Below are positions 1-46,176 of a DNA stretch of 46,176 nucleotides, one piece after another. The notes beneath the pieces were generated by a model. It was given only the letters and a program-made list of their open reading frames with translations. It did not search any database and was not told the DNA's origin. The translations under genes were made by a program, and so were the position numbers. The stretch comes from Terriglobales bacterium (GTDB lineage Bacteria; Acidobacteriota; Terriglobia; Terriglobales; SCQP01). The stretch is from the NCBI GenBank assembly GCA_050745425.1, contig JBOGKK010000014.1:1-46176 (forward strand). The letters run 5' to 3'. Numbering within the stretch: the stretch's first letter is position 1; each line of letters begins with the position of its first letter.

Positions 1-654
1 TTCGACACCCGCGTGCTCGTCGATGTGCTGCTCGACGACGCCAGCCGCCCCGGCGCGCATGACTTTGGCCGCTCCATTCTTCCCGCCATGACCAAAGACC
101 GGCGCGTCTGGGCCTACGATTTCTACAGCAATCGCCTGCCCGTGCATCACGGCTACGGTCATGAACAGCCCTACTGGCGCGACGTGGGTACCCTCTCCGC
201 CTACTTTGAAGCCAATATGGATTTGCGCAGCGTCACCCCCGAGTTGAACTTGTTCAACTGGTCGTGGCCGATCATGAGCGCCAACTTCAATCAGCCTCCC
301 GCCAAATTCGTTTTTGACGAGCCTGGGCGCCGCGGCCTGGCCCTGCAATCGCTGATTTCCGGCGGGTGCATTCTGGCCGGAGGATTCGTCAAAGATTCCG
401 TGCTCGGCCACAACGTCGTGGTCGATGAAGGCGCAGAAGTGACCGAATGCGTGCTGATGGATAACGTTGTGATCGGCCGCGGTGCGCGCCTGCATCGCGC
501 GATTGTCGACAAAAATGCCCACATCGCTCCCGGCGATACCGTCGGTCTCGATCCGGCACACGATCAGGAAATGGGCCGTACGCGCGACCCCAGCGGCATT
601 ACCGTCGTTGCCAAGGCTCCGGACACCCCCGAGAGCCGCGTGCGCTACCGGTGA
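1..654 (+). CDS. glgC: glucose-1-phosphate adenylyltransferase, C-terminal part (5' end cut by the window)
   Basis: Frame 1 is open from the window edge. The translation contains YWRDVGTLSAYFEANMDL, PPAKFVFDE and SLISGGCILAG, plus the beta-helix-like C-terminus typical of ADP-glucose pyrophosphorylase. Stop TGA at 652-654. Confidence 0.9.
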   Translation, partial: FDTRVLVDVLLDDASRPGAHDFGRSILPAMTKDRRVWAYDFYSNRLPVHHGYGHEQPYWRDVGTLSAYFEANMDLRSVTPELNLFNWSWPIMSANFNQPPAKFVFDEPGRRGLALQSLISGGCILAGGFVKDSVLGHNVVVDEGAEVTECVLMDNVVIGRGARLHRAIVDKNAHIAPGDTVGLDPAHDQEMGRTRDPSGITVVAKAPDTPESRVRYR

Positions 655-1172
655 GCGGTTTCTCGCTCACTCTGCGCTAAATTCCGGATAAACGAGATCA
701 TGTCGGGTGAAGTCCAGTTGGCCGCGCTCACCAGCTTGCGCACCAGCCGGCCGTCGGGATCGATGATGTAGGTTTCCGGAATCTGACGCGTGCCATAGCG
801 ATGCATCAAGTCCTGGGTGGGATCGCGGGCGGTCGGGTAGTGAATGTGATAGCGCGTGAGAAAGGTCCGGTACGCAACCGGATCTTCATCGATCGACACT
901 CCCAGAACAACCACCTTACCCTGCGGAAACTGCTGCGCCATGGCGTTCAGCGCCGGTGTTTCCTCGATGCACGGCGGGCACCAGCTCGCCCAGAAATTCA
1001 GCACCAGCACCCGGCCGCGAAAACTGGCGAGGGTGATTTTTTTGCCGTTGAGCAGGGTGAGGTGAAAGTCCGGAACGGTCTGGCCCAGGCGTGCGCGCGA
1101 GGAGCAACCTGCGAGGCCGCCCAGGAAGGCCAGCAGCAGGGCCGCGAGCGCGAGTTGCAGGGTTCGTCGCAA
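645..1172 (-). CDS. TlpA/ResA-family thiol:disulfide oxidoreductase, lipoprotein
   Basis: N-terminal signal peptide with lipobox LAGC. Thioredoxin-fold motif [10 protein letters not shown]. 175 aa. Apparent TTG start. Confidence 0.8.
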
Positions 1173-1193
1173 GTCCCAGAATACAATAGTGAT

Positions 1194-1781
1194 ATGGCTA
1201 CGGAATTGGCCCCACCGTCGAATGCCGATTTAGTGCGCTTGTTGCTCGAGCGCCTGGGAGAAGACCCCGGCCGCGAGGGTTTGCGGCAAACTCCGGAGCG
1301 CTACGCCAAAGCGATGGGTTATCTCACCAGCGGCTACCTTGCCGACGTCAAGTCGATATTGAGCAGCGCATTGTTCAGCGTCGATTACGACGAAATGGTC
1401 ATCGTGCGTGATGTCGAGGTGTTCAGCCTCTGCGAGCACCACCTCCTGCCGTTTTTTGGCCGCTGCCATGTCGCTTATCTGCCCAACGGCAAGGTGCTGG
1501 GCCTGAGCAAAATCCCCCGCCTGGTGGACGCCTTTGCCCGCCGCCTGCAGGTCCAGGAGAGATTGACGACGCAAATTGCCGAAACCTTGCAGGAATGGGT
1601 GAACCCGCGTGGGGTTGGCGTCGTGATCGAGGCCCGGCATCTGTGCATGATGATGCGCGGCGTCGAAAAGCAGCATTCCTCGGCGGTGACCAGCCACATG
1701 CTGGGTACGTTCCGCACCAACGCGGAAACCCGAGGCGAGTTTTTATCGCTCATCCGCCACAGCACCCCAGAACGGAACTGA
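1194..1781 (+). CDS. folE: GTP cyclohydrolase I
   Basis: ATG at 1194 lies in frame within the long 801-1781 ORF. The translation MATELAPP...[13 protein letters not shown]...CEHHLLPF...HLCMMMRGV carries the FolE type I signature regions. The upstream part of the ORF overlaps the tlpA-like gene and was discarded. Confidence 0.9.
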
Positions 1782-1849
1782 CTCCCCCCGTTTGCGGGAT
1801 ACCGCGCGCCCCGCCGAACCTCTAATCTGGTCCCCATTCCGGGCATTGC

Positions 1850-4800
1850 ATGCGGAATTGGGCCTACTGTATCGCTGTCCTTTCGTTATTGCTGGGGAGA
1901 GCCTGGCCACAAACCCCCAACTGGGTTGCGGCTGCTCCCGTACAGCTCAGCCGGGGTGCGACCGCGCCCGTTTTGCTTGCCGGCCCCCTGAACGCGCTGG
2001 CTGTCACCACCGGCGCCAGCGGTAATCCAATCATCCTCGCCGGTGGCGCAGGCGGAGTCTGGACTTATCAGGCAGGGAAGTGGGCTGCCACCAGCGAAGG
2101 TGTGCCGGTTACCGCGCTGGCCGTGGATGCTCAGGGCGTTGTGTACGCAGGAACGCAGGACGGCATCGTGAGCAACCATGGCGGTACAGATTGGTCAGCG
2201 CTGCCGGCCGCCGAGGTGAGCGGGGTGCCCATTCGCTCGCTTGCGGTTGTCGACGGTCAACTGCAGGCGCTCACGCCATCCGGGTTCTTCATCTCGAGCG
2301 ATGGCGGTGCACAATGGACAGCGGTGCAGACCGGCGATTTTTCGAGCGTGGCCGTGCAAGGGCAGAACGTACTGCTTGCCGGGACAAGTTCGGTTTTCCT
2401 GCTGAATCCATCTCCTACGCCGGTGACCGGTCTTCCTGCCACCTGGGCACGCGCTGCGGTGGCCGCAGCTCCCGGCAGCGGTTTTTACCTGCTGCTGGCG
2501 AACGCTGACGGCACAGGCTCATTTTGGGATGTGGATACGGCCGGTGTGGCGACACAAGCCTCGACAGTGTCGGGCTTGCAGGGCGAAGCCGGGCTGGCTT
2601 TGATGGTGGACGCGCAAGTGGACGCGAAAGAGGAGATTTGGGCCGGCGGCTCGGGCCTGTGGGTGAGCACGAACGGCGGCGCCAACTGGTCGCCGGAGCC
2701 GATCGGCGGCGCCGGACAGAACGCGATTGTTTCCGACGCCCAAGGGGATGTCTGGGCCGCCGATCAAAATGGCTTGTGGATGGCGATGCCGGGCGGTGCA
2801 TTTGCCAGCGAAAACGCTGGCTTGAGCAATACCGCGCCGCTCGGCTTCGTACTGGGATCGGCGGGCGTAGTTGCCACGCTGGATAGCGGCGCATTCGCGT
2901 ACAGCACTGCAAACGGCTGGACCGAAATCAGCGACGGATTGGATCTCTCCTCCCTGGCCGGACGTGAGGGCACCGTGTACGCCATCGGCAGCAGCGCCCT
3001 GTGGCAGTCCGCGAACCAGGGACAGAGCTGGTCGCCGCTGCCAGTTCCCGGCAACCCGGCCCCAACACCAACTGCGTTGGCCTCGGCGCCCGATGGAATT
3101 TGGATTGGCACCAGCACCGGGGCTCTCATCGCGCCTGACGGCAGCGTCGAGTCAGCCTGCAGCGCGCCCGTGAGCGCCATTACCACCGCCGGCAGCAACG
3201 TCTGGGCGGCCTGCGGCACGACTGTGGTTACCAGCGTGGATGCCGGAGCGGAATGGCAGAATATCGCAGCGCTCCCCTCCCCCGTCGTCGCGCTCGCCGC
3301 TGACGCCACTCAGCCCGGACTGGTGGCGGCTGCCGATTCCTCCGGCGTCGAGGTGTCCTACGATAACGGCAAGACCTGGACGGCCGCGCCGGTGCCCGAC
3401 GACGGTGCCCCCGTTACCGCGCTGGCCTTCGATGCCGGCCAGACCTTGTGGGCGGCAACACTGGGCCGCGGTTTATGGTCGGCCGATTATAGTGTGCCGC
3501 CCGCACAGCCAGAACCACCGGTTATCGTGATTCAGAGCGTTCCCGCCTCGGTGGCGGCGGGAACTCAGGTGCAGATCCAAGCCAGCGTTCAGGTCGCAGG
3601 CACATCCGAACCAGACGCCACACTGCAATACGCGGCCAGCGAAGGCAATGATTCGCTCGCGCCGGTCACGGGGACCCCGAACTTGTTTCAGGCCATTCAT
3701 CCCGGCACGGTTGACGTCCAGGTCTCAGCCACCGGCTCGTATGCCAGTGCGAAACCGGTCATCATTTCGTTTCAAGTCACGACCGCCGCCGCTGCCAAGC
3801 TGGTCGTCATGGGCGGCGCCGGTCAGTCGGGAGCGGTGGGCGATAAGTTGTTGTCGCCGATAGTCCTGGAGGCCGACGACGCCTACGGCAATCCCGTTTC
3901 CGGCGTCACGGTGGCGTTTGCCGGTGGTGCGTTTGCGCCCGCCAGCGCCACTACGGGCGCCAACGGCCAGGTGTCGACAGAATTGACGCTGCCACCCCAG
4001 CCAGGAACGCTGACCTTGACCGCAACCGCGGCCGCGCTTCCGCCGGTATCGTGGCAGGAAACCGCCCATCCGCCTCCCGACTTCTCCCTGATGATCACAG
4101 CGCCGGCTGCTCCGGCGCCGCCTGGCCAGCCGGTCACGCTGACGGTGACGGTCGCTGCGGTGGGAGGATTCGAACAGGCGGTTGCGCTGCTCTGCACGGA
4201 GCCGGCGGCGGGCTGCCAAATTACGCCTTCTACGGTGAATCCCGGTGCCAGTGCAACGATCACGATAGTGGCGGCGAGCAACCAGGCGTCCTTGCCGGTT
4301 TCCATTCTCGGCAGCGCCGGCGCCCTGCAACACATAGCGACAGCCACGCTGGCGCTGCCAGCTTTTTCCATGGCTGCCTCCAGCGCTACACTCAATGTGA
4401 AATCCGGAGGCACAAGCCCACCGCTTTCCCTGCAACTCACCCCACAAAACGGCTTGAGCGGGCCGGTGCAGTTTGTGGTGGCGCTGGACGATGGAAGCCC
4501 ACTGCCGGTGAGTCTGTCGCCTGCGTTTCAGCCCACCGCCGCCGCTCTCCCCGCCAGCGGTGCCGCCGTGCAGGTCCAATTCGCGGTCGCTGCCGCCAGC
4601 GCCGCCACCGGCGCGCTGACAACCAGCCCTGATCGTAGCGCGCCCTGGCTTGGATTAGGCCTGCTCCTGCTGGGCGCCGGCCTGCTGGGCTGGCGGCGCT
4701 CCCGCCGGTGCTGCAATCGCCGTGCGATCGCCGTGGCGGCGTTGGGCCTGCTGCTGGCCGCCTGTGGCGGCGGTCCTGGGCCCGTTGCCACGCCCACGCC

Positions 4801-4903
4801 TGCGCCTGTCGCTCCTCGGATCAGCTCCTATAGCCTGCAAGTGACGGCGACGGTCAATCATCTCACTGCCTCGATTCCGGTGACCCTGACAGTCACTCAG
4901 TAA
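1850..4903 (+). CDS. large secreted BNR/Asp-box repeat (beta-propeller) protein with bacterial Ig-like domains and C-terminal membrane segments
   Basis: Signal peptide MRNWAYCIAVLSLLLGRAWPQ. At least six S-x-D/N-x-G-x-x-W Asp-box motifs: SSDGGAQWTAV, STNGGANWSPE, SANQGQSWSPL, SVDAGAEWQNI, SYDNGKTWTAA, SNHGGTDWSAL. Big_2/Big_1-like stretches follow. A hydrophobic helix plus RRSRR lies near the C-terminus. Confidence 0.75.
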   Translation: MRNWAYCIAVLSLLLGRAWPQTPNWVAAAPVQLSRGATAPVLLAGPLNALAVTTGASGNPIILAGGAGGVWTYQAGKWAATSEGVPVTALAVDAQGVVYAGTQDGIVSNHGGTDWSALPAAEVSGVPIRSLAVVDGQLQALTPSGFFISSDGGAQWTAVQTGDFSSVAVQGQNVLLAGTSSVFLLNPSPTPVTGLPATWARAAVAAAPGSGFYLLLANADGTGSFWDVDTAGVATQASTVSGLQGEAGLALMVDAQVDAKEEIWAGGSGLWVSTNGGANWSPEPIGGAGQNAIVSDAQGDVWAADQNGLWMAMPGGAFASENAGLSNTAPLGFVLGSAGVVATLDSGAFAYSTANGWTEISDGLDLSSLAGREGTVYAIGSSALWQSANQGQSWSPLPVPGNPAPTPTALASAPDGIWIGTSTGALIAPDGSVESACSAPVSAITTAGSNVWAACGTTVVTSVDAGAEWQNIAALPSPVVALAADATQPGLVAAADSSGVEVSYDNGKTWTAAPVPDDGAPVTALAFDAGQTLWAATLGRGLWSADYSVPPAQPEPPVIVIQSVPASVAAGTQVQIQASVQVAGTSEPDATLQYAASEGNDSLAPVTGTPNLFQAIHPGTVDVQVSATGSYASAKPVIISFQVTTAAAAKLVVMGGAGQSGAVGDKLLSPIVLEADDAYGNPVSGVTVAFAGGAFAPASATTGANGQVSTELTLPPQPGTLTLTATAAALPPVSWQETAHPPPDFSLMITAPAAPAPPGQPVTLTVTVAAVGGFEQAVALLCTEPAAGCQITPSTVNPGASATITIVAASNQASLPVSILGSAGALQHIATATLALPAFSMAASSATLNVKSGGTSPPLSLQLTPQNGLSGPVQFVVALDDGSPLPVSLSPAFQPTAAALPASGAAVQVQFAVAAASAATGALTTSPDRSAPWLGLGLLLLGAGLLGWRRSRRCCNRRAIAVAALGLLLAACGGGPGPVATPTPAPVAPRISSYSLQVTATVNHLTASIPVTLTVTQ

Positions 4904-4968
4904 GTTGCCAGCCTGCAAATTGGCTTTGCGGAGAAGCAATTTTTGCGGTAGACTGCACCCCGAGCCTT

Positions 4969-7392
4969 ATGAGGGTCGGCTTTGAGGTCACGGGGACAGA
5001 GTTCGGCCTGGCATGGCGGCGGCTGCGGAAGCGATGGACGATCACCGTACTCGCCGTAGTCACATTGGCGCTCGCGATGGGCGCCAGCACCGTCATGTTC
5101 AGCGTGTCCTACGGGCTCGTGCAGCATCCCCTGCCATTTCCCCGAGCACAGCGGCTGGTCTGGCTGCAGTCGGACACCGCCAGCACCGGCAGGATTGACC
5201 CCGCGGGGCTTTCCGTCCCCGATGTCCTCGATTACCGCGTCCGCACGCACGCGCTCGAGCATGTGGCGGCCTTCGAAGTCTCCAGTTCCACCATGGTGGG
5301 GCGCGGTCAGCCCGAGCACGTCCGCTTCGCTGAGGTTTCCGGAGATTTCTTCCCCGCTTTGGCGGTGCCGCCGCTGCTCGGACGCAGCCTGACCCGCCAG
5401 GACGAGATCCCCAGTTTTCCCCGCACGGCCGTGCTCAGTTACGGGCTGTGGCTGCAAAAATATGCGGCCAATCCCGCTGTCATCGGCCGCAGCATCGATC
5501 TCGACCACAGACTCCTGACCGTGGTTGGCGTTATGCCTGCCGGTTTCCGCTATCCTTCCCGTGTGCGCATCTGGCTGCCCGAGCCCATGGCGAGCAGTCC
5601 GTTGCCGTATCGCTATTGGCGCCATGTTTCCGCGATTGCCCGCTTGCGGCCGGGGGTCACGCTGGTGGCTGCCCAGAAGGACATGACGGCGATCGCCTCG
5701 GCTCTGGCGCGTGAATACCCCAAAGATGACAGCGATGTCGGCATTAAGCTGACATCCATGGCGGACCACGTAGCCGGCCCCCTGGCGCCGTCCGTCGACC
5801 TCATGATGGCCGGTGTGCTGCTGGTGCTCGCTCTGGCCTGCGCGAATGTAGGGAATCTCCTGCTGGGTGCGGCCATCACGCGTTGGCCTGAGATTGCGCT
5901 GCAGGTGAGCCTGGGAGCGCGACGGCGGCGTTTGTTCGGGCAATTGCTGGCGGAGGGCCTGCTGCTGGCGGGGCTGGCCGGGGCCGGCGGCTGGTTGCTG
6001 GCCTGGGGCGCTATGCCGCTGGTGCGGCACCTGCAAGGTACGGCGCTACCGCAAATGGCCGATATCGGATTGGACCCTGCGGTGGTGGCGTTTGCGGTTG
6101 GCCTGACCGTGATGATGGCGCTCTGGTTCGCTCTGGCTCCAGCGATAGAACTCTTGCACCCGCATGCGGGGCGGCAACTGGTTCACTCCGCTGGAAATAC
6201 GCGGCGCCGGTCTCGTTTACCCGGAGTACTGGTCGTCGTGGAAGTAGCGATTACCGTCGTTCTCCTGTTGGGCGCCGGATTGTTCTGGCAGACGCTGCGG
6301 CGGCAGCGCTCCAGTAACCCCGGTTTCCGTCCCGCCAGCGTGTTGACCTTCAAAATGACCATGCTGGCCAACAGCTATAAGGAATTAAACCTGGATCTGC
6401 CCTACTACATGCAGCTCAACCAGCGCTTGCAGCAGCTTCCCGGCGTCGTGGCGGCGGGCATGGTCAATATGCTGCCTCTGAGCACGGCGCATGTGTTTGC
6501 CTTCTTTGCCGCGGCAGGCACGGCCGCGACTGCCAGGCCCGAGGAACAACTGCCGGGCGCGGAGCTGTGCTCCACGCTGCCCGGCTATTTCCGCGCCATG
6601 GGCATTCCCCTGCGCGGTCGCGGGTTGCAGCCTTCCGACAACCTCCCCAAATCGCCCTTGGTGGTGGTGATCAGCGCCCACGTCGCACGCGAAGTTTTTG
6701 GCAGCCAGAACCCTCTGGGGCGTTCGCTCGTCATCAAGCGCGCGCGCCACGAGCGTACCGCGCGCGTGGTGGGCGTCGCTGGCGGTGTAGCGCGCCGCTT
6801 GCCCGGTGGTCCGCTGCAGCCAGCGGTTTACCTGCCGCTCAACCGGTTGCAGGTACCTCTGATGAACGCGGTAATACTGACCCGCGGGAATCCCGAGCAA
6901 CTTCTTCCGCAAATTCGCCGTGTTTCCGCTCAACTCAACCCTGACGTGGCCCTGTGGGACGTGGCCACGATGCAGCAGCGCCTCGATCGGGTGATGCTCC
7001 CGATCACCTATCGAACGAACCTGCTGGCTGCTCTGGCGCTGCTGGCGCTATGCCTGGCAGCCGCCGGCTTGTACGGGGTGCTCGCGCACAGCGTCGCCCA
7101 GCAGCGGCACGACATCGGTATCCGGATGGCTCTGGGCGCGAGTGCACAGCGCGTAGGCGGAGCGGTTCTGATCGAGTCGCTGCGCCTCATCGTGGCCGGA
7201 GTTGCCGTGGGGCTATTGGTATTCTGGTGGCTGCAGGGCAGCCTGCGGCAGTCTCTGCACATCGGCGCGCCGGGCGCTCTAACCTGGGTCGCGGTGCCGG
7301 TTCTGGTGCTGCTGGTGGGCGCGGCCGCGACGCTCGTGCCCGCCCGCCGCGCCGCCTCCGTCGATCCGGCGCTTACTCTTCGCCGCGACTGA
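4969..7392 (+). CDS. duplicated FtsX/MacB-like ABC-type permease (ADOP family), no ATPase partner nearby
   Basis: 807 aa. N-terminal TM helix follows WRRLRKRW. There are two MacB-like periplasmic regions, each followed by an FtsX-type 3-4 TM block. This architecture matches the acidobacterial duplicated orphan permease family. Confidence 0.8.
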   Translation: MRVGFEVTGTEFGLAWRRLRKRWTITVLAVVTLALAMGASTVMFSVSYGLVQHPLPFPRAQRLVWLQSDTASTGRIDPAGLSVPDVLDYRVRTHALEHVAAFEVSSSTMVGRGQPEHVRFAEVSGDFFPALAVPPLLGRSLTRQDEIPSFPRTAVLSYGLWLQKYAANPAVIGRSIDLDHRLLTVVGVMPAGFRYPSRVRIWLPEPMASSPLPYRYWRHVSAIARLRPGVTLVAAQKDMTAIASALAREYPKDDSDVGIKLTSMADHVAGPLAPSVDLMMAGVLLVLALACANVGNLLLGAAITRWPEIALQVSLGARRRRLFGQLLAEGLLLAGLAGAGGWLLAWGAMPLVRHLQGTALPQMADIGLDPAVVAFAVGLTVMMALWFALAPAIELLHPHAGRQLVHSAGNTRRRSRLPGVLVVVEVAITVVLLLGAGLFWQTLRRQRSSNPGFRPASVLTFKMTMLANSYKELNLDLPYYMQLNQRLQQLPGVVAAGMVNMLPLSTAHVFAFFAAAGTAATARPEEQLPGAELCSTLPGYFRAMGIPLRGRGLQPSDNLPKSPLVVVISAHVAREVFGSQNPLGRSLVIKRARHERTARVVGVAGGVARRLPGGPLQPAVYLPLNRLQVPLMNAVILTRGNPEQLLPQIRRVSAQLNPDVALWDVATMQQRLDRVMLPITYRTNLLAALALLALCLAAAGLYGVLAHSVAQQRHDIGIRMALGASAQRVGGAVLIESLRLIVAGVAVGLLVFWWLQGSLRQSLHIGAPGALTWVAVPVLVLLVGAAATLVPARRAASVDPALTLRRD

Positions 7393-7400
7393 CGACAGCC

Positions 7401-7522
7401 CCTTAGAGCAAAAACAGCGTCGGTGTAGCAAGCTTCGGGCGATTGCGTGCGGCTTTTCCTGGGGGCAAAGCCGCAGGCGGTACGGTCGGCGATGCTACAG
7501 CAGAGCTGTTTTTGCTCTAAGG
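7401..7522. repeat. 122-nt nested inverted repeat / bidirectional terminator-like structure between convergent genes
   Basis: Outer arms CCTTAGAGCAAAAACAGC (7401-7418) and GCTGTTTTTGCTCTAAGG (7505-7522) pair perfectly over 18 bp. A second tier is TGTAGCA (7424-7430) / TGCTACA (7493-7499). The inner hairpin is GCGGCTTT (7449-7456) / AAAGCCGC (7467-7474). The right arm overlaps the TolC-like stop codon. Confidence 0.6.
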
Positions 7523-9397
7523 TTGCACGTGCGGCATCTGCGTGATCTTGCCGTTCTCGGCATCCAGAATGGAGATGCGATTGTCGACCAGGGTGCGTCC
7601 GGTCAACCGTTCCAGGTTAACTTTGTTCTGGACGTAGGTGCTCTGCGCGCTCACCAGGTTACTTTCGGCTGTTGTGAGGTTGCTCTGGTCGGTCAAAACC
7701 TGGGTCACGGTGGTCGCGCCCAGATCCAGCTTCTTCTGGTCCGCGTCAAGGGTCTCGCGGTTCAGCGTAACTGCATCCTGCGCCGCCAGAATCTGAGCGC
7801 GGCTGGACTGCAGCGCGAACTGCGCTTGTTCGACGCTGATCACGATGTTGTTGATCTGCTGCTGTTGCTGCAGATACGACTGCTGCAACGTGAGTTGCGC
7901 CCGAGCCACGTCGGCCTGCGCACTGCGGTTGCGCAGCGGAATTTGCAGGCTGAAGCCAGCCCGATAGGTGGGGTAGTGACCGCGAAAAATGTCCCCGAAT
8001 GTGCCTCCATAGCTGTTTTGCAGCGCGTTACCGTTGTAGCCCACGTTGAGGTTCAGAGTGGGCAGGAGCTCGTCTTTGGTGGCCTTAAGGCTCATTTCCG
8101 AAATGGCCAAATTGATGCGGGTTTCCGCCAGTTCCGGGCGGTACTGCAGCGCCAGCTTCACCAGATCGCCAACCGGCTGAATCGTCTGCTTCGCCGGCAC
8201 GCTGATCTGGTTGGTGGTGACCACGTCGGCGCCGGCCAGCGCCGGGTTGGCGAGGTTTTTCGTGATGGCGTTTTTCAGCAGGAGGCCGTTGTATTCGAGG
8301 TTGGTCTGATCAGCGATCAGCGTTTCCTGATTGGTGGCCAGATTGGCTTTCGCCTGCGTCACTTGCAGCGGCGCCATGGTGCCGATTTCGACTTGACGCT
8401 GGGTGTCGCTGAGGATTTTCTGTGACAGCGCCACGGCTTCTTCCGCCACCTTTACGGATTCATTTGAGGTCACAACATTCCAGTAAATGTCTTCCACCTG
8501 GGCGACGGTGGCCATCACCTGCTGCGAAAAGGCAATGTCGGCAATCTCGCGGTCATCCTTGGCCTGAATCAGGTTGCGGCTGTTGAGCTCAATGCCAAAG
8601 CCCTGCAACAGGGGCTGGCTGAAGGAAAACGACAGCCCGGAACTGTATTGGGGATTGAACAGAGTCGAGAAGGTGCTGTTGCTGCTGCTGCGCGTGTTGC
8701 TGTAGCCCACGCTCAGCGAACCGCCGGTCAGAAAGCCTTGGTCGTATGTGAAATCGGCGACGCCCGAATGGGCCTGGGTTGAGGGCAGGCCGGTCAGGTT
8801 CGATAGAAACTTCGAGCTCGAGGGTGACACCGCATCGGTGACATTGAAGTTTGCGTCGAGTACCGGATCAAGCTGAGGCACGGCCGGACCTCCACCCAGC
8901 GTCGAGGTCACGATGCCGCCGGCTCCAGCTCCCGCTCCGCCGGCGCCCACGCTGGTGCCGCCTGCGCCGGCACCACTCGCTCCGGCTACGCCGGTCGTGG
9001 CACCGCCGCCGCCGGGCGTGCCGCTCACCACGCCCGTGGACACCCCGCGCGGCGCCGATCCTGCCTTGGCGCGCAAAATGTCGGTATCGGCAATGGGAAG
9101 ATTGTAGCGCTGAATGGCGATATCCAGGTTGTTTTCCAGCGCCAGTGCAATCGCGTCGTCAAGCGACAAATAGAGCTTGCCGCCGCGGATCAGCGACATC
9201 ACGCGCGGACTATTGTTCAACTGCAGCGGTGCGACTGGGATCGGTTTTTGCCCGAACAGGGTTTGGGTCCAGGGCCGCCCGACCGCGAAGTTTATGCCGT
9301 CTGGATTGACATCAATTTTATGAGTTTGTGCGGTGGCGGGAATCACGCCTGCCAACAGCAAACCAAAAACAGGAAGCAACAGCCTGCGGATCATCAT
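7517..9397 (-). CDS. TolC-family outer membrane efflux protein
   Basis: The start is taken at MMIRRLLLPVFGLLLAGVIPATAQ (signal peptide). Two repeats of the long coiled-coil/beta OEP pattern are present (LSLDDAIALALENNLDI..., LVKLALQYRPELAE...). 626 aa. The ORF-track start at 9472 is probably an upstream extension. Confidence 0.85.
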   Translation of the reverse strand: MMIRRLLLPVFGLLLAGVIPATAQTHKIDVNPDGINFAVGRPWTQTLFGQKPIPVAPLQLNNSPRVMSLIRGGKLYLSLDDAIALALENNLDIAIQRYNLPIADTDILRAKAGSAPRGVSTGVVSGTPGGGGATTGVAGASGAGAGGTSVGAGGAGAGAGGIVTSTLGGGPAVPQLDPVLDANFNVTDAVSPSSSKFLSNLTGLPSTQAHSGVADFTYDQGFLTGGSLSVGYSNTRSSSNSTFSTLFNPQYSSGLSFSFSQPLLQGFGIELNSRNLIQAKDDREIADIAFSQQVMATVAQVEDIYWNVVTSNESVKVAEEAVALSQKILSDTQRQVEIGTMAPLQVTQAKANLATNQETLIADQTNLEYNGLLLKNAITKNLANPALAGADVVTTNQISVPAKQTIQPVGDLVKLALQYRPELAETRINLAISEMSLKATKDELLPTLNLNVGYNGNALQNSYGGTFGDIFRGHYPTYRAGFSLQIPLRNRSAQADVARAQLTLQQSYLQQQQQINNIVISVEQAQFALQSSRAQILAAQDAVTLNRETLDADQKKLDLGATTVTQVLTDQSNLTTAESNLVSAQSTYVQNKVNLERLTGRTLVDNRISILDAENGKITQMPHVQP

Positions 9398-9471
9398 GTT
9401 TGGTGTCTCGTAACCGATACGAAATGCTTTGCCCGTGCGTTTCATGCAGGGGAAATTAGAATATAGCAGCA

Positions 9472-10260
9472 ATGTTTGCAGAGACTGATCTGAGTGCGGA
9501 TGTACGGACCATCCGGCTCCTGCTGGCTTATGACGGCAGCGGCTTCCACGGCTGGCAGGTGCAGCCTGCCCAGCCTACCGTGCAGCAGGCGCTCAGCGAT
9601 GCGCTGCGGACGATTACCGGAGAGACAATCGTGGTGCATGGGTCGGGGCGTACCGACGCCGGTGTGCATGCCCTGGGTCAGGTCGCGCACCTGAAACTGC
9701 ACAGCCACTTGCCTTTGTCCAATCTGCGCCGTGCGCTGAACGCGCGCCTGCCGGCCAGCATCCGCGTGTTGGAGGTGGCCGAAGCCGCAGCCCTCTTTCA
9801 TGCGCGTCATGACGCGCACAGCAAGCTCTATCGCTATCGCATCTACCGCGAAGAGGTCTGCCCGCCATTTCTTGCCCACTACGTTTACCATCACCCGTAT
9901 CCCCTGAACGAAGCCGTGATGATCCTGGCGGCGCCTGCCTGGCAGGGACGCCACGATTTCCGCTCCTTTGCCGCCACCCCGGAAAAGGGCTCTTCTGTCC
10001 CCGCCACCACCGTGCGTACCGTCTTCCGCTCGGAGCTGGCGCGCCTTGGTGCGGAATTGATCTACGAGATTGAGGGACAGGGCTTTCTGCATCACATGGT
10101 GCGCAACATTGTAGGTTTCCTACTCGAGATCGGCCGCGGCGCGCGCACGGGGAGGGAAGTCGAGGCCGTGTTGGCCGCGCGGGCGCGCTCCGCAGCCGGA
10201 CCCACGGCGCCGGCGCGCGGGCTTTATCTCGTGCGGGTGGGTTATGGAGAGAACCGATGA
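9472..10260 (+). CDS. truA: tRNA pseudouridine(38-40) synthase
   Basis: LAYDGSGFHGWQVQP and the catalytic-Asp motif GSGRTDAGVHALGQVAH. 262 aa. Confidence 0.9.
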   Translation: MFAETDLSADVRTIRLLLAYDGSGFHGWQVQPAQPTVQQALSDALRTITGETIVVHGSGRTDAGVHALGQVAHLKLHSHLPLSNLRRALNARLPASIRVLEVAEAAALFHARHDAHSKLYRYRIYREEVCPPFLAHYVYHHPYPLNEAVMILAAPAWQGRHDFRSFAATPEKGSSVPATTVRTVFRSELARLGAELIYEIEGQGFLHHMVRNIVGFLLEIGRGARTGREVEAVLAARARSAAGPTAPARGLYLVRVGYGENR

Positions 10261-11561
10261 ACCGTCCACATCTCCATAACGAAGCCTCCGAGCCGCTTGT
10301 GACATCGCGTGCCGGCGTGCCCGACGCTGCTGTCGTTGCACGCTTGCAGGGGGATCGCGGCTTCGCCGCTGCAGTAAAACGGTTACAAGGTTGGGAGCAG
10401 TGGCTGCAGAAGAGGCAGATGGAGGTAACCTCCATTGCGGCCCCCACTGGCTTCGAGGCCGCGCGCGCCGAATGGATGCGCGCGCAATTCGAAGCCCTGG
10501 GCGCGGCCCCGACCATTGATGCCGCCGGCAACGTCATCGCCGAGGCATCCTCGATAGCCGGCGGCAAGGCACCAGCCATTCTGGTGAGTGCTCATTTGGA
10601 TACGGCCTTTCCTCCGGGAACGCTGATTCGGGTCGAACAGCGTGAGGGCCGCCTCTGGGGCCCGGGCATCTGCGACAACGGCGCTGGACTGGCGGCTCTG
10701 CTCGCACTGGCACGCATCTGGAACGAATCGGATGTGTGCAGCCGTGCCGCCGTCATTTTTGCTGCGACCGTCGGCGAAGAGGGCGAAGGCGATCTGCGCG
10801 GCATGCGTCACCTGTTCCGTCCCCGCAGCCGCTGGGCACGCCGCATTGGTTGGACGCTGGTGCTCGATGGTCATGGCGCTACTCACATCACCAGTGCCGC
10901 CTTGCCCAGTCTCCGGCTGCGGGTGTTGATCGAGGGTGCGGGTGGTCATAGCTGGTCTGACGCCGGGCAGGCCAGCGCCCTGCATGCCGCCGTGCGCATC
11001 GGGGCCGCGCTGCTGGCGCAGGTGCAGTCCGAGCCGGGCGAGTTGGCGTGTAACCTGGGCTTTCTCCGCGGCGGCAGCGCCGTCAACGCCATCGCCGCCC
11101 AGGCGGAAATGAAGCTCGATTTGCGGGCGCGCGATCCGCTGCGCCTGCGCCAGCTCGAACAGGCGGTGCGACGGGCGCTGGCCGCCGGCGTCGAACAGGA
11201 AAATGCTGCAGCTCGCAGCGGCCGCGTGCAGGCGCGGCTCGAATCCATTGGAGCCCGCCCCGGCGGAGAATTACCGCCCCACGCTCCCTTGCTGGCCGCG
11301 GTCCGCGAGGTTGATGCCGCCCTCGGCATCGTTTCTCATCTGCAGTGTGCCTCGACCGATGCCAATATCCCCATCGCCCAGGGCCGCCAGGCCGTGCGCC
11401 TCGGCGCCGGCGGTGCGGCCGGCGGCATTCACACTCTCGGGGAATGGTATAACCCCACCGGCCGCGCCCTGGCGCTGCACCGCATCTTCCTGCTCGTGGC
11501 CGCCCTCGCCGATGCGAGCTTCGCCTCACCGTTGCGGCGTCCCACGCTGCGCGCCAGTTGA
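10257..11561 (+). CDS. M20-family metallopeptidase (peptidase T / ArgE-DapE-like)
   Basis: ATGA overlap with the truA stop. Metal-binding style motifs SAHLDTAFP, GICDNGAGLAALLA and GEEGEGDLRGM. 434 aa. Confidence 0.75.
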   Translation: MNRPHLHNEASEPLVTSRAGVPDAAVVARLQGDRGFAAAVKRLQGWEQWLQKRQMEVTSIAAPTGFEAARAEWMRAQFEALGAAPTIDAAGNVIAEASSIAGGKAPAILVSAHLDTAFPPGTLIRVEQREGRLWGPGICDNGAGLAALLALARIWNESDVCSRAAVIFAATVGEEGEGDLRGMRHLFRPRSRWARRIGWTLVLDGHGATHITSAALPSLRLRVLIEGAGGHSWSDAGQASALHAAVRIGAALLAQVQSEPGELACNLGFLRGGSAVNAIAAQAEMKLDLRARDPLRLRQLEQAVRRALAAGVEQENAAARSGRVQARLESIGARPGGELPPHAPLLAAVREVDAALGIVSHLQCASTDANIPIAQGRQAVRLGAGGAAGGIHTLGEWYNPTGRALALHRIFLLVAALADASFASPLRRPTLRAS

Positions 11562-11572
11562 GCCGACGCGCC

Positions 11573-12490
11573 ATGCCCAGCACGGTGTTCATGTCCAGCA
11601 GCGCCAAACCGCGGCAAGCCCTTGCCGATGGCGCGCTGCTTGCCATAACCTGCATTTGGGGTATTACTTTCCCGCTGGTGAAATCGGCCCTGCGCGATAC
11701 CAATGCGCTCAGTTTTGTGGCCGTGCGCATGAGCCTGGCTGCTGTTCTGTTGATCGTGGGCTACCGGCTCGACTGGCGGCGTATCCCGCTGGCGGCCTGG
11801 AGTGCAGGCGCAGTCGCGGGTGCTTTTCTAGCCGCCGGTTACGCCTTGCAGACCGCCGGTCTCGCTCTCACCTCACCTTCTGCCGCGGCCTTTATTACGG
11901 GCACCATGGTGGTCCTGGTGCCGCTCCTGTTGGCGGCGTTCTGGCGCCGGCGCTTGCGCTCAACGGCGTGGTGGGGCGCATTGCTGGCGTTGGCCGGGCT
12001 CTATTTGCTGGTCGCCTATCCCGCCGCGGCTCAGGCTGCCGGCTCCGTCCGCACCTGGCGCGGCGATGCCATGGTCGGCGGCTGTGCGGTTGCCTTCGCG
12101 CTGCAGATCATCTGGGTGGGCGAGTGGGCGCCGCGCGTGAAGGTCGGCGATCTGGCCGTCCTGCAGATCCTGTTCGCGGCGCTGTTCACCTGGATGATGT
12201 TGCCGGCCGTCACTACGCTGCAATGGCACAACACCACCTACCTTTGGGTCGCCATTGCCATTACAGCTGTCCTCGCCACCGCGGTAGCCTTTGCGGTGCA
12301 GACCTGGGCCCAGCAATTTACGCCCGCAACCCACGCCGTCGTGATTTTTGCTGCGGAGCCTATTTTTGCCACGCTGGCCAGCGCCATCGGATGGCACGAG
12401 CACTTGCGTGCGATCCAGATTCTCGGCGCAGCCCTGATCGTGGCTGCGATGGTGGTCGTGGAGTGGCGTCCGCGCGCCAGCTCATCCTAA
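11573..12490 (+). CDS. DMT-superfamily (EamA-like) transporter
   Basis: About 10 predicted TM helices as two EamA-like halves (ITCIWGITFPLVK...). The start is ambiguous: TTG 11558, ATG 11573 or ATG 11591. Confidence 0.8.
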   Translation: MPSTVFMSSSAKPRQALADGALLAITCIWGITFPLVKSALRDTNALSFVAVRMSLAAVLLIVGYRLDWRRIPLAAWSAGAVAGAFLAAGYALQTAGLALTSPSAAAFITGTMVVLVPLLLAAFWRRRLRSTAWWGALLALAGLYLLVAYPAAAQAAGSVRTWRGDAMVGGCAVAFALQIIWVGEWAPRVKVGDLAVLQILFAALFTWMMLPAVTTLQWHNTTYLWVAIAITAVLATAVAFAVQTWAQQFTPATHAVVIFAAEPIFATLASAIGWHEHLRAIQILGAALIVAAMVVVEWRPRASSS

Positions 12491-12945
12491 TCCTGGTCAT
12501 CGAGCTCTGCGTGCATCAAGTCTTCCCAGAGAGTGCCGTAGCCAACCCATCGGAACAGCGGTGTGCGGTTTGCTGACAAGTGGACATCGGGGACGGTCAA
12601 CCGGCCGTGGCCGAACGTGCAGATGTATTTCGTGTGGGGCACGCCGTCGCGCATCACGCGGCTGTAATTGCCTTCCATCTGCGGCATGCGTAGTTTGCGG
12701 GCGCACACGCGGCAGCGGTAGACCTGGTCCACGGCGCACCACCACCCCAGAAAAAAACTCAGCAGCATTGCCAGGAACACGGCCACGGTAAAACCAAAGT
12801 CGCTGCCCAGGCGTGGCCACTCCGCTAACAGGCCCCCGCGCGTCAGCGGCATGGTCCAACTCGCCACCGTCCAGAAGCCGATTACCAAAAGCACCGAAAC
12901 CGCGAGTTTGATCGCGAGCAAGCCCCAATAATTAAAGTGCCGCAT
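12487..12945 (-). CDS. hypothetical membrane protein with C-terminal Cys/His zinc-ribbon-like motif
   Basis: Two hydrophobic helices are followed by CRVC...(22 aa)...CTFGH. ATG at 12945 is preferred over TTG at 12966. No family was recognised. Confidence 0.45.
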   Translation of the reverse strand: MRHFNYWGLLAIKLAVSVLLVIGFWTVASWTMPLTRGGLLAEWPRLGSDFGFTVAVFLAMLLSFFLGWWCAVDQVYRCRVCARKLRMPQMEGNYSRVMRDGVPHTKYICTFGHGRLTVPDVHLSANRTPLFRWVGYGTLWEDLMHAELDDQD

Positions 12946-13011
12946 CTGGATCCTTAGACGCCGCAAAAACTACTTTGGCTCGTTCGTGGCCTTGCGGGCG
13001 CACGGCGGCCG

Positions 13012-13106
13012 TGGCGGAAGCGCATCGGAGTCGAACCGATCCAGCGCCCATTGGACGCCGCATTGGTTTTGAAGACCAAGGCAGCCACCCGGCCACATGC
13101 GCTTCC
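13012..13106 (-). tRNA. selC: tRNA-Sec (anticodon UCA), 95 nt with encoded CCA
   Basis: The reverse complement folds as follows. Acceptor stem GGAAGCGC/GCGCTTCC, 8 bp. D stem GTGGCC/GGCTGC, 6 bp, with 4-nt loop GGGT. Anticodon arm TTGGT-CTTCAAA-ACCAA (UCA). Long extra arm of 7 bp with a 5-nt loop. T arm ATCGG-TTCGACT-CCGAT. Discriminator G, then CCA. This is the bacterial 8/5 tRNA-Sec architecture, and the 3' half closely resembles E. coli selC. Confidence 0.9.
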
Positions 13107-13151
13107 GCCTCCATCGTAGCAAGTGGACGGGGGAGTGTCGGTCCCGCCGCT

Positions 13152-15800
13152 ATGATGGAATGCATGGCAACGGGACTGGGCGTGCGTGTGGACCTGAGCG
13201 CCGATCCGGCGGCAGCCGCGGCTGGCCTGGAGCGATTCTGGGCGGCGGCGCCCGCCGCCGTCCGCGCTCTGCTCGCGCGCGACCGCGGCTTGGCCCAGGC
13301 GCTGGTCACGCTACTAGCGGGCAGCGAATTCCTCTCGGAAGCCTTGCAACGTTATCCCGACTGGCTTGTTTGGCTGGCCGCCGAACGCGAACGGCCCGCG
13401 CGCGCCGCCGATGAGTGGGCGGCAGCGCTCGCGGCCTTCACCGCCGGGGCGCCCAAAAGCGACCGCTCGTGTGCGTTGGCACGCTTTAAAAAGCGCGAAT
13501 ACCTGCGCATTGCCGTGCGCGACCTGGACGGCCGCGCCGGCTTGGCCGAAACTACCCGCGAGCTCAGCGATCTGGCCGATGCTGTACTGCAGCAGGCCTA
13601 CGTGTGGTGCTGGAACGAACTGGTGAGCTCGTGGGGTACACCGCAAACGGCCGCGGGCGCCGGCGCCGAACTGGCAGTCATCGCGCTGGGCAAGCTGGGC
13701 GGTGGCGAGTTGAATTACAGCTCTGATATCGATCTCATGTTCGCCTACAGCGGCGAGGGCCGCACCGAGGGTGGGGTTGCCAGCCTGAGCAACGCCGAGT
13801 TTTTTTCCCGCCTTGCCCAAGGCCTGGTGCGCTACGTTTCGCAGGCGAGCGAGGAGGGTGCTGCCTACCGCGTCGATTTGCGGCTGCGCCCGGGAGGACG
13901 CGAAGGCGAGCTGGTGCAGTCGCTGGCGCAATTGCAACGTTATTACCGCACTGAGGCGCGCGAGTGGGAGTTGCAGATGCTGGTGCGGGCTCGGGGCGCC
14001 ACTGGTGCGCGTGAGCTGGCCACTGCGCTGCTGCGCGACGCCGCCGCGCGCATCTATCCGCCGCTGCCGGACGAGGGCGCGATTGCCGATGGCGTGCGCG
14101 CCTCGCGGCAGGCCATCAGCGCCCAATTGCGCCGCCATCGCGCCACCCGCCGCCGCAGCGGCGCCATCGACGTCAAGCTGGATCCTGGCGGTATCCGCGA
14201 TATCGAATTCCTCACGCAATATTGGCAGCGCCTCCACGGCGGCAGCGAACCTTGGGTGCGCAGCGGCCATACCCTGCAGGCGTTGCAGCGCTTGCATGAT
14301 ATGCGCCGCATCCGCGGCGCGGAGTTGCAGACGCTGGCCTCTGCCTACGGACTTTTGCGCCACACCGAGCACCGGCTCCAGTTGCGGCTGGGGCAACAGA
14401 CGCACACACTGCCATCGCGCCCGGAGCGTCTCCAGGCTCTTGCGCGCCAACTGAGCGTACCCGATGCTGCCGCCGCCATTACCGCACAAATGTTCGCCGT
14501 GCGCGCTCTCTACGCCCACTATCTCGAGGGAGCCTCGGCGCGGCCTGCCGGGCCTGAGCCCGCTCGCGTGCGCGACTGGCCTGCGTCCGTGCGCTTCAGC
14601 GCACATGGGATGCGTCAGGCGCAGCGGCTCGATCGCAGCCTGGCCACGTGGCCGGACGGTGCTGCCGCCTGGATGCAATTGCCCGCTCCCGTGCAGCAGC
14701 GCGTGGCCACACTGCTCGAAGCGAGTGACTGGGCCGCGGAGACTTTGATCCGGCGTCCGGCGCTGGCTCAGGCGCTTGCCCGCGGCGCTGCTCCTGCCCC
14801 CGCTCCCGGGACGGATCTGAATCGCAGCATGGTTGCCCTGCGGGTTTGGCAGCAGCAGCAAGCCTTATGTCTGCTCAGCCTTGAGTGGGACGAGCGCCGC
14901 GGCATTGCCGCTACGCTTGCGGCGCACACGCAATTGGCAGAAACAACCTTGCGCGCCGGACTCGACCTGGCCTCGACGGTTGCACCTCCGGCACCGTCGC
15001 TGACGATTCTGGGCCTGGGCCGATTGGGCCTGGGCGAAATCGATCTGCTCTCCGATGTGGATGTGGTTTTTGTGGCTGCTGAAGCCGATCGTGAGGCCGC
15101 GGCCACGCTGGCCGCGCGCTGGATTGAGGTCATGACCGCCTACACCCAGGCAGGAACGCTCTACGCCGTCGATACGCGGCTGCGGCCGGGAGGCCGCGAG
15201 GGTGAGCTGGTGCAGACGCCGGCAAGTATGGTGCGCTACTTCGAGCAGAAAGCCGGCTTGTGGGAGGCGCTCAGTTATCTCAAAGCCCGCGTGACCGCCG
15301 GCGATGCCACTTTGGGCAATGCGGTGCTGCAACAGGTCCACGCTGTCCTGCGCCAGCGCTTTACCGACTCCAGCATGTCGGCCGATTTGCGCAGTTTGCG
15401 TGATCGGATCGAACGCGAGGGCAATCCCGGAACCTGGGGCTTAAAAACCGTTCCTGGCGGATACTACGATGTGGACTTTTTAGTCTCGCATGAACTCCTG
15501 TGCGCCGGCCACTCCGGAACGGGTCCCGCCGGTCTGGCCGGTTGGGCGCAGGCCGCTGCCCACCCGGAGCTGGCCGGGCTGGTGGAGTATTTGCGCGCCG
15601 CCGATCATGCCCTGCGCGTGGGGACGGGTAAGGCCGGCGCCGCCGTCCCTGCCACCGGTGCTGCGGTGGAGCGTGCCTGGACGTGGCTCGATCGCACCCA
15701 TCCGGAACCGCCTCGCGTTGCTGCTGGATCTGGCGCTCCGCTGCAGCGGATTGCTGCTGTGCGCGCACGTATCCGTGAGTTGTATCAAGAGTTGCTATAG
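13152..15800 (+). CDS. glnE: bifunctional glutamine synthetase adenylyltransferase / adenylyl-removing enzyme
   Basis: Two nucleotidyltransferase halves, each with GKLGGGELNYSSDIDLMF / GRLGLGEIDLLSDVDVVF and Y(R/A)VD(L/T)RLRPGGREGELV motifs. The start is set at ATG 13152 because the upstream part of the ORF overlaps selC. Confidence 0.9.
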   Translation: MMECMATGLGVRVDLSADPAAAAAGLERFWAAAPAAVRALLARDRGLAQALVTLLAGSEFLSEALQRYPDWLVWLAAERERPARAADEWAAALAAFTAGAPKSDRSCALARFKKREYLRIAVRDLDGRAGLAETTRELSDLADAVLQQAYVWCWNELVSSWGTPQTAAGAGAELAVIALGKLGGGELNYSSDIDLMFAYSGEGRTEGGVASLSNAEFFSRLAQGLVRYVSQASEEGAAYRVDLRLRPGGREGELVQSLAQLQRYYRTEAREWELQMLVRARGATGARELATALLRDAAARIYPPLPDEGAIADGVRASRQAISAQLRRHRATRRRSGAIDVKLDPGGIRDIEFLTQYWQRLHGGSEPWVRSGHTLQALQRLHDMRRIRGAELQTLASAYGLLRHTEHRLQLRLGQQTHTLPSRPERLQALARQLSVPDAAAAITAQMFAVRALYAHYLEGASARPAGPEPARVRDWPASVRFSAHGMRQAQRLDRSLATWPDGAAAWMQLPAPVQQRVATLLEASDWAAETLIRRPALAQALARGAAPAPAPGTDLNRSMVALRVWQQQQALCLLSLEWDERRGIAATLAAHTQLAETTLRAGLDLASTVAPPAPSLTILGLGRLGLGEIDLLSDVDVVFVAAEADREAAATLAARWIEVMTAYTQAGTLYAVDTRLRPGGREGELVQTPASMVRYFEQKAGLWEALSYLKARVTAGDATLGNAVLQQVHAVLRQRFTDSSMSADLRSLRDRIEREGNPGTWGLKTVPGGYYDVDFLVSHELLCAGHSGTGPAGLAGWAQAAAHPELAGLVEYLRAADHALRVGTGKAGAAVPATGAAVERAWTWLDRTHPEPPRVAAGSGAPLQRIAAVRARIRELYQELL

Positions 15801-15807
15801 ACCGATT

Positions 15808-16035
15808 GTGGCTGGAGCGCTAGGAGTGAAACTACTTTTTCCGCTACTATATTGGGTTGGGCTCATTGTGGCGCTGATTGGGGTTGGATTGCGCTTCTGG
15901 ATGGGCTCGCTGCAGTGGGGCCTGGGTCTGGCCGTATTGGGTGTGTTATTGCTGCTCGGCGCACGCGTGGCGCAGACGCTGTACCACCATTTGCGGCGCC
16001 CGATTCGCGATCCTGGCAGCCGCGGCCGACGCTAG
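15808..16035 (+). CDS. small hypothetical membrane protein (2 TM)
   Basis: GTG start, either 15808 or 15826. Two hydrophobic helices and a basic tail. It sits between glnE and icd on the same strand. The call is weak. Confidence 0.3.
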   Translation: MAGALGVKLLFPLLYWVGLIVALIGVGLRFWMGSLQWGLGLAVLGVLLLLGARVAQTLYHHLRRPIRDPGSRGRR

Positions 16036-16057
16036 GTAAAGGAGATGGATTTCATTC

Positions 16058-17311
16058 ATGCGCAGCTATAACGGTAGTGAGGTGCCGCGCGGCGAAGCCA
16101 CGCAGGCCGACAAAGGTCATTTCATCGTGCCCGACCACCCCATCATCCCTTACATTGAGGGCGACGGCACCGGTCCCGATATTTGGCGCGCGACGCAGCC
16201 GGTACTTGATGCCGCCGTCGAGTTGAGCTATGGCGGCAAACGCAAGATCGCCTGGTTCGAGGTCTTCGCCGGTGATACGGCGTTCCAGCGCTTTGGCGAA
16301 TGGCTGCCCGAGGATACGGTGCAGGCAGCGCGTGATTTCCGCATTGCTATCAAGGGGCCGTTGACCACTCCCGTGGGGGGCGGCATCCGCAGCCTCAACG
16401 TCAGCCTGCGCCAGAAGATGGATCTGTACGCCTGCGTTCGTCCGGTCAAGTACTATCCCGGCGTGCCTTCTCCGGTGAAGGATCCGGAAGCTGTCGACGT
16501 GATCATCTTCCGCGAAAACACCGAAGACGTCTATGCCGGCATCGAGTTCAAGGAAGGCACCCCGGATGCAGCTGCCCTGATCCAATTTCTGCACGATCAG
16601 TTCGGTAAGGACGTGCGCTCCGACTCCGGCGTCGGCATCAAGCCGATTTCCATCACTGGGTCCAAGCGATTGGTGCGCCAGGCCCTGCGTCACGCCATCG
16701 AGCAAAAGCGCACCGTGGTAACGCTGGTCCATAAGGGAAATATCCAGAAGTTTACCGAAGGTGCGTTCCGCGACTGGGGCTACGAGGTTGCAACCCAGGA
16801 GTTCCGCGACCAGTGCGTCACCGAAGCCGAACTCTGGGCCGCTCCCCATAATGGCAAACTGCCGGCCGGCAAGATACTTGTCAACGACCGCATTGCCGAT
16901 TCCATGTTCCAGCAGATCCTTTTGCGGCCGCGCGACTATCAGGTCATCTGCACTACGAACCTGAACGGCGACTACCTGTCCGATGCCTGCGCGGCGCAGG
17001 TCGGCGGACTGGGGCTGGCGCCCGGCGCAAACGTCAGCGAAGAATACGCATTTTTTGAGGCTACGCACGGCACCGCGCCCAAGTACGCCAATCAGGATGT
17101 GATCAACCCCAGCTCGCTGATTCTGAGCGGGGTCATGATGCTCGACACCATGGCCTGGCACGAAGCCGCACGCCTGGTGGAAAGCGGCTTGGCGGCTGCC
17201 ATCCGGCAGAAACGCGTGACCTACGATCTGGCGCGCCAGATGGAGGGCGCGACGAAACTGAAGACCAGCGAGTTCGCGGCCGCCATCGTGGCCAATATGA
17301 GGAAGGCTTAA
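16058..17311 (+). CDS. icd: NADP-dependent isocitrate dehydrogenase
   Basis: AAAGGAGA lies upstream. [23 protein letters not shown] and NLNGDYLSD motifs run collinear with E. coli Icd. 417 aa. Confidence 0.95.
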
Positions 17312-17341
17312 TCAGCAGAAGGGAAGAGAAGGGAATCATCC

Positions 17342-18268
17342 ATGCGTAAGAAAATTACTGTCGTCGGGGCCGGGAACGTCGGCGCCACCACCGCTCACTG
17401 GCTGGCCATCCGCGAGATTGCGGACGTGGTTCTGGTGGATATCGCCGAAGGCATGCCTCAGGGCAAGGCACTCGACCTGCGCGAGGCCATGCCCATCATT
17501 GGCAAGGACGTCGCCATCACCGGCGCCAACGACTACGCCGCCACCGCCAACTCCGATATCGTCATCATCACCGCCGGCTTGGCGCGCAAGCCCGGCATGA
17601 GCCGCGACGACCTGCTGAAAAAAAACCACGAGGTCATCTCCAGTTGCGTCGAGAATGCCGTCAAGCATTCGCCCAACAGCATCCTGATTCTGGTGACCAA
17701 CCCGCTCGATGCCATGGCGCAGACTGCCTTCAAGCTCAGCAAGTTCAGCCGCAATCGTGTCATCGGCATGGCGGGCGTGCTCGACTCCGCCCGCTTCGCC
17801 ACCTTCATCGCCATGGAACTGGACGTCTCGGTGGAAAACGTCAACGCCTTCGTGCTCGGCGGCCACGGCGACACCATGGTCCCGCTGCCGCGCTACACCA
17901 CTGTTGCCGGCATCCCCATCACCGAGTTGATGGATGCGGCGACCATCGAGAAGCTGGTGCAGCGTACGCGCAAGGGCGGCGGCGAAATTGTGGCCCTGCT
18001 CAAGACCGGCAGCGCCTTCTACGCCCCTTCGGCCGCCGCAGTGCAGATGGCCGAAGCCATCCTGAAAGATAAAAAGCAGATTTTGCCCTGCGCCGCCTAT
18101 CTCGAAGGCGAGTACGGCATCAAAGGATTATTCGTCGGTGTGCCGTGCAAGCTCGGTGCCCGCGGCATCGAAAAGGTCATCGAAGTCAAGCTCAGCGCTG
18201 ACGAGCAAGCCGCGCTGCAGAAGTCTGCGGATTCTGTCCGCGAATTGGTAACCGTCATCGGCGTCTAA
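17342..18268 (+). CDS. mdh: malate dehydrogenase (LDH-like type)
   Basis: [18 protein letters not shown] Rossmann start, [16 protein letters not shown] and [11 protein letters not shown]. 308 aa. Confidence 0.95.
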
Positions 18269-18285
18269 AAGTAAAGGAGCCTGTA

Positions 18286-18807
18286 ATGAACCCCATCGAA
18301 CGTCCCAAAGCTACGACCATGAAAGGCAACCCGCTCACCCTGATAGGCCCCGTGCTCAAGGCCGGCGACAAGCTACCCGAATTCACCCTCGTCGATAATG
18401 GCATCAAGCCGGTTACCGCTGCCGATACCGCGGGTAAGGTCCGCATCTTCAGCGTTGTACCTTCGCTCGATACGCCGGTGTGCGACCTGCAGACCCGCCG
18501 CTTCAACGAAGAAGCCGCCAAATTAGGCGATAAAGTGAAGGTCTACACCGTAAGCGCCGATCTGCCGTTTGCGCAGAAGCGCTGGTGCGGCGCCGCCAAC
18601 GCCACCAACCTCCAGACTCTGTCCGACTACCAAACGGGCTCGTTCGGCAAGGCCACCGGCACCTTCATCAAGGAGCTGTACCTCAACTCGCGCGCCGTCT
18701 TTGTCGTCGATGGCAACGGCACCATCCGCTACGCCGAATACGTGCCCGAAATCGGCGAGCACCCCAAGTACGAGGCGGCACTCGCCGCCGCCCAATCCTT
18801 GCTGTAA
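18286..18807 (+). CDS. tpx: thiol peroxidase (atypical 2-Cys peroxiredoxin)
   Basis: AAAGGAG RBS. VPSLDTPVCDLQTRRFN peroxidatic Cys motif, and the resolving Cys in FAQKRWCGA. 173 aa. Confidence 0.9.
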   Translation: MNPIERPKATTMKGNPLTLIGPVLKAGDKLPEFTLVDNGIKPVTAADTAGKVRIFSVVPSLDTPVCDLQTRRFNEEAAKLGDKVKVYTVSADLPFAQKRWCGAANATNLQTLSDYQTGSFGKATGTFIKELYLNSRAVFVVDGNGTIRYAEYVPEIGEHPKYEAALAAAQSLL

Positions 18808-18852
18808 CTGGCGCCCACGCCAGCGCAGCCGCTTGATCGTGAGCGGCTGCGC
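18808..18852. terminator. two tandem GC-rich hairpins between convergent tpx and PPIase genes (putative bidirectional terminator)
   Basis: First hairpin: CTGGCG(18808-13)/CGCCAG(18818-23) with a 4-nt loop. Second hairpin: GCGCAGCCGCT(18823-33)/AGCGGCTGCGC(18842-52) with an 8-nt loop. There is no clear U-tract. Confidence 0.5.
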
Positions 18853-18886
18853 CGCGTGTGCCCTAATCCCTAACCCCTAACCCCTT

Positions 18887-19543
18887 TTATTTCCTCACTT
18901 CGATGGTCACGTTGTGCAGGATGGGCGGGTATCGAGGCTCGTCTTGATGGCCAGGTTTGCGTGGTCCCATCGAGATCGCTTTGGCGATATCCAGGCCGCG
19001 CACGATCTGGCCGATGACGAGGAATCCTTCCTTATCGAGCTGCGGCACCGGCTCCAGCGTGAAAAAGATCTCAGCGCCGCGCGAGGACGTATCGCCGGGA
19101 ATCTGCGCCAGCGCCATCCGCCCCGCCTGGTCGAACCTCAGGCTGTTTTTCTCAAGCGGCAGTTGATACCCGAGCGAACCGGTGCCGTCATTCAGCAAAT
19201 CGCCGGTCTGGATCATATAGCCGGGAATGGTGCGGAAAAAAAGCAGGTTTTTATAAAACGGCGCCATCGACAGGGCATTGGTCAGCGGGTTCTTGTAGGG
19301 TTGCTTGCCCTCGGCCAGTGCCACGAAGTTGGCGACCGCCTTGGGTGCCTGGCGGGGGTAGAGTTGCGCGGTGAATGAACCTTTGCTGGTCACAAACACT
19401 GCATAGGTGCCGGGCCCCAGCTTTGCTGGCGGGGCTGCCTTTTTGTGGGCCGCGTGCTTCTGGGCGCTGAGGGTGAGGGCGCAGGCGAGCGCCGCAAAAA
19501 CCACAACTGCCGCGCGCGGAAGGGAAGGACTCGAAGAGCGCAT
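18887..19543 (-). CDS. secreted cyclophilin-type peptidyl-prolyl cis-trans isomerase
   Basis: Signal peptide. FFRTIPGYMIQTGD and the downstream cyclophilin core. 218 aa. Confidence 0.85.
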   Translation of the reverse strand: MRSSSPSLPRAAVVVFAALACALTLSAQKHAAHKKAAPPAKLGPGTYAVFVTSKGSFTAQLYPRQAPKAVANFVALAEGKQPYKNPLTNALSMAPFYKNLLFFRTIPGYMIQTGDLLNDGTGSLGYQLPLEKNSLRFDQAGRMALAQIPGDTSSRGAEIFFTLEPVPQLDKEGFLVIGQIVRGLDIAKAISMGPRKPGHQDEPRYPPILHNVTIEVRK

Positions 19544-19581
19544 CGGGGTCTCCTTGACTTACGCCCCGATTATAGATTTTG

Positions 19582-20367
19582 TCAATCGCCCGGTAAAGTG
19601 TCGAGACTGTAACCGCCTGGTGACACGCGGATCAGCAGGCGGCTGAGAGGGTAGCCAGCCGCGACTTCCTTGCGCACCACCGGCTGCAGGATCTGCATGA
19701 ACTCATCATCATCGGCGCTGAACGTGACCAGGAAATTCCGGTTGGGGATGGCCACCAGAAACTCGTCCGTATGCAACAGTTCCGCCGCGCGGTCCTGAAA
19801 CTGGGGCGCCAGCACAAACGCGGCCTTGTGACCGTGGGCCATCTCCACGTGAAAGGCCCGGATGCTGTCCTGAATCGTCCAGGCCACGACGGTCGCCTCG
19901 TTCCACAGCCGCTCCAGATTCTCCAGCGCCGCAGCCAGAACACATTCCTCGGCGATTTGCCAGGTTTCCAGGTGCTCGGCCGTGAGCCATATATCGAAGT
20001 CGCTGCACGTCAGGACGTAACCCACCTCTCCGGCCAGGGGATAAAACAACGGACGCGGAGCGCGCTTCACCAGGCCCGAGGTGATCAGTTTGGGGAACAG
20101 TAGTGGCCGCGCGGTTTCCCAGTCGCTGGGCAGGCGATGTTCGATCGTCCCCACCACGCGCGTCAGGTAGGTGTCCATATCGAAGCGGTCGCCGTTCTGG
20201 CAAAACGCCGCCCAGGCACGGCTCAGCCGCAAACGGTGCGCCGTGGGGCGTCCGGAGGGGGAACGCAGAATCGCAATCTCCAATTGTCCTGCCTTGAGGA
20301 ATCGTGCCTGGGGATACAGGTGCTGCAATCGAACCAGCGCGCTCGCCTCGAACTCTTCTCGCGTCAT
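19582..20367 (-). CDS. hypothetical protein (possibly DUF1444/YtpQ-like)
   Basis: Long ORF with high third-position GC, consistent with coding. No catalytic motif recognised. The VAIPNRNFLVTFS segment is reminiscent of the UPF0354 family, but this is from memory only. Confidence 0.5.
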   Translation of the reverse strand: MTREEFEASALVRLQHLYPQARFLKAGQLEIAILRSPSGRPTAHRLRLSRAWAAFCQNGDRFDMDTYLTRVVGTIEHRLPSDWETARPLLFPKLITSGLVKRAPRPLFYPLAGEVGYVLTCSDFDIWLTAEHLETWQIAEECVLAAALENLERLWNEATVVAWTIQDSIRAFHVEMAHGHKAAFVLAPQFQDRAAELLHTDEFLVAIPNRNFLVTFSADDDEFMQILQPVVRKEVAAGYPLSRLLIRVSPGGYSLDTLPGD

Positions 20368-20397
20368 TGCCCTGATGATAACAATTTTCCGCGCCGC

Positions 20398-21306
20398 TTA
20401 ATTTTCACGGCTGGCTGCCGGAGTAGCTGTGAGCCGGATGGGCCGTTGCAGCCGTACGGTGAGATGGCTGCCTGGGTTGAGCACCAGATGCCGCCGGCGC
20501 ACCAGCCAGATGCCGACGGCAACCGCCGCACCCACGCCCGCGCCCATCATCGCTCCTTCGCCTCCGGCCAGCACCGCGCCGCCTATGAAGCCGCCTACGC
20601 CGCCGATTTCCGTGTGGTGGACGTCGGAGGCGAGCATGCCGCGCGGTTCTCGCAGCATGCCCTCGGTATCCACACGCGCCTTCGAGTGCGGATCGTTCTG
20701 AATCACCTCGGCGCTGATCGTGTAGCGCTGTCCATTGGGCAGCGTCAGCAGGTCGGGCTTGAGCAGCAGTTCCGATTCGCTTTGCGCCGGACGCGCATCC
20801 TGCACGTGCATTACGTGTCCTTCCAGAATCGAGCCGGAAGGAATCACCTCGTGTCCCCGGTAGTACACCGGCGTCATAACACGCGCGGCAAACCCGTCGC
20901 CATCGCTGTTGTATTGCGTGTTCAGGCGGGTTTCGAGCTGCAGCGCAATCGGAGTCCCCTGGGGCACGCTCAGCGCCGCCGCGGTCGCTTCCGCGGCGGT
21001 CGGCGCCGCTGCCGAAGTGGCCGGCGCCACCGCAGCCCCATCATCCGAATCGGCCGCCGTCTCCGGCGGCGGAGGTAACACGGCGTCGATCGCATGGTCT
21101 GAAGGTGCGCCTGCCGCGGCTGTGTTTGCCGCCGCCGTCGGCATGGGCGCCATCGCTGCCGGCGGCGTCATCGCGCCCGCCGCCGCGGTGCCCGGCGCCG
21201 GAATATTGCTGACCTTGGGAATGGGCGCTGTGGTTTGTGCCGCTGCCGTCAGCGCCAGCACGGTGGCTGCGGCCGTAGCCGCCAAAAGCACGCGGATTGC
21301 CTTCAT
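20398..21306 (-). CDS. hypothetical secreted protein with Ala/Pro-rich linker, beta-rich domain and C-terminal glycine-zipper TM segment
   Basis: The start is set at MKAIRVLLAATAAATVLALTAAAQ (signal peptide). C-terminal GGVGGFIGGAVLAGGEGAMMGAGVGAAVAVG. Confidence 0.5.
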   Translation of the reverse strand: MKAIRVLLAATAAATVLALTAAAQTTAPIPKVSNIPAPGTAAAGAMTPPAAMAPMPTAAANTAAAGAPSDHAIDAVLPPPPETAADSDDGAAVAPATSAAAPTAAEATAAALSVPQGTPIALQLETRLNTQYNSDGDGFAARVMTPVYYRGHEVIPSGSILEGHVMHVQDARPAQSESELLLKPDLLTLPNGQRYTISAEVIQNDPHSKARVDTEGMLREPRGMLASDVHHTEIGGVGGFIGGAVLAGGEGAMMGAGVGAAVAVGIWLVRRRHLVLNPGSHLTVRLQRPIRLTATPAASREN

Positions 21307-21488
21307 GCCTTCAGCATAGCCGCGACGCCGCACCGTCTTGCCAAAATCCTCAGCACGTCTCGCAAGAGTAAACTGTACGGCGCCGGCTCCCGCAGGGTTG
21401 TATTGCGCCATGCCCAAAGCGTATCCTGAGGGTTCGCCGTTTGCAGCAAGTTGGGCTTTTCGGCGCGAGCCGCAAGGAGAACATTCGA

Positions 21489-22277
21489 GTGTCCACAATT
21501 GACGTGCCGTTGGAGCGGGTGAGCCAACGCGGTTTTGGGGAAACGCAGCGCAACGACTTCTGGTGGGTTACCCCACTGGTGGTATTTCTGGGGCTGGGCG
21601 CCTTCGTTTGCTACTCCACCTGGGCGGCGTTTCAAGGTGACTTCTTCCGCTTTGGCCCTTACCTGTCGCCCATGTACTCGCCCCAGTTGCTGAACGTGCG
21701 TCCGGACTGGTGGCCGTTCTGGATCCCCTTTTCCGCCTCCCTCATCATCCTCTGGGCTCCCGGCGGCTTCCGCCTGACCTGCTATTACTACCGCGGCGCC
21801 TACTACAAGGCGTTCTGGGCCGATCCTTCCACTTGCGCCGTCGGCGAACCCCGCAAGAAGTATTGGGGCGAGCGCAAGTTCCCCTTGCTGCTGCAAAATG
21901 CCCATCGCTACTTCTTCTATATCGCTCTGATCTTCCTCGTCATTTTATTTGCCGACGCCTGGAATGCACTCTGGTGGACCGTGAACGGACACACCGAGTT
22001 CCAGTTGCGCATCGGCACCCTGATCATGATCGCCGATCCCATCCTGCTGGCCGGCTACACCTTTGGCTGCCACTCCTTGCGCCACTTGATCGGTGGCTGC
22101 AAAGATGAGATCGGCTCCGGACGCCGCAAGGCCTACAACTGCGTGAGTTGCCTCAACGGGGTCCATATGCGCTGGGCCTGGGCGAGCCTGATCGTCGTAG
22201 CCTTCACCGATATTTACATTCGCCTCTGTGCCATGGGTATTTGGCACGACCTCGTGATCTGGAGACCAGGACACTAA
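21489..22277 (+). CDS. sdhC: succinate dehydrogenase/fumarate reductase membrane anchor subunit
   Basis: GTG start 8 nt after AAGGAGA. A polytopic membrane protein immediately upstream of sdhA with a TAATG stop/start overlap. Conserved His/Cys cluster FGCHSLRHLIGGC...NCVSCLNGVH. Confidence 0.7.
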   Translation: MSTIDVPLERVSQRGFGETQRNDFWWVTPLVVFLGLGAFVCYSTWAAFQGDFFRFGPYLSPMYSPQLLNVRPDWWPFWIPFSASLIILWAPGGFRLTCYYYRGAYYKAFWADPSTCAVGEPRKKYWGERKFPLLLQNAHRYFFYIALIFLVILFADAWNALWWTVNGHTEFQLRIGTLIMIADPILLAGYTFGCHSLRHLIGGCKDEIGSGRRKAYNCVSCLNGVHMRWAWASLIVVAFTDIYIRLCAMGIWHDLVIWRPGH

Positions 22278-24097
22278 TGCCAGGCTATACAACCCATGAA
22301 TACGACGTGCTGGTGGTCGGCGCTGGTGGCGCTGGGCTGCGCGCCGCCATTGAAGCTTCCGCCGCCGGCGCCAAGGTCGGTGTCGTCACCAAGTCGCTGC
22401 TCGGCAAGGCGCATACCGTCATGGCCGAGGGCGGCATGGCTGCTTCGCTTGGCAACGTCGATGATCGCGACAACTGGCGCGTCCATTTTGCCGATACCGA
22501 GCGCGGCGGCTATTACCTCAATAACTGGCGCATGGCCGAGCATCACGCCAAAGAGGCTCCGGAACGGGTCAAGGAGTTGGAGCAATGGGGCGCGATCTTT
22601 GACCGCACCAAAGCCGGTCTCATTATGCAGCGCAATTTCGGCGGCCATCGCTACCCGCGCCTGGCGCACGTCGGCGATCGCACCGGACTCGAGATGATCC
22701 GCACTTTGCAGGATCACGGCATCCATCAGGGCATCGAATTCCACATGGAAGCTACGCTGCTTACCCTGCTCACCGATGGTGGCCGTTGCGTCGGTGGCTT
22801 TGGCTACGAACGCGAGCGCGGCCGCTACATGCTGTTCCGCGCCAAAGCCGTCATCCTTGCCACCGGCGGCATCGGCCGCTGCTACCTGATTACCACCAAT
22901 AGCTGGGAATACACCGGCGATGGGCAGGCCCTGGCCTGGAATGCCGGCGCCGCCATGCGCGACGTCGAATTCGTGCAGTTCCATCCCACTGGCATGGTCT
23001 GGCCTCCGAGCGTCCGCGGCATTCTCGTCACCGAAGGCGTCCGCGGCGAAGGCGGCGTACTGCGCAACAGCGAAGGTAAGCGCTTTTTGTTTGCTGATAT
23101 CCCCGACAACTACCGCAGCTCGACCGCTGACAACGAAGAAGAGGGCTGGCGCTACGTCATCGGAGACAAGAGCGCGCGCCGTCCGCCCGAGCTGCTCACC
23201 CGCGACCACGTCGCCCGCTGCATCCGCCGCGAAGTCATGGCCGGGCGCGGCAGCCCGCATGGCGGCGTCTTCCTCGATATCGGCTGGATCCGTGAAAAGC
23301 TGCCCAACTCGGTCGAGCACATCAAGCGCAAGCTCCCCAGCATGTACCACCAGTTCAAGCAACTCGCCGATCTCGACATCACGCAGCAACCCATGGAAGT
23401 CGGCCCGACCACGCACTATTTCATGGGCGGCATTCAGGTGGATGGCGACACCGCCATGACCGGCGTCGATGGACTCTTCGCCGCCGGCGAATGCGCCGCC
23501 GGCCTGCACGGCGCCAATCGCCTGGGCGGCAACTCGCTCTCCGATCTGCTGGTGTTTGGCAAGCGTGCCGGCGAATACGCCGCCGCCTTTGCCAGGCAGC
23601 ACGCCGGTTCCGGTGAAGCCGCGGTGACGGACCAGATTGACGCGGCCATCGCCCGCGCCGAAGCCCCTTTCGAGATCGGCGCCAGCGGCGAAAACCCCTA
23701 CGCTTTGCAGCACGAGCTCAAGGAGACGATGCAGAACTGGGTCGGCATCGTGCGCACCGCGTCCGAGATGGAGCAGGCCATCGAGAAGATTGCCGCCTTG
23801 CGCAAACGCGCCGAGCGCGTCGGCGTTGCCGGCAACAAGGAGTACAACAACGGCTGGCACACGGCCCTGGACCTCCGCAATCAGCTCATCGTTTCTGATC
23901 TGGTCGCGCGCGCCGGCCTGGAACGCACCGAAAGCCGCGGCGGCCACTTCCGCGAGGATTTTCCGGCCAAAGAAAAAGCCTGGGACGGCATTAATCTTGA
24001 GTTCCACCGCGGGCCTGGCGGTGAGCCGCTCCTGCGCAAAGTGGCCGTTCCGCCCATGCCGGATGACTTGCAGAAGGCAATCGAGGAGAATAAATAG
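22277..24097 (+). CDS. sdhA: succinate dehydrogenase/fumarate reductase flavoprotein subunit
   Basis: YDVLVVGAGGAGLRAA FAD fold, the HTVMAEGG covalent-FAD His region, HPTG, HYFMGGI and ESRGGHFRED. 606 aa. Confidence 0.95.
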   Translation: MPGYTTHEYDVLVVGAGGAGLRAAIEASAAGAKVGVVTKSLLGKAHTVMAEGGMAASLGNVDDRDNWRVHFADTERGGYYLNNWRMAEHHAKEAPERVKELEQWGAIFDRTKAGLIMQRNFGGHRYPRLAHVGDRTGLEMIRTLQDHGIHQGIEFHMEATLLTLLTDGGRCVGGFGYERERGRYMLFRAKAVILATGGIGRCYLITTNSWEYTGDGQALAWNAGAAMRDVEFVQFHPTGMVWPPSVRGILVTEGVRGEGGVLRNSEGKRFLFADIPDNYRSSTADNEEEGWRYVIGDKSARRPPELLTRDHVARCIRREVMAGRGSPHGGVFLDIGWIREKLPNSVEHIKRKLPSMYHQFKQLADLDITQQPMEVGPTTHYFMGGIQVDGDTAMTGVDGLFAAGECAAGLHGANRLGGNSLSDLLVFGKRAGEYAAAFARQHAGSGEAAVTDQIDAAIARAEAPFEIGASGENPYALQHELKETMQNWVGIVRTASEMEQAIEKIAALRKRAERVGVAGNKEYNNGWHTALDLRNQLIVSDLVARAGLERTESRGGHFREDFPAKEKAWDGINLEFHRGPGGEPLLRKVAVPPMPDDLQKAIEENK

Positions 24098-24099
24098 AG

Positions 24100-24909
24100 A
24101 TGGCCTCGGCAACCCAAACTGTTCCCGCACAAACCAAGGGCAATGCCAACGCTGATGGAGCCACGCAGCCCAAATCCGCCATCTTCCGCATCTGGCGTGG
24201 CAGCGATAACCACGGCGAATTTGTCGATTTCACCACCACGGTCGAGGAAGGCATGGTCGTCCTCGATGTTGTGCATCAGATCCAGGCCACCCAGGCCAAC
24301 GATCTGGCCGTCCGCTGGAACTGCAAAGCGGGCAAGTGCGGCTCCTGTTCGGCTGAAATCAACGGCAACCCCAAACTGATGTGCATGACCCGGCTCAATT
24401 CGCTCGACCTGTCCGAGCCCGTCACCGTCGAGCCCATGCGCACGTTTCCCCACGTCAAGGACCTCGTCACCGATGTCTCCTGGAACTACCGCACCAAGGA
24501 GCGTATTACCCCGTTTCAGCTCAAGCCGGCCCAGGCCGACGGCACCTGGCGCGAAAAACAAGCCGATGTCGACCGCCCCCAGGAGTTCCGCAAGTGCATC
24601 GAATGCTTCCTGTGTCAGGATGTCTGCCACGTCCTGCGTGAGCACAAAATGCATGATCAATTCGTCGGCCCACGCTTTTTGATCCACATTGCGCAGCTCG
24701 AAATGAACCCGCTCGACGATGGTGACCGCCTGCTCGAGTTAAAGGATGACTTTAATATCGGCTATTGCAACATCACTAAATGTTGCACCAAGGTCTGCCC
24801 GGAAGGCATTCACATTACCGATAATGGCATCATCCCGCTCAAGGAACGCGTCGTAGGCCGTTTCTACGATCCGCTGTCAAAGTTCAAGCAAGTCTTTAAG
24901 AAAAAGTAG
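24100..24909 (+). CDS. sdhB: succinate dehydrogenase/fumarate reductase iron-sulfur subunit
   Basis: 2Fe-2S motif CKAGKCGSCSAEING...C and ferredoxin-type clusters CIECFLCQDVC and CTKVCPEGI. 269 aa. Confidence 0.9.
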   Translation: MASATQTVPAQTKGNANADGATQPKSAIFRIWRGSDNHGEFVDFTTTVEEGMVVLDVVHQIQATQANDLAVRWNCKAGKCGSCSAEINGNPKLMCMTRLNSLDLSEPVTVEPMRTFPHVKDLVTDVSWNYRTKERITPFQLKPAQADGTWREKQADVDRPQEFRKCIECFLCQDVCHVLREHKMHDQFVGPRFLIHIAQLEMNPLDDGDRLLELKDDFNIGYCNITKCCTKVCPEGIHITDNGIIPLKERVVGRFYDPLSKFKQVFKKK

Positions 24910-24918
24910 GCTGCACCG

Positions 24919-25164
24919 GTGCAGATAGCCTTTAATGGCCGCCACATTGAGACCCAGGCCGCCACCCTGGCCGCCTTGCTGCTTGAGTTAGGCATTGGCC
25001 CTGTCCGCGTTGCCGTCGAGCGCAACCGCGAGCTTGTTCCGAAGCGATTGTGGGCTGAAACCCAACTCGATCCTGGCGACGTTATCGAGGTCGTGCAGAT
25101 GGTCGGCGGTGGATCTGGCGAATGCGGACGATGTCGTGAAACATCCGCACGCTATCGCCCATGA
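24919..25164 (+). CDS. thiS: ThiS/MoaD-family sulfur carrier protein with 16-aa extension beyond the Gly-Gly terminus
   Basis: GTG start 9 nt after the sdhB stop. The 65-aa core ends ...DPGDVIEVVQMVGGG, the classical ThiS C-terminus. The frame then continues SGECGRCRETSARYRP before TGA. Confidence 0.7.
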   Translation: MQIAFNGRHIETQAATLAALLLELGIGPVRVAVERNRELVPKRLWAETQLDPGDVIEVVQMVGGGSGECGRCRETSARYRP

Positions 25165-25807
25165 GCCGAATCTTGGCCCCGGCCGCGTGCGCCCAGACTA
25201 CCGGCACTTCATCCACGCGGTAGCCTTTCTGCCGGGCCAGATACAGGATCTCCGGATCAAATCCCCAGCCTTCGATCTTCTGTTCAGGAAAAATCGCCTC
25301 CGCGCTGGCGCGCGTGAACAGTTTGAACCCGCACTGGGTATCGACGTAGGGAAGACCGAGGCCAAGCCGCACCATTTTGTTGAACACACGTCCGGCGTTT
25401 TCGCGAACCATGGATTGGTGCGTGCGGATTAAGTCACGTTGCCGCCGGCTGCCCATGGCAATGTCGGCGCCGCCATCGAGCGCCGCCTCCAACTTGCTCA
25501 ATTCAGCAATCGGCGCCGATAGGTCGGCATCGGTGAACAGCCGCCTCTCGCCTGCAGCCGCCATCATCCCGCGCCGCACGCTGTAGCCCTTCCCGCGATT
25601 GCCTTCGTTGCGCAGCCGCCGCCAGTGCAGTGCGCGCGCTTCCGGAAAGGGCAGATTCGGCGTGGCATCCTGGGAACCATCGTCAACCACGATCACTTCC
25701 ACGGCCCGGTTCTGGGGCGCAAAGTGTTCGGCCAGCGCCGCCAGTGTGGCGGGCAGCCGCTCGGCTTCATTGAAAGCTGGGATGATGATGCTCAGATCGA
25801 CAGGCAT
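25082..25807 (-). CDS. family 2 glycosyltransferase (polyprenyl-phosphate / dolichyl-phosphate glucosyltransferase-like)
   Basis: LSIIIPAFNEAERL, VIVVDDGSQDAT, TDADLS and DTQCGFKLF motifs. 241 aa. The 3' end overlaps the convergent thiS. Confidence 0.85.
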   Translation of the reverse strand: MPVDLSIIIPAFNEAERLPATLAALAEHFAPQNRAVEVIVVDDGSQDATPNLPFPEARALHWRRLRNEGNRGKGYSVRRGMMAAAGERRLFTDADLSAPIAELSKLEAALDGGADIAMGSRRQRDLIRTHQSMVRENAGRVFNKMVRLGLGLPYVDTQCGFKLFTRASAEAIFPEQKIEGWGFDPEILYLARQKGYRVDEVPVVWAHAAGAKIRLMGDSVRMFHDIVRIRQIHRRPSARPR

Positions 25808-25847
25808 GCACGCGGCAGTCGGACTGCTCTAGCGTACACCACGTCTT

Positions 25848-26828
25848 CTACTGCGCTTCGAACTGCTCCAGGAACTTGTGCAGTATTTTTTCGTCCCACC
25901 ACTGATGCCGCGCCTCTTCGAGCATGGTCGCTTTGGCTTTTTCATGGGTCCACGCCGCCTTGTAGGGGCGCAGCGTGGTGAGCGCATCGTAGGCGTCCAC
26001 GATCTGCAGAATGCGTGCCAACAGCGGAATCTGTTCGCCCGCAAGTCCGTCCGGATAGCCGCCCCCGTTCCAGTGCTCATGGTGGTAGCGGATGATCGGC
26101 AAGACGCGGCCGAGCGAGTGCAACGGCCGGCAGATTTGCCATCCCGTCTCCGGATGCCGTCGCATGATGCTCATTTCCTGCTCGTCCAGCGGGCCTGGTT
26201 TTCGTAAAATCGCATCCGGCACGGTGATTTTCCCGATGTCATGCAGCACGCCGCCGCGGCGCAGAGCAATCAGATCCTCCGCCCCCAGCCCCAGCGCCCG
26301 GCCGAGGCTGGCGGCGTAATTCGACAGGCGGCTGCAATGCCCCTCGGTGTAGGGATCGCGTGCTTCCACTCCCAACGCCAGCGAGGTCAGCACCGTCTCG
26401 GCGTTCTCCAGCTCATCGGTGAACTGCTTGAGCTTGAGCAGGCTCTTCACCCGAGCGAACAATTCCTGCGGGTCGACTGGCTTGTTCAGAAAATCATCCG
26501 CGCCCGCCTCGATGCCCTCCAGCTTCGCGTCGCGGTCGGCGAGACCGGTGACCAAAATGACCGGAATCAGGCGCGTGGCCGCATTGTTTTTGAGCTCACG
26601 GCACAGCTCAATCCCACTCACGCCCGGCATGATGACGTCCAGCAGAATGATGTCGGGAAGTTGCTCGGCAATTCGTTGCCGCGCTTCGCCTACATTGGCG
26701 GCACTGGACACCACATAGTGTCGGTCTGCCAGCATTTCCTGCGTGAGCATGCGGTTGCTGGCGTCGTCATCGACGACGAGTACATGAAACTCACGCAATT
26801 GCGAATTGGGGACTGCACTGGCCATCAT
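25848..26828 (-). CDS. response regulator with HD-GYP c-di-GMP phosphodiesterase domain (RpfG-like)
   Basis: REC domain (VLVVDDD..., ILLDVIMPG, LNKP). HD-GYP domain (GVLHDIGK, RYHHEHWNGGGYPDGL). 326 aa. Confidence 0.9.
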   Translation of the reverse strand: MMASAVPNSQLREFHVLVVDDDASNRMLTQEMLADRHYVVSSAANVGEARQRIAEQLPDIILLDVIMPGVSGIELCRELKNNAATRLIPVILVTGLADRDAKLEGIEAGADDFLNKPVDPQELFARVKSLLKLKQFTDELENAETVLTSLALGVEARDPYTEGHCSRLSNYAASLGRALGLGAEDLIALRRGGVLHDIGKITVPDAILRKPGPLDEQEMSIMRRHPETGWQICRPLHSLGRVLPIIRYHHEHWNGGGYPDGLAGEQIPLLARILQIVDAYDALTTLRPYKAAWTHEKAKATMLEEARHQWWDEKILHKFLEQFEAQ

Positions 26829-26850
26829 TTCTTAGATGACCGGAACGCAT

Positions 26851-27126
26851 TTAGGCTGCAACGCCGGACAGACGAAAGGTGCAGCGAACCTGTCCGCTGG
26901 CGGCTGCTTGTGCCGAAGCCGGAGTGGACTCGCCTGTCGCCGTAGTGAAAACAACCTCTCCCGATCGCAACAAACCAAGCAGCGCCGTCCGAATCTGTTC
27001 TTCGCTGTGCCGTTCCTCGTAGTGCCCGCCGGCAACCGTGTTCAGCAGCATCACGATGGCCACGTAATCGACCGGCTCGCCGCTATGCGCCGTCAACAAT
27101 TGCTGAATCTCCAGCGCCGTCTCCAT
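26851..27126 (-). CDS. small hypothetical protein (91 aa)
   Basis: The ORF is wedged between pdaD (13 nt upstream) and the response regulator (22 nt downstream) on the same strand. No motif recognised. Confidence 0.35.
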   Translation of the reverse strand: METALEIQQLLTAHSGEPVDYVAIVMLLNTVAGGHYEERHSEEQIRTALLGLLRSGEVVFTTATGESTPASAQAAASGQVRCTFRLSGVAA

Positions 27127-27139
27127 GCCGATGACCCGT

Positions 27140-27685
27140 TTACTCTCCGATCAGAATTGCCGCCGACAACACCGTCGTCCACAGCCCGCGTTTATCGCCC
27201 ACGGCCGACTGGCTGACGTTGATGGTGCGCACGATTTTGTTCGAGATGCGGTAAATCTCTTTTTTTTCGTCCCAGGAACGATCCGGGTCGAACTCGACGT
27301 TCAGCGTTGTGGCGAGCATCTCGGCCGCCAGCTCTTCGGCGTATTCGCCCGCTTGCTGTTCGGTCTCGCCGAAGGAATGGTGTTCGGAGAGATAGCCGTA
27401 GGCGTTGCGGTCGGCCGGCAGCGCCAGTCCGATCGAGGCGGCGATCAGCCGGTGCGGCTCCCGCGTCGAGTTCTCGCTGAGCACCGCGAACACCACTTCG
27501 CCTGCGCTCAGTTCCTTTAACCCCGTCGTGCGCGGCGTCAGCTTGCACCGCGGCGGAAAAATGCTGGAAACGCGCACGAGATTGAAGGCCGCAATACCGG
27601 CGTCGCGCAGTGCCAGCTCGAAGCTGGTCAACCGCTCGCGGTGCTTGCCCACGCCCTTGGTGAGAAAGATCTTTTTAGCGATCAT
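27140..27685 (-). CDS. pdaD: pyruvoyl-dependent arginine decarboxylase
   Basis: The translation TKGVGKH...[12 protein letters not shown] contains the self-cleaving Ser-Ser site context of PvlArgDC (the archaeal PdaD / chlamydial AaxB family). 181 aa. Confidence 0.85.
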
Positions 27686-27773
27686 GGAAGCGAATGTAAT
27701 TCTGGCGATAAAACGATTGGGAAGTTCAAGGCTAACAGATTCCAGCCGCGCCGGCGCAACAAATCAATCTACA

Positions 27774-28226
27774 ATGCTGGGCATGGGAACCGTGGACCTG
27801 CCGCTCGGCGGTGCCTTCGCTCTGAGCACGATCGGCCAGATCAGCGTCAACGCCCGTGACCTGGCGCGGGCGGTTGCTTTTTACCGCGATATTCTCCGCC
27901 TGCCCTTCTTGTCCGAGGCCGCCAATCTGGCCTTTTTTGATGCCGGAGGAGTGCGGTTGATGCTCGCTATGGCGGAGCAGCCACAGCTTGACCGCTCCAG
28001 CTCAGTCCTGTACTTCTGCGTGCCGGAAATCCGCGCCGGCTACCAGGCACTGGTGGAGCGCGGTGTGCGCTTCGTCGAAGGCCCAAGGCTGATTGCACGC
28101 CTCGAACACGGCGAGGTCTGGATGGCTTTTTTCCGCGACACTGAGGGCAATCTGCTGGCGCTTATGAGTGAGCCGCCGCGGCCGCCAGCATCAACTCCGC
28201 CAGCTCCAGATCCGCCGGCGTCGTGA
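27774..28226 (+). CDS. VOC (glyoxalase/bleomycin-resistance/dioxygenase) family protein
   Basis: ATG at 27774. The pattern IGQISVNARDLARAVAFYRDILRL...FFRDTEGNLLALM is typical of VOC beta-alpha-beta-beta-beta modules. The Pro-rich tail overlaps the convergent ispD. Confidence 0.7.
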   Translation: MLGMGTVDLPLGGAFALSTIGQISVNARDLARAVAFYRDILRLPFLSEAANLAFFDAGGVRLMLAMAEQPQLDRSSSVLYFCVPEIRAGYQALVERGVRFVEGPRLIARLEHGEVWMAFFRDTEGNLLALMSEPPRPPASTPPAPDPPAS

Positions 28227-28902
28227 TTTTCCAGTTCCGCGCCGAGCCCGGCACCACATAAACGGTTTCGCCCAGATGCTCCACCAGCGCCGCCTCGTCG
28301 GTGGCGTAAAAACCGTCGGCGTGGGCTTTGGCGTATCCCCGCCGTAGCAGCCCGAGACGGAAGATCTGCGGCGTCTGAGCCAGCACAATGCGCTCGCGCG
28401 GCAGCGTGGCAGCAACCTGAATATCTTCCGCACCCACGCGCTCGACCTGCTTGATTGTATCCACCGCCGCCACGCCCACGATCACCGCCGCATGCACCTG
28501 TGCCGCCGCCAGTGCCGTTTCCAGGATTTTGGCTTCGAGAAACGGCCGCACCGCGTCGTGGATCGCCACCAGTGCATCATCTCCCGCCGCCCCCAGCTCC
28601 TGTCCCAGCAGTTCCACCGCGTTGGCGACCGAATCCTGCCGCGCCCGTCCGCCTTCGAGCACCTGTACCGGTGTCTTGAACTTTTCCGCTTTGACCCGGC
28701 CCTCAATGAATTCTCGGTCTTCGGGCCGCACCGGAACCAGCAGCCGCCGGAACTGGCCGCTGCCGTCGAAGCGCCGCAGCGTGTGAATCAGAATCGGCGC
28801 TCCGGCAATCTCCACCATCTGCTTGCGCGGCTGCCCGGAAGTCGTTGAGCCCATGCGCGTGCTCAGTCCGGCGGCGGGTAGGATGGCGTAGGCGCAGGCC
28901 AT
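28162..28902 (-). CDS. ispD: 2-C-methyl-D-erythritol 4-phosphate cytidylyltransferase
   Basis: AILPAAGLSTRMG P-loop-like motif, VAIHDAVRPF and TPQIF. 246 aa. Confidence 0.9.
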   Translation of the reverse strand: MACAYAILPAAGLSTRMGSTTSGQPRKQMVEIAGAPILIHTLRRFDGSGQFRRLLVPVRPEDREFIEGRVKAEKFKTPVQVLEGGRARQDSVANAVELLGQELGAAGDDALVAIHDAVRPFLEAKILETALAAAQVHAAVIVGVAAVDTIKQVERVGAEDIQVAATLPRERIVLAQTPQIFRLGLLRRGYAKAHADGFYATDEAALVEHLGETVYVVPGSARNWKITTPADLELAELMLAAAAAHS

Positions 28903-28910
28903 AACTGGCT

Positions 28911-29927
28911 TTAGGATACCCGCCCCACTTCCGCCGCCACCTCCGCGGTCAGCAGGCGACCGAAGATCATCTTGCCGGCCGTGGTTTGCAGCACAGAAGT
29001 CACGCTGATTTCTACATTATGCGAGATCAGGCGCCGCGCGTGGTCGACCACCACCATGGTGCCGTCGTCGAGGTAGCCAACTCCCTGATCCGGCTCCTTG
29101 CCTTCTTTGACGATAAACACGCGCATGGCTTCGCCCGCCAGCACCACCGGCTTGAGCGTGTTCGCCAGCTCGTGGATGTTGAGCACCTGGACGCGCTGGA
29201 GTTGCGCCAGCTTGCCCAGGTTGCCATCATTGGTCACCAGCTTGCATTCAAAGCGCCGCGCCAGTTCGATCAGCTTGAGATCGACTTCGCGCACGTGTGG
29301 CACGTCATCTTCGATGATTCGCACCTCCACCGTGGTCAGCTTTTGTATCCGCTGCAACACTTCGAGGCCCCGCCGGCCACGCTGGCGCTTGCCCGCGTCG
29401 GCCGAATCGGCAACCAACTGCAACTCATGCAACACGAACTGGGGCACCAGCAGGGTTCCATCCAGAAACCCTGTGCCCGCTATATCCGCAATCCTGCCAT
29501 CGATGATCACGCTCGTGTCCAGCAGCTTTGCGCTGCGCCGCGTGCGCTCGCCGCCAAAGATTCCACCCAGGGCGGCAAGATTAAGCAGCTCACCTTTTTC
29601 GGCACCCACGATCAGCCCGATATAGCCCATCACCAGCAGAATGACCACATTGGCGTAGGAGGCGGTATGGCGCTCGAACCCGGCCGCCGACACCACCCAG
29701 GAAACCAGAAAGGCTCCCAAAATCCCCAGCAGCGATCCAATCGCCGCTCCCAGCAGCCGCTTGAAGCTGGACTTGTTCAGCCGGATTTCAAACAGTATGA
29801 TGACCGCCGCAATGCAGGCGCCCACCAACGCCGCCCACCCCGGCTGCAAATCAAACGGCTTCAGATAGGCAGCGGCGCCAGCCAGCGTCAGCACTAAAGC
29901 TATGCGTATGAAAAGCAGGTCGTACAC
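28911..29927 (-). CDS. membrane-anchored PIN + TRAM domain protein (YacL-like)
   Basis: N-terminal TM helices, a PIN core (LLDTSVIIDGR...DSAD...TNDGNL) and a C-terminal TRAM-like beta region. It sits upstream of ispD, the same arrangement as in Bacillus subtilis. Confidence 0.75.
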   Translation of the reverse strand: MYDLLFIRIALVLTLAGAAAYLKPFDLQPGWAALVGACIAAVIILFEIRLNKSSFKRLLGAAIGSLLGILGAFLVSWVVSAAGFERHTASYANVVILLVMGYIGLIVGAEKGELLNLAALGGIFGGERTRRSAKLLDTSVIIDGRIADIAGTGFLDGTLLVPQFVLHELQLVADSADAGKRQRGRRGLEVLQRIQKLTTVEVRIIEDDVPHVREVDLKLIELARRFECKLVTNDGNLGKLAQLQRVQVLNIHELANTLKPVVLAGEAMRVFIVKEGKEPDQGVGYLDDGTMVVVDHARRLISHNVEISVTSVLQTTAGKMIFGRLLTAEVAAEVGRVS

Positions 29928-29977
29928 GGCTACTCAGGCCACAGTATAAGCGATCAGCAGGCCCGCCGTTGCCCCCT

Positions 29978-30268
29978 CTACCGCTCGCTTTCGCCTGCGC
30001 TCTCCCCACTCGCCTCACTCTCCCCACTCGCCTCCACGGCCGAGCCCACCGGACGCGGCTGCAGCGGGCTGTCATCGGCCCGGAATGCAGTTGCCAGATG
30101 GTGGAGCAGGAAGCGAACCGCGGCGCGCGCATCCGCGGCCGGGTCGTTCCTCCAATGGAATATGGCATTCGCCAGTACCTGCTGCCCGCGCAGGTATTCG
30201 TCGCTCTGAATCCGGCGCTTGTCGAATCCGGACGGCTTGCGTTTTCTGAAGTTGACTACATCTCCCAT
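29978..30268 (-). CDS. small hypothetical protein (96 aa)
   Basis: The shorter ATG start at 30268 was chosen so that the gene does not overlap ruvX. The C-terminus contains a duplicated EASGES encoded by an 18-bp tandem repeat. No homology recognised. Confidence 0.3.
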   Translation of the reverse strand: MGDVVNFRKRKPSGFDKRRIQSDEYLRGQQVLANAIFHWRNDPAADARAAVRFLLHHLATAFRADDSPLQPRPVGSAVEASGESEASGESAGESER

Positions 30269-30355
30269 GCAAGCCTTTGGATGTGGTTGGCAGCCCTGCC
30301 GTTGGATGAACCAACCCGGCACTGTCGTGCCAAGGCATAATCGGTAGGGTTCAAC

Positions 30356-30790
30356 ATGGAACGTCGTATCGGCCGCATCGCTGCACTCGATTTGGGTCAA
30401 CGCCGCATCGGCATCGCCCTGAGCGATCCGTTAGGTATTAGCGCCCAGGGCCTTCCCACCCTCCAGCGTCAGGATATGGGCACCGATTTGGCCGCTCTCG
30501 CCGCCGTGGCTCACGCGCATCAAGTGGCGTTATGGCTGGTCGGTCTGCCGCTTCACATGAGCGGTGAAGAAGGGCGCCAGGCTCAGGCCGCGCGCCGTTT
30601 CGGCGCCGCCTTGGCGCGCCATAGCCGCCTGCCGGTGGAATTTTGGGACGAACGCCTGACCACGGTCGAGGCCAGTCGCGTGCTCGACGCTGCGGGCAGC
30701 AGCCTCGATCAGCGCCGCCGCGCCATCGATCGCCTCTCCGCCGTCATCCTCCTCCAGTCGTTTTTGGAGGCCCGGCGCGAACCGCTATAG
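30356..30790 (+). CDS. ruvX: Holliday junction resolvase-like protein RuvX/YqgF
   Basis: IAALDLGQRRIGIALSD N-terminus and ERLTTVEA motif. 144 aa. Confidence 0.85.
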   Translation: MERRIGRIAALDLGQRRIGIALSDPLGISAQGLPTLQRQDMGTDLAALAAVAHAHQVALWLVGLPLHMSGEEGRQAQAARRFGAALARHSRLPVEFWDERLTTVEASRVLDAAGSSLDQRRRAIDRLSAVILLQSFLEARREPL

Positions 30791-30797
30791 TGGAAGA

Positions 30798-32378
30798 ATG
30801 GACCGTCTTGCGCTTCTTTCCGTCAGCGATAAAACCGGACTTTCTGAATTCGCCCGCCGTCTGGCGCAGTGCGGCTTTGGCCTGATTTCCACCGGAGGAA
30901 CTGCCCGCAGCCTACGCGAGGCCGGTCTCGATGTGCGTGACGTAGCCGACCTGACCGAATTTCCGGAAATGCTCGACGGCCGCGTCAAAACCTTGCATCC
31001 GCGGGTCCACGGAGGCTTGCTGGGCCGCTGGGATGTACCCGAGCATCGCGCTCAGATGCAGACTCATGGCATTTCCCCCATTGCCGTCCTCGTGGTCAAC
31101 CTCTACCCCTTCGAGCGCGTCGCCGCGCGCGCCCGCACCACCGGCGTCGCGCGCGCCGAACTGATCGAAAACATCGATATCGGCGGGCCGGCGATGCTCC
31201 GCTCCGCCGCCAAAAATTTTGCCTCCGTCGCCGTCGTTACCGATCCCACCGATTACGCCACCGTAGCCGCAGAAATCGAGGAACAAGGCAGCGTCACCTC
31301 GGCTACGCGATGGCGCCTGGCGCAAAAAGCATTTCAGCGCACCGCCGCCTATGATGCCGCCATTGCCGCCACCCTCGCAGCCCTCCCGGAGGGCGAGCTG
31401 GGACAGCAGGTACACTTGAACGCCGAGGCGCTGCCCGCGCGCCTGCTCATTTCCGCCCCTCGCCTTCAGGTCCTGCGCTACGGCGAGAATCCGCACCAGC
31501 AAGCTGCCGTCTATGGCGATGAGTCCCAGCCCGCGGGCCTCGCGCACGCCCAGCTCCTGCACGGCAAGGAACTCTCCTACAACAATCTCGTCGATCTGGC
31601 CGCCGCCTGGGATCTCGCCCAGGAATTCACCCAACCCTCCGTGGCCATCATCAAGCACACCAATCCCGCCGGCTGCGCCATGGCCGCCACCCAGCGCGAA
31701 GCTTATGAGCAGGCCCTTGCCTGCGACCCCATCTCCTCCTACGGCGGCGTGGTGGGCTTGAACCGGCCCCTGGACGGGCCTACAGCGGAAGCCATGGCAG
31801 CTTTGTTCCTGGAATGCATTGCCGCTCCCGGCTTTACTCCCGAAGCCCTGGCGCGGCTCGAGAAAAAGAAAGGCCTGCGGCTGGTTCTGATCGATCCCGC
31901 CGCCATGCCGGTCTCCGTCCGCAGTATCCCGGGCGGCTGGCTGGCCCAGACCACCGACACCGTGCAACTCCCTGCAGACGGTGGCTGGCGCGTGGTCACG
32001 CAAAAAGCTCCCAGCCCCGAGCAGGAGCGTGCCCTGCGTTTCGGCTGGGCGGTCGCGAAGCACGTCAAAAGCAACGCCATCGTCTTCGCCCGCGCCACCG
32101 CCGCCGGTGGACAGACCCTGGCCGTCGGCGCCGGGCAAATGAGCCGTGTCGATTCCGCCAAACTGGCCGCCATGAAAGCGCAACTCCCTCTCGCCGGCGC
32201 TGCCGTCGCCAGCGATGCCTTTTTTCCTTTCCCCGATGGCATTGAAGTTGCCGTCGAGCACGGCGCCACCAGCTTCATCCAGCCCGGCGGATCCATTCAC
32301 GATAGCGATTGCATTGCCGCTTGCGATCGCCTCGGCGCCGCCATGGTCTTCACCTCCATGCGCCACTTCCGCCATTAG
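30798..32378 (+). CDS. purH: bifunctional AICAR transformylase / IMP cyclohydrolase
   Basis: ALLSVSDKTGL, STGGTA, GRVKTLHP, NLYPF, KHTNPAG, and C-terminal IQPGGSIHD. 526 aa. Confidence 0.95.
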   Translation: MDRLALLSVSDKTGLSEFARRLAQCGFGLISTGGTARSLREAGLDVRDVADLTEFPEMLDGRVKTLHPRVHGGLLGRWDVPEHRAQMQTHGISPIAVLVVNLYPFERVAARARTTGVARAELIENIDIGGPAMLRSAAKNFASVAVVTDPTDYATVAAEIEEQGSVTSATRWRLAQKAFQRTAAYDAAIAATLAALPEGELGQQVHLNAEALPARLLISAPRLQVLRYGENPHQQAAVYGDESQPAGLAHAQLLHGKELSYNNLVDLAAAWDLAQEFTQPSVAIIKHTNPAGCAMAATQREAYEQALACDPISSYGGVVGLNRPLDGPTAEAMAALFLECIAAPGFTPEALARLEKKKGLRLVLIDPAAMPVSVRSIPGGWLAQTTDTVQLPADGGWRVVTQKAPSPEQERALRFGWAVAKHVKSNAIVFARATAAGGQTLAVGAGQMSRVDSAKLAAMKAQLPLAGAAVASDAFFPFPDGIEVAVEHGATSFIQPGGSIHDSDCIAACDRLGAAMVFTSMRHFRH

Positions 32379-32410
32379 CCGAGCAAGGACTGATTCCGGC
32401 CGCCCTTCCG

Positions 32411-32704
32411 TCAAACATTGGCCGCGCGCTGCGTTGCCGCCGGGTGTGTTTTGCGCTCGACGAAATCGGCAAGCTGCCGCAGCGTGCTGAAGTTGCCCGG
32501 CACCAGCTCGCGGTCTTCGATCTCAATGCCGTAGCGCTGCTCCAGCTCGCTGGTGAGCGTCAGCACGCTGGTGGAATCCAGCAGGGCTTCAAATAATGGC
32601 GTATCCGGCTGCAACGGCCGCGCCGGCGTGAACGCTAACTCCGCCAGAATAATGCTCCGCAGTTGCTCCTGCAAGGCAGTGAAGGGAACAGTTGCTTTTG
32701 CCAT
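32411..32704 (-). CDS. stand-alone acyl/peptidyl carrier protein
   Basis: 97 aa. A four-helix-type pattern with the phosphopantetheine attachment context LLDSTSVLTL (DS motif). Transcribed divergently from the ACAD/adenylation operon. Confidence 0.75.
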   Translation of the reverse strand: MAKATVPFTALQEQLRSIILAELAFTPARPLQPDTPLFEALLDSTSVLTLTSELEQRYGIEIEDRELVPGNFSTLRQLADFVERKTHPAATQRAANV

Positions 32705-32862
32705 AGCCGGTCTCGCTCAGGTTCGCTGAGTAGGAAACCGCGGTTGTCAGGTCTGGATGCCCAGCCGCTCTGGCGAGTGACAATGCCGCCCTTCAGCCCC
32801 CGTTCTCCGGATTCCTCATTTGGTCTTCCAACAGTGTCGCCGTTGCTGGTTTCCAAACGGGG

Positions 32863-34053
32863 GTGGAATTCTCATGGACTGATGACCAGCGCCAGGGCTA
32901 TGAACAGGCGCGTGCTTTTGCCGAACGTGAATTGCGCGTCCCGCGCCAGCCGATTTCTGGCAGCGAGGCTTGGCGAGCGCGCTGGCGCCTCTGTGCCACC
33001 TTTGGTGTGCAATCGCTCAACATTCCGGCCGCCTATGGTGGGCTGGGCCTCGATGCTCGCTCGGCCGTGCACGTCATGGAGGGCCTCGGGCGCGGCTCCG
33101 ACGACAATGGCCTGCTCATGGCCCTTGGCGCGCAAATCTGGAGCGTTCACGTGCCCTTGCTGGCGTTTGCCAGCGAGGCCCAAAAGTCCAAGTGGCTGCC
33201 GTCTCTGGCGCAGGGCTCCGCCATCGCCGCTTTTGCGCTGACCGAAGCCGAAAGTGGTTCTGATGCTTTCCATGTGCATACCCGCGCCACTTCCGAAGGC
33301 GGCGGCTTTCGCCTCCAGGGCAGCAAAGTCTATATCACCAATGCCCCGGTCGCCGACCTGTTTTTGCTGTTCGCCACCACCGATCCCGCGGCTGGCTATT
33401 TTGGCCTCACCGTGTTCCTCGTCGAGCGCACGCGCTCGGGCCTGGCAGTGGGCCCTCCTCTGCACAAGATGGGTCTGGAAACCAGTCCCATGGCCGAGGT
33501 GTGCTGCGATGGCGTCTGGGTACCTTTCGATGCCATTGTTGGCGACCTTGGCGGCGGTGGCGCCATCCTTGCCCACACCCTGGAATGGGAGCGTGGCTGT
33601 CTGCTGGCGCCAGCCCTCGGCACCATCGATCGGCTCCTGGAGACCACCACCGCCTTTACCCGTGCCCGCAAACAATTCGGCCGACCTGTGATCGAGTTTG
33701 AAGCCGTCGGGCAATTGCTCGCCGAAATGCGCTTGCGCCTGGACCTGGCGCGCCTGCTTGCCTATCGCTTCGCCTGGCTCAAGGACCAGCACGTGCCCGC
33801 CGCCACCGAGGCCAGCATGGTGAAACTCTACCTCAGCGAGAGCCTGCGCCGTGCCAGCGAGTTGGCCGTGCACCTGCATGGCGCCGCAGGCTACATGCGC
33901 GAGCTTGAATTCGAGCGCACCTGGCGTGACGCCATGGCCAGCAGTCTCTATTCCGGAACCACCGAAATGCAATACAACCTCATCGCCGATAGCCTCTTGC
34001 GCCCGCCACCGGCCCGCTCCCGCGCGGCAAGAAATGCGGAGGCGAAGCCATGA
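32863..34053 (+). CDS. acyl-CoA dehydrogenase-family flavoprotein (probably acts on a carrier-protein-bound substrate)
   Basis: GTG start. ACAD layout: FALTEAESGSD, the beta-domain GSKVYITNA, and a C-terminal helical domain ending SSLYSGTTEMQYNLIA. 396 aa. Confidence 0.85.
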   Translation: MEFSWTDDQRQGYEQARAFAERELRVPRQPISGSEAWRARWRLCATFGVQSLNIPAAYGGLGLDARSAVHVMEGLGRGSDDNGLLMALGAQIWSVHVPLLAFASEAQKSKWLPSLAQGSAIAAFALTEAESGSDAFHVHTRATSEGGGFRLQGSKVYITNAPVADLFLLFATTDPAAGYFGLTVFLVERTRSGLAVGPPLHKMGLETSPMAEVCCDGVWVPFDAIVGDLGGGGAILAHTLEWERGCLLAPALGTIDRLLETTTAFTRARKQFGRPVIEFEAVGQLLAEMRLRLDLARLLAYRFAWLKDQHVPAATEASMVKLYLSESLRRASELAVHLHGAAGYMRELEFERTWRDAMASSLYSGTTEMQYNLIADSLLRPPPARSRAARNAEAKP

Positions 34054-35597
34054 ACCCTTATCTCCTCCCGCAGGTCATCGAGCGAGCCTGTGTCCGCTGG
34101 CCCGAGCAGTGTGCCGTCATTGATGGCGAAGGCGCCGAACTCAGCTATGCCGATCTCGAACGCCGCAGCCGCGCCCTCGCCGCGCAACTGCAAGCCGCCG
34201 GTTGCGCGCGCGGCGCGCGCGTGGGCGTCTGGCTGCCTAAATCCACCCCCGCCGTCGTCGCTTTGCTCGCAATTCTGCGCGCCGGATGCATGTATGTGCC
34301 GCTCGATCCCTGGGCGCCGCCGGCGCGCATCGAGGCTTTGGCCGCCGATTGTGGCCTCGGTGCCCTGCTTACCGGCGCCGCCGGCGCTGCCCTCGCGCGG
34401 CAGTGGTCCTCACCTCCTGCGCTGTGTTGGGATTGGGAGCACGGCGCTCTGCCCGCCACGGCAGCAACCGCATGGCAGCCGCCGGCCAATACCAGCGATG
34501 AACTCGCCTACATTCTCTACACCTCGGGCTCGACCGGAGTCCCCAAGGGCGTCATGCTCACCCACGCGCACGCGCTCAATTTCATCCACTGGGCGGCCGA
34601 TGAGGTCGGTTTGCATCCCGGTGATCGTGTTGCCAGCCACGCTCCGTTTCATTTCGATCTGTCCATTTTCGATCTCTGGGCCACGCTCAGCCGCGGGGCT
34701 ACCGTGTGCCTGCTCGATGCGGTAACGGCGCGCTTTCCGCGTGCCGTGGCCGCATGGATTGACCAGCGCCACATCACCGTTTGGTACTCGGTGCCTTCCG
34801 CGCTGGTGCAAATGCTGCCCCATGCCGCCGCGGCCGGCGGCCGTTTGCGCGCCGTCGTCTTTGCCGGGGAAGTGTTTCCTGCGGCCGCCTTGCGCGCCTG
34901 GCGCGCCGCCCTTCCTCACGCCGCCTTTCACAACTGGTTCGGACCGACCGAAACCAACGTCTGCACCCATTTCGCCCTGCCTGCGCTGGCCGGAGGCGCC
35001 GACGGCGTTCCCGACCCCTTGCCCATCGGTTACGCCTGCCCCAATTTCGAGCTGGCTGTGCGTGACGAGGCTGGCGACCCTGTGCCTGCGGACACCCCCG
35101 GCTTTCTTTGGGCGCGCGGGCCCGGCATCCTCGCCGGCTATTGGGGCGATGCCGGCCGCACCTGCGCCGTGACCCAGGAGCGTAGCGCTGCCGGCGGCGT
35201 TCCCCAGCGTTGGTATAACACCGGCGATCTGGTCCGCCAGGATGCCTCCGGCCAGTTCTTCTTTCTCGGCCGCCGCGACCATCTCATCAAGTGCCGAGGC
35301 TACCGCATTTCGTTGCCAGAAATTGAACGTGCCCTCGAGGCCATGCCCCAAGTCGCGCGCGCCGCCGTCGTGGCTATCCCCGATTCCGCTCACGCCACTG
35401 GGCTGCGCGCCTTCGTGGTTGCCGCCGCCGCTCCGGCGCCCGCGACCCTTGCCGCCGCCCTGCTCGCCGCACTGGGCAACCACCTGCCCGCCTACATGCT
35501 TCCCGATGTCATCGAGCTATGTGAGCAGCTCCCCCAGACCTCCAGCGGCAAAGTCGACCGGCAGCAGTTGCAGCGTGCTGCCACGCCCTCCGCCTGA
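34050..35597 (+). CDS. stand-alone amino-acid adenylation enzyme (ANL superfamily, DltA-like)
   Basis: ATGA overlap with the upstream gene. Core motifs A3 LAYILYTSGSTGVPKGV, A4 FHFDLSIFD, A5 NWFGPTE, A7 YNTGDL, A8 GRRDHLIKCRGYRISLPEIE and A10 SSGKVDR. No C or T domain. 515 aa. Confidence 0.85.
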   Translation: MNPYLLPQVIERACVRWPEQCAVIDGEGAELSYADLERRSRALAAQLQAAGCARGARVGVWLPKSTPAVVALLAILRAGCMYVPLDPWAPPARIEALAADCGLGALLTGAAGAALARQWSSPPALCWDWEHGALPATAATAWQPPANTSDELAYILYTSGSTGVPKGVMLTHAHALNFIHWAADEVGLHPGDRVASHAPFHFDLSIFDLWATLSRGATVCLLDAVTARFPRAVAAWIDQRHITVWYSVPSALVQMLPHAAAAGGRLRAVVFAGEVFPAAALRAWRAALPHAAFHNWFGPTETNVCTHFALPALAGGADGVPDPLPIGYACPNFELAVRDEAGDPVPADTPGFLWARGPGILAGYWGDAGRTCAVTQERSAAGGVPQRWYNTGDLVRQDASGQFFFLGRRDHLIKCRGYRISLPEIERALEAMPQVARAAVVAIPDSAHATGLRAFVVAAAAPAPATLAAALLAALGNHLPAYMLPDVIELCEQLPQTSSGKVDRQQLQRAATPSA

Positions 35598-35599
35598 AC

Positions 35600-37390
35600 T
35601 TGATCAACGTGACGTGCTTCGCCCAAACCGCTTATGCTGGCCTGTGCCGCCTCCTGCATCGCCTCCCCGGTGCTTGCGATATTCGACTGCATTGCATCGT
35701 AGCCATCGAGCCGCAGCGGCTGCGCATTCCGGCACGGCTTCCCCGCGAAATGCTGGTCCGCTGGCTCGATCCCGTCGACGAGCCTGCTCTGTTGGCTCTG
35801 CGCCCCGCGCTGGGTGTTCCCTATGCTGCGCGCTTTGCGGAGGGGCATCGCTGCGCCGGAGCCTTTTTGCCCGGCGGCGGCGGCCTGCGCCTGGTGGCTT
35901 TCGTCTGGGTGCTGCACGGTCCGGCCCGCATGCCTACATCCTTCGGGTGCGCCTGGGATGTGTCCTCGACGATGGCTTGGCTCTATGACCTCCACTCCAG
36001 TCCCGGCGTGCTGGGTGCGCTGCCGCATTTATATCTTTTCATGCGCCGCAACTCTCCCCGCTCTGGCTGCCTGCACTGGCTGGGCCAAAACGATTTCGAA
36101 AACCTGCGCTCGCGCATGGCCCATCTCAGCCTCGGCTTTAATGTCTGCGCCCTGCTGTGGAGCCTACGCTGCGGCTCCTGGTATCATCTATCCCGTTCCC
36201 GAACCGCACCCCACTGGCGCCGCCACGGCGAGGGAAGCGCGATCCCGCTGCCGCTGTTCCTCGCCCCCGCCTCCGTCCCGCGCGATGCCCTGCCCTTTGG
36301 CCGATCAGACCTCCGCCTGCAATGCACCTGTGGCGCCGCCGCCGCGCTTCTGGATGGCGTGGCCGCCTGCAGCGCCTGCGGCCGCGTGCTCGGCCGTGAG
36401 CACGATGGTGTGCTCGACGAAGGAGCGCACATGTCCTATTGGGGCGAGGTGCCGCAGGCGGCCATGCAGGCGTTGCTGCAGCGCGCCCGCGCCGAGGGCT
36501 GGCGCAGCGCCGTCGCCGCTTCGCTTCCGCCGTCTTTGCATCGTTACGTCACCGCTCCCGATCGCGCCGCCTTTCATGAGATCCTTCCCGTCGCTGCCGG
36601 TGCGCGCCTGCTGGACGTGGGCGCCGGCTGGGGTAGCATTGCCGTGCCTCTCGCCCGCCAGTACCAGGTCGTAGCCCTCGAAGGTGTCGCTGAGCGCGCT
36701 CAATTTATTGCACTGCGCCAGCAACAGGATCACCTGGAGCGCCTTACCGTGGTGCGGGGTGAGATCCACGGCACCAATCTGGCGCCCCACCAGTTCGACG
36801 CCATAATCGCCAACGGCGTGCTCGAGTGGTCGGCCTTGCAGGAATGGCGCGATCCGCCGCGCGCGGTGCAACTGCGCTTTCTGGTTCGCCTGCGCGAGTT
36901 GCTCGGTCCCGGCGGTTGCCTCTATGTCGGCATCGAGAATCGTTTCGGTTGGGCCATGTTGCGTGGCGGCACCGATCATAGCGGCTTGCGCTACACCAGC
37001 CTTCTGCCGCGCTGGGCGGCGCACCGCGTTTGTCTGAGCAGCCATCAATACCGTGCCCAGGCCAACCACGGTTATCGCACCTATACCTATTCCCATCGCG
37101 GCTACTGCAAGTTGTTTGCCGAGGCCGGTCTGCGCGTCGAATCCTCATGGGTAAGCCCCGGCGGCTACAACGCACCTTCCCGCCTGATTCCGCTCCACCC
37201 CCGGGCGGTTCATTTCTCGGCCAGCCGCCGCGATCGCTCTCCGCTACGTGCTTGGCTGCACGCCGCCACCTGGCAGGAACCCGCGCTGCGCTGGCTGGGT
37301 TCCGATTTCGTTTTCCTCTTGCGTTCGACCGCTGCTTCCGCCATTCCGGCGCCGCCGGTTCCACCTGAACAGGACCGCGCCCATGCATGA
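35600..37390 (+). CDS. fusion protein: unknown N-terminal domain + Trm112-like zinc ribbon + class I SAM-dependent methyltransferase
   Basis: The apparent start is 2 nt after the adenylation gene stop (TTG 35600; alternatives are GTG 35609 and ATG 35750). The central region is LRLQCTCG...ACSACGRVLGREHDGVLD. The methyltransferase motif I is LLDVGAGWGSIAV, followed by post-I/II regions. Confidence 0.65.
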   Translation: MINVTCFAQTAYAGLCRLLHRLPGACDIRLHCIVAIEPQRLRIPARLPREMLVRWLDPVDEPALLALRPALGVPYAARFAEGHRCAGAFLPGGGGLRLVAFVWVLHGPARMPTSFGCAWDVSSTMAWLYDLHSSPGVLGALPHLYLFMRRNSPRSGCLHWLGQNDFENLRSRMAHLSLGFNVCALLWSLRCGSWYHLSRSRTAPHWRRHGEGSAIPLPLFLAPASVPRDALPFGRSDLRLQCTCGAAAALLDGVAACSACGRVLGREHDGVLDEGAHMSYWGEVPQAAMQALLQRARAEGWRSAVAASLPPSLHRYVTAPDRAAFHEILPVAAGARLLDVGAGWGSIAVPLARQYQVVALEGVAERAQFIALRQQQDHLERLTVVRGEIHGTNLAPHQFDAIIANGVLEWSALQEWRDPPRAVQLRFLVRLRELLGPGGCLYVGIENRFGWAMLRGGTDHSGLRYTSLLPRWAAHRVCLSSHQYRAQANHGYRTYTYSHRGYCKLFAEAGLRVESSWVSPGGYNAPSRLIPLHPRAVHFSASRRDRSPLRAWLHAATWQEPALRWLGSDFVFLLRSTAASAIPAPPVPPEQDRAHA

Positions 37391-38330
37391 TCTGGTGCTG
37401 GCTCGTTTGCAAACCAAACCTACGCCGGTGCTCGCTCAGCTTCCCCTGGACGGGGGTTCGCTGCTTGCCGCCTTTGCACCCCAGCCTCGCGGAAGCATGC
37501 TCTGGCTCGCGAAAACGGCATACGGCGCGTCGGCTTGCCTTCGGCTGCAGGCCGAGGCCAACGCCCTCACCCTTCTCGCCCCCGTGGCCGCCACCTTGCA
37601 GTTGCCGCAACTGCTTGCCTTCTCAGCCGCCGGCGAGGGCCAATCCGCCTCTGCCTGCTTGCTCCAGACCGCCCTCCCCGGACGGCCGCTGCGCTGTCGC
37701 TGGTTGCAACTGTTCCAGGACTGCACCGCCAATCTGCCCCTGCCTCGACCCAGTCTGGCGGACTTAGGCGCCGCCGTCGCTCGCGATACCCGCCTGGCGT
37801 TACAGAGGCAACCGCAGTTGCAACCGCTATTGGCTTGGGTGCTCGACTGTTTCGCTGCACCCGGTCCGGCCTGTCCCGCCGTAGCCATCCATGGCGATTT
37901 TTGGTTTGGCAATGTGATGTGGAACTCTCGTCCCCCCTCGCTGGGCGTGATCGACTGGAGCAGTTTCGGCGTCGGCTCTGCCCTTGACGATTTGCTGACC
38001 TGGATGACGCACCTGCCCGCGGGCCGCTCCGGTCGTTACCGCGCCCACGTCGAGGTCTGGCCGGCCGTGTTGCTGGCATCGGGCTCGCCGCGCCAAATGC
38101 TGTGCGACTGGGCGCGCCGCGCTAGCTACGATGCCGCCACCGCGCGCTATGCTTTCTATCTCTTTCTGGCCCGCCGCCTGCTCTGGGAACTGGGCTTCGG
38201 CCTGCAGCAGCGCGACGCTGACGAGTGCGCCCGCGCACAACGGGACTGGTCGGCGGTTCTGGCCTGGCTCACCGCCCACGGCTTCCCCGATCCTGTCAGC
38301 TCTCAGCCGCAGGCGCTGCGAGCGGCTTGA
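37383..38330 (+). CDS. aminoglycoside-phosphotransferase (APH)/choline-kinase-family kinase
   Basis: ATG at 37383 overlaps the upstream stop by 8 nt. Brenner motif IHGDFWFGNV and the downstream VIDWSSFG (D-x-D-like Mg site). 315 aa. Confidence 0.7.
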   Translation: MHDLVLARLQTKPTPVLAQLPLDGGSLLAAFAPQPRGSMLWLAKTAYGASACLRLQAEANALTLLAPVAATLQLPQLLAFSAAGEGQSASACLLQTALPGRPLRCRWLQLFQDCTANLPLPRPSLADLGAAVARDTRLALQRQPQLQPLLAWVLDCFAAPGPACPAVAIHGDFWFGNVMWNSRPPSLGVIDWSSFGVGSALDDLLTWMTHLPAGRSGRYRAHVEVWPAVLLASGSPRQMLCDWARRASYDAATARYAFYLFLARRLLWELGFGLQQRDADECARAQRDWSAVLAWLTAHGFPDPVSSQPQALRAA

Positions 38331-38468
38331 CAGAGTGGCTCAGTCGTGCCATGTTGAAACGGTTCGATTGCGGCCGCTCCGCGGCAGCGGTGTGGGCGGT
38401 ATGCGAGGGCAAGATTGCAGCGCAAAAACGACGCGGCAAAGGAATCGGCCAAGGGAGATAAGCCGGAC

Positions 38469-38924
38469 GTGGTGACTGTGGGCCAACACCAGGCAATTAC
38501 GCTTGAAAGCCGGATCGAAAGCGTCGATCAGGCCGAAGCCGCCGCTGAACGCGTCGCCGCCAATGCCGGCTTCGACGAGAGCGACCGCCATCGTATTGCC
38601 ATGGCGGTACGTGAAATTACCGTCAACGCCGTGATGCACGGCAACGGCTACGACCGCGCCAAGAAGGTCACCATCGACTTCGATCTGTCGCCGGGCGAAC
38701 TCGTCGTCAGCGTCCACGATCAGGGCAGCGGTTTCGACCTCGGGCGCATTTCCGATCCGCTTGCGCCGGACAACCTCCTGCGCCAATCCGGTCGCGGCAT
38801 TTTCCTGGCGCGCGCCTTTATGGATCAGGTGGACGTCGAGCCCAGCAGCAAGGGCACCGCGGTGCGGCTCGTCAAACACCGCCACGCACCCCCCCAGCAC
38901 GCCCCTCATCCAGGTCGTTCATAA
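38469..38924 (+). CDS. anti-sigma-factor-type serine kinase (RsbW/SpoIIAB-like HATPase)
   Basis: GTG start 10 nt after GGGAGA. The N-box is REITVNAVMHGN. G-boxes are HDQGSGFD and SGRGIFLARAFMD. About 151 aa. The start is uncertain, since TTG 38415 is also open. Confidence 0.75.
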   Translation: MVTVGQHQAITLESRIESVDQAEAAAERVAANAGFDESDRHRIAMAVREITVNAVMHGNGYDRAKKVTIDFDLSPGELVVSVHDQGSGFDLGRISDPLAPDNLLRQSGRGIFLARAFMDQVDVEPSSKGTAVRLVKHRHAPPQHAPHPGRS

Positions 38925-38970
38925 TCGTAAAGGAGGGTACGCGGCTCTCAGCAGCCTGCGAAGATTGCGC

Positions 38971-39348
38971 ATGATTAAAGTGACCTGTCGCCGCATTGAC
39001 TCTGTAACTGTGGTCGACCTCGGCGGCCGCATCACGCTCGGCGAAGGGGCTACCGTGCTGCGCGAGACCATCCGCGACCTGCTCGCCAAGGGCGAAAATC
39101 AGATCCTGCTGAATCTCGGCGATGTCAGCTACATCGACAGCTCAGGTCTTGGCGAGCTCGTTGGTGGTTTCAGCCTGGTGCGCAAGAGCGGCGGCGATCT
39201 AAAGCTGTTGAAGCTGACTCGCAAAGTCCACGATCTTTTGCAGATTACCAAGCTCTACACTGTCTTTGACGTGCAGGATGACGAAGCCCGCGCCATCGCC
39301 ACCTTTGCCGCTCCCGATGCCCCCGCCGAGGCCTCGCGTGCGCATTAG
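38971..39348 (+). CDS. STAS-domain anti-sigma-factor antagonist (RsbV/SpoIIAA-like)
   Basis: The start MIKVTCRRIDSVTVVDLGGRITLGEG is typical. The phosphorylatable Ser context is SYIDSSGLGELV. 125 aa. Confidence 0.8.
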   Translation: MIKVTCRRIDSVTVVDLGGRITLGEGATVLRETIRDLLAKGENQILLNLGDVSYIDSSGLGELVGGFSLVRKSGGDLKLLKLTRKVHDLLQITKLYTVFDVQDDEARAIATFAAPDAPAEASRAH

Positions 39349-39874
39349 CCCTCTGCCGACCGAAGCCACTGCTCCGGAAGTACGCCCACTGCTGGAAGAT
39401 ATCTACACCCAGCGCGGCAATGTCCCCAACATGTTTCGTACCGTGGCGCACCGTCCCGAACTGTTGCGTACGATGCTGGCGCATTTTCGCGTGGTGATGG
39501 GCGAAGGCACGGTGCCGGTCAAGCTCAAGGAACTGCTCGCCGTGCGTGTTTCTCAGATCAATGCCTGCCACTATTGACTGGCCTCGCACTCCGCCTTGGC
39601 AAGGCGGCATGGTTGGAACCAGGAAACGCTCGATCGCCTCGATCAATTCGAGCAGTTGCCATTGCTTGACGAGCCCGCCAAAACCGCCTTGCGCTTCGCC
39701 GAGCGCATGACGCGCGACTCCAATGCGGTCGACGACGGCCTCTATGCCTTGCTCCGCCAGCACTTTGATGAAGCTGCCATTGTCGAGATCGCCGCCGTCG
39801 TCGGCCTTTTCAACTACTTCAATCGCTTCAACAACGTCCTTCAAATGGAACCGACCAGACCCGGCGAGAGGTAA
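39338..39874 (+). CDS. AhpD/carboxymuconolactone-decarboxylase-family protein, predicted selenoprotein (in-frame UGA = Sec at 39575-39577)
   Basis: ORFs 39266-39577 and 39596-39874 share one frame and are separated only by TGA plus 6 codons. The joined translation is one full-length CMD-family protein. The TGA replaces the second Cys of the family motif C-x-x-C-x-x-x-H, reading SQINACHY[U]LASH. A GTG start at 39338 overlaps the STAS gene stop by 11 nt. Confidence 0.8.
39587..39611 (+). promoter_or_regulatory. SECIS-like stem-loop downstream of the in-frame UGA
   Basis: CCGCCTT(39591-97)/AAGGCGG(39601-07) forms a 7-bp stem with a G-containing apical loop GGC. The stem begins 13 nt after the UGA. 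The lower pairs CA/TG lie beyond a 2x2 internal loop. The geometry fits the general bacterial SECIS description. Confidence 0.5.
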
Positions 39875-39883
39875 ACTTTTGGT

Positions 39884-40363
39884 ATGGAGAAAGCTCACTT
39901 TGCCTTGGGCTGCTTTTGGGGTTCCGAAACTGCCTTCCGCCACCTGCCGGGCGTGACCGCAACCACGGTCGGCTATGCGGGAGGGTCCACGGACAACCCG
40001 ACCTATAAGCAGGTCTGCGGCGACCGCACCGGCCATGCCGAAACCGTCGAGGTCGAGTTCGACCCGCACATCGTCAGCTACGAACAGCTCCTGAACGTGT
40101 TCTGGGAAAGCCACGACCCCACCACCCTCAATCGCCAGGGCCCCGATTACGGCAGCCAGTACCGCTCGGCGGTTTTCTATCTGACGCCCGAACAGGAAGC
40201 CGCCGCCCGTGCCTCCAAACAGACGCTGGAGGCCAGCGGTAAACTTAACCGTCCCGTCGTCACCGAAATCACTGCCGCCGGCCCGTTTTACCGCGCCGAA
40301 GAATACCACCAGCAGTACCTCGAGAAAAACGGCATGGCCGCCTGTCATGTGCCATCCAAATGA
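39884..40363 (+). CDS. msrA: peptide-methionine (S)-S-oxide reductase
   Basis: [10 protein letters not shown] catalytic motif, GHAETVEV, and the YHQQYL C-terminal region. 159 aa. Confidence 0.95.
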
Positions 40364-41130
40364 GCCGCCGCTTCGCGCTGGTGACCGGCGCCAGCCGCGG
40401 CATTGGCGCCGCTCTCGCGGCCGCTCTTGCGCGTGAAGGCTACGACTTGATTCTGACCGCGCGCTCGGCGCCGGATCTGGAAACCCAGCGCAGCTACGTG
40501 CATAGTCTGGGCCGCGAAGCCCACCTCATCGTTGCCGATCTGGCTCAGGGCGGCGCCGCGAAGATCCTTGATGCGGTTGCCTCCGCGCAATGGCCGATCA
40601 CCCTGCTGGTCAATAACGCCGGGGTTGGCAGCTTTGGCGAGTTTGCCTCCCTGCCGGGCGGGCACGAATGCGCCCAGGTGCGCCTGAACCTGGAAGCCAC
40701 AGTTGCCCTTACGCATGGCCTGCTTCCCGTCCTCAAGCAGCACGGCGGCGCCATTATCAATGTCGCCTCCACCGCGGCGCTGCAGCCGGTGCCCTACATG
40801 GCGACTTATTCCGCCACCAAGGTTTTTTTGCTGCACTTCAGCCTCGCTCTGCGCGAAGAGCTGCGTTCCTCCGGCGTTCACGTCATGGCGCTCTGCCCGG
40901 GGCCCACCGCCACCAATTTCTTCACCGCTTCGGATACGCCTGTGCCTCCCGGCCTGCAATCTGCCGGCGAGGTTGCCGCCTTGGCCCTGCGCGGCTTGCG
41001 CCGGCAAAAATCCGTGGTCATTTGCTCGCCCCGCGGTGCCGCCCTCGACGCCGTCGAGCGCATGCTGCCGCGCACGCTGGTCACGCGCATTGCTGGTACA
41101 GTGGTGCGGAAGTGGACTCATACGACATAG
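40360..41130 (+). CDS. short-chain dehydrogenase/reductase (SDR) family oxidoreductase
   Basis: ATGA overlap with msrA. TGASRGIG cofactor motif, NNAG, and the catalytic Y-x-x-x-K in YSATKVF. 256 aa. Confidence 0.85.
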
Positions 41131-42323
41131 CGATCGTGGGCGCCGGGATTGTGGGGTTGGCGCTGGCTCGCGCGCTGCTCCTCCGCCAGCCCGGCACTCG
41201 CGTCGTGGTGCTTGAGAAAGAAGCCACCGTCGCCGCCCATCAAACCGGCCATAACAGCGGCGTCATTCACTCCGGCGTCTATTACCGCCCGGGCTCCCTC
41301 AAAGCCCGCTTGTGTGTCACCGGATCGCGCGCCCTGGCCGCCTATTGCCGCGAACACGGACTGGCCATGCAAACCCCCGGCAAGGTGATCGTCGCCGTCA
41401 ATGACGCCGACCTGCCGCGTCTGCGCGAAGTCGAGCGCCGTGGCCGTGAAAACGGCGTCGAGGGCCTGCGCTGGCTCTCCGCGTCCGCATTGGCCGCCCT
41501 CGAGCCTCACATCCGCGGCGTAGCGGCCTTGCATGTTCCCGTCACCGCAATCGTCGACTACGCTGAGGTGGCCCGTAGTTACCAGACCGATATTGCCGCG
41601 CAGGGCGGGGAAGTGCGCCTCGGCTGCGCCGTCACCGGCTTTGCCCGCGATGGTGCTGCCATCATCGTCGAAGGCGACAGCCGGGCCGCGCTGCGCGCCC
41701 GTCAGGTCATCAATTGCGCCGGCCTGTTTGCCGATCGCATTGCCATGCTGGCCGGCAGCGAAGCGGCGCGCCACGAGTTCCGCATCCTCCCCTTCCGGGG
41801 CGAATACTACTCGCTGCGCCCGCCCGCTGCCGCCCTTCTGCGCGGCCTCGTTTATCCTGTTCCCGATCCCCGCTTTCCGTTCCTGGGCGTCCACTTCACG
41901 CCGCGCGTTCATGGCGGGGTTGAGGCCGGTCCCAGCGCTGTCCTTGCCTGGAAGCGCGAAGGCTACCGCCGCCGCGATGTGAGCCTCACCGACGTGGCAG
42001 CCATGGCCGCCTATCGCGGTTCCTGGGCCATGGCCGCACGCTATTGGCGCAAAGGCCTGGGCGAACAGGTTCGCTCCCTGAACCGCCGCGCCTACATTCG
42101 TGCTTTGCGCGGCTTGCTGCCCGCGCTGCGCGATGCCGACGTCGCCCCCGGTGGTGCTGGCGTGCGCGCGCAGGTGGTCCTGCGTAGCGGCAAACTTTTG
42201 GATGATTTTCACGTACTGCGCGAAGGCCGCTTCACCCACGTCATCAATGTCCCCTCCCCGGCGGCGACTGCATCGCTGGCCATCGCCGACCATCTCGCCA
42301 ATCTGTGCACAGATGGTGGATAA
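41112..42323 (+). CDS. lhgO: L-2-hydroxyglutarate oxidase/dehydrogenase (FAD-dependent)
   Basis: A GTG start gives [40 protein letters not shown] closely parallels E. coli LhgO. The gene overlaps the SDR gene by 19 nt. Confidence 0.8.
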   Translation: MDSYDIAIVGAGIVGLALARALLLRQPGTRVVVLEKEATVAAHQTGHNSGVIHSGVYYRPGSLKARLCVTGSRALAAYCREHGLAMQTPGKVIVAVNDADLPRLREVERRGRENGVEGLRWLSASALAALEPHIRGVAALHVPVTAIVDYAEVARSYQTDIAAQGGEVRLGCAVTGFARDGAAIIVEGDSRAALRARQVINCAGLFADRIAMLAGSEAARHEFRILPFRGEYYSLRPPAAALLRGLVYPVPDPRFPFLGVHFTPRVHGGVEAGPSAVLAWKREGYRRRDVSLTDVAAMAAYRGSWAMAARYWRKGLGEQVRSLNRRAYIRALRGLLPALRDADVAPGGAGVRAQVVLRSGKLLDDFHVLREGRFTHVINVPSPAATASLAIADHLANLCTDGG

Positions 42324-42330
42324 TTTGGAC

Positions 42331-45021
42331 ATGGTGAATTCCCGGCTGGCTCTGGTTACGGCGTTGGCTCTGGCGCTGGCGTTTGCAGTGAGCGGCGCCG
42401 TGGCGCAAACGAATGCTCCCCACCATGCGGATGCAGGCGTCTTGCGCGGCAGGCTCTCCAACGGCCTGCGCGTCATCATCGTGCGCAACACGCTGGCTCC
42501 GGTGGTGACCACCATGCTCAACTACCAGGCCGGCTCCAATGAAACCCCGGCCGGGTTCCCCGGTCTTGCCCACGCGCAGGAACACATGATGTTTCGCGGC
42601 AGTCCCGGCATCTCCGCCAATCAGTTGAATGAGATTGCCGCGGCCATGGGCGGCGGCTTCAATGCCGATACCCAGCAGACGGTCACGCAGTATTTCTTCT
42701 CCGTACCCGCTGAGGATCTCAATCTCGCGCTGCACATCGCCTCCATCCGCATGCGCGGCGTCAATGACTCCGCCGCGGATTGGAAGCAGGAGCGCGGTGC
42801 CATCGAGCAGGAAGTCGCCTCCGATCACTCCAACCCCAGCTATAAGTTCTACCTGGAGCTGCTGCAGGCCATGTACAAGGGCACGCCACTCGCTTACTCC
42901 GGCCTCGGCACCCGCCCCAGCTTTGACAAGGCCACGGCGGACATGATTCACCGCTATTACCAGACCTGGTACGCGCCCAACAATGCCGTGCTGGTCGTCG
43001 TTGGCGATCTGAACCCGCACTCGGCGATGGCTGAGGTGAAATCGCTGTTTGCCGATATCCCGGCCAAAAAGCTGCCGCCGCGCGCGGTCATCAAGTTACA
43101 GCCAGTCGCGCCCGCCACCCTGCATCTGACCAGCGATTATCCCTACGGCGCAGCCTACGTCGCCTTCCGCATGCCCGGCACCTCCAGCCCCGATTACGCT
43201 GCCGCCCAGGTGCTGGCGGATGTCCTCGCCAGCCAGCGCGGCGCCTTGTACGGACTCGTTCCCCAAGGCAAAGCCCTGTTCGCCACCTTCCAGTTCATGC
43301 CTCAGGCTCAGGCCAGCATCGGCATGGCGTTTGCCGCTTTTCCTGGCGCCCACGGCGGTGAGGCGCTGATCAGCGAAATCCGGTCGATTCTCGCCGCCGA
43401 TGTCAGCCATGGCGTCTCCGCCAGCCTGGTCGAAGCCGCCAAACGCGATGAACTGCTGGCGGCGGAGCTCAGCAAGAACTCCATCTCCGGGCTCGCCAGC
43501 GCCTGGTCGCAGGCGATTGCCGTCGAGGGCCGCCACTCACCGCAGGATGACATTGACGCCATTCAGAAAGTAACCGTCGCCCAGGTCAACGCCGTCGCCA
43601 AAAAATACCTGCTTCCGCATCACTCCATCGCGGCGCTGCTCCTCCCGCAGCCCTCGGGCAAGCCCGCCTCCCATTCCACCTTTGGCGGCGCGGAATCGTT
43701 TACCCCCAAGACCGTCAAAACCGTCAAACTCCCCGCCTGGGCCTCGGCCTCATTGTTCAAGCTCAGCGTGCCCGAACTCACCACCCATCCTGTCGAAACC
43801 AGGTTGCCCAACGGCCTGAAGCTAATCGTCCAGCGCGAAACCATCAATCACACCATCAGCATTTATGGCGAGATTCGCAACGACGCCGACTTGGAATCGC
43901 CGCCGCATCAGGAGGGAGTCGGCGACGTCGTCGACAACCTGTTCAGTTACGGCAGCACCACCCTCAACCGCCTCGACTTCCAGAAAGCCCTCGATGCCAT
44001 CGGCGCCAACGAAAGTGGCGGCACATCATTCTCGCTGCAGGTTCTGGCGCCCAATTTCGATCGCGGCATGCAATTGCTTGCCGATAATGAACTCCATCCT
44101 GCCATGCCCGCGCGTGCCTTCATGGTGACCCAGCATCAGATGGCTGGCCTGGCCGCCGGACAACTGCACAGCCCCGGCTATCTCGCCGGCCGTGCCCTGC
44201 AAAAGGCTTTGGCGCCGCCCACTGATCCCACCCTGCGCCAACCCTTGCCTGCCAACATCATGAAGCTCAGCCTGGCCCAGGCTCAGGCTTATTACCAGCG
44301 TGTTTACCGGCCCGATCTCACTACCATCGTGGTGATCGGCGATGTAACTCCTGCTCAGGCGCAAGTCGAGGTCAAAAAATACTTCGGTCCGTGGGCCAAT
44401 CACGGCCCCACACCCAACGTGGTTCTGCCCAAGGTCCCGCCCAACCATCCCGCTACCAGCATCGTCCCCGATCCCAGCCGCGTGCAAGACAGCGTGACCC
44501 TTGCCGAGACCGTCGCCATGAACCGATTCAGTAAGGATTACTACGCCGTCCAGTTAGGCAACTACGTGCTGGGCGGAGGTGCTTTCGCCAGCCGCCTCTA
44601 TCGCGACCTGCGCGAAAACTCCGGCATTGTCTACTTCGTCGGCTCCTCGTTCAGTGCCGGCCATACTCGCGCCAACTACAGCGTGGACTTCGGCTGCGAT
44701 CCCGATAAGGTGGCCCAGGCGCGCACCATCGTGGTGCGCGATCTCGAGCAGATGCAGAAGGAACCGGTTCCGGCGTTCCATCTCACCGAAGCCAAAGCCG
44801 TACTTCTGCGTCAAATCCCTCTGAGCGAGGCCAGCATTGACGGCATTGCCCTGGGATGGCTGTCTCGCTCCAATCTCGGCTTACCCCTCGACGAGCCCAC
44901 CCGCGCCGCCCGGGCCTATCTTAACCTGACTGCCCCGCAAGTTCGCGCCGCCTTCCAGCAGTGGATCAACCCCGCCCGCCTGGTCCAGATCGTCCAGGGC
45001 CCTGCGCCTACGCAGCACTGA
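42331..45021 (+). CDS. secreted M16 (pitrilysin/insulinase) family zinc peptidase, double-length
   Basis: ATG at 42331 gives the signal peptide MVNSRLALVTALALALAFAVSGAVAQ. Inverted zinc motif HAQEHMMFRG. There are four M16-like half-domains. 896 aa. Confidence 0.85.
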   Translation: MVNSRLALVTALALALAFAVSGAVAQTNAPHHADAGVLRGRLSNGLRVIIVRNTLAPVVTTMLNYQAGSNETPAGFPGLAHAQEHMMFRGSPGISANQLNEIAAAMGGGFNADTQQTVTQYFFSVPAEDLNLALHIASIRMRGVNDSAADWKQERGAIEQEVASDHSNPSYKFYLELLQAMYKGTPLAYSGLGTRPSFDKATADMIHRYYQTWYAPNNAVLVVVGDLNPHSAMAEVKSLFADIPAKKLPPRAVIKLQPVAPATLHLTSDYPYGAAYVAFRMPGTSSPDYAAAQVLADVLASQRGALYGLVPQGKALFATFQFMPQAQASIGMAFAAFPGAHGGEALISEIRSILAADVSHGVSASLVEAAKRDELLAAELSKNSISGLASAWSQAIAVEGRHSPQDDIDAIQKVTVAQVNAVAKKYLLPHHSIAALLLPQPSGKPASHSTFGGAESFTPKTVKTVKLPAWASASLFKLSVPELTTHPVETRLPNGLKLIVQRETINHTISIYGEIRNDADLESPPHQEGVGDVVDNLFSYGSTTLNRLDFQKALDAIGANESGGTSFSLQVLAPNFDRGMQLLADNELHPAMPARAFMVTQHQMAGLAAGQLHSPGYLAGRALQKALAPPTDPTLRQPLPANIMKLSLAQAQAYYQRVYRPDLTTIVVIGDVTPAQAQVEVKKYFGPWANHGPTPNVVLPKVPPNHPATSIVPDPSRVQDSVTLAETVAMNRFSKDYYAVQLGNYVLGGGAFASRLYRDLRENSGIVYFVGSSFSAGHTRANYSVDFGCDPDKVAQARTIVVRDLEQMQKEPVPAFHLTEAKAVLLRQIPLSEASIDGIALGWLSRSNLGLPLDEPTRAARAYLNLTAPQVRAAFQQWINPARLVQIVQGPAPTQH

Positions 45022-45160
45022 AGCGGAACCGCGCCCGCCGTAACCCGCGCGCGCCAGTCGCGTCGTTTGCACCGTGGGCAAAGTCGGCGCGAGAGGACCG
45101 GTCGGGCTGTGGTCCGGCTTTGAGCGCCTGAGGCGGACATCCGCGCTTCCGCTTTCTCAG

Positions 45161-46075
45161 TCAGTAACCCCGTTGCCCCGCAGGTATAGGGGAGGTAACC
45201 GCCGGACGCGCCCAGGCCTCCAGCGGGTAGGCGTGCACGCATTCCGGGCACTGCGCATTTTTCACCCGCACGTGGCAGTTGGGGCAAATTCCGCCGTGGG
45301 CGAAAATGTCGTAGCCGTTCCCACATCCGCTGCAACGCCAGAGCGGCGCCGCAACCGGTGCTGCCTTGCACCACGGGCAAGCCCAGCCTTCGTGGTGTGG
45401 AAGCTGCGACAGCTTCCACAGTACCTGCCCGCTGCGCAGCCCCTTCCAGCAGTAGATCAGGATGAACACCGTGATCGCCGCCAGCCACAAATCGCCCAGC
45501 TGCCACGACAGATACAGCAGCCCCACCACTCCGATCAACCCCAGCGCCGTCGTCGCCAGCAGGCTCTTTGCGCGCCCAAGCGGAAACCAGAGCAGCGAGC
45601 GCAATATCTGGCCGCCATCCAGCGGGTAAATCGGCAGGATATTGAAAATCAGCAGCGCCAGGTTCATCCAGAAAAGGTAGTTGACGAATACCGCCGCATC
45701 AAGGCTGGGCATGGGAACGTGCAGCAGCTCGTAAAAGAACGGCGCCAGCGCCACGTTCACCAGCGGACCGGCGCAAATCGCCCACAGCGTCGCTCCCGGC
45801 CGAACCGGAGGATCCACATACGCGATGCCGCCAAACGGCCACAGCAGGATGCGGTCCGCATGCCCGCCTACCTGCCGCGTCGCCAGCGCGTGCCCAAACT
45901 CGTGCAGGGTGATGATGGCGAACAGCGCCACAATCTCCAGCAGGTTCCACACCGGATTAGAATACGCGTGCGCCCTGTCCTGAAACTCCAGCAGCACCAC
46001 CAGAAACCAGCTCCAGTGCAGGTACAGATCAATGCGCAGAATGCGCGCGAGATGCCATGTTCCCTTCGGTCCCAT
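45161..46075 (-). CDS. M50 (site-2 protease) family membrane metallopeptidase with C-terminal zinc-ribbon domain
   Basis: HEFGH zinc motif inside a TM helix (ITLHEFGHALA). NILPIYPLDGG second motif. The C-terminus carries CPWC...CSGC...CPNC...CPEC. Confidence 0.8.
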   Translation of the reverse strand: MGPKGTWHLARILRIDLYLHWSWFLVVLLEFQDRAHAYSNPVWNLLEIVALFAIITLHEFGHALATRQVGGHADRILLWPFGGIAYVDPPVRPGATLWAICAGPLVNVALAPFFYELLHVPMPSLDAAVFVNYLFWMNLALLIFNILPIYPLDGGQILRSLLWFPLGRAKSLLATTALGLIGVVGLLYLSWQLGDLWLAAITVFILIYCWKGLRSGQVLWKLSQLPHHEGWACPWCKAAPVAAPLWRCSGCGNGYDIFAHGGICPNCHVRVKNAQCPECVHAYPLEAWARPAVTSPIPAGQRGY

Positions 46076-46099
46076 TCTCTTTATTGTCGCCTATCGCGC

Positions 46100-46134
46100 A
46101 AAACAAAACCCCCGCCCGGTCTCCCGGGCGGGGG
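46100..46134 (-). terminator. rho-independent terminator for a minus-strand gene ending at the right window edge
   Basis: An 11-bp GC stem CCCCCGCCCGG(46109-19)/CCGGGCGGGGG(46124-34) with a 4-nt loop. On the minus strand it is followed by TTTTGTTTTG (46100-46108 and beyond). A minus-strand TAG lies at 46164-46166. Confidence 0.65.
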
Positions 46135-46176
46135 TGCTCGCTGATAACAGCCAGGCGATCCAGCTACACGCTTACC

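Follow-up and report, generated by a model that had tools for sequence, protein, structure and literature searches.

Five-gene cluster for probable proline loading, oxidation and transfer

On balance, we read five genes in the 46,176-nucleotide stretch of DNA analysed here (the window), from an uncultured soil acidobacterium, as a route that would load proline onto a carrier protein, oxidise it and transfer it, and would methylate and phosphorylate a scaffold, possibly a glycan, with no assembly line. If true, this is a stand-alone proline load-oxidise-transfer route that operates without a peptide or polyketide assembly line, and the acyltransferase domain of its methyltransferase fusion protein was previously unrecognised. 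The five genes of the original prediction are present and tightly coupled (Table 1): the flavoprotein (acyl-CoA dehydrogenase-like, ACAD) and adenylation genes share an ATGA overlap (34050-34053), the adenylation stop codon (ending at 35597) is separated by a 2-nt gap from the TTG start of the fusion gene at 35600, and the fusion and kinase genes overlap by 8 nt (37383-37390). The database gene call for the fusion protein (P0001, 593 aa) uses an alternative GTG start at 35609, which gives an 11-nt gap. The carrier gene is divergent from the ACAD gene in every locus compared, and a sigma-70 consensus was not found in the 158-bp region between them. PKS, NRPS condensation and glycosyltransferase genes are absent among the large window ORFs scanned, so the expectation that no PKS or NRPS lies nearby holds for these ORFs.

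Table 1. Features of the cluster and its flanks in the window.
Feature	Coordinates	Strand	Description
purH, flanking	30798..32378	+	
Carrier protein	32411..32704	-	97 aa; stand-alone (type II) peptidyl/acyl carrier; PP-binding PF00550 E = 7e-11
Divergent intergenic region, carrier gene / four-gene operon	32705..32862	.	158 bp; presumed promoters
ACAD-superfamily protein, FAD-dependent prolyl-carrier-protein dehydrogenase-like	32863..34053	+	396 aa; three of three ACAD domains
Stand-alone amino-acid adenylation enzyme, predicted L-proline (or close analogue)	34050..35597	+	515 aa; AMP-binding E = 8e-83
Methyltransferase fusion protein, whole	35600..37390	+	596 aa
Predicted GNAT-fold acyltransferase domain, fusion residues ~1-215	35600..36250	+	AF2 model and Foldseek
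Four-Cys zinc-ribbon linker (CxC...CxxC, Trm112-like)	36320..36380	+	Cys columns in alignment A1
Class I SAM-dependent methyltransferase core and conserved C-terminal extension	36422..37390	+	Methyltransf_11/12/25/23
APH-family kinase, small-molecule / sugar-hydroxyl type	37383..38330	+	315 aa; PF01636 E = 4e-14
RsbW-like HATPase_c_2 gene, anti-sigma kinase	38415..38924	+	Pfam and NCBIfam matches
STAS antagonist gene, neighbour of the RsbW-like gene	38971..39348	+	Pfam and NCBIfam matches

The gene set recurs in other Acidobacteriota

The co-occurrence search called for by the original prediction found the five genes, with their order unchanged, at about 17 distinct loci of Acidobacteriota, mainly of Terriglobales (all loci compared are from metagenome-assembled genomes or metagenomes of uncultured organisms); the five are therefore not chance ORFs, and the idea that they form a self-contained unit gains support. 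Most long-form loci (short-form loci lack the N-terminal domain of the fusion protein described below) occupy a single syntenic position between purH and the RsbW-like gene, so part of this co-occurrence reflects shared ancestry. The RsbW-like/STAS pair adjoins most loci, including short-form locus L034, but it is inverted in L026, and L046 and L047 lack it; it is thus a frequent but not obligatory neighbour, and whether it belongs to the set is uncertain.

The adenylation enzyme, carrier and flavoprotein resemble prolyl-carrier oxidation modules

The adenylation domain scores 370 bits against TIGR01733 (cutoff 317), which bears out its assignment as an amino-acid adenylating enzyme, and its best stand-alone match in the PDB is PltF (6o6e, 311 bits). 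We reproduced the specificity code D-L-F-Y-V-A-W-V-C-K that had been derived by hand; it agrees with the published code for stand-alone L-proline enzymes, L(L/F)YLALVC (PMC3874040), at six of eight inner positions, and the two most divergent orthologues, L026 and L036, have the code DLFYLALVCK, which matches at eight of eight. Two positions of the window's code, 299 and 322 (L to W), depart from the proline consensus, so a proline analogue is a possible substrate, and we predict from the code that the enzyme is specific for L-proline or a close analogue. The carrier's phosphopantetheine attachment residue is Ser44, within an LLDSTSV motif kept in 16 orthologues.

The adenylation domain had been described as DltA-like, and a stand-alone adenylation domain that loads a small carrier is indeed the layout of the Dlt and Alm systems, where in DltA/DltC it serves to modify an envelope component. 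A transfer of an unoxidised amino acid to an envelope polymer or lipid in the manner of DltA/DltC or AlmE/AlmF is nonetheless very improbable here. The two DltA models give moderate scores of 246 and 240 bits, far under their cutoffs of 476 and 560 (the equivalog model being the one at 240 against 560); the DltA structures score 179-188 bits against 311 for PltF; the specificity code is of the stand-alone proline type; and a domain scan of the cluster found no MBOAT (DltB), DltD or AlmG-like gene. Such a system would also have no role for the conserved oxidising flavoprotein.

That flavoprotein has RedW (342 bits) and PigA (337 bits) as its top NCBIfam matches, with the next at 239, although both scores are below the equivalog cutoffs (650 and 500, respectively). 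Its top PDB matches are AnaB (4irn, 315 bits), 6cxt_B (250) and PigA (240), versus 204 or less for generic ACADs, and it is 36-42% identical to characterised members versus 34% to a generic ACAD. It has the relocated catalytic Glu of the WE(R/K)G type (LEWERG) and lacks the canonical ACAD Glu (LYSGT replaces YEGT, Glu to Ser), an active-site layout that is conserved in 16 orthologues. These similarities support its grouping with the prolyl-carrier-protein dehydrogenases AnaB, PigA and RedW and not, as the original prediction had allowed, with beta-oxidation enzymes; with the PltF-like adenylation enzyme they also support the proposed aminoacyl-S-carrier oxidation module, which would be of the proline type.

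A GNAT-fold domain is fused to the methyltransferase

The original prediction described the fusion protein as a three-part methyltransferase; the methyltransferase core stands, and the N-terminal third (the first ~215 residues) is, as modelled, a GNAT-fold domain. Pfam and profile searches gave weak GNAT hints, the AF2 model of the domain has a pLDDT of 92, and its top Foldseek matches in the PDB are all GNATs (E ~2e-6, TMq 0.55-0.61). In all GNAT-bearing loci whose upstream sequence is long enough, the adenylation/carrier/ACAD trio lies upstream; none of about 12 short-form loci has it. From the fold, the fusion and this strict co-occurrence we propose that the domain is a carrier-protein-dependent acyl transferase, and the earlier statement that no downstream acyltransferase is present is not supported. 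The domain could instead use an acyl-CoA donor and might, for instance, N-acylate the carrier-bound amino acid.

The methyltransferase and kinase form an independent module

In the rest of the fusion protein, Methyltransf_11/12/25/23 cover residues 326-515, and alignment A1 shows a conserved SAM motif (GAGWG) and invariant or nearly invariant zinc-ribbon cysteines. The zinc-ribbon region has a weak eS27 zinc-ribbon match, PF03966 is recorded on the relative P0078, and the short methyltransferase forms P0047, P0077 and P0097 begin with the zinc ribbon. Methyltransferase homologues of about 360 aa are widespread. The kinase nearly always follows the methyltransferase and is fused to it in P0094, P0097 and P0113; the methyltransferase core and APH kinase are an independent two-gene module, sometimes fused. 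The catalytic motifs of the kinase (HGDxxxxN and DW) are invariant; its profile matches are viomycin kinase, capreomycin kinase and APH(3'), and its AF2 model (pLDDT 83) matches APH, macrolide 2'-phosphotransferase, amicoumacin kinase and choline kinase in Foldseek. WbdD (below) was considered as a homologue of the two and rejected: neither domain retrieves it by profile, nor the kinase by fold.

The kinase profile also weakly matches two further APH domains, those in ACAD11 (8v3v, E = 1e-4) and in 3dxp, and the kinase shares an operon with an ACAD and an AMP-ligase, as might be expected if, in the manner of ACAD10/11 or LvaA/LvaC, it phosphorylated a hydroxyacyl thioester from which the ACAD-like enzyme then eliminated phosphate. 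We consider this extremely unlikely, since the kinase travels with the methyltransferase, about a dozen kinase loci have no ACAD at all, and the ACAD active site is laid out as in prolyl-carrier dehydrogenases.

The trio plus GNAT and the methyltransferase-kinase pair could also be two unrelated modules that happen to be adjacent, with a fusion that has no mechanistic meaning. The halves do occur separately (L036 has only ACAD, adenylation and GNAT genes, with the GNAT a separate gene directly after ACAD-adenylation and no fused methyltransferase, and many loci have only the pair), and the shared purH-RsbW synteny makes part of their co-occurrence ancestral. We judge this unlikely, however, because more than 20 distinct sequences, with identity as low as about 42%, have GNAT and methyltransferase on a single polypeptide, translational coupling links the four genes, and the five-gene set is intact in L026 and L046 despite changed flanks.

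A proposed pathway and the nature of the acceptor

In the pathway that we favour, the adenylation enzyme would activate L-proline, or an analogue very close to it, and load it onto the holo carrier, and the flavoprotein would oxidise the prolyl-S-carrier; the sequence supports the loading step and the class of the oxidising enzyme. Oxidation of the AnaB type is a two-electron reaction that gives a pyrroline, and that of the PigA/RedW/PltE type a four-electron reaction that gives a pyrrolyl group, so the product here would be either a pyrroline-carboxyl or a pyrrolyl-2-carboxyl thioester; a (dehydro)prolyl or pyrrolyl-2-carbonyl group is our best reading of what is transferred. The GNAT domain would then move the acyl group from the carrier to an amine or hydroxyl of the acceptor, in the manner of SbzI and FeeM, and the fusion suggests that the methyltransferase and the coupled APH-type kinase may act on the same scaffold.

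The likeliest scaffold may be a sugar residue, either in an envelope glycan or in a precursor of one, because the methyltransferase-kinase pair without GNAT often lies in polysaccharide clusters, in other Acidobacteriota and in a Krumholzibacteria MAG. In L004, L006, L007, L030 and L035 the pair adjoins genes for a GT4, a Wzx flippase or a polysaccharide deacetylase, and in L029 a short methyltransferase without kinase lies beside a Wzx flippase. We lean from these contexts towards a glycan over a free small molecule. What counts against a glycan is that the long-form clusters are not beside glycan genes (none lies in the window, among the large ORFs scanned, or in the long-form loci) and that some short-form pairs are in housekeeping contexts (L021, L034).

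Alternatively, and possibly, though we rate it as less than even, the product is, close to the main reading of the original prediction, a free proline- or pyrrole-derived small molecule, methylated and phosphorylated, in which case the GNAT would use a small amine as its acyl acceptor and the kinase would be biosynthetic or serve self-resistance or inactivation. The kinase is closest in profile and fold to antibiotic and other small-molecule kinases, which suits such a product equally well; the missing glycan genes agree with it; and SbzI is a precedent for action on a small molecule (PMC11685415). Against it, many genomes have the pair but not the proline module, often within polysaccharide clusters such as those above, and no exporter, regulator or further tailoring gene is conserved alongside the five-gene set across the compared loci.

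Comparison with known systems

WbdD of E. coli O9a combines a methyltransferase and a kinase and adds a methyl phosphate cap to the O-antigen. Its domain order is methyltransferase then kinase (PMC3482155), as in the pair described here, which likewise can be one polypeptide and has relatives in polysaccharide clusters. Unlike in WbdD, the kinase is APH-like and not Src-like, a C-terminal coiled coil is absent, and the relatives of the pair adjoin Wzx flippases and not ABC transporters; the two are analogous in layout only.

In altemicidin biosynthesis, the adenylating enzyme SbzL, the free-standing carrier SbzG and the GNAT SbzI transfer a tethered acyl group with no assembly line (PMC11685415). 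The carrier-protein-dependent GNATs SbzI, FeeM and GdvG/AprG share this layout and, on the model, the GNAT fold with the present cluster, but no sequence similarity to them was detected and they are absent from the top 50 Foldseek matches. The GNAT here, for which carrier dependence is proposed, is also fused to a zinc ribbon and methyltransferase, and its predicted donor is an oxidised prolyl group.

The prolyl-carrier oxidation trios PltF/PltL/PltE, RedM/RedO/RedW, PigI/PigG/PigA and AnaC/AnaD/AnaB likewise combine a proline-type stand-alone adenylation enzyme, a small carrier and an ACAD flavoprotein with relocated Glu, and both enzymes of the present cluster match these systems best, by family and by structure. 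In contrast to these trios, the ACAD here is under the equivalog cutoffs and the adenylation code has a Trp at 322. In the known trios the next partner for the thioester, be it pyrrolyl or dehydroprolyl, is a PKS, ketosynthase or dedicated acyltransferase in a large natural-product cluster, whereas here the sole candidate downstream partner is the GNAT domain fused to the methyltransferase.

The five-gene cluster and its surroundings

The original prediction described a carrier-protein gene and four coupled genes lying between purH and an RsbW-like gene, and ORF listing together with Pfam and NCBIfam scans found all five genes where it had placed them. The operon junctions were likewise as predicted, with an ATGA overlap between the ACAD-like and adenylation enzyme (A-domain) genes, a 2-nt gap between the A-domain and methyltransferase genes, and an 8-nt overlap between the methyltransferase and kinase genes. 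The start of the methyltransferase (fusion) gene is ambiguous: TTG at 35600 gives the 2-nt gap after the A-domain stop codon, and the database gene call (P0001, the window's own protein; 593 aa) begins at GTG at 35609 and gives an 11-nt gap.

Genes of the cluster and its immediate flanks (positions in the window)
Feature	Coordinates	Strand	Identification
purH (flank)	30798-32378		
Carrier protein, 97 aa	32411-32704	-	PP-binding, E = 7e-11
ACAD-like protein, 396 aa	32863-34053	+	three ACAD domains
Adenylation enzyme, 515 aa	34050-35597	+	TIGR01733, 370 bits (cutoff 317)
Methyltransferase (fusion) protein, 596 aa	35600-37390	+	class I methyltransferase families
APH-family kinase, 315 aa	37383-38330	+	PF01636, E = 4e-14
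RsbW-like gene (flank)	38415-38924	+	
STAS gene (flank)	38971-39348		

The names of the homologues assign the window to Terriglobales (Acidobacteriota). The predicted lack of a nearby assembly line also held, since no PKS or NRPS condensation gene is present among the large window ORFs scanned, nor is any glycosyltransferase gene; the other large ORFs scanned encode housekeeping proteins (FolE, a MacB-type ABC transporter, a TolC-like protein, GlnE, isocitrate dehydrogenase, SdhA and an M16 peptidase). A scan for promoters and terminators gave nothing that exceeded the shuffled expectation.

A probable proline-type carrier-bound oxidation module

All three of the expected Pfam families (PF02771, PF02770 and PF00441) are found in the ACAD-like protein with E = 6e-18 to 3e-40, and its top NCBIfam matches are RedW (342 bits) and PigA (337 bits), with the next family at 239 bits. 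Against the PDB it scores 315 bits with the AnaB prolyl-ACP dehydrogenase (4irn), 250 with 6cxt_B and 240 with PigA (5zw0), compared with at most 204 bits for ordinary acyl-CoA dehydrogenase structures; the corresponding identities of 41.6, 37.2 and 36.0% exceed the 33.8% of a generic ACAD by a modest margin. Because of that margin, and because its scores lie under the equivalog cutoffs (650 for RedW and 500 for PigA), we file the protein in the prolyl-carrier dehydrogenase clade and not as a RedW or PigA orthologue. Residue-level alignment shows that the catalytic-Glu segment WE(R/K)G (Glu244 of PigA) is present in the window protein as LEWERGCL, and that the canonical ACAD Glu is lost (LYSGTTEMQ, versus YEGTNEIQ in the generic 5lnx). 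Both features are common to AnaB, 6cxt_B and PigA and are kept in 16/16 orthologues; PigA entry 6af6 differs from 5zw0 by an Ala at the Glu of this segment. The relocated Glu is the catalytic base in AnaB and PigA. By these sequence features the ACAD-like protein is a member of the AnaB/PigA/RedW/PltE clade, and it is predicted to carry out a two- or four-electron oxidation of a prolyl-S-carrier.

The A domain is free-standing, with AMP-binding and AMP-binding_C domains and the amino-acid adenylation signature (TIGR01733), and its best stand-alone PDB match is PltF (6o6e, 311 bits), with DltA structures at 179-188 bits. The specificity code that had been derived by hand, DLFYVAWVCK, was reproduced, and its inner part, LFYVAWVC, matches at six of eight positions the inner code L(L/F)YLALVC of stand-alone L-proline adenylating enzymes (PMC3874040). 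Trp322 is present in 17 of 19 orthologues and residue 299 is variable, so that most read DLFY[I/V/A/L]AWVCK; the two orthologues that diverge most, from related loci L026 and L036, read DLFYLALVCK and match the proline code at all eight positions. Given the exact match of these two and the 6/8 match of the window protein, we consider the family to be rooted in the stand-alone proline activators, and the substrate pocket of the Trp322 lineage may be slightly changed. The window enzyme is thus predicted to activate proline or a close analogue, as do A domains of the stand-alone PltF/RedM/PigI/AnaC/CloN4 type. The earlier description of this domain as DltA-like did not stand, since it scores 240 bits against a cutoff of 560 with the DltA equivalog and 246 against 476 with a second DltA model. 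A Dlt-like reading of the cluster fails on these scores, on the specificity code and on missing partners, there being no MBOAT (DltB) or DltD domain in the five genes. The ACAD and A-domain matches together support the proposal that the carrier, ACAD-like protein and A domain form a carrier-bound amino-acid oxidation module, and point to one of the proline type.

A GNAT-fold domain inside the methyltransferase protein

Alignment of 21 full-length homologues shows the fusion protein to be tripartite: a conserved block of ~215 residues at the N-terminus, a middle zinc ribbon with four Cys, and a class I methyltransferase core that carries a conserved C-terminal extension. Pfam gave only a marginal GNAT match to the N-terminal block (E = 0.034, in one homologue). 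An AlphaFold2 model of the block (pLDDT 92, pTM 0.85) was compared with the PDB by Foldseek, and the best 50 matches are proteins with a GNAT fold or putative GNATs, among them MshD, VipF, WecD, a clavulanate-pathway tandem GNAT, glucosamine N-acetyltransferase and MprF, the top ones having E ~2e-6 and TMq 0.55-0.61. The modelled fold thus points to a GNAT-fold acyltransferase domain, and it speaks against the earlier statement that the cluster has no downstream acyltransferase, as a candidate lies within the "methyltransferase" itself. Characterised carrier-protein-dependent GNATs are not among the best 50 matches; such GNATs are reported to have little mutual sequence similarity (PMC11685415), so missing homology to them is weak negative evidence.

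A word-indexed search with the GNAT alignment gave one protein, probably because Arg-rich words saturated it, and an exhaustive profile search was substituted; against 1.84 billion representatives the GNAT profile found 55 clusters at E ≤ 1e-10, of which only 11 reach E ≤ 1e-30. This family, which includes stand-alone relatives of ~240 aa, has no Pfam or NCBIfam model, and its examples are all from uncultured Acidobacteriota.

Co-occurrence of the genes in related loci

We gathered 47 related loci (L001 to L047) from several sources and used the window proteins as queries against them. In every GNAT-bearing locus that extends far enough upstream, the divergent carrier gene and the ACAD and A-domain genes lie directly upstream in the same order, and these loci represent ~17 different ACAD and ~20 different A-domain sequences; of ~12 loci with the short form of the methyltransferase (~360 aa, beginning with the zinc ribbon), none has a carrier, ACAD or A-domain gene. 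L036 differs in that a stand-alone 283-aa GNAT gene comes directly after the ACAD and A-domain genes, fused to neither a methyltransferase nor a kinase. Most long-form (GNAT-bearing) loci share the position between purH and RsbW, so that the co-occurrence is in part inherited synteny. The five genes stay together under changed neighbours, since the set in L026 has MnmA, UvrC and OmpA-family genes on one side and, on the other, an RsbW-STAS pair in inverted orientation and then a PAP2 gene, and L046 and L047 have SDR and GH10 genes after the set in place of RsbW.

Several other features of these loci were seen. The RsbW-like anti-sigma kinase and STAS antagonist (window 38415-39348), a partner-switching pair that may regulate the module, lie directly after the methyltransferase and kinase genes in most long-form loci and also in some short-form loci; L026 has the pair inverted, and L046 and L047 lack it. 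One MAG (JANWJU01) carries two copies of the cluster on separate contigs (L012 and L015), which could be paralogues or reflect strain heterogeneity of the bin. In L001 an IS-type integrase gene (rve and HTH domains; 13429-14427) lies between the kinase and RsbW-like genes. An extra M20-family peptidase gene (500-559 aa) is located directly downstream of the carrier gene, on the same strand, in L001 (5189-6868), L002 (5365-6867), L010 and L041, which suggests an accessory amidohydrolase step in some loci. It is absent from this position in the window, where an M20/M28-family peptidase gene is found ~21 kb upstream of the cluster (10257-11561).

The methyltransferase-kinase pair

The methyltransferase and kinase are a separate module. 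An APH kinase gene nearly always follows the short methyltransferase, usually so closely that its start codon overlaps the preceding stop codon, and the two are fused in three homologues (P0094, P0097 and P0113). In L029 (11101-12228), from a Bryobacteraceae MAG, a FabH-like KAS III gene is found in the kinase's place, with a Wzx-type flippase divergent upstream. That this pair and the proline module are merely adjacent in the long-form loci is unlikely, since the GNAT-methyltransferase fusion is conserved and the genes are translationally coupled.

Elsewhere the pair often has glycan-related neighbours: a GT4 gene directly downstream in L004 (a Krumholzibacteria MAG), Wzx-type flippases in the L006, L007 and L029 loci, several glycosyltransferases, AsnB and a polysaccharide deacetylase in L035, and a GINT1-like protein and a deacetylase in L030. 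Non-glycan contexts also exist, namely housekeeping genes in L021 and RsbW-STAS-CdaA-YbbR-GlmM in L034. The glycan contexts suggest a glycan scaffold as the substrate of the pair; the main rival explanation is that the cluster's product is a free small molecule, to which the kinase might provide self-resistance. This rival is favoured by the kinase's nearest relatives, which by fold (model pLDDT 83) are aminoglycoside, macrolide 2'- (Mph), amicoumacin and choline kinases, and by long-form clusters with no glycan genes nearby.

Three other readings were considered. Weak matches raised one of the pair as a phosphoethanolamine methyltransferase with a choline/ethanolamine kinase, which was set aside because LicC- and LicD-type genes are absent beside the pair in the loci inspected. 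Kinase plus ACAD chemistry of the ACAD10/11 or Lva type was rejected because the kinase follows the methyltransferase and not the ACAD. Anti-phage defence was raised by a lone partial PADLOC match that we consider insufficient: the methyltransferase core matches PDLC04134 (mad2/mads_2) with 50-93 bits, covering about a third of the 492-position model (positions ~246-400), and the kinase matches none of the PADLOC defence models. In MADS, mad2 is a DNA N6-methyltransferase (bioRxiv 10.1101/2023.03.30.534895). The matching segment is window 36440-36950 (fusion residues 281-449) and is also found in P0047, P0077, P0094, P0097 and P0113; the core scores more bits on this model than on any Pfam methyltransferase family.

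A possible pathway and its significance

We propose a pathway of four steps. Proline or a close analogue would be adenylated and loaded on the carrier, and the carrier-bound prolyl group would be oxidised by the flavoprotein to a pyrroline- or pyrrole-2-carboxyl thioester; both steps are predicted from family membership and active-site features. The GNAT domain would then move the acyl group to an acceptor, as suggested by its fold, the fusion, the strict co-occurrence and the precedent of carrier-protein-dependent GNATs (PMC11685415). Finally, the fused methyltransferase and coupled kinase would modify the same scaffold; this step and the glycan nature of the scaffold are suggested by the gene fusion and by the contexts of the pair elsewhere. 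The further proposal that, in an uncultured Terriglobales lineage, a cell-surface glycan or other envelope scaffold receives a pyrrole-2-carbonyl or dehydroprolyl group through a carrier-protein-dependent GNAT, and is also phosphorylated and methylated by an ancient methyltransferase-kinase pair, is a tentative one that we think rather unlikely to be correct.

Each enzyme class of the cluster is already known, and we did not find described in the literature the combination of a carrier, ACAD and A-domain trio leading to a GNAT-methyltransferase fusion and a kinase without an assembly line. To our knowledge, proline-to-pyrrole chemistry on carriers has been seen only where it feeds large natural-product assembly lines, and the secondary and envelope chemistry of Acidobacteriota is almost unexplored. 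The cluster suggests that proline carrier chemistry can be wired straight to a GNAT acyltransferase and used alone. Carrier-protein-dependent GNATs are few and of interest for enzyme engineering, and the unannotated GNAT family is a candidate addition to them. We also know of no study of the function of the methyltransferase-kinase pair, which recurs in acidobacterial polysaccharide loci. If the envelope proposal is true, this way of modifying the envelope would be of a new type, the GNATs would form a new family that recognises an NRPS-style carrier, and the widespread pair of acidobacterial polysaccharide clusters would gain its first function. The cluster's value hinges on the identity of the acceptor, and the hypotheses are directly testable with five small soluble proteins.

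Comparison with known systems

The methyltransferase-then-kinase unit resembles WbdD, in which the methyltransferase (residues 1-210) precedes the kinase (211-459) and the product is a terminal methyl phosphate (PMC3482155), but this likeness is an analogy of layout only. WbdD was not retrieved by single-sequence or profile searches of PDB sequences, nor is it among the best 50 fold matches of the kinase model, and on these grounds homology of the pair to WbdD was rejected. Other differences are apparent: the WbdD type has a C-terminal coiled-coil ruler, whereas the kinase here ends at 315 aa without an extension; the WbdD kinase is Src-like, and the one here is APH/Mph/choline-kinase-like; and the WbdD type belongs to an ABC-transporter-dependent O-antigen locus, whereas the window has no O-antigen genes and relatives of the pair adjoin Wzx-type flippases. 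For the GNAT domain, precedents of carrier-protein dependence are SbzL/SbzG/SbzI, FeeM and GdvG/AprG (PMC11685415), and the window protein resembles SbzI, FeeM and GdvG/AprG in its predicted GNAT fold and in that its gene is coupled to those of an adenylating enzyme and a stand-alone carrier.

Follow-up and report, generated by a model that had tools for sequence, protein, structure and literature searches.

An in-frame TGA in a Terriglobales AhpD-like gene, very probably read as selenocysteine

The locus and its product

The window, by which is meant the whole analysed stretch of 46,176 nucleotides from a Terriglobales bacterium (contig JBOGKK010000014.1), contains a forward-strand series of genes in which those for an RsbW-like kinase and a STAS-domain protein precede a gene for an AhpD-like protein, followed by one for methionine sulfoxide reductase A (MsrA); a tRNA-Sec gene lies on the opposite strand (Table 1). 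The AhpD-like gene presents itself as two open reading frames (ORFs), 39266–39577 and 39596–39874, which the original prediction held to be parts of one frame with nothing but the TGA at 39575–39577 between them. Translation bears this out: read from the GTG at 39338, the sequence has that TGA as its single internal stop, and 98 further codons lead to a TAA ending at 39874. The GTG agrees with the N-termini of homologues (M-x-R-I/L-S...) and has a GAGG 6 nt on its 5' side, and the stop of the STAS gene overlaps this start by 11 nt.

Table 1. Features of the locus, with positions in the window and the basis of each assignment
Feature	Position	Strand	Basis or remark
tRNA-Sec (selC), anticodon UCA	13012..13106	-	ARAGORN; Rfam RF01852
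RsbW-like serine kinase/anti-sigma factor (HATPase_c_2)	38415..38924	+	PF13581 4.5e-27; conserved with the STAS gene upstream of orthologues
STAS-domain anti-sigma-factor antagonist (RsbV-like)	38971..39348	+	PF01740 4e-13; gene call in L281; conserved upstream neighbour
AhpD-like (TIGR01926) selenoprotein CDS, very probable	39338..39874	+	178 codons including Sec80, then TAA
Glu65 codon, acidic residue 12 positions before Cys77	39530..39532	+	invariant alignment column
Cys77 codon TGC, partner of Sec80	39566..39568	+	nearly invariant column in homologue alignment; invariant in TGA and Cys orthologue loci
In-frame UGA, very probably Sec (U80), second position of C-x-x-U-x-x-x-H	39575..39577	+	TGA or Cys codons in orthologues
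Possible extended SECIS, with a lower stem enclosing the hairpin	39578..39622	+	MFE -17.5 kcal/mol, discontinuous lower stem
His84 codon of C-x-x-U-x-x-x-H	39587..39589	+	invariant alignment column
Bacterial SECIS upper stem-loop, predicted	39591..39607	+	7-bp stem, GGC apical loop, 13 nt after UGA
MsrA, Cys form (GCFWG)	39884..40363	+	PF01625 3.4e-65; 9 nt downstream

Read through, the frame gives one protein of 178 residues which, as had been proposed, is collinear with CMD/AhpD-like proteins: 97–99% of it aligns with homologues that are single chains of 175–190 residues. With Cys put in place of U, residues 6–173 match positions 5–176 of the 178 in the TIGR01926 profile at 87.5 bits (cutoff 81.8), and the two models suggested for checking the joined translation also match, PF02627 at 9.5e-15 and TIGR00778 (AhpD core domain) at 53 bits (cutoff 27.8). 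Three PDB relatives described as ‘peroxidase-related protein’ (2pfx, 2prr and 2oyo) align over the full length with E values of 1e-14 to 1e-17, which fixes the fold of the AhpD-like protein, and their C-x-x-C is aligned with its C-H-Y-U. Databases annotate the TIGR01926-type family as ‘uncharacterized peroxidase-related enzyme’.

More specific models were tried and rejected. AhpD proper (TIGR00777) scored 23.5 bits (cutoff 191.95) and matched residues 54–98 only; the ‘YciW-related (seleno)protein’ model NF053654 gave 80.1 bits (cutoff 310), and the ‘AhpD-related CFYUT (seleno)protein’ model NF041238 gave 46.8 bits (cutoff 175). As the latter two scores are far under their cutoffs, the window protein lies outside both families. 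The motif in the joined protein reads C77-H-Y-U80-L-A-S-H84, and Glu65 is presumably the counterpart of Glu118 in the proton relay of Mycobacterium tuberculosis AhpD.

The codon at position 80

The TGA had been said to fall at the second Cys of the C-x-x-C-x-x-x-H motif, and this is confirmed by the homologues, which have Cys in that column in 29 of 30 aligned sequences and in 114 of 118 database entries. Among the 80 closest orthologues, taken one per Terriglobia species, the codon is TGA in 66 and TGC or TGT in the other 14; no other codon occurs there, and the refuting condition that the original prediction had set for orthologues did not overturn the reading. The closest orthologue in a species-representative genome collection is 72% identical to the window gene. 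TGA is also found at this site in further metagenome contigs and in an independent assembly, an NCBI contig of 3.3 kb that is 99.9% identical to the window and brings no further sequence, and the flanking bases (U-UGA-C) are invariant among the TGA forms.

The sequence beyond the TGA behaves as protein-coding. In 65 of 65 motif-matched TGA loci, 94–105 open codons follow, ending FNYFNRFN...MEPT, and the TGA orthologue L064, aligned separately, stays in frame through the same tail. Entropy at the three codon positions is 0.43/0.27/1.15 after the TGA and 0.35/0.19/1.11 before it, and this likeness places the half after the TGA under the same coding selection as the half before; mean pairwise amino-acid identity over the downstream 94 codons is 77%. 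Chance falls far short of explaining a TGA that sits at this point of the motif and is conserved in 66 species, and the comparative evidence for the Sec reading is decisive.

A single base separates TGA from TGC or TGT, the window belongs to a lineage assembled from metagenomes, and gene callers see two fragments, all of which would suit a pseudogene or a sequencing or assembly error in which a Cys codon had been mutated or misread to TGA, leaving a dead gene or an unreal stop. Such an event would, however, have to account for the same TGA in 66 independent species-level genomes, in the additional metagenome contigs and in the separately assembled near-identical contig, and to coexist with full coding periodicity downstream and a conserved hairpin specific to the TGA forms. 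Because the TGA is conserved, error or decay is effectively refuted and its probability is negligible.

The four database homologues without Cys in this column, all of them JGI protein entries, give Trp for the orthologous TGA, as would be expected if UGA were a reassigned sense codon (as in tables 4 or 25). These entries derive from short contigs with TGA in the DNA: in the two of the four checked at the DNA level (P0031 and P0006) the codon is TGA, and the Trp is a mistranslation by the annotation pipeline, a processing choice rather than biology. Reassigned codes of this kind are not known in Acidobacteriota. In the window itself TGA serves as an ordinary stop, ending 11 of 31 family-supported genes, which refutes a reassigned code and leaves it next to no probability. 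A scan of the window for a second TGA-joined ORF pair with a redox motif found none, only GC-rich noise.

Gene callers were expected to split the gene and have done so: the 99.9% identical public contig is annotated with products of 79 and 92 residues. Taken at face value, these would be two genes, one running to the TGA (39577) and the other starting from a TTG at 39596, whose products associate as the halves of a split AhpD-like enzyme; the two ORFs are real, that contig has a gene call for each, and TTG is possible as a start. Against this, the homologues are all single chains across both halves, and a division between Tyr79 and Leu81 would cut the active-site helix and remove the second redox residue. 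The TTG is a Leu codon in the hairpin stem, conserved for pairing and without a Shine-Dalgarno sequence ahead of it, and residues 81–86 (LASHSA), which lie between TGA and TTG and include the invariant His84, are conserved as protein, making this stretch unlike an intergenic spacer. Two separate genes are extremely improbable.

The downstream hairpin and the tRNA-Sec gene

The original prediction drew attention to a hairpin starting 13 nt after the UGA, at 39591–39607. Its presence stands: the sequence CCGCCTT-GGC-AAGGCGG forms a perfect 7-bp stem within 17 nt (-9.5 kcal/mol alone). As evidence from a single sequence it is weak. The region 39570–39640 has a fold z-score of 0.06, a stability no greater than that of shuffled sequence, and a comparable hairpin follows 52 of the 1096 TGA triplets in this GC-rich window (~5%), for which reasons hairpin stability alone was discarded as evidence. 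A search with Rfam at gathering thresholds returned the tRNA-Sec only and no SECIS family match. The suggested check for a bacterial SECIS (bSECIS) after the UGA, made against published constraints (a loop of 3–9 nt, an upper stem of 4–16 bp, G in the first two loop positions, 16–37 nt from UGA to loop and MFE <= -7.5 kcal/mol; PMC13188914), places the hairpin within every one of these limits, with its 3-nt GGC loop opening on G-G, its 7-bp stem, a distance of 20 nt and the folding energy given above.

Stronger evidence comes from an alignment of 66 sequences, the window and 65 TGA orthologues. The hairpin is present in all of them, 99.1% of cells are paired, and the GGC loop is invariant. Two orthologues have a 7-nt loop (CAGGCGA/C). 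Counted over distinct sequences, stem pair 4 is C:G in 33, U:A in 24 and U:G in four, and is never unpaired; it is the only one of the seven pairs that covaries, and three never vary. The observed pairing and covariation values were reached by none of 500 shuffles, and slid controls were 29–59% paired.

The hairpin sits inside coding sequence, and protein constraint could explain part of its conservation. That protein constraint should be the only cause is unlikely, given that synonymous sites are frozen at codons +5 to +10 in the TGA forms and that the hairpin is absent from 13 of the 14 Cys forms, L019 being the one in which it is still present. Third-position entropy in the hairpin codons is 0–0.2 bits in the TGA forms and 1.2–1.9 bits in the Cys forms. 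These sequence patterns indicate that selection acts on the RNA itself to keep the hairpin, specifically in the TGA forms. An extended SECIS around it is tentative, since its lower stem is less clearly conserved than the upper hairpin.

The tRNA-Sec gene, which had been placed 26 kb upstream, was located 26.5 kb away by both ARAGORN and RF01852, the latter matching full-length at 75.7 bits (gathering score 47). It has a 13-bp acceptor/T branch, a 6-bp D stem and a long variable arm, and is kept with compensatory changes in the six closest relatives. A broad tRNA-Sec pattern matched at least 120 loci over all phyla, too unspecific to inform on co-occurrence, and a lineage-specific pattern found nine; three assemblies (DATBPS, DAIDIF and DAIDIE) hold both a tRNA-Sec and a TGA form of the gene. 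Selenoprotein-bearing genomes have been reported in the Acidobacteriota. NCBIfam and Pfam scans of the ~40 ORFs in the 46-kb window found no selA, selB or selD, and tblastn with E. coli SelA, SelB and SelD queries found none in the window or in the fetched Terriglobia loci and flanks; the queries work, as many tRNA-Sec loci of other phyla matched.

UGA-C is a leaky stop context, and the UGA might be read through without Sec, by a near-cognate tRNA-Trp or tRNA-Cys or by a suppressor allo-tRNA, with the hairpin doing no more than slowing the ribosome. Such a mechanism would fit the lack of a SelB match in the window and the fetched Terriglobia loci, as well as the existence in Acidobacteria of tRNA-Sec-like allo-tRNAs able to suppress nonsense codons (PMC5389517). 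These allo-tRNAs have 12-bp branches (PMC5389517), whereas the window tRNA combines the genuine tRNA-Sec features of a 13-bp branch, a 6-bp D stem and an end-to-end match to RF01852. The recoded site is, moreover, exactly that of a redox Cys, with Cys codons as the only alternatives in orthologues, and the hairpin has the loop G-G, spacing and size of a bSECIS; its loss where the codon is Cys fits SelB-dependent recoding and not general read-through. We regard read-through without Sec as very unlikely.

Family models, orthologue codons and the conserved hairpin together uphold the original reading of a selenoprotein of the AhpD/CMD family whose redox centre is C-x-x-U: 39338–39874 is very probably one gene for a 178-residue AhpD-like (TIGR01926/COG2128) thiol/selenol oxidoreductase in which the UGA at codon 80 is recoded to Sec.

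Proposed function and known systems

Judging by its anatomy, the hairpin with its GGC loop would act as a bacterial SECIS when the ribosome reaches the UGA, binding SelB-GTP charged with Sec-tRNA-Sec; the gene at 13012–13106 would supply this tRNA. Sec would then be inserted in place of termination, and the remaining 98 codons translated. In the C-x-x-C-x-x-x-H centre of AhpD the second Cys is the nucleophile; by homology, Sec80 would stand in its place and could attack an oxidised substrate, either a peroxide or a disulfide or sulfenate on a peroxiredoxin or other protein. A selenenyl-sulfide between Sec80 and Cys77 may form and be reduced by a cellular thiol system, with His84 and Glu65 as the putative proton relay.

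The STAS gene is a probable operon partner of the selenoprotein gene. In orthologues, an RsbW/STAS partner-switching pair is usually found upstream of the AhpD-like gene; MsrA is the downstream neighbour in the four closest relatives only. It is conceivable, if rather unlikely, that the Terriglobia AhpD-like (seleno)protein, standing in the usual place of a sigma-factor gene, is a redox-sensing input or a regulated output of the preceding module of RsbW-like kinase and STAS antagonist (and PP2C phosphatase), rather than a free-standing antioxidant enzyme. A literature search for a link between partner switching and AhpD found none. If true, the idea would mean that a selenol/thiol redox switch is wired into a phosphorylation-based signalling pathway.

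In public data, the window gene and at least 66 orthologues from soil Terriglobia are split, truncated or mistranslated with TGA as Trp, and the selenoproteomes of Acidobacteriota are under-counted as a result. The locus provides a clean, well-controlled example for correcting such annotation, and indicates that selenocysteine has been retained for a small redox enzyme in a soil lineage that is abundant and mostly aerobic. A natural experiment is provided as well, with Sec forms that have a SECIS, Cys forms that do not, and the one Cys form that retains the hairpin.

M. tuberculosis AhpD (TIGR00777) is an alkylhydroperoxidase that re-reduces AhpC by means of C130-x-x-C133-x-x-x-H137 and Glu118. 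The window protein has this motif in common with it, including the His at +4 and an invariant Glu placed 12 residues N-terminal to the first Cys, and differs in having Sec where AhpD has Cys; we take Sec80 to correspond to the nucleophilic second Cys of AhpD. There is also no ahpC beside the window gene, the sole Redoxin/AhpC-TSA gene in the window lying 21 kb off. The window protein is a member of a sister subfamily and not an AhpD orthologue. Fold and C-x-x-C/U motif region are likewise common to NF053654, NF041238 and the Bmp8 debrominase (PDB 6ohi); all three are weak to moderate matches (Bmp8 at 1.5e-13), and reductive dehalogenation of the Bmp8 type is only remotely possible for the window protein.

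The predicted SECIS resembles the E. coli fdhF-type or consensus bSECIS (Zhang & Gladyshev 2005) in lying within coding sequence directly after the UGA and in having a small G-G loop, and we assume that its 17 nt correspond to the E. coli minimal element, found ~11–13 nt from the UGA. It differs in bearing no sequence resemblance to the fdhF element, with no bulged U evident, and in the shortness of its loop, which measures 3 nt and would widen to 5 nt on opening of the closing U:A; SelB binding is predicted.

The closest precedent is the AhpD-like selenoprotein family itself, which, as the original prediction had noted, is known from earlier surveys. An AhpD-like COG2128/TIGR01926 selenoprotein with CxxU was published in 2005 from the Sargasso Sea by Zhang et al. 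(PMC1088965), ‘AhpD-like 1’ appeared in the GOS survey of 2008 (PMC2398784), and TIGR01926 is entered as the selenoprotein family ‘AhpD-like protein, CxxU’ in a review of 2026 (PMC13188914). As in the window protein, members of this family pass TIGR01926 and have Sec as the second residue of C-x-x-U, the UGA being followed at once by a SECIS-like hairpin whose small apical loop carries a G, and Cys homologues are widespread. The window gene adds a member to this known family, and represents no new mechanism and no new family. It differs in provenance, coming from a soil Terriglobales lineage, whereas most members published so far come from marine metagenome reads, with a few from Clostridia and Deltaproteobacteria genomes, and in belonging to a clade in which the Sec form is in the majority, at 66 of the 80 closest species.

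A reading frame interrupted by a single TGA

The original prediction joined two ORFs of the mechanical ORF list (39266-39577 and 39596-39874) into one AhpD-like gene, and translation bears this out: both lie in a single frame running from a GTG at 39338 to a TAA at 39872-39874, with the TGA at 39575-39577 as the sole internal stop. The GTG has GAGG 6 nt ahead of it and an 11-nt overlap with the end of the STAS gene upstream, and the N-termini of homologues (M-x-R-I/L-S...) line up with this start in the alignment. The expectation that standard gene callers would split the gene is confirmed by a 99.9%-identical public contig of GCA_050745585.1 (a Terriglobales MAG), where it is annotated as separate 79-aa and 92-aa products.

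Coordinates of the AhpD-like gene, its neighbours and other features of the window
Feature	Coordinates	Strand	Remarks
tRNA-Sec	13012-13106	-	Rfam tRNA-Sec match end to end, 75.7 bits
Redoxin/AhpC-TSA peroxiredoxin gene	18286-18807		intact ORF, no in-frame TGA
RsbW-like kinase	38415-38924	+	upstream of AhpD-like gene
STAS antagonist	38971-39348	+	directly upstream of AhpD-like gene
AhpD-like CDS	39338-39874	+	178 aa with TGA read through
Hairpin CCGCCTT-GGC-AAGGCGG	39591-39607	+	starts 13 nt past TGA
msrA	39884-40363	+	9 nt past selenoprotein stop; Cys form (GCFWG)
SDR	40360-41130		overlapped by msrA by 4 nt

Orthologous loci were scanned in one genome per bacterial species, and the 80 closest (identity 53-72%) all belong to Terriglobia/Acidobacteriota, except two bins labelled Saccharimonadales and Solirubrobacteraceae. 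Among these loci no sense codon other than Cys was encountered at the Sec column; the codon is TGA in 66/80, TGC in 13/80 and TGT in 1/80. All 65 motif-matched TGA loci retain 94-105 open codons after the TGA, ending in an FNYFNRFN[N/D]...MEPT tail. In the 55 TGA loci free of gaps, column entropy averaged separately for the three codon positions comes to 0.43/0.27/1.15 bits after the TGA and 0.35/0.19/1.11 bits before it, so both halves are under the same protein-coding selection. A pseudogene or a sequencing error is ruled out by this conserved TGA, the maintained open frame and the coding selection in orthologues. A reassigned genetic code is likewise excluded, since this genome uses UGA as a regular stop, which terminates 11 of the 31 family-supported genes in the window.

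At the protein level, 5.8 billion proteins yielded 2688 homologues; those ranking highest are single chains of 175-190 aa, with 51-61% identity and 97-99% query coverage, so that the read-through product is, as proposed, collinear with CMD/AhpD-like proteins. The TGA was also correctly placed at the second Cys of the C-x-x-C-x-x-x-H motif: among 30 aligned homologues this column is Cys in 29, Cys77 is kept in at least 90%, and neither E65 and H84 nor the FNYFNRFNN tail varies. Among the 120 matches listed of the 2688, the column is Cys in 114 and Trp in four, all JGI metagenome proteins (P0006, P0018, P0022 and P0031). In both Trp entries checked at the DNA level, on short contigs (L283, 99-623; L284, 143-670), the codon reads TGA, indicating that Trp is a translation-table artefact of the pipeline and that the entries are probably further Sec forms. 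Sec forms in the protein database are thus hidden both as "W" variants and as split fragments.

A hairpin conserved in the TGA forms

The GC-rich hairpin that had been noted after the UGA is present, and in the window sequence alone it is not significant, because the fold stability of the 71-nt stretch shows no excess over dinucleotide shuffles (z = 0.06) and a comparable hairpin follows 52 of the 1096 TGA triplets in the window. What counts for a putative SECIS, the hairpin directing Sec insertion, is the comparative signal. In a gap-free alignment of the window and 65 TGA orthologues, starting at the TGA, standard pairing holds for 99.1% of the cells in stem columns 17-23/27-33 and the apical loop GGC is invariant. 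Counted by distinct sequences, the fourth stem pair occurs as C:G (33), U:A (24) or U:G (4), with no unpaired case; the covarying bases fall at position 2 of an Ala/Val codon and position 3 of an Arg codon. Neither the observed pairing nor the covariation score was reached by any of 500 shuffles, and sliding the 3' partner as a control gave pairing of only 29-59%.

In codons +5 to +8 and +10 of the TGA forms, third-codon-position entropy falls to 0-0.2 bits, against 1-2 bits in flanking codons and 1.2-1.9 bits in the equivalent codons of the 14 Cys forms. The SECIS constrains the protein sequence: after the active-site His, every Sec form reads T/S-[A/V]-L-A-R-R (window 39590-39607, codons 85-90), and the same six residues vary freely in Cys forms (amino-acid entropy 0.7-2.1 bits). 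The region is unrelated in sequence and variable in peptide in 13 of the 14 Cys forms, which have lost both hairpin and ALARR peptide. The remaining locus, L019 (3235-3282), carries TGC together with the complete hairpin CCGCCTTGGCAAGGCGG and the ALARR peptide, which suggests a very recent change from Sec to Cys.

Published bSECIS constraints (PMC13188914) comprise a loop of 3-9 nt with G in the first two loop positions, an upper stem of 4-16 bp, a UGA-to-loop distance of 16-37 nt and an MFE <= -7.5 kcal/mol. The window hairpin, having a 3-nt loop that begins G-G, a 7-bp stem, a distance of 20 nt and an MFE of -9.5 kcal/mol, agrees with all four.

The codon before the UGA is TAT (Tyr) in all TGA forms (window 39572-39578; alignment columns 1-4), and the following base is C in 65/66, giving the context U-UGA-C; Cys forms use either TAT or TAC for this Tyr. 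This context may be a requirement for efficient Sec insertion.

tRNA-Sec and the gene neighbourhood

The tRNA-Sec gene reported upstream of the AhpD-like gene is well supported: the acceptor/T branch measures 13 bp and the D stem 6 bp with a loop of 4 nt, the variable arm is long, and the anticodon is UCA. The branch length matters, since Acidobacteria also have tRNA-Sec-like "allo-tRNAs" able to suppress stop codons, with 12-bp branches (PMC5389517). The gene is common to the six closest relatives, where the anticodon and variable stems show compensatory changes, and three species-representative assemblies (DATBPS, DAIDIF and DAIDIE) have both tRNA-Sec and the TGA-form gene. No selA, selB or selD was found in the window or in the flanks of the related loci examined; selenoprotein-bearing genomes have been reported within the phylum.

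The tRNA-Sec flanks (M20 peptidase, EamA, a 159-aa ORF, glnE and isocitrate dehydrogenase) are collinear in the window and the six relatives. The window tRNA-Sec (13009-13120) lies on the strand opposite glnE, and those of the relatives (L201-L206, about 2230-2380) on the glnE strand. The inverted segment is only ~100 nt, with a short inverted repeat (TCCATCGTAGC/GCTATGATGGA) at 13110-13120 and 13149-13159, and represents either a real micro-inversion or an assembly artefact.

Around the AhpD-like gene, a same-strand RsbW-like/STAS pair, the components of partner switching, (window 38415-39348; L016 990-2946; L001-L080) occurs within 400 nt upstream in 48/80 loci, and 9 others have it within 2 kb; the linkage is seen in both Sec and Cys forms. 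Nine loci have, farther upstream, a SpoIIE/PP2C phosphatase bearing a DksA-type zinc finger, and no sigma factor gene is adjacent at the locus. A literature search found no paper connecting partner switching with AhpD, and this linkage is the one aspect that may be partly new. The msrA spacing and its overlap with the SDR gene suggest one operon extending from the RsbW-like gene to SDR. As a downstream neighbour, msrA is restricted to the four closest relatives; it fits an oxidative-damage role and proves nothing. The Redoxin/AhpC-TSA gene, the window's sole candidate for an AhpC-type partner, is 21 kb from the AhpD-like gene and not linked to it.

Probable recoding, proposed mechanism and known AhpD-like selenoproteins

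Profile matches were computed on the 178-aa protein with Cys put at the TGA. It matches Pfam CMD (PF02627, 9.5e-15) and passes both the AhpD core domain TIGR00778 (53 bits, cutoff 27.8) and, over its whole length, TIGR01926 "peroxidase-related enzyme" (87.5 bits, cutoff 81.8). AhpD proper (TIGR00777; 23.5 bits, cutoff 191.95) and the (seleno)protein equivalogs NF053654 (80.1, cutoff 310) and NF041238 (46.8, cutoff 175) all fail. PDB entries 2pfx, 2prr and 2oyo ("uncharacterized peroxidase-related protein") align nearly full-length (1e-14 to 1e-17) and place their C-x-x-C against C-H-Y-U.

The TIGR01926 match, a column holding only TGA or Cys in the 80 orthologous loci, and a conserved hairpin specific to the TGA form uphold the original reading of an AhpD/CMD-family selenoprotein with a C-x-x-U centre. 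On this comparative evidence the gene is very probably a genuine selenoprotein gene, with Sec predicted at the UGA. Standard bacterial Sec recoding has the best support as an explanation; in it the hairpin would recruit SelB with Sec-tRNA-Sec, yielding a putative C77-x-x-U80-x-x-x-H84 centre within the AhpD/CMD fold. In M. tuberculosis AhpD, the second motif Cys is the nucleophile, and the proton relay comprises the His and a Glu located 12 positions ahead of the first Cys. The window protein differs in its predicted Sec at the nucleophile position, and has the invariant E65 and H84 as putative relay residues.

The family itself is, as originally acknowledged, not new. AhpD-like (COG2128) CxxU proteins were described as a new selenoprotein family in a 2005 Sargasso Sea study (27 sequences with predicted SECIS; PMC1088965), a 2006 study reported AhpD-like selenoproteins from two sequenced genomes, and the GOS survey placed them among the most abundant families (299 selenoproteins, 902 Cys homologues; PMC2398784). 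A 2026 review lists "AhpD-like protein, TIGR01926, CxxU" (PMC13188914), and a selenoprotein database of 2026 offers AhpD-like as a family to browse. The window gene passes this same model, and adds a member to an already known selenoprotein family.
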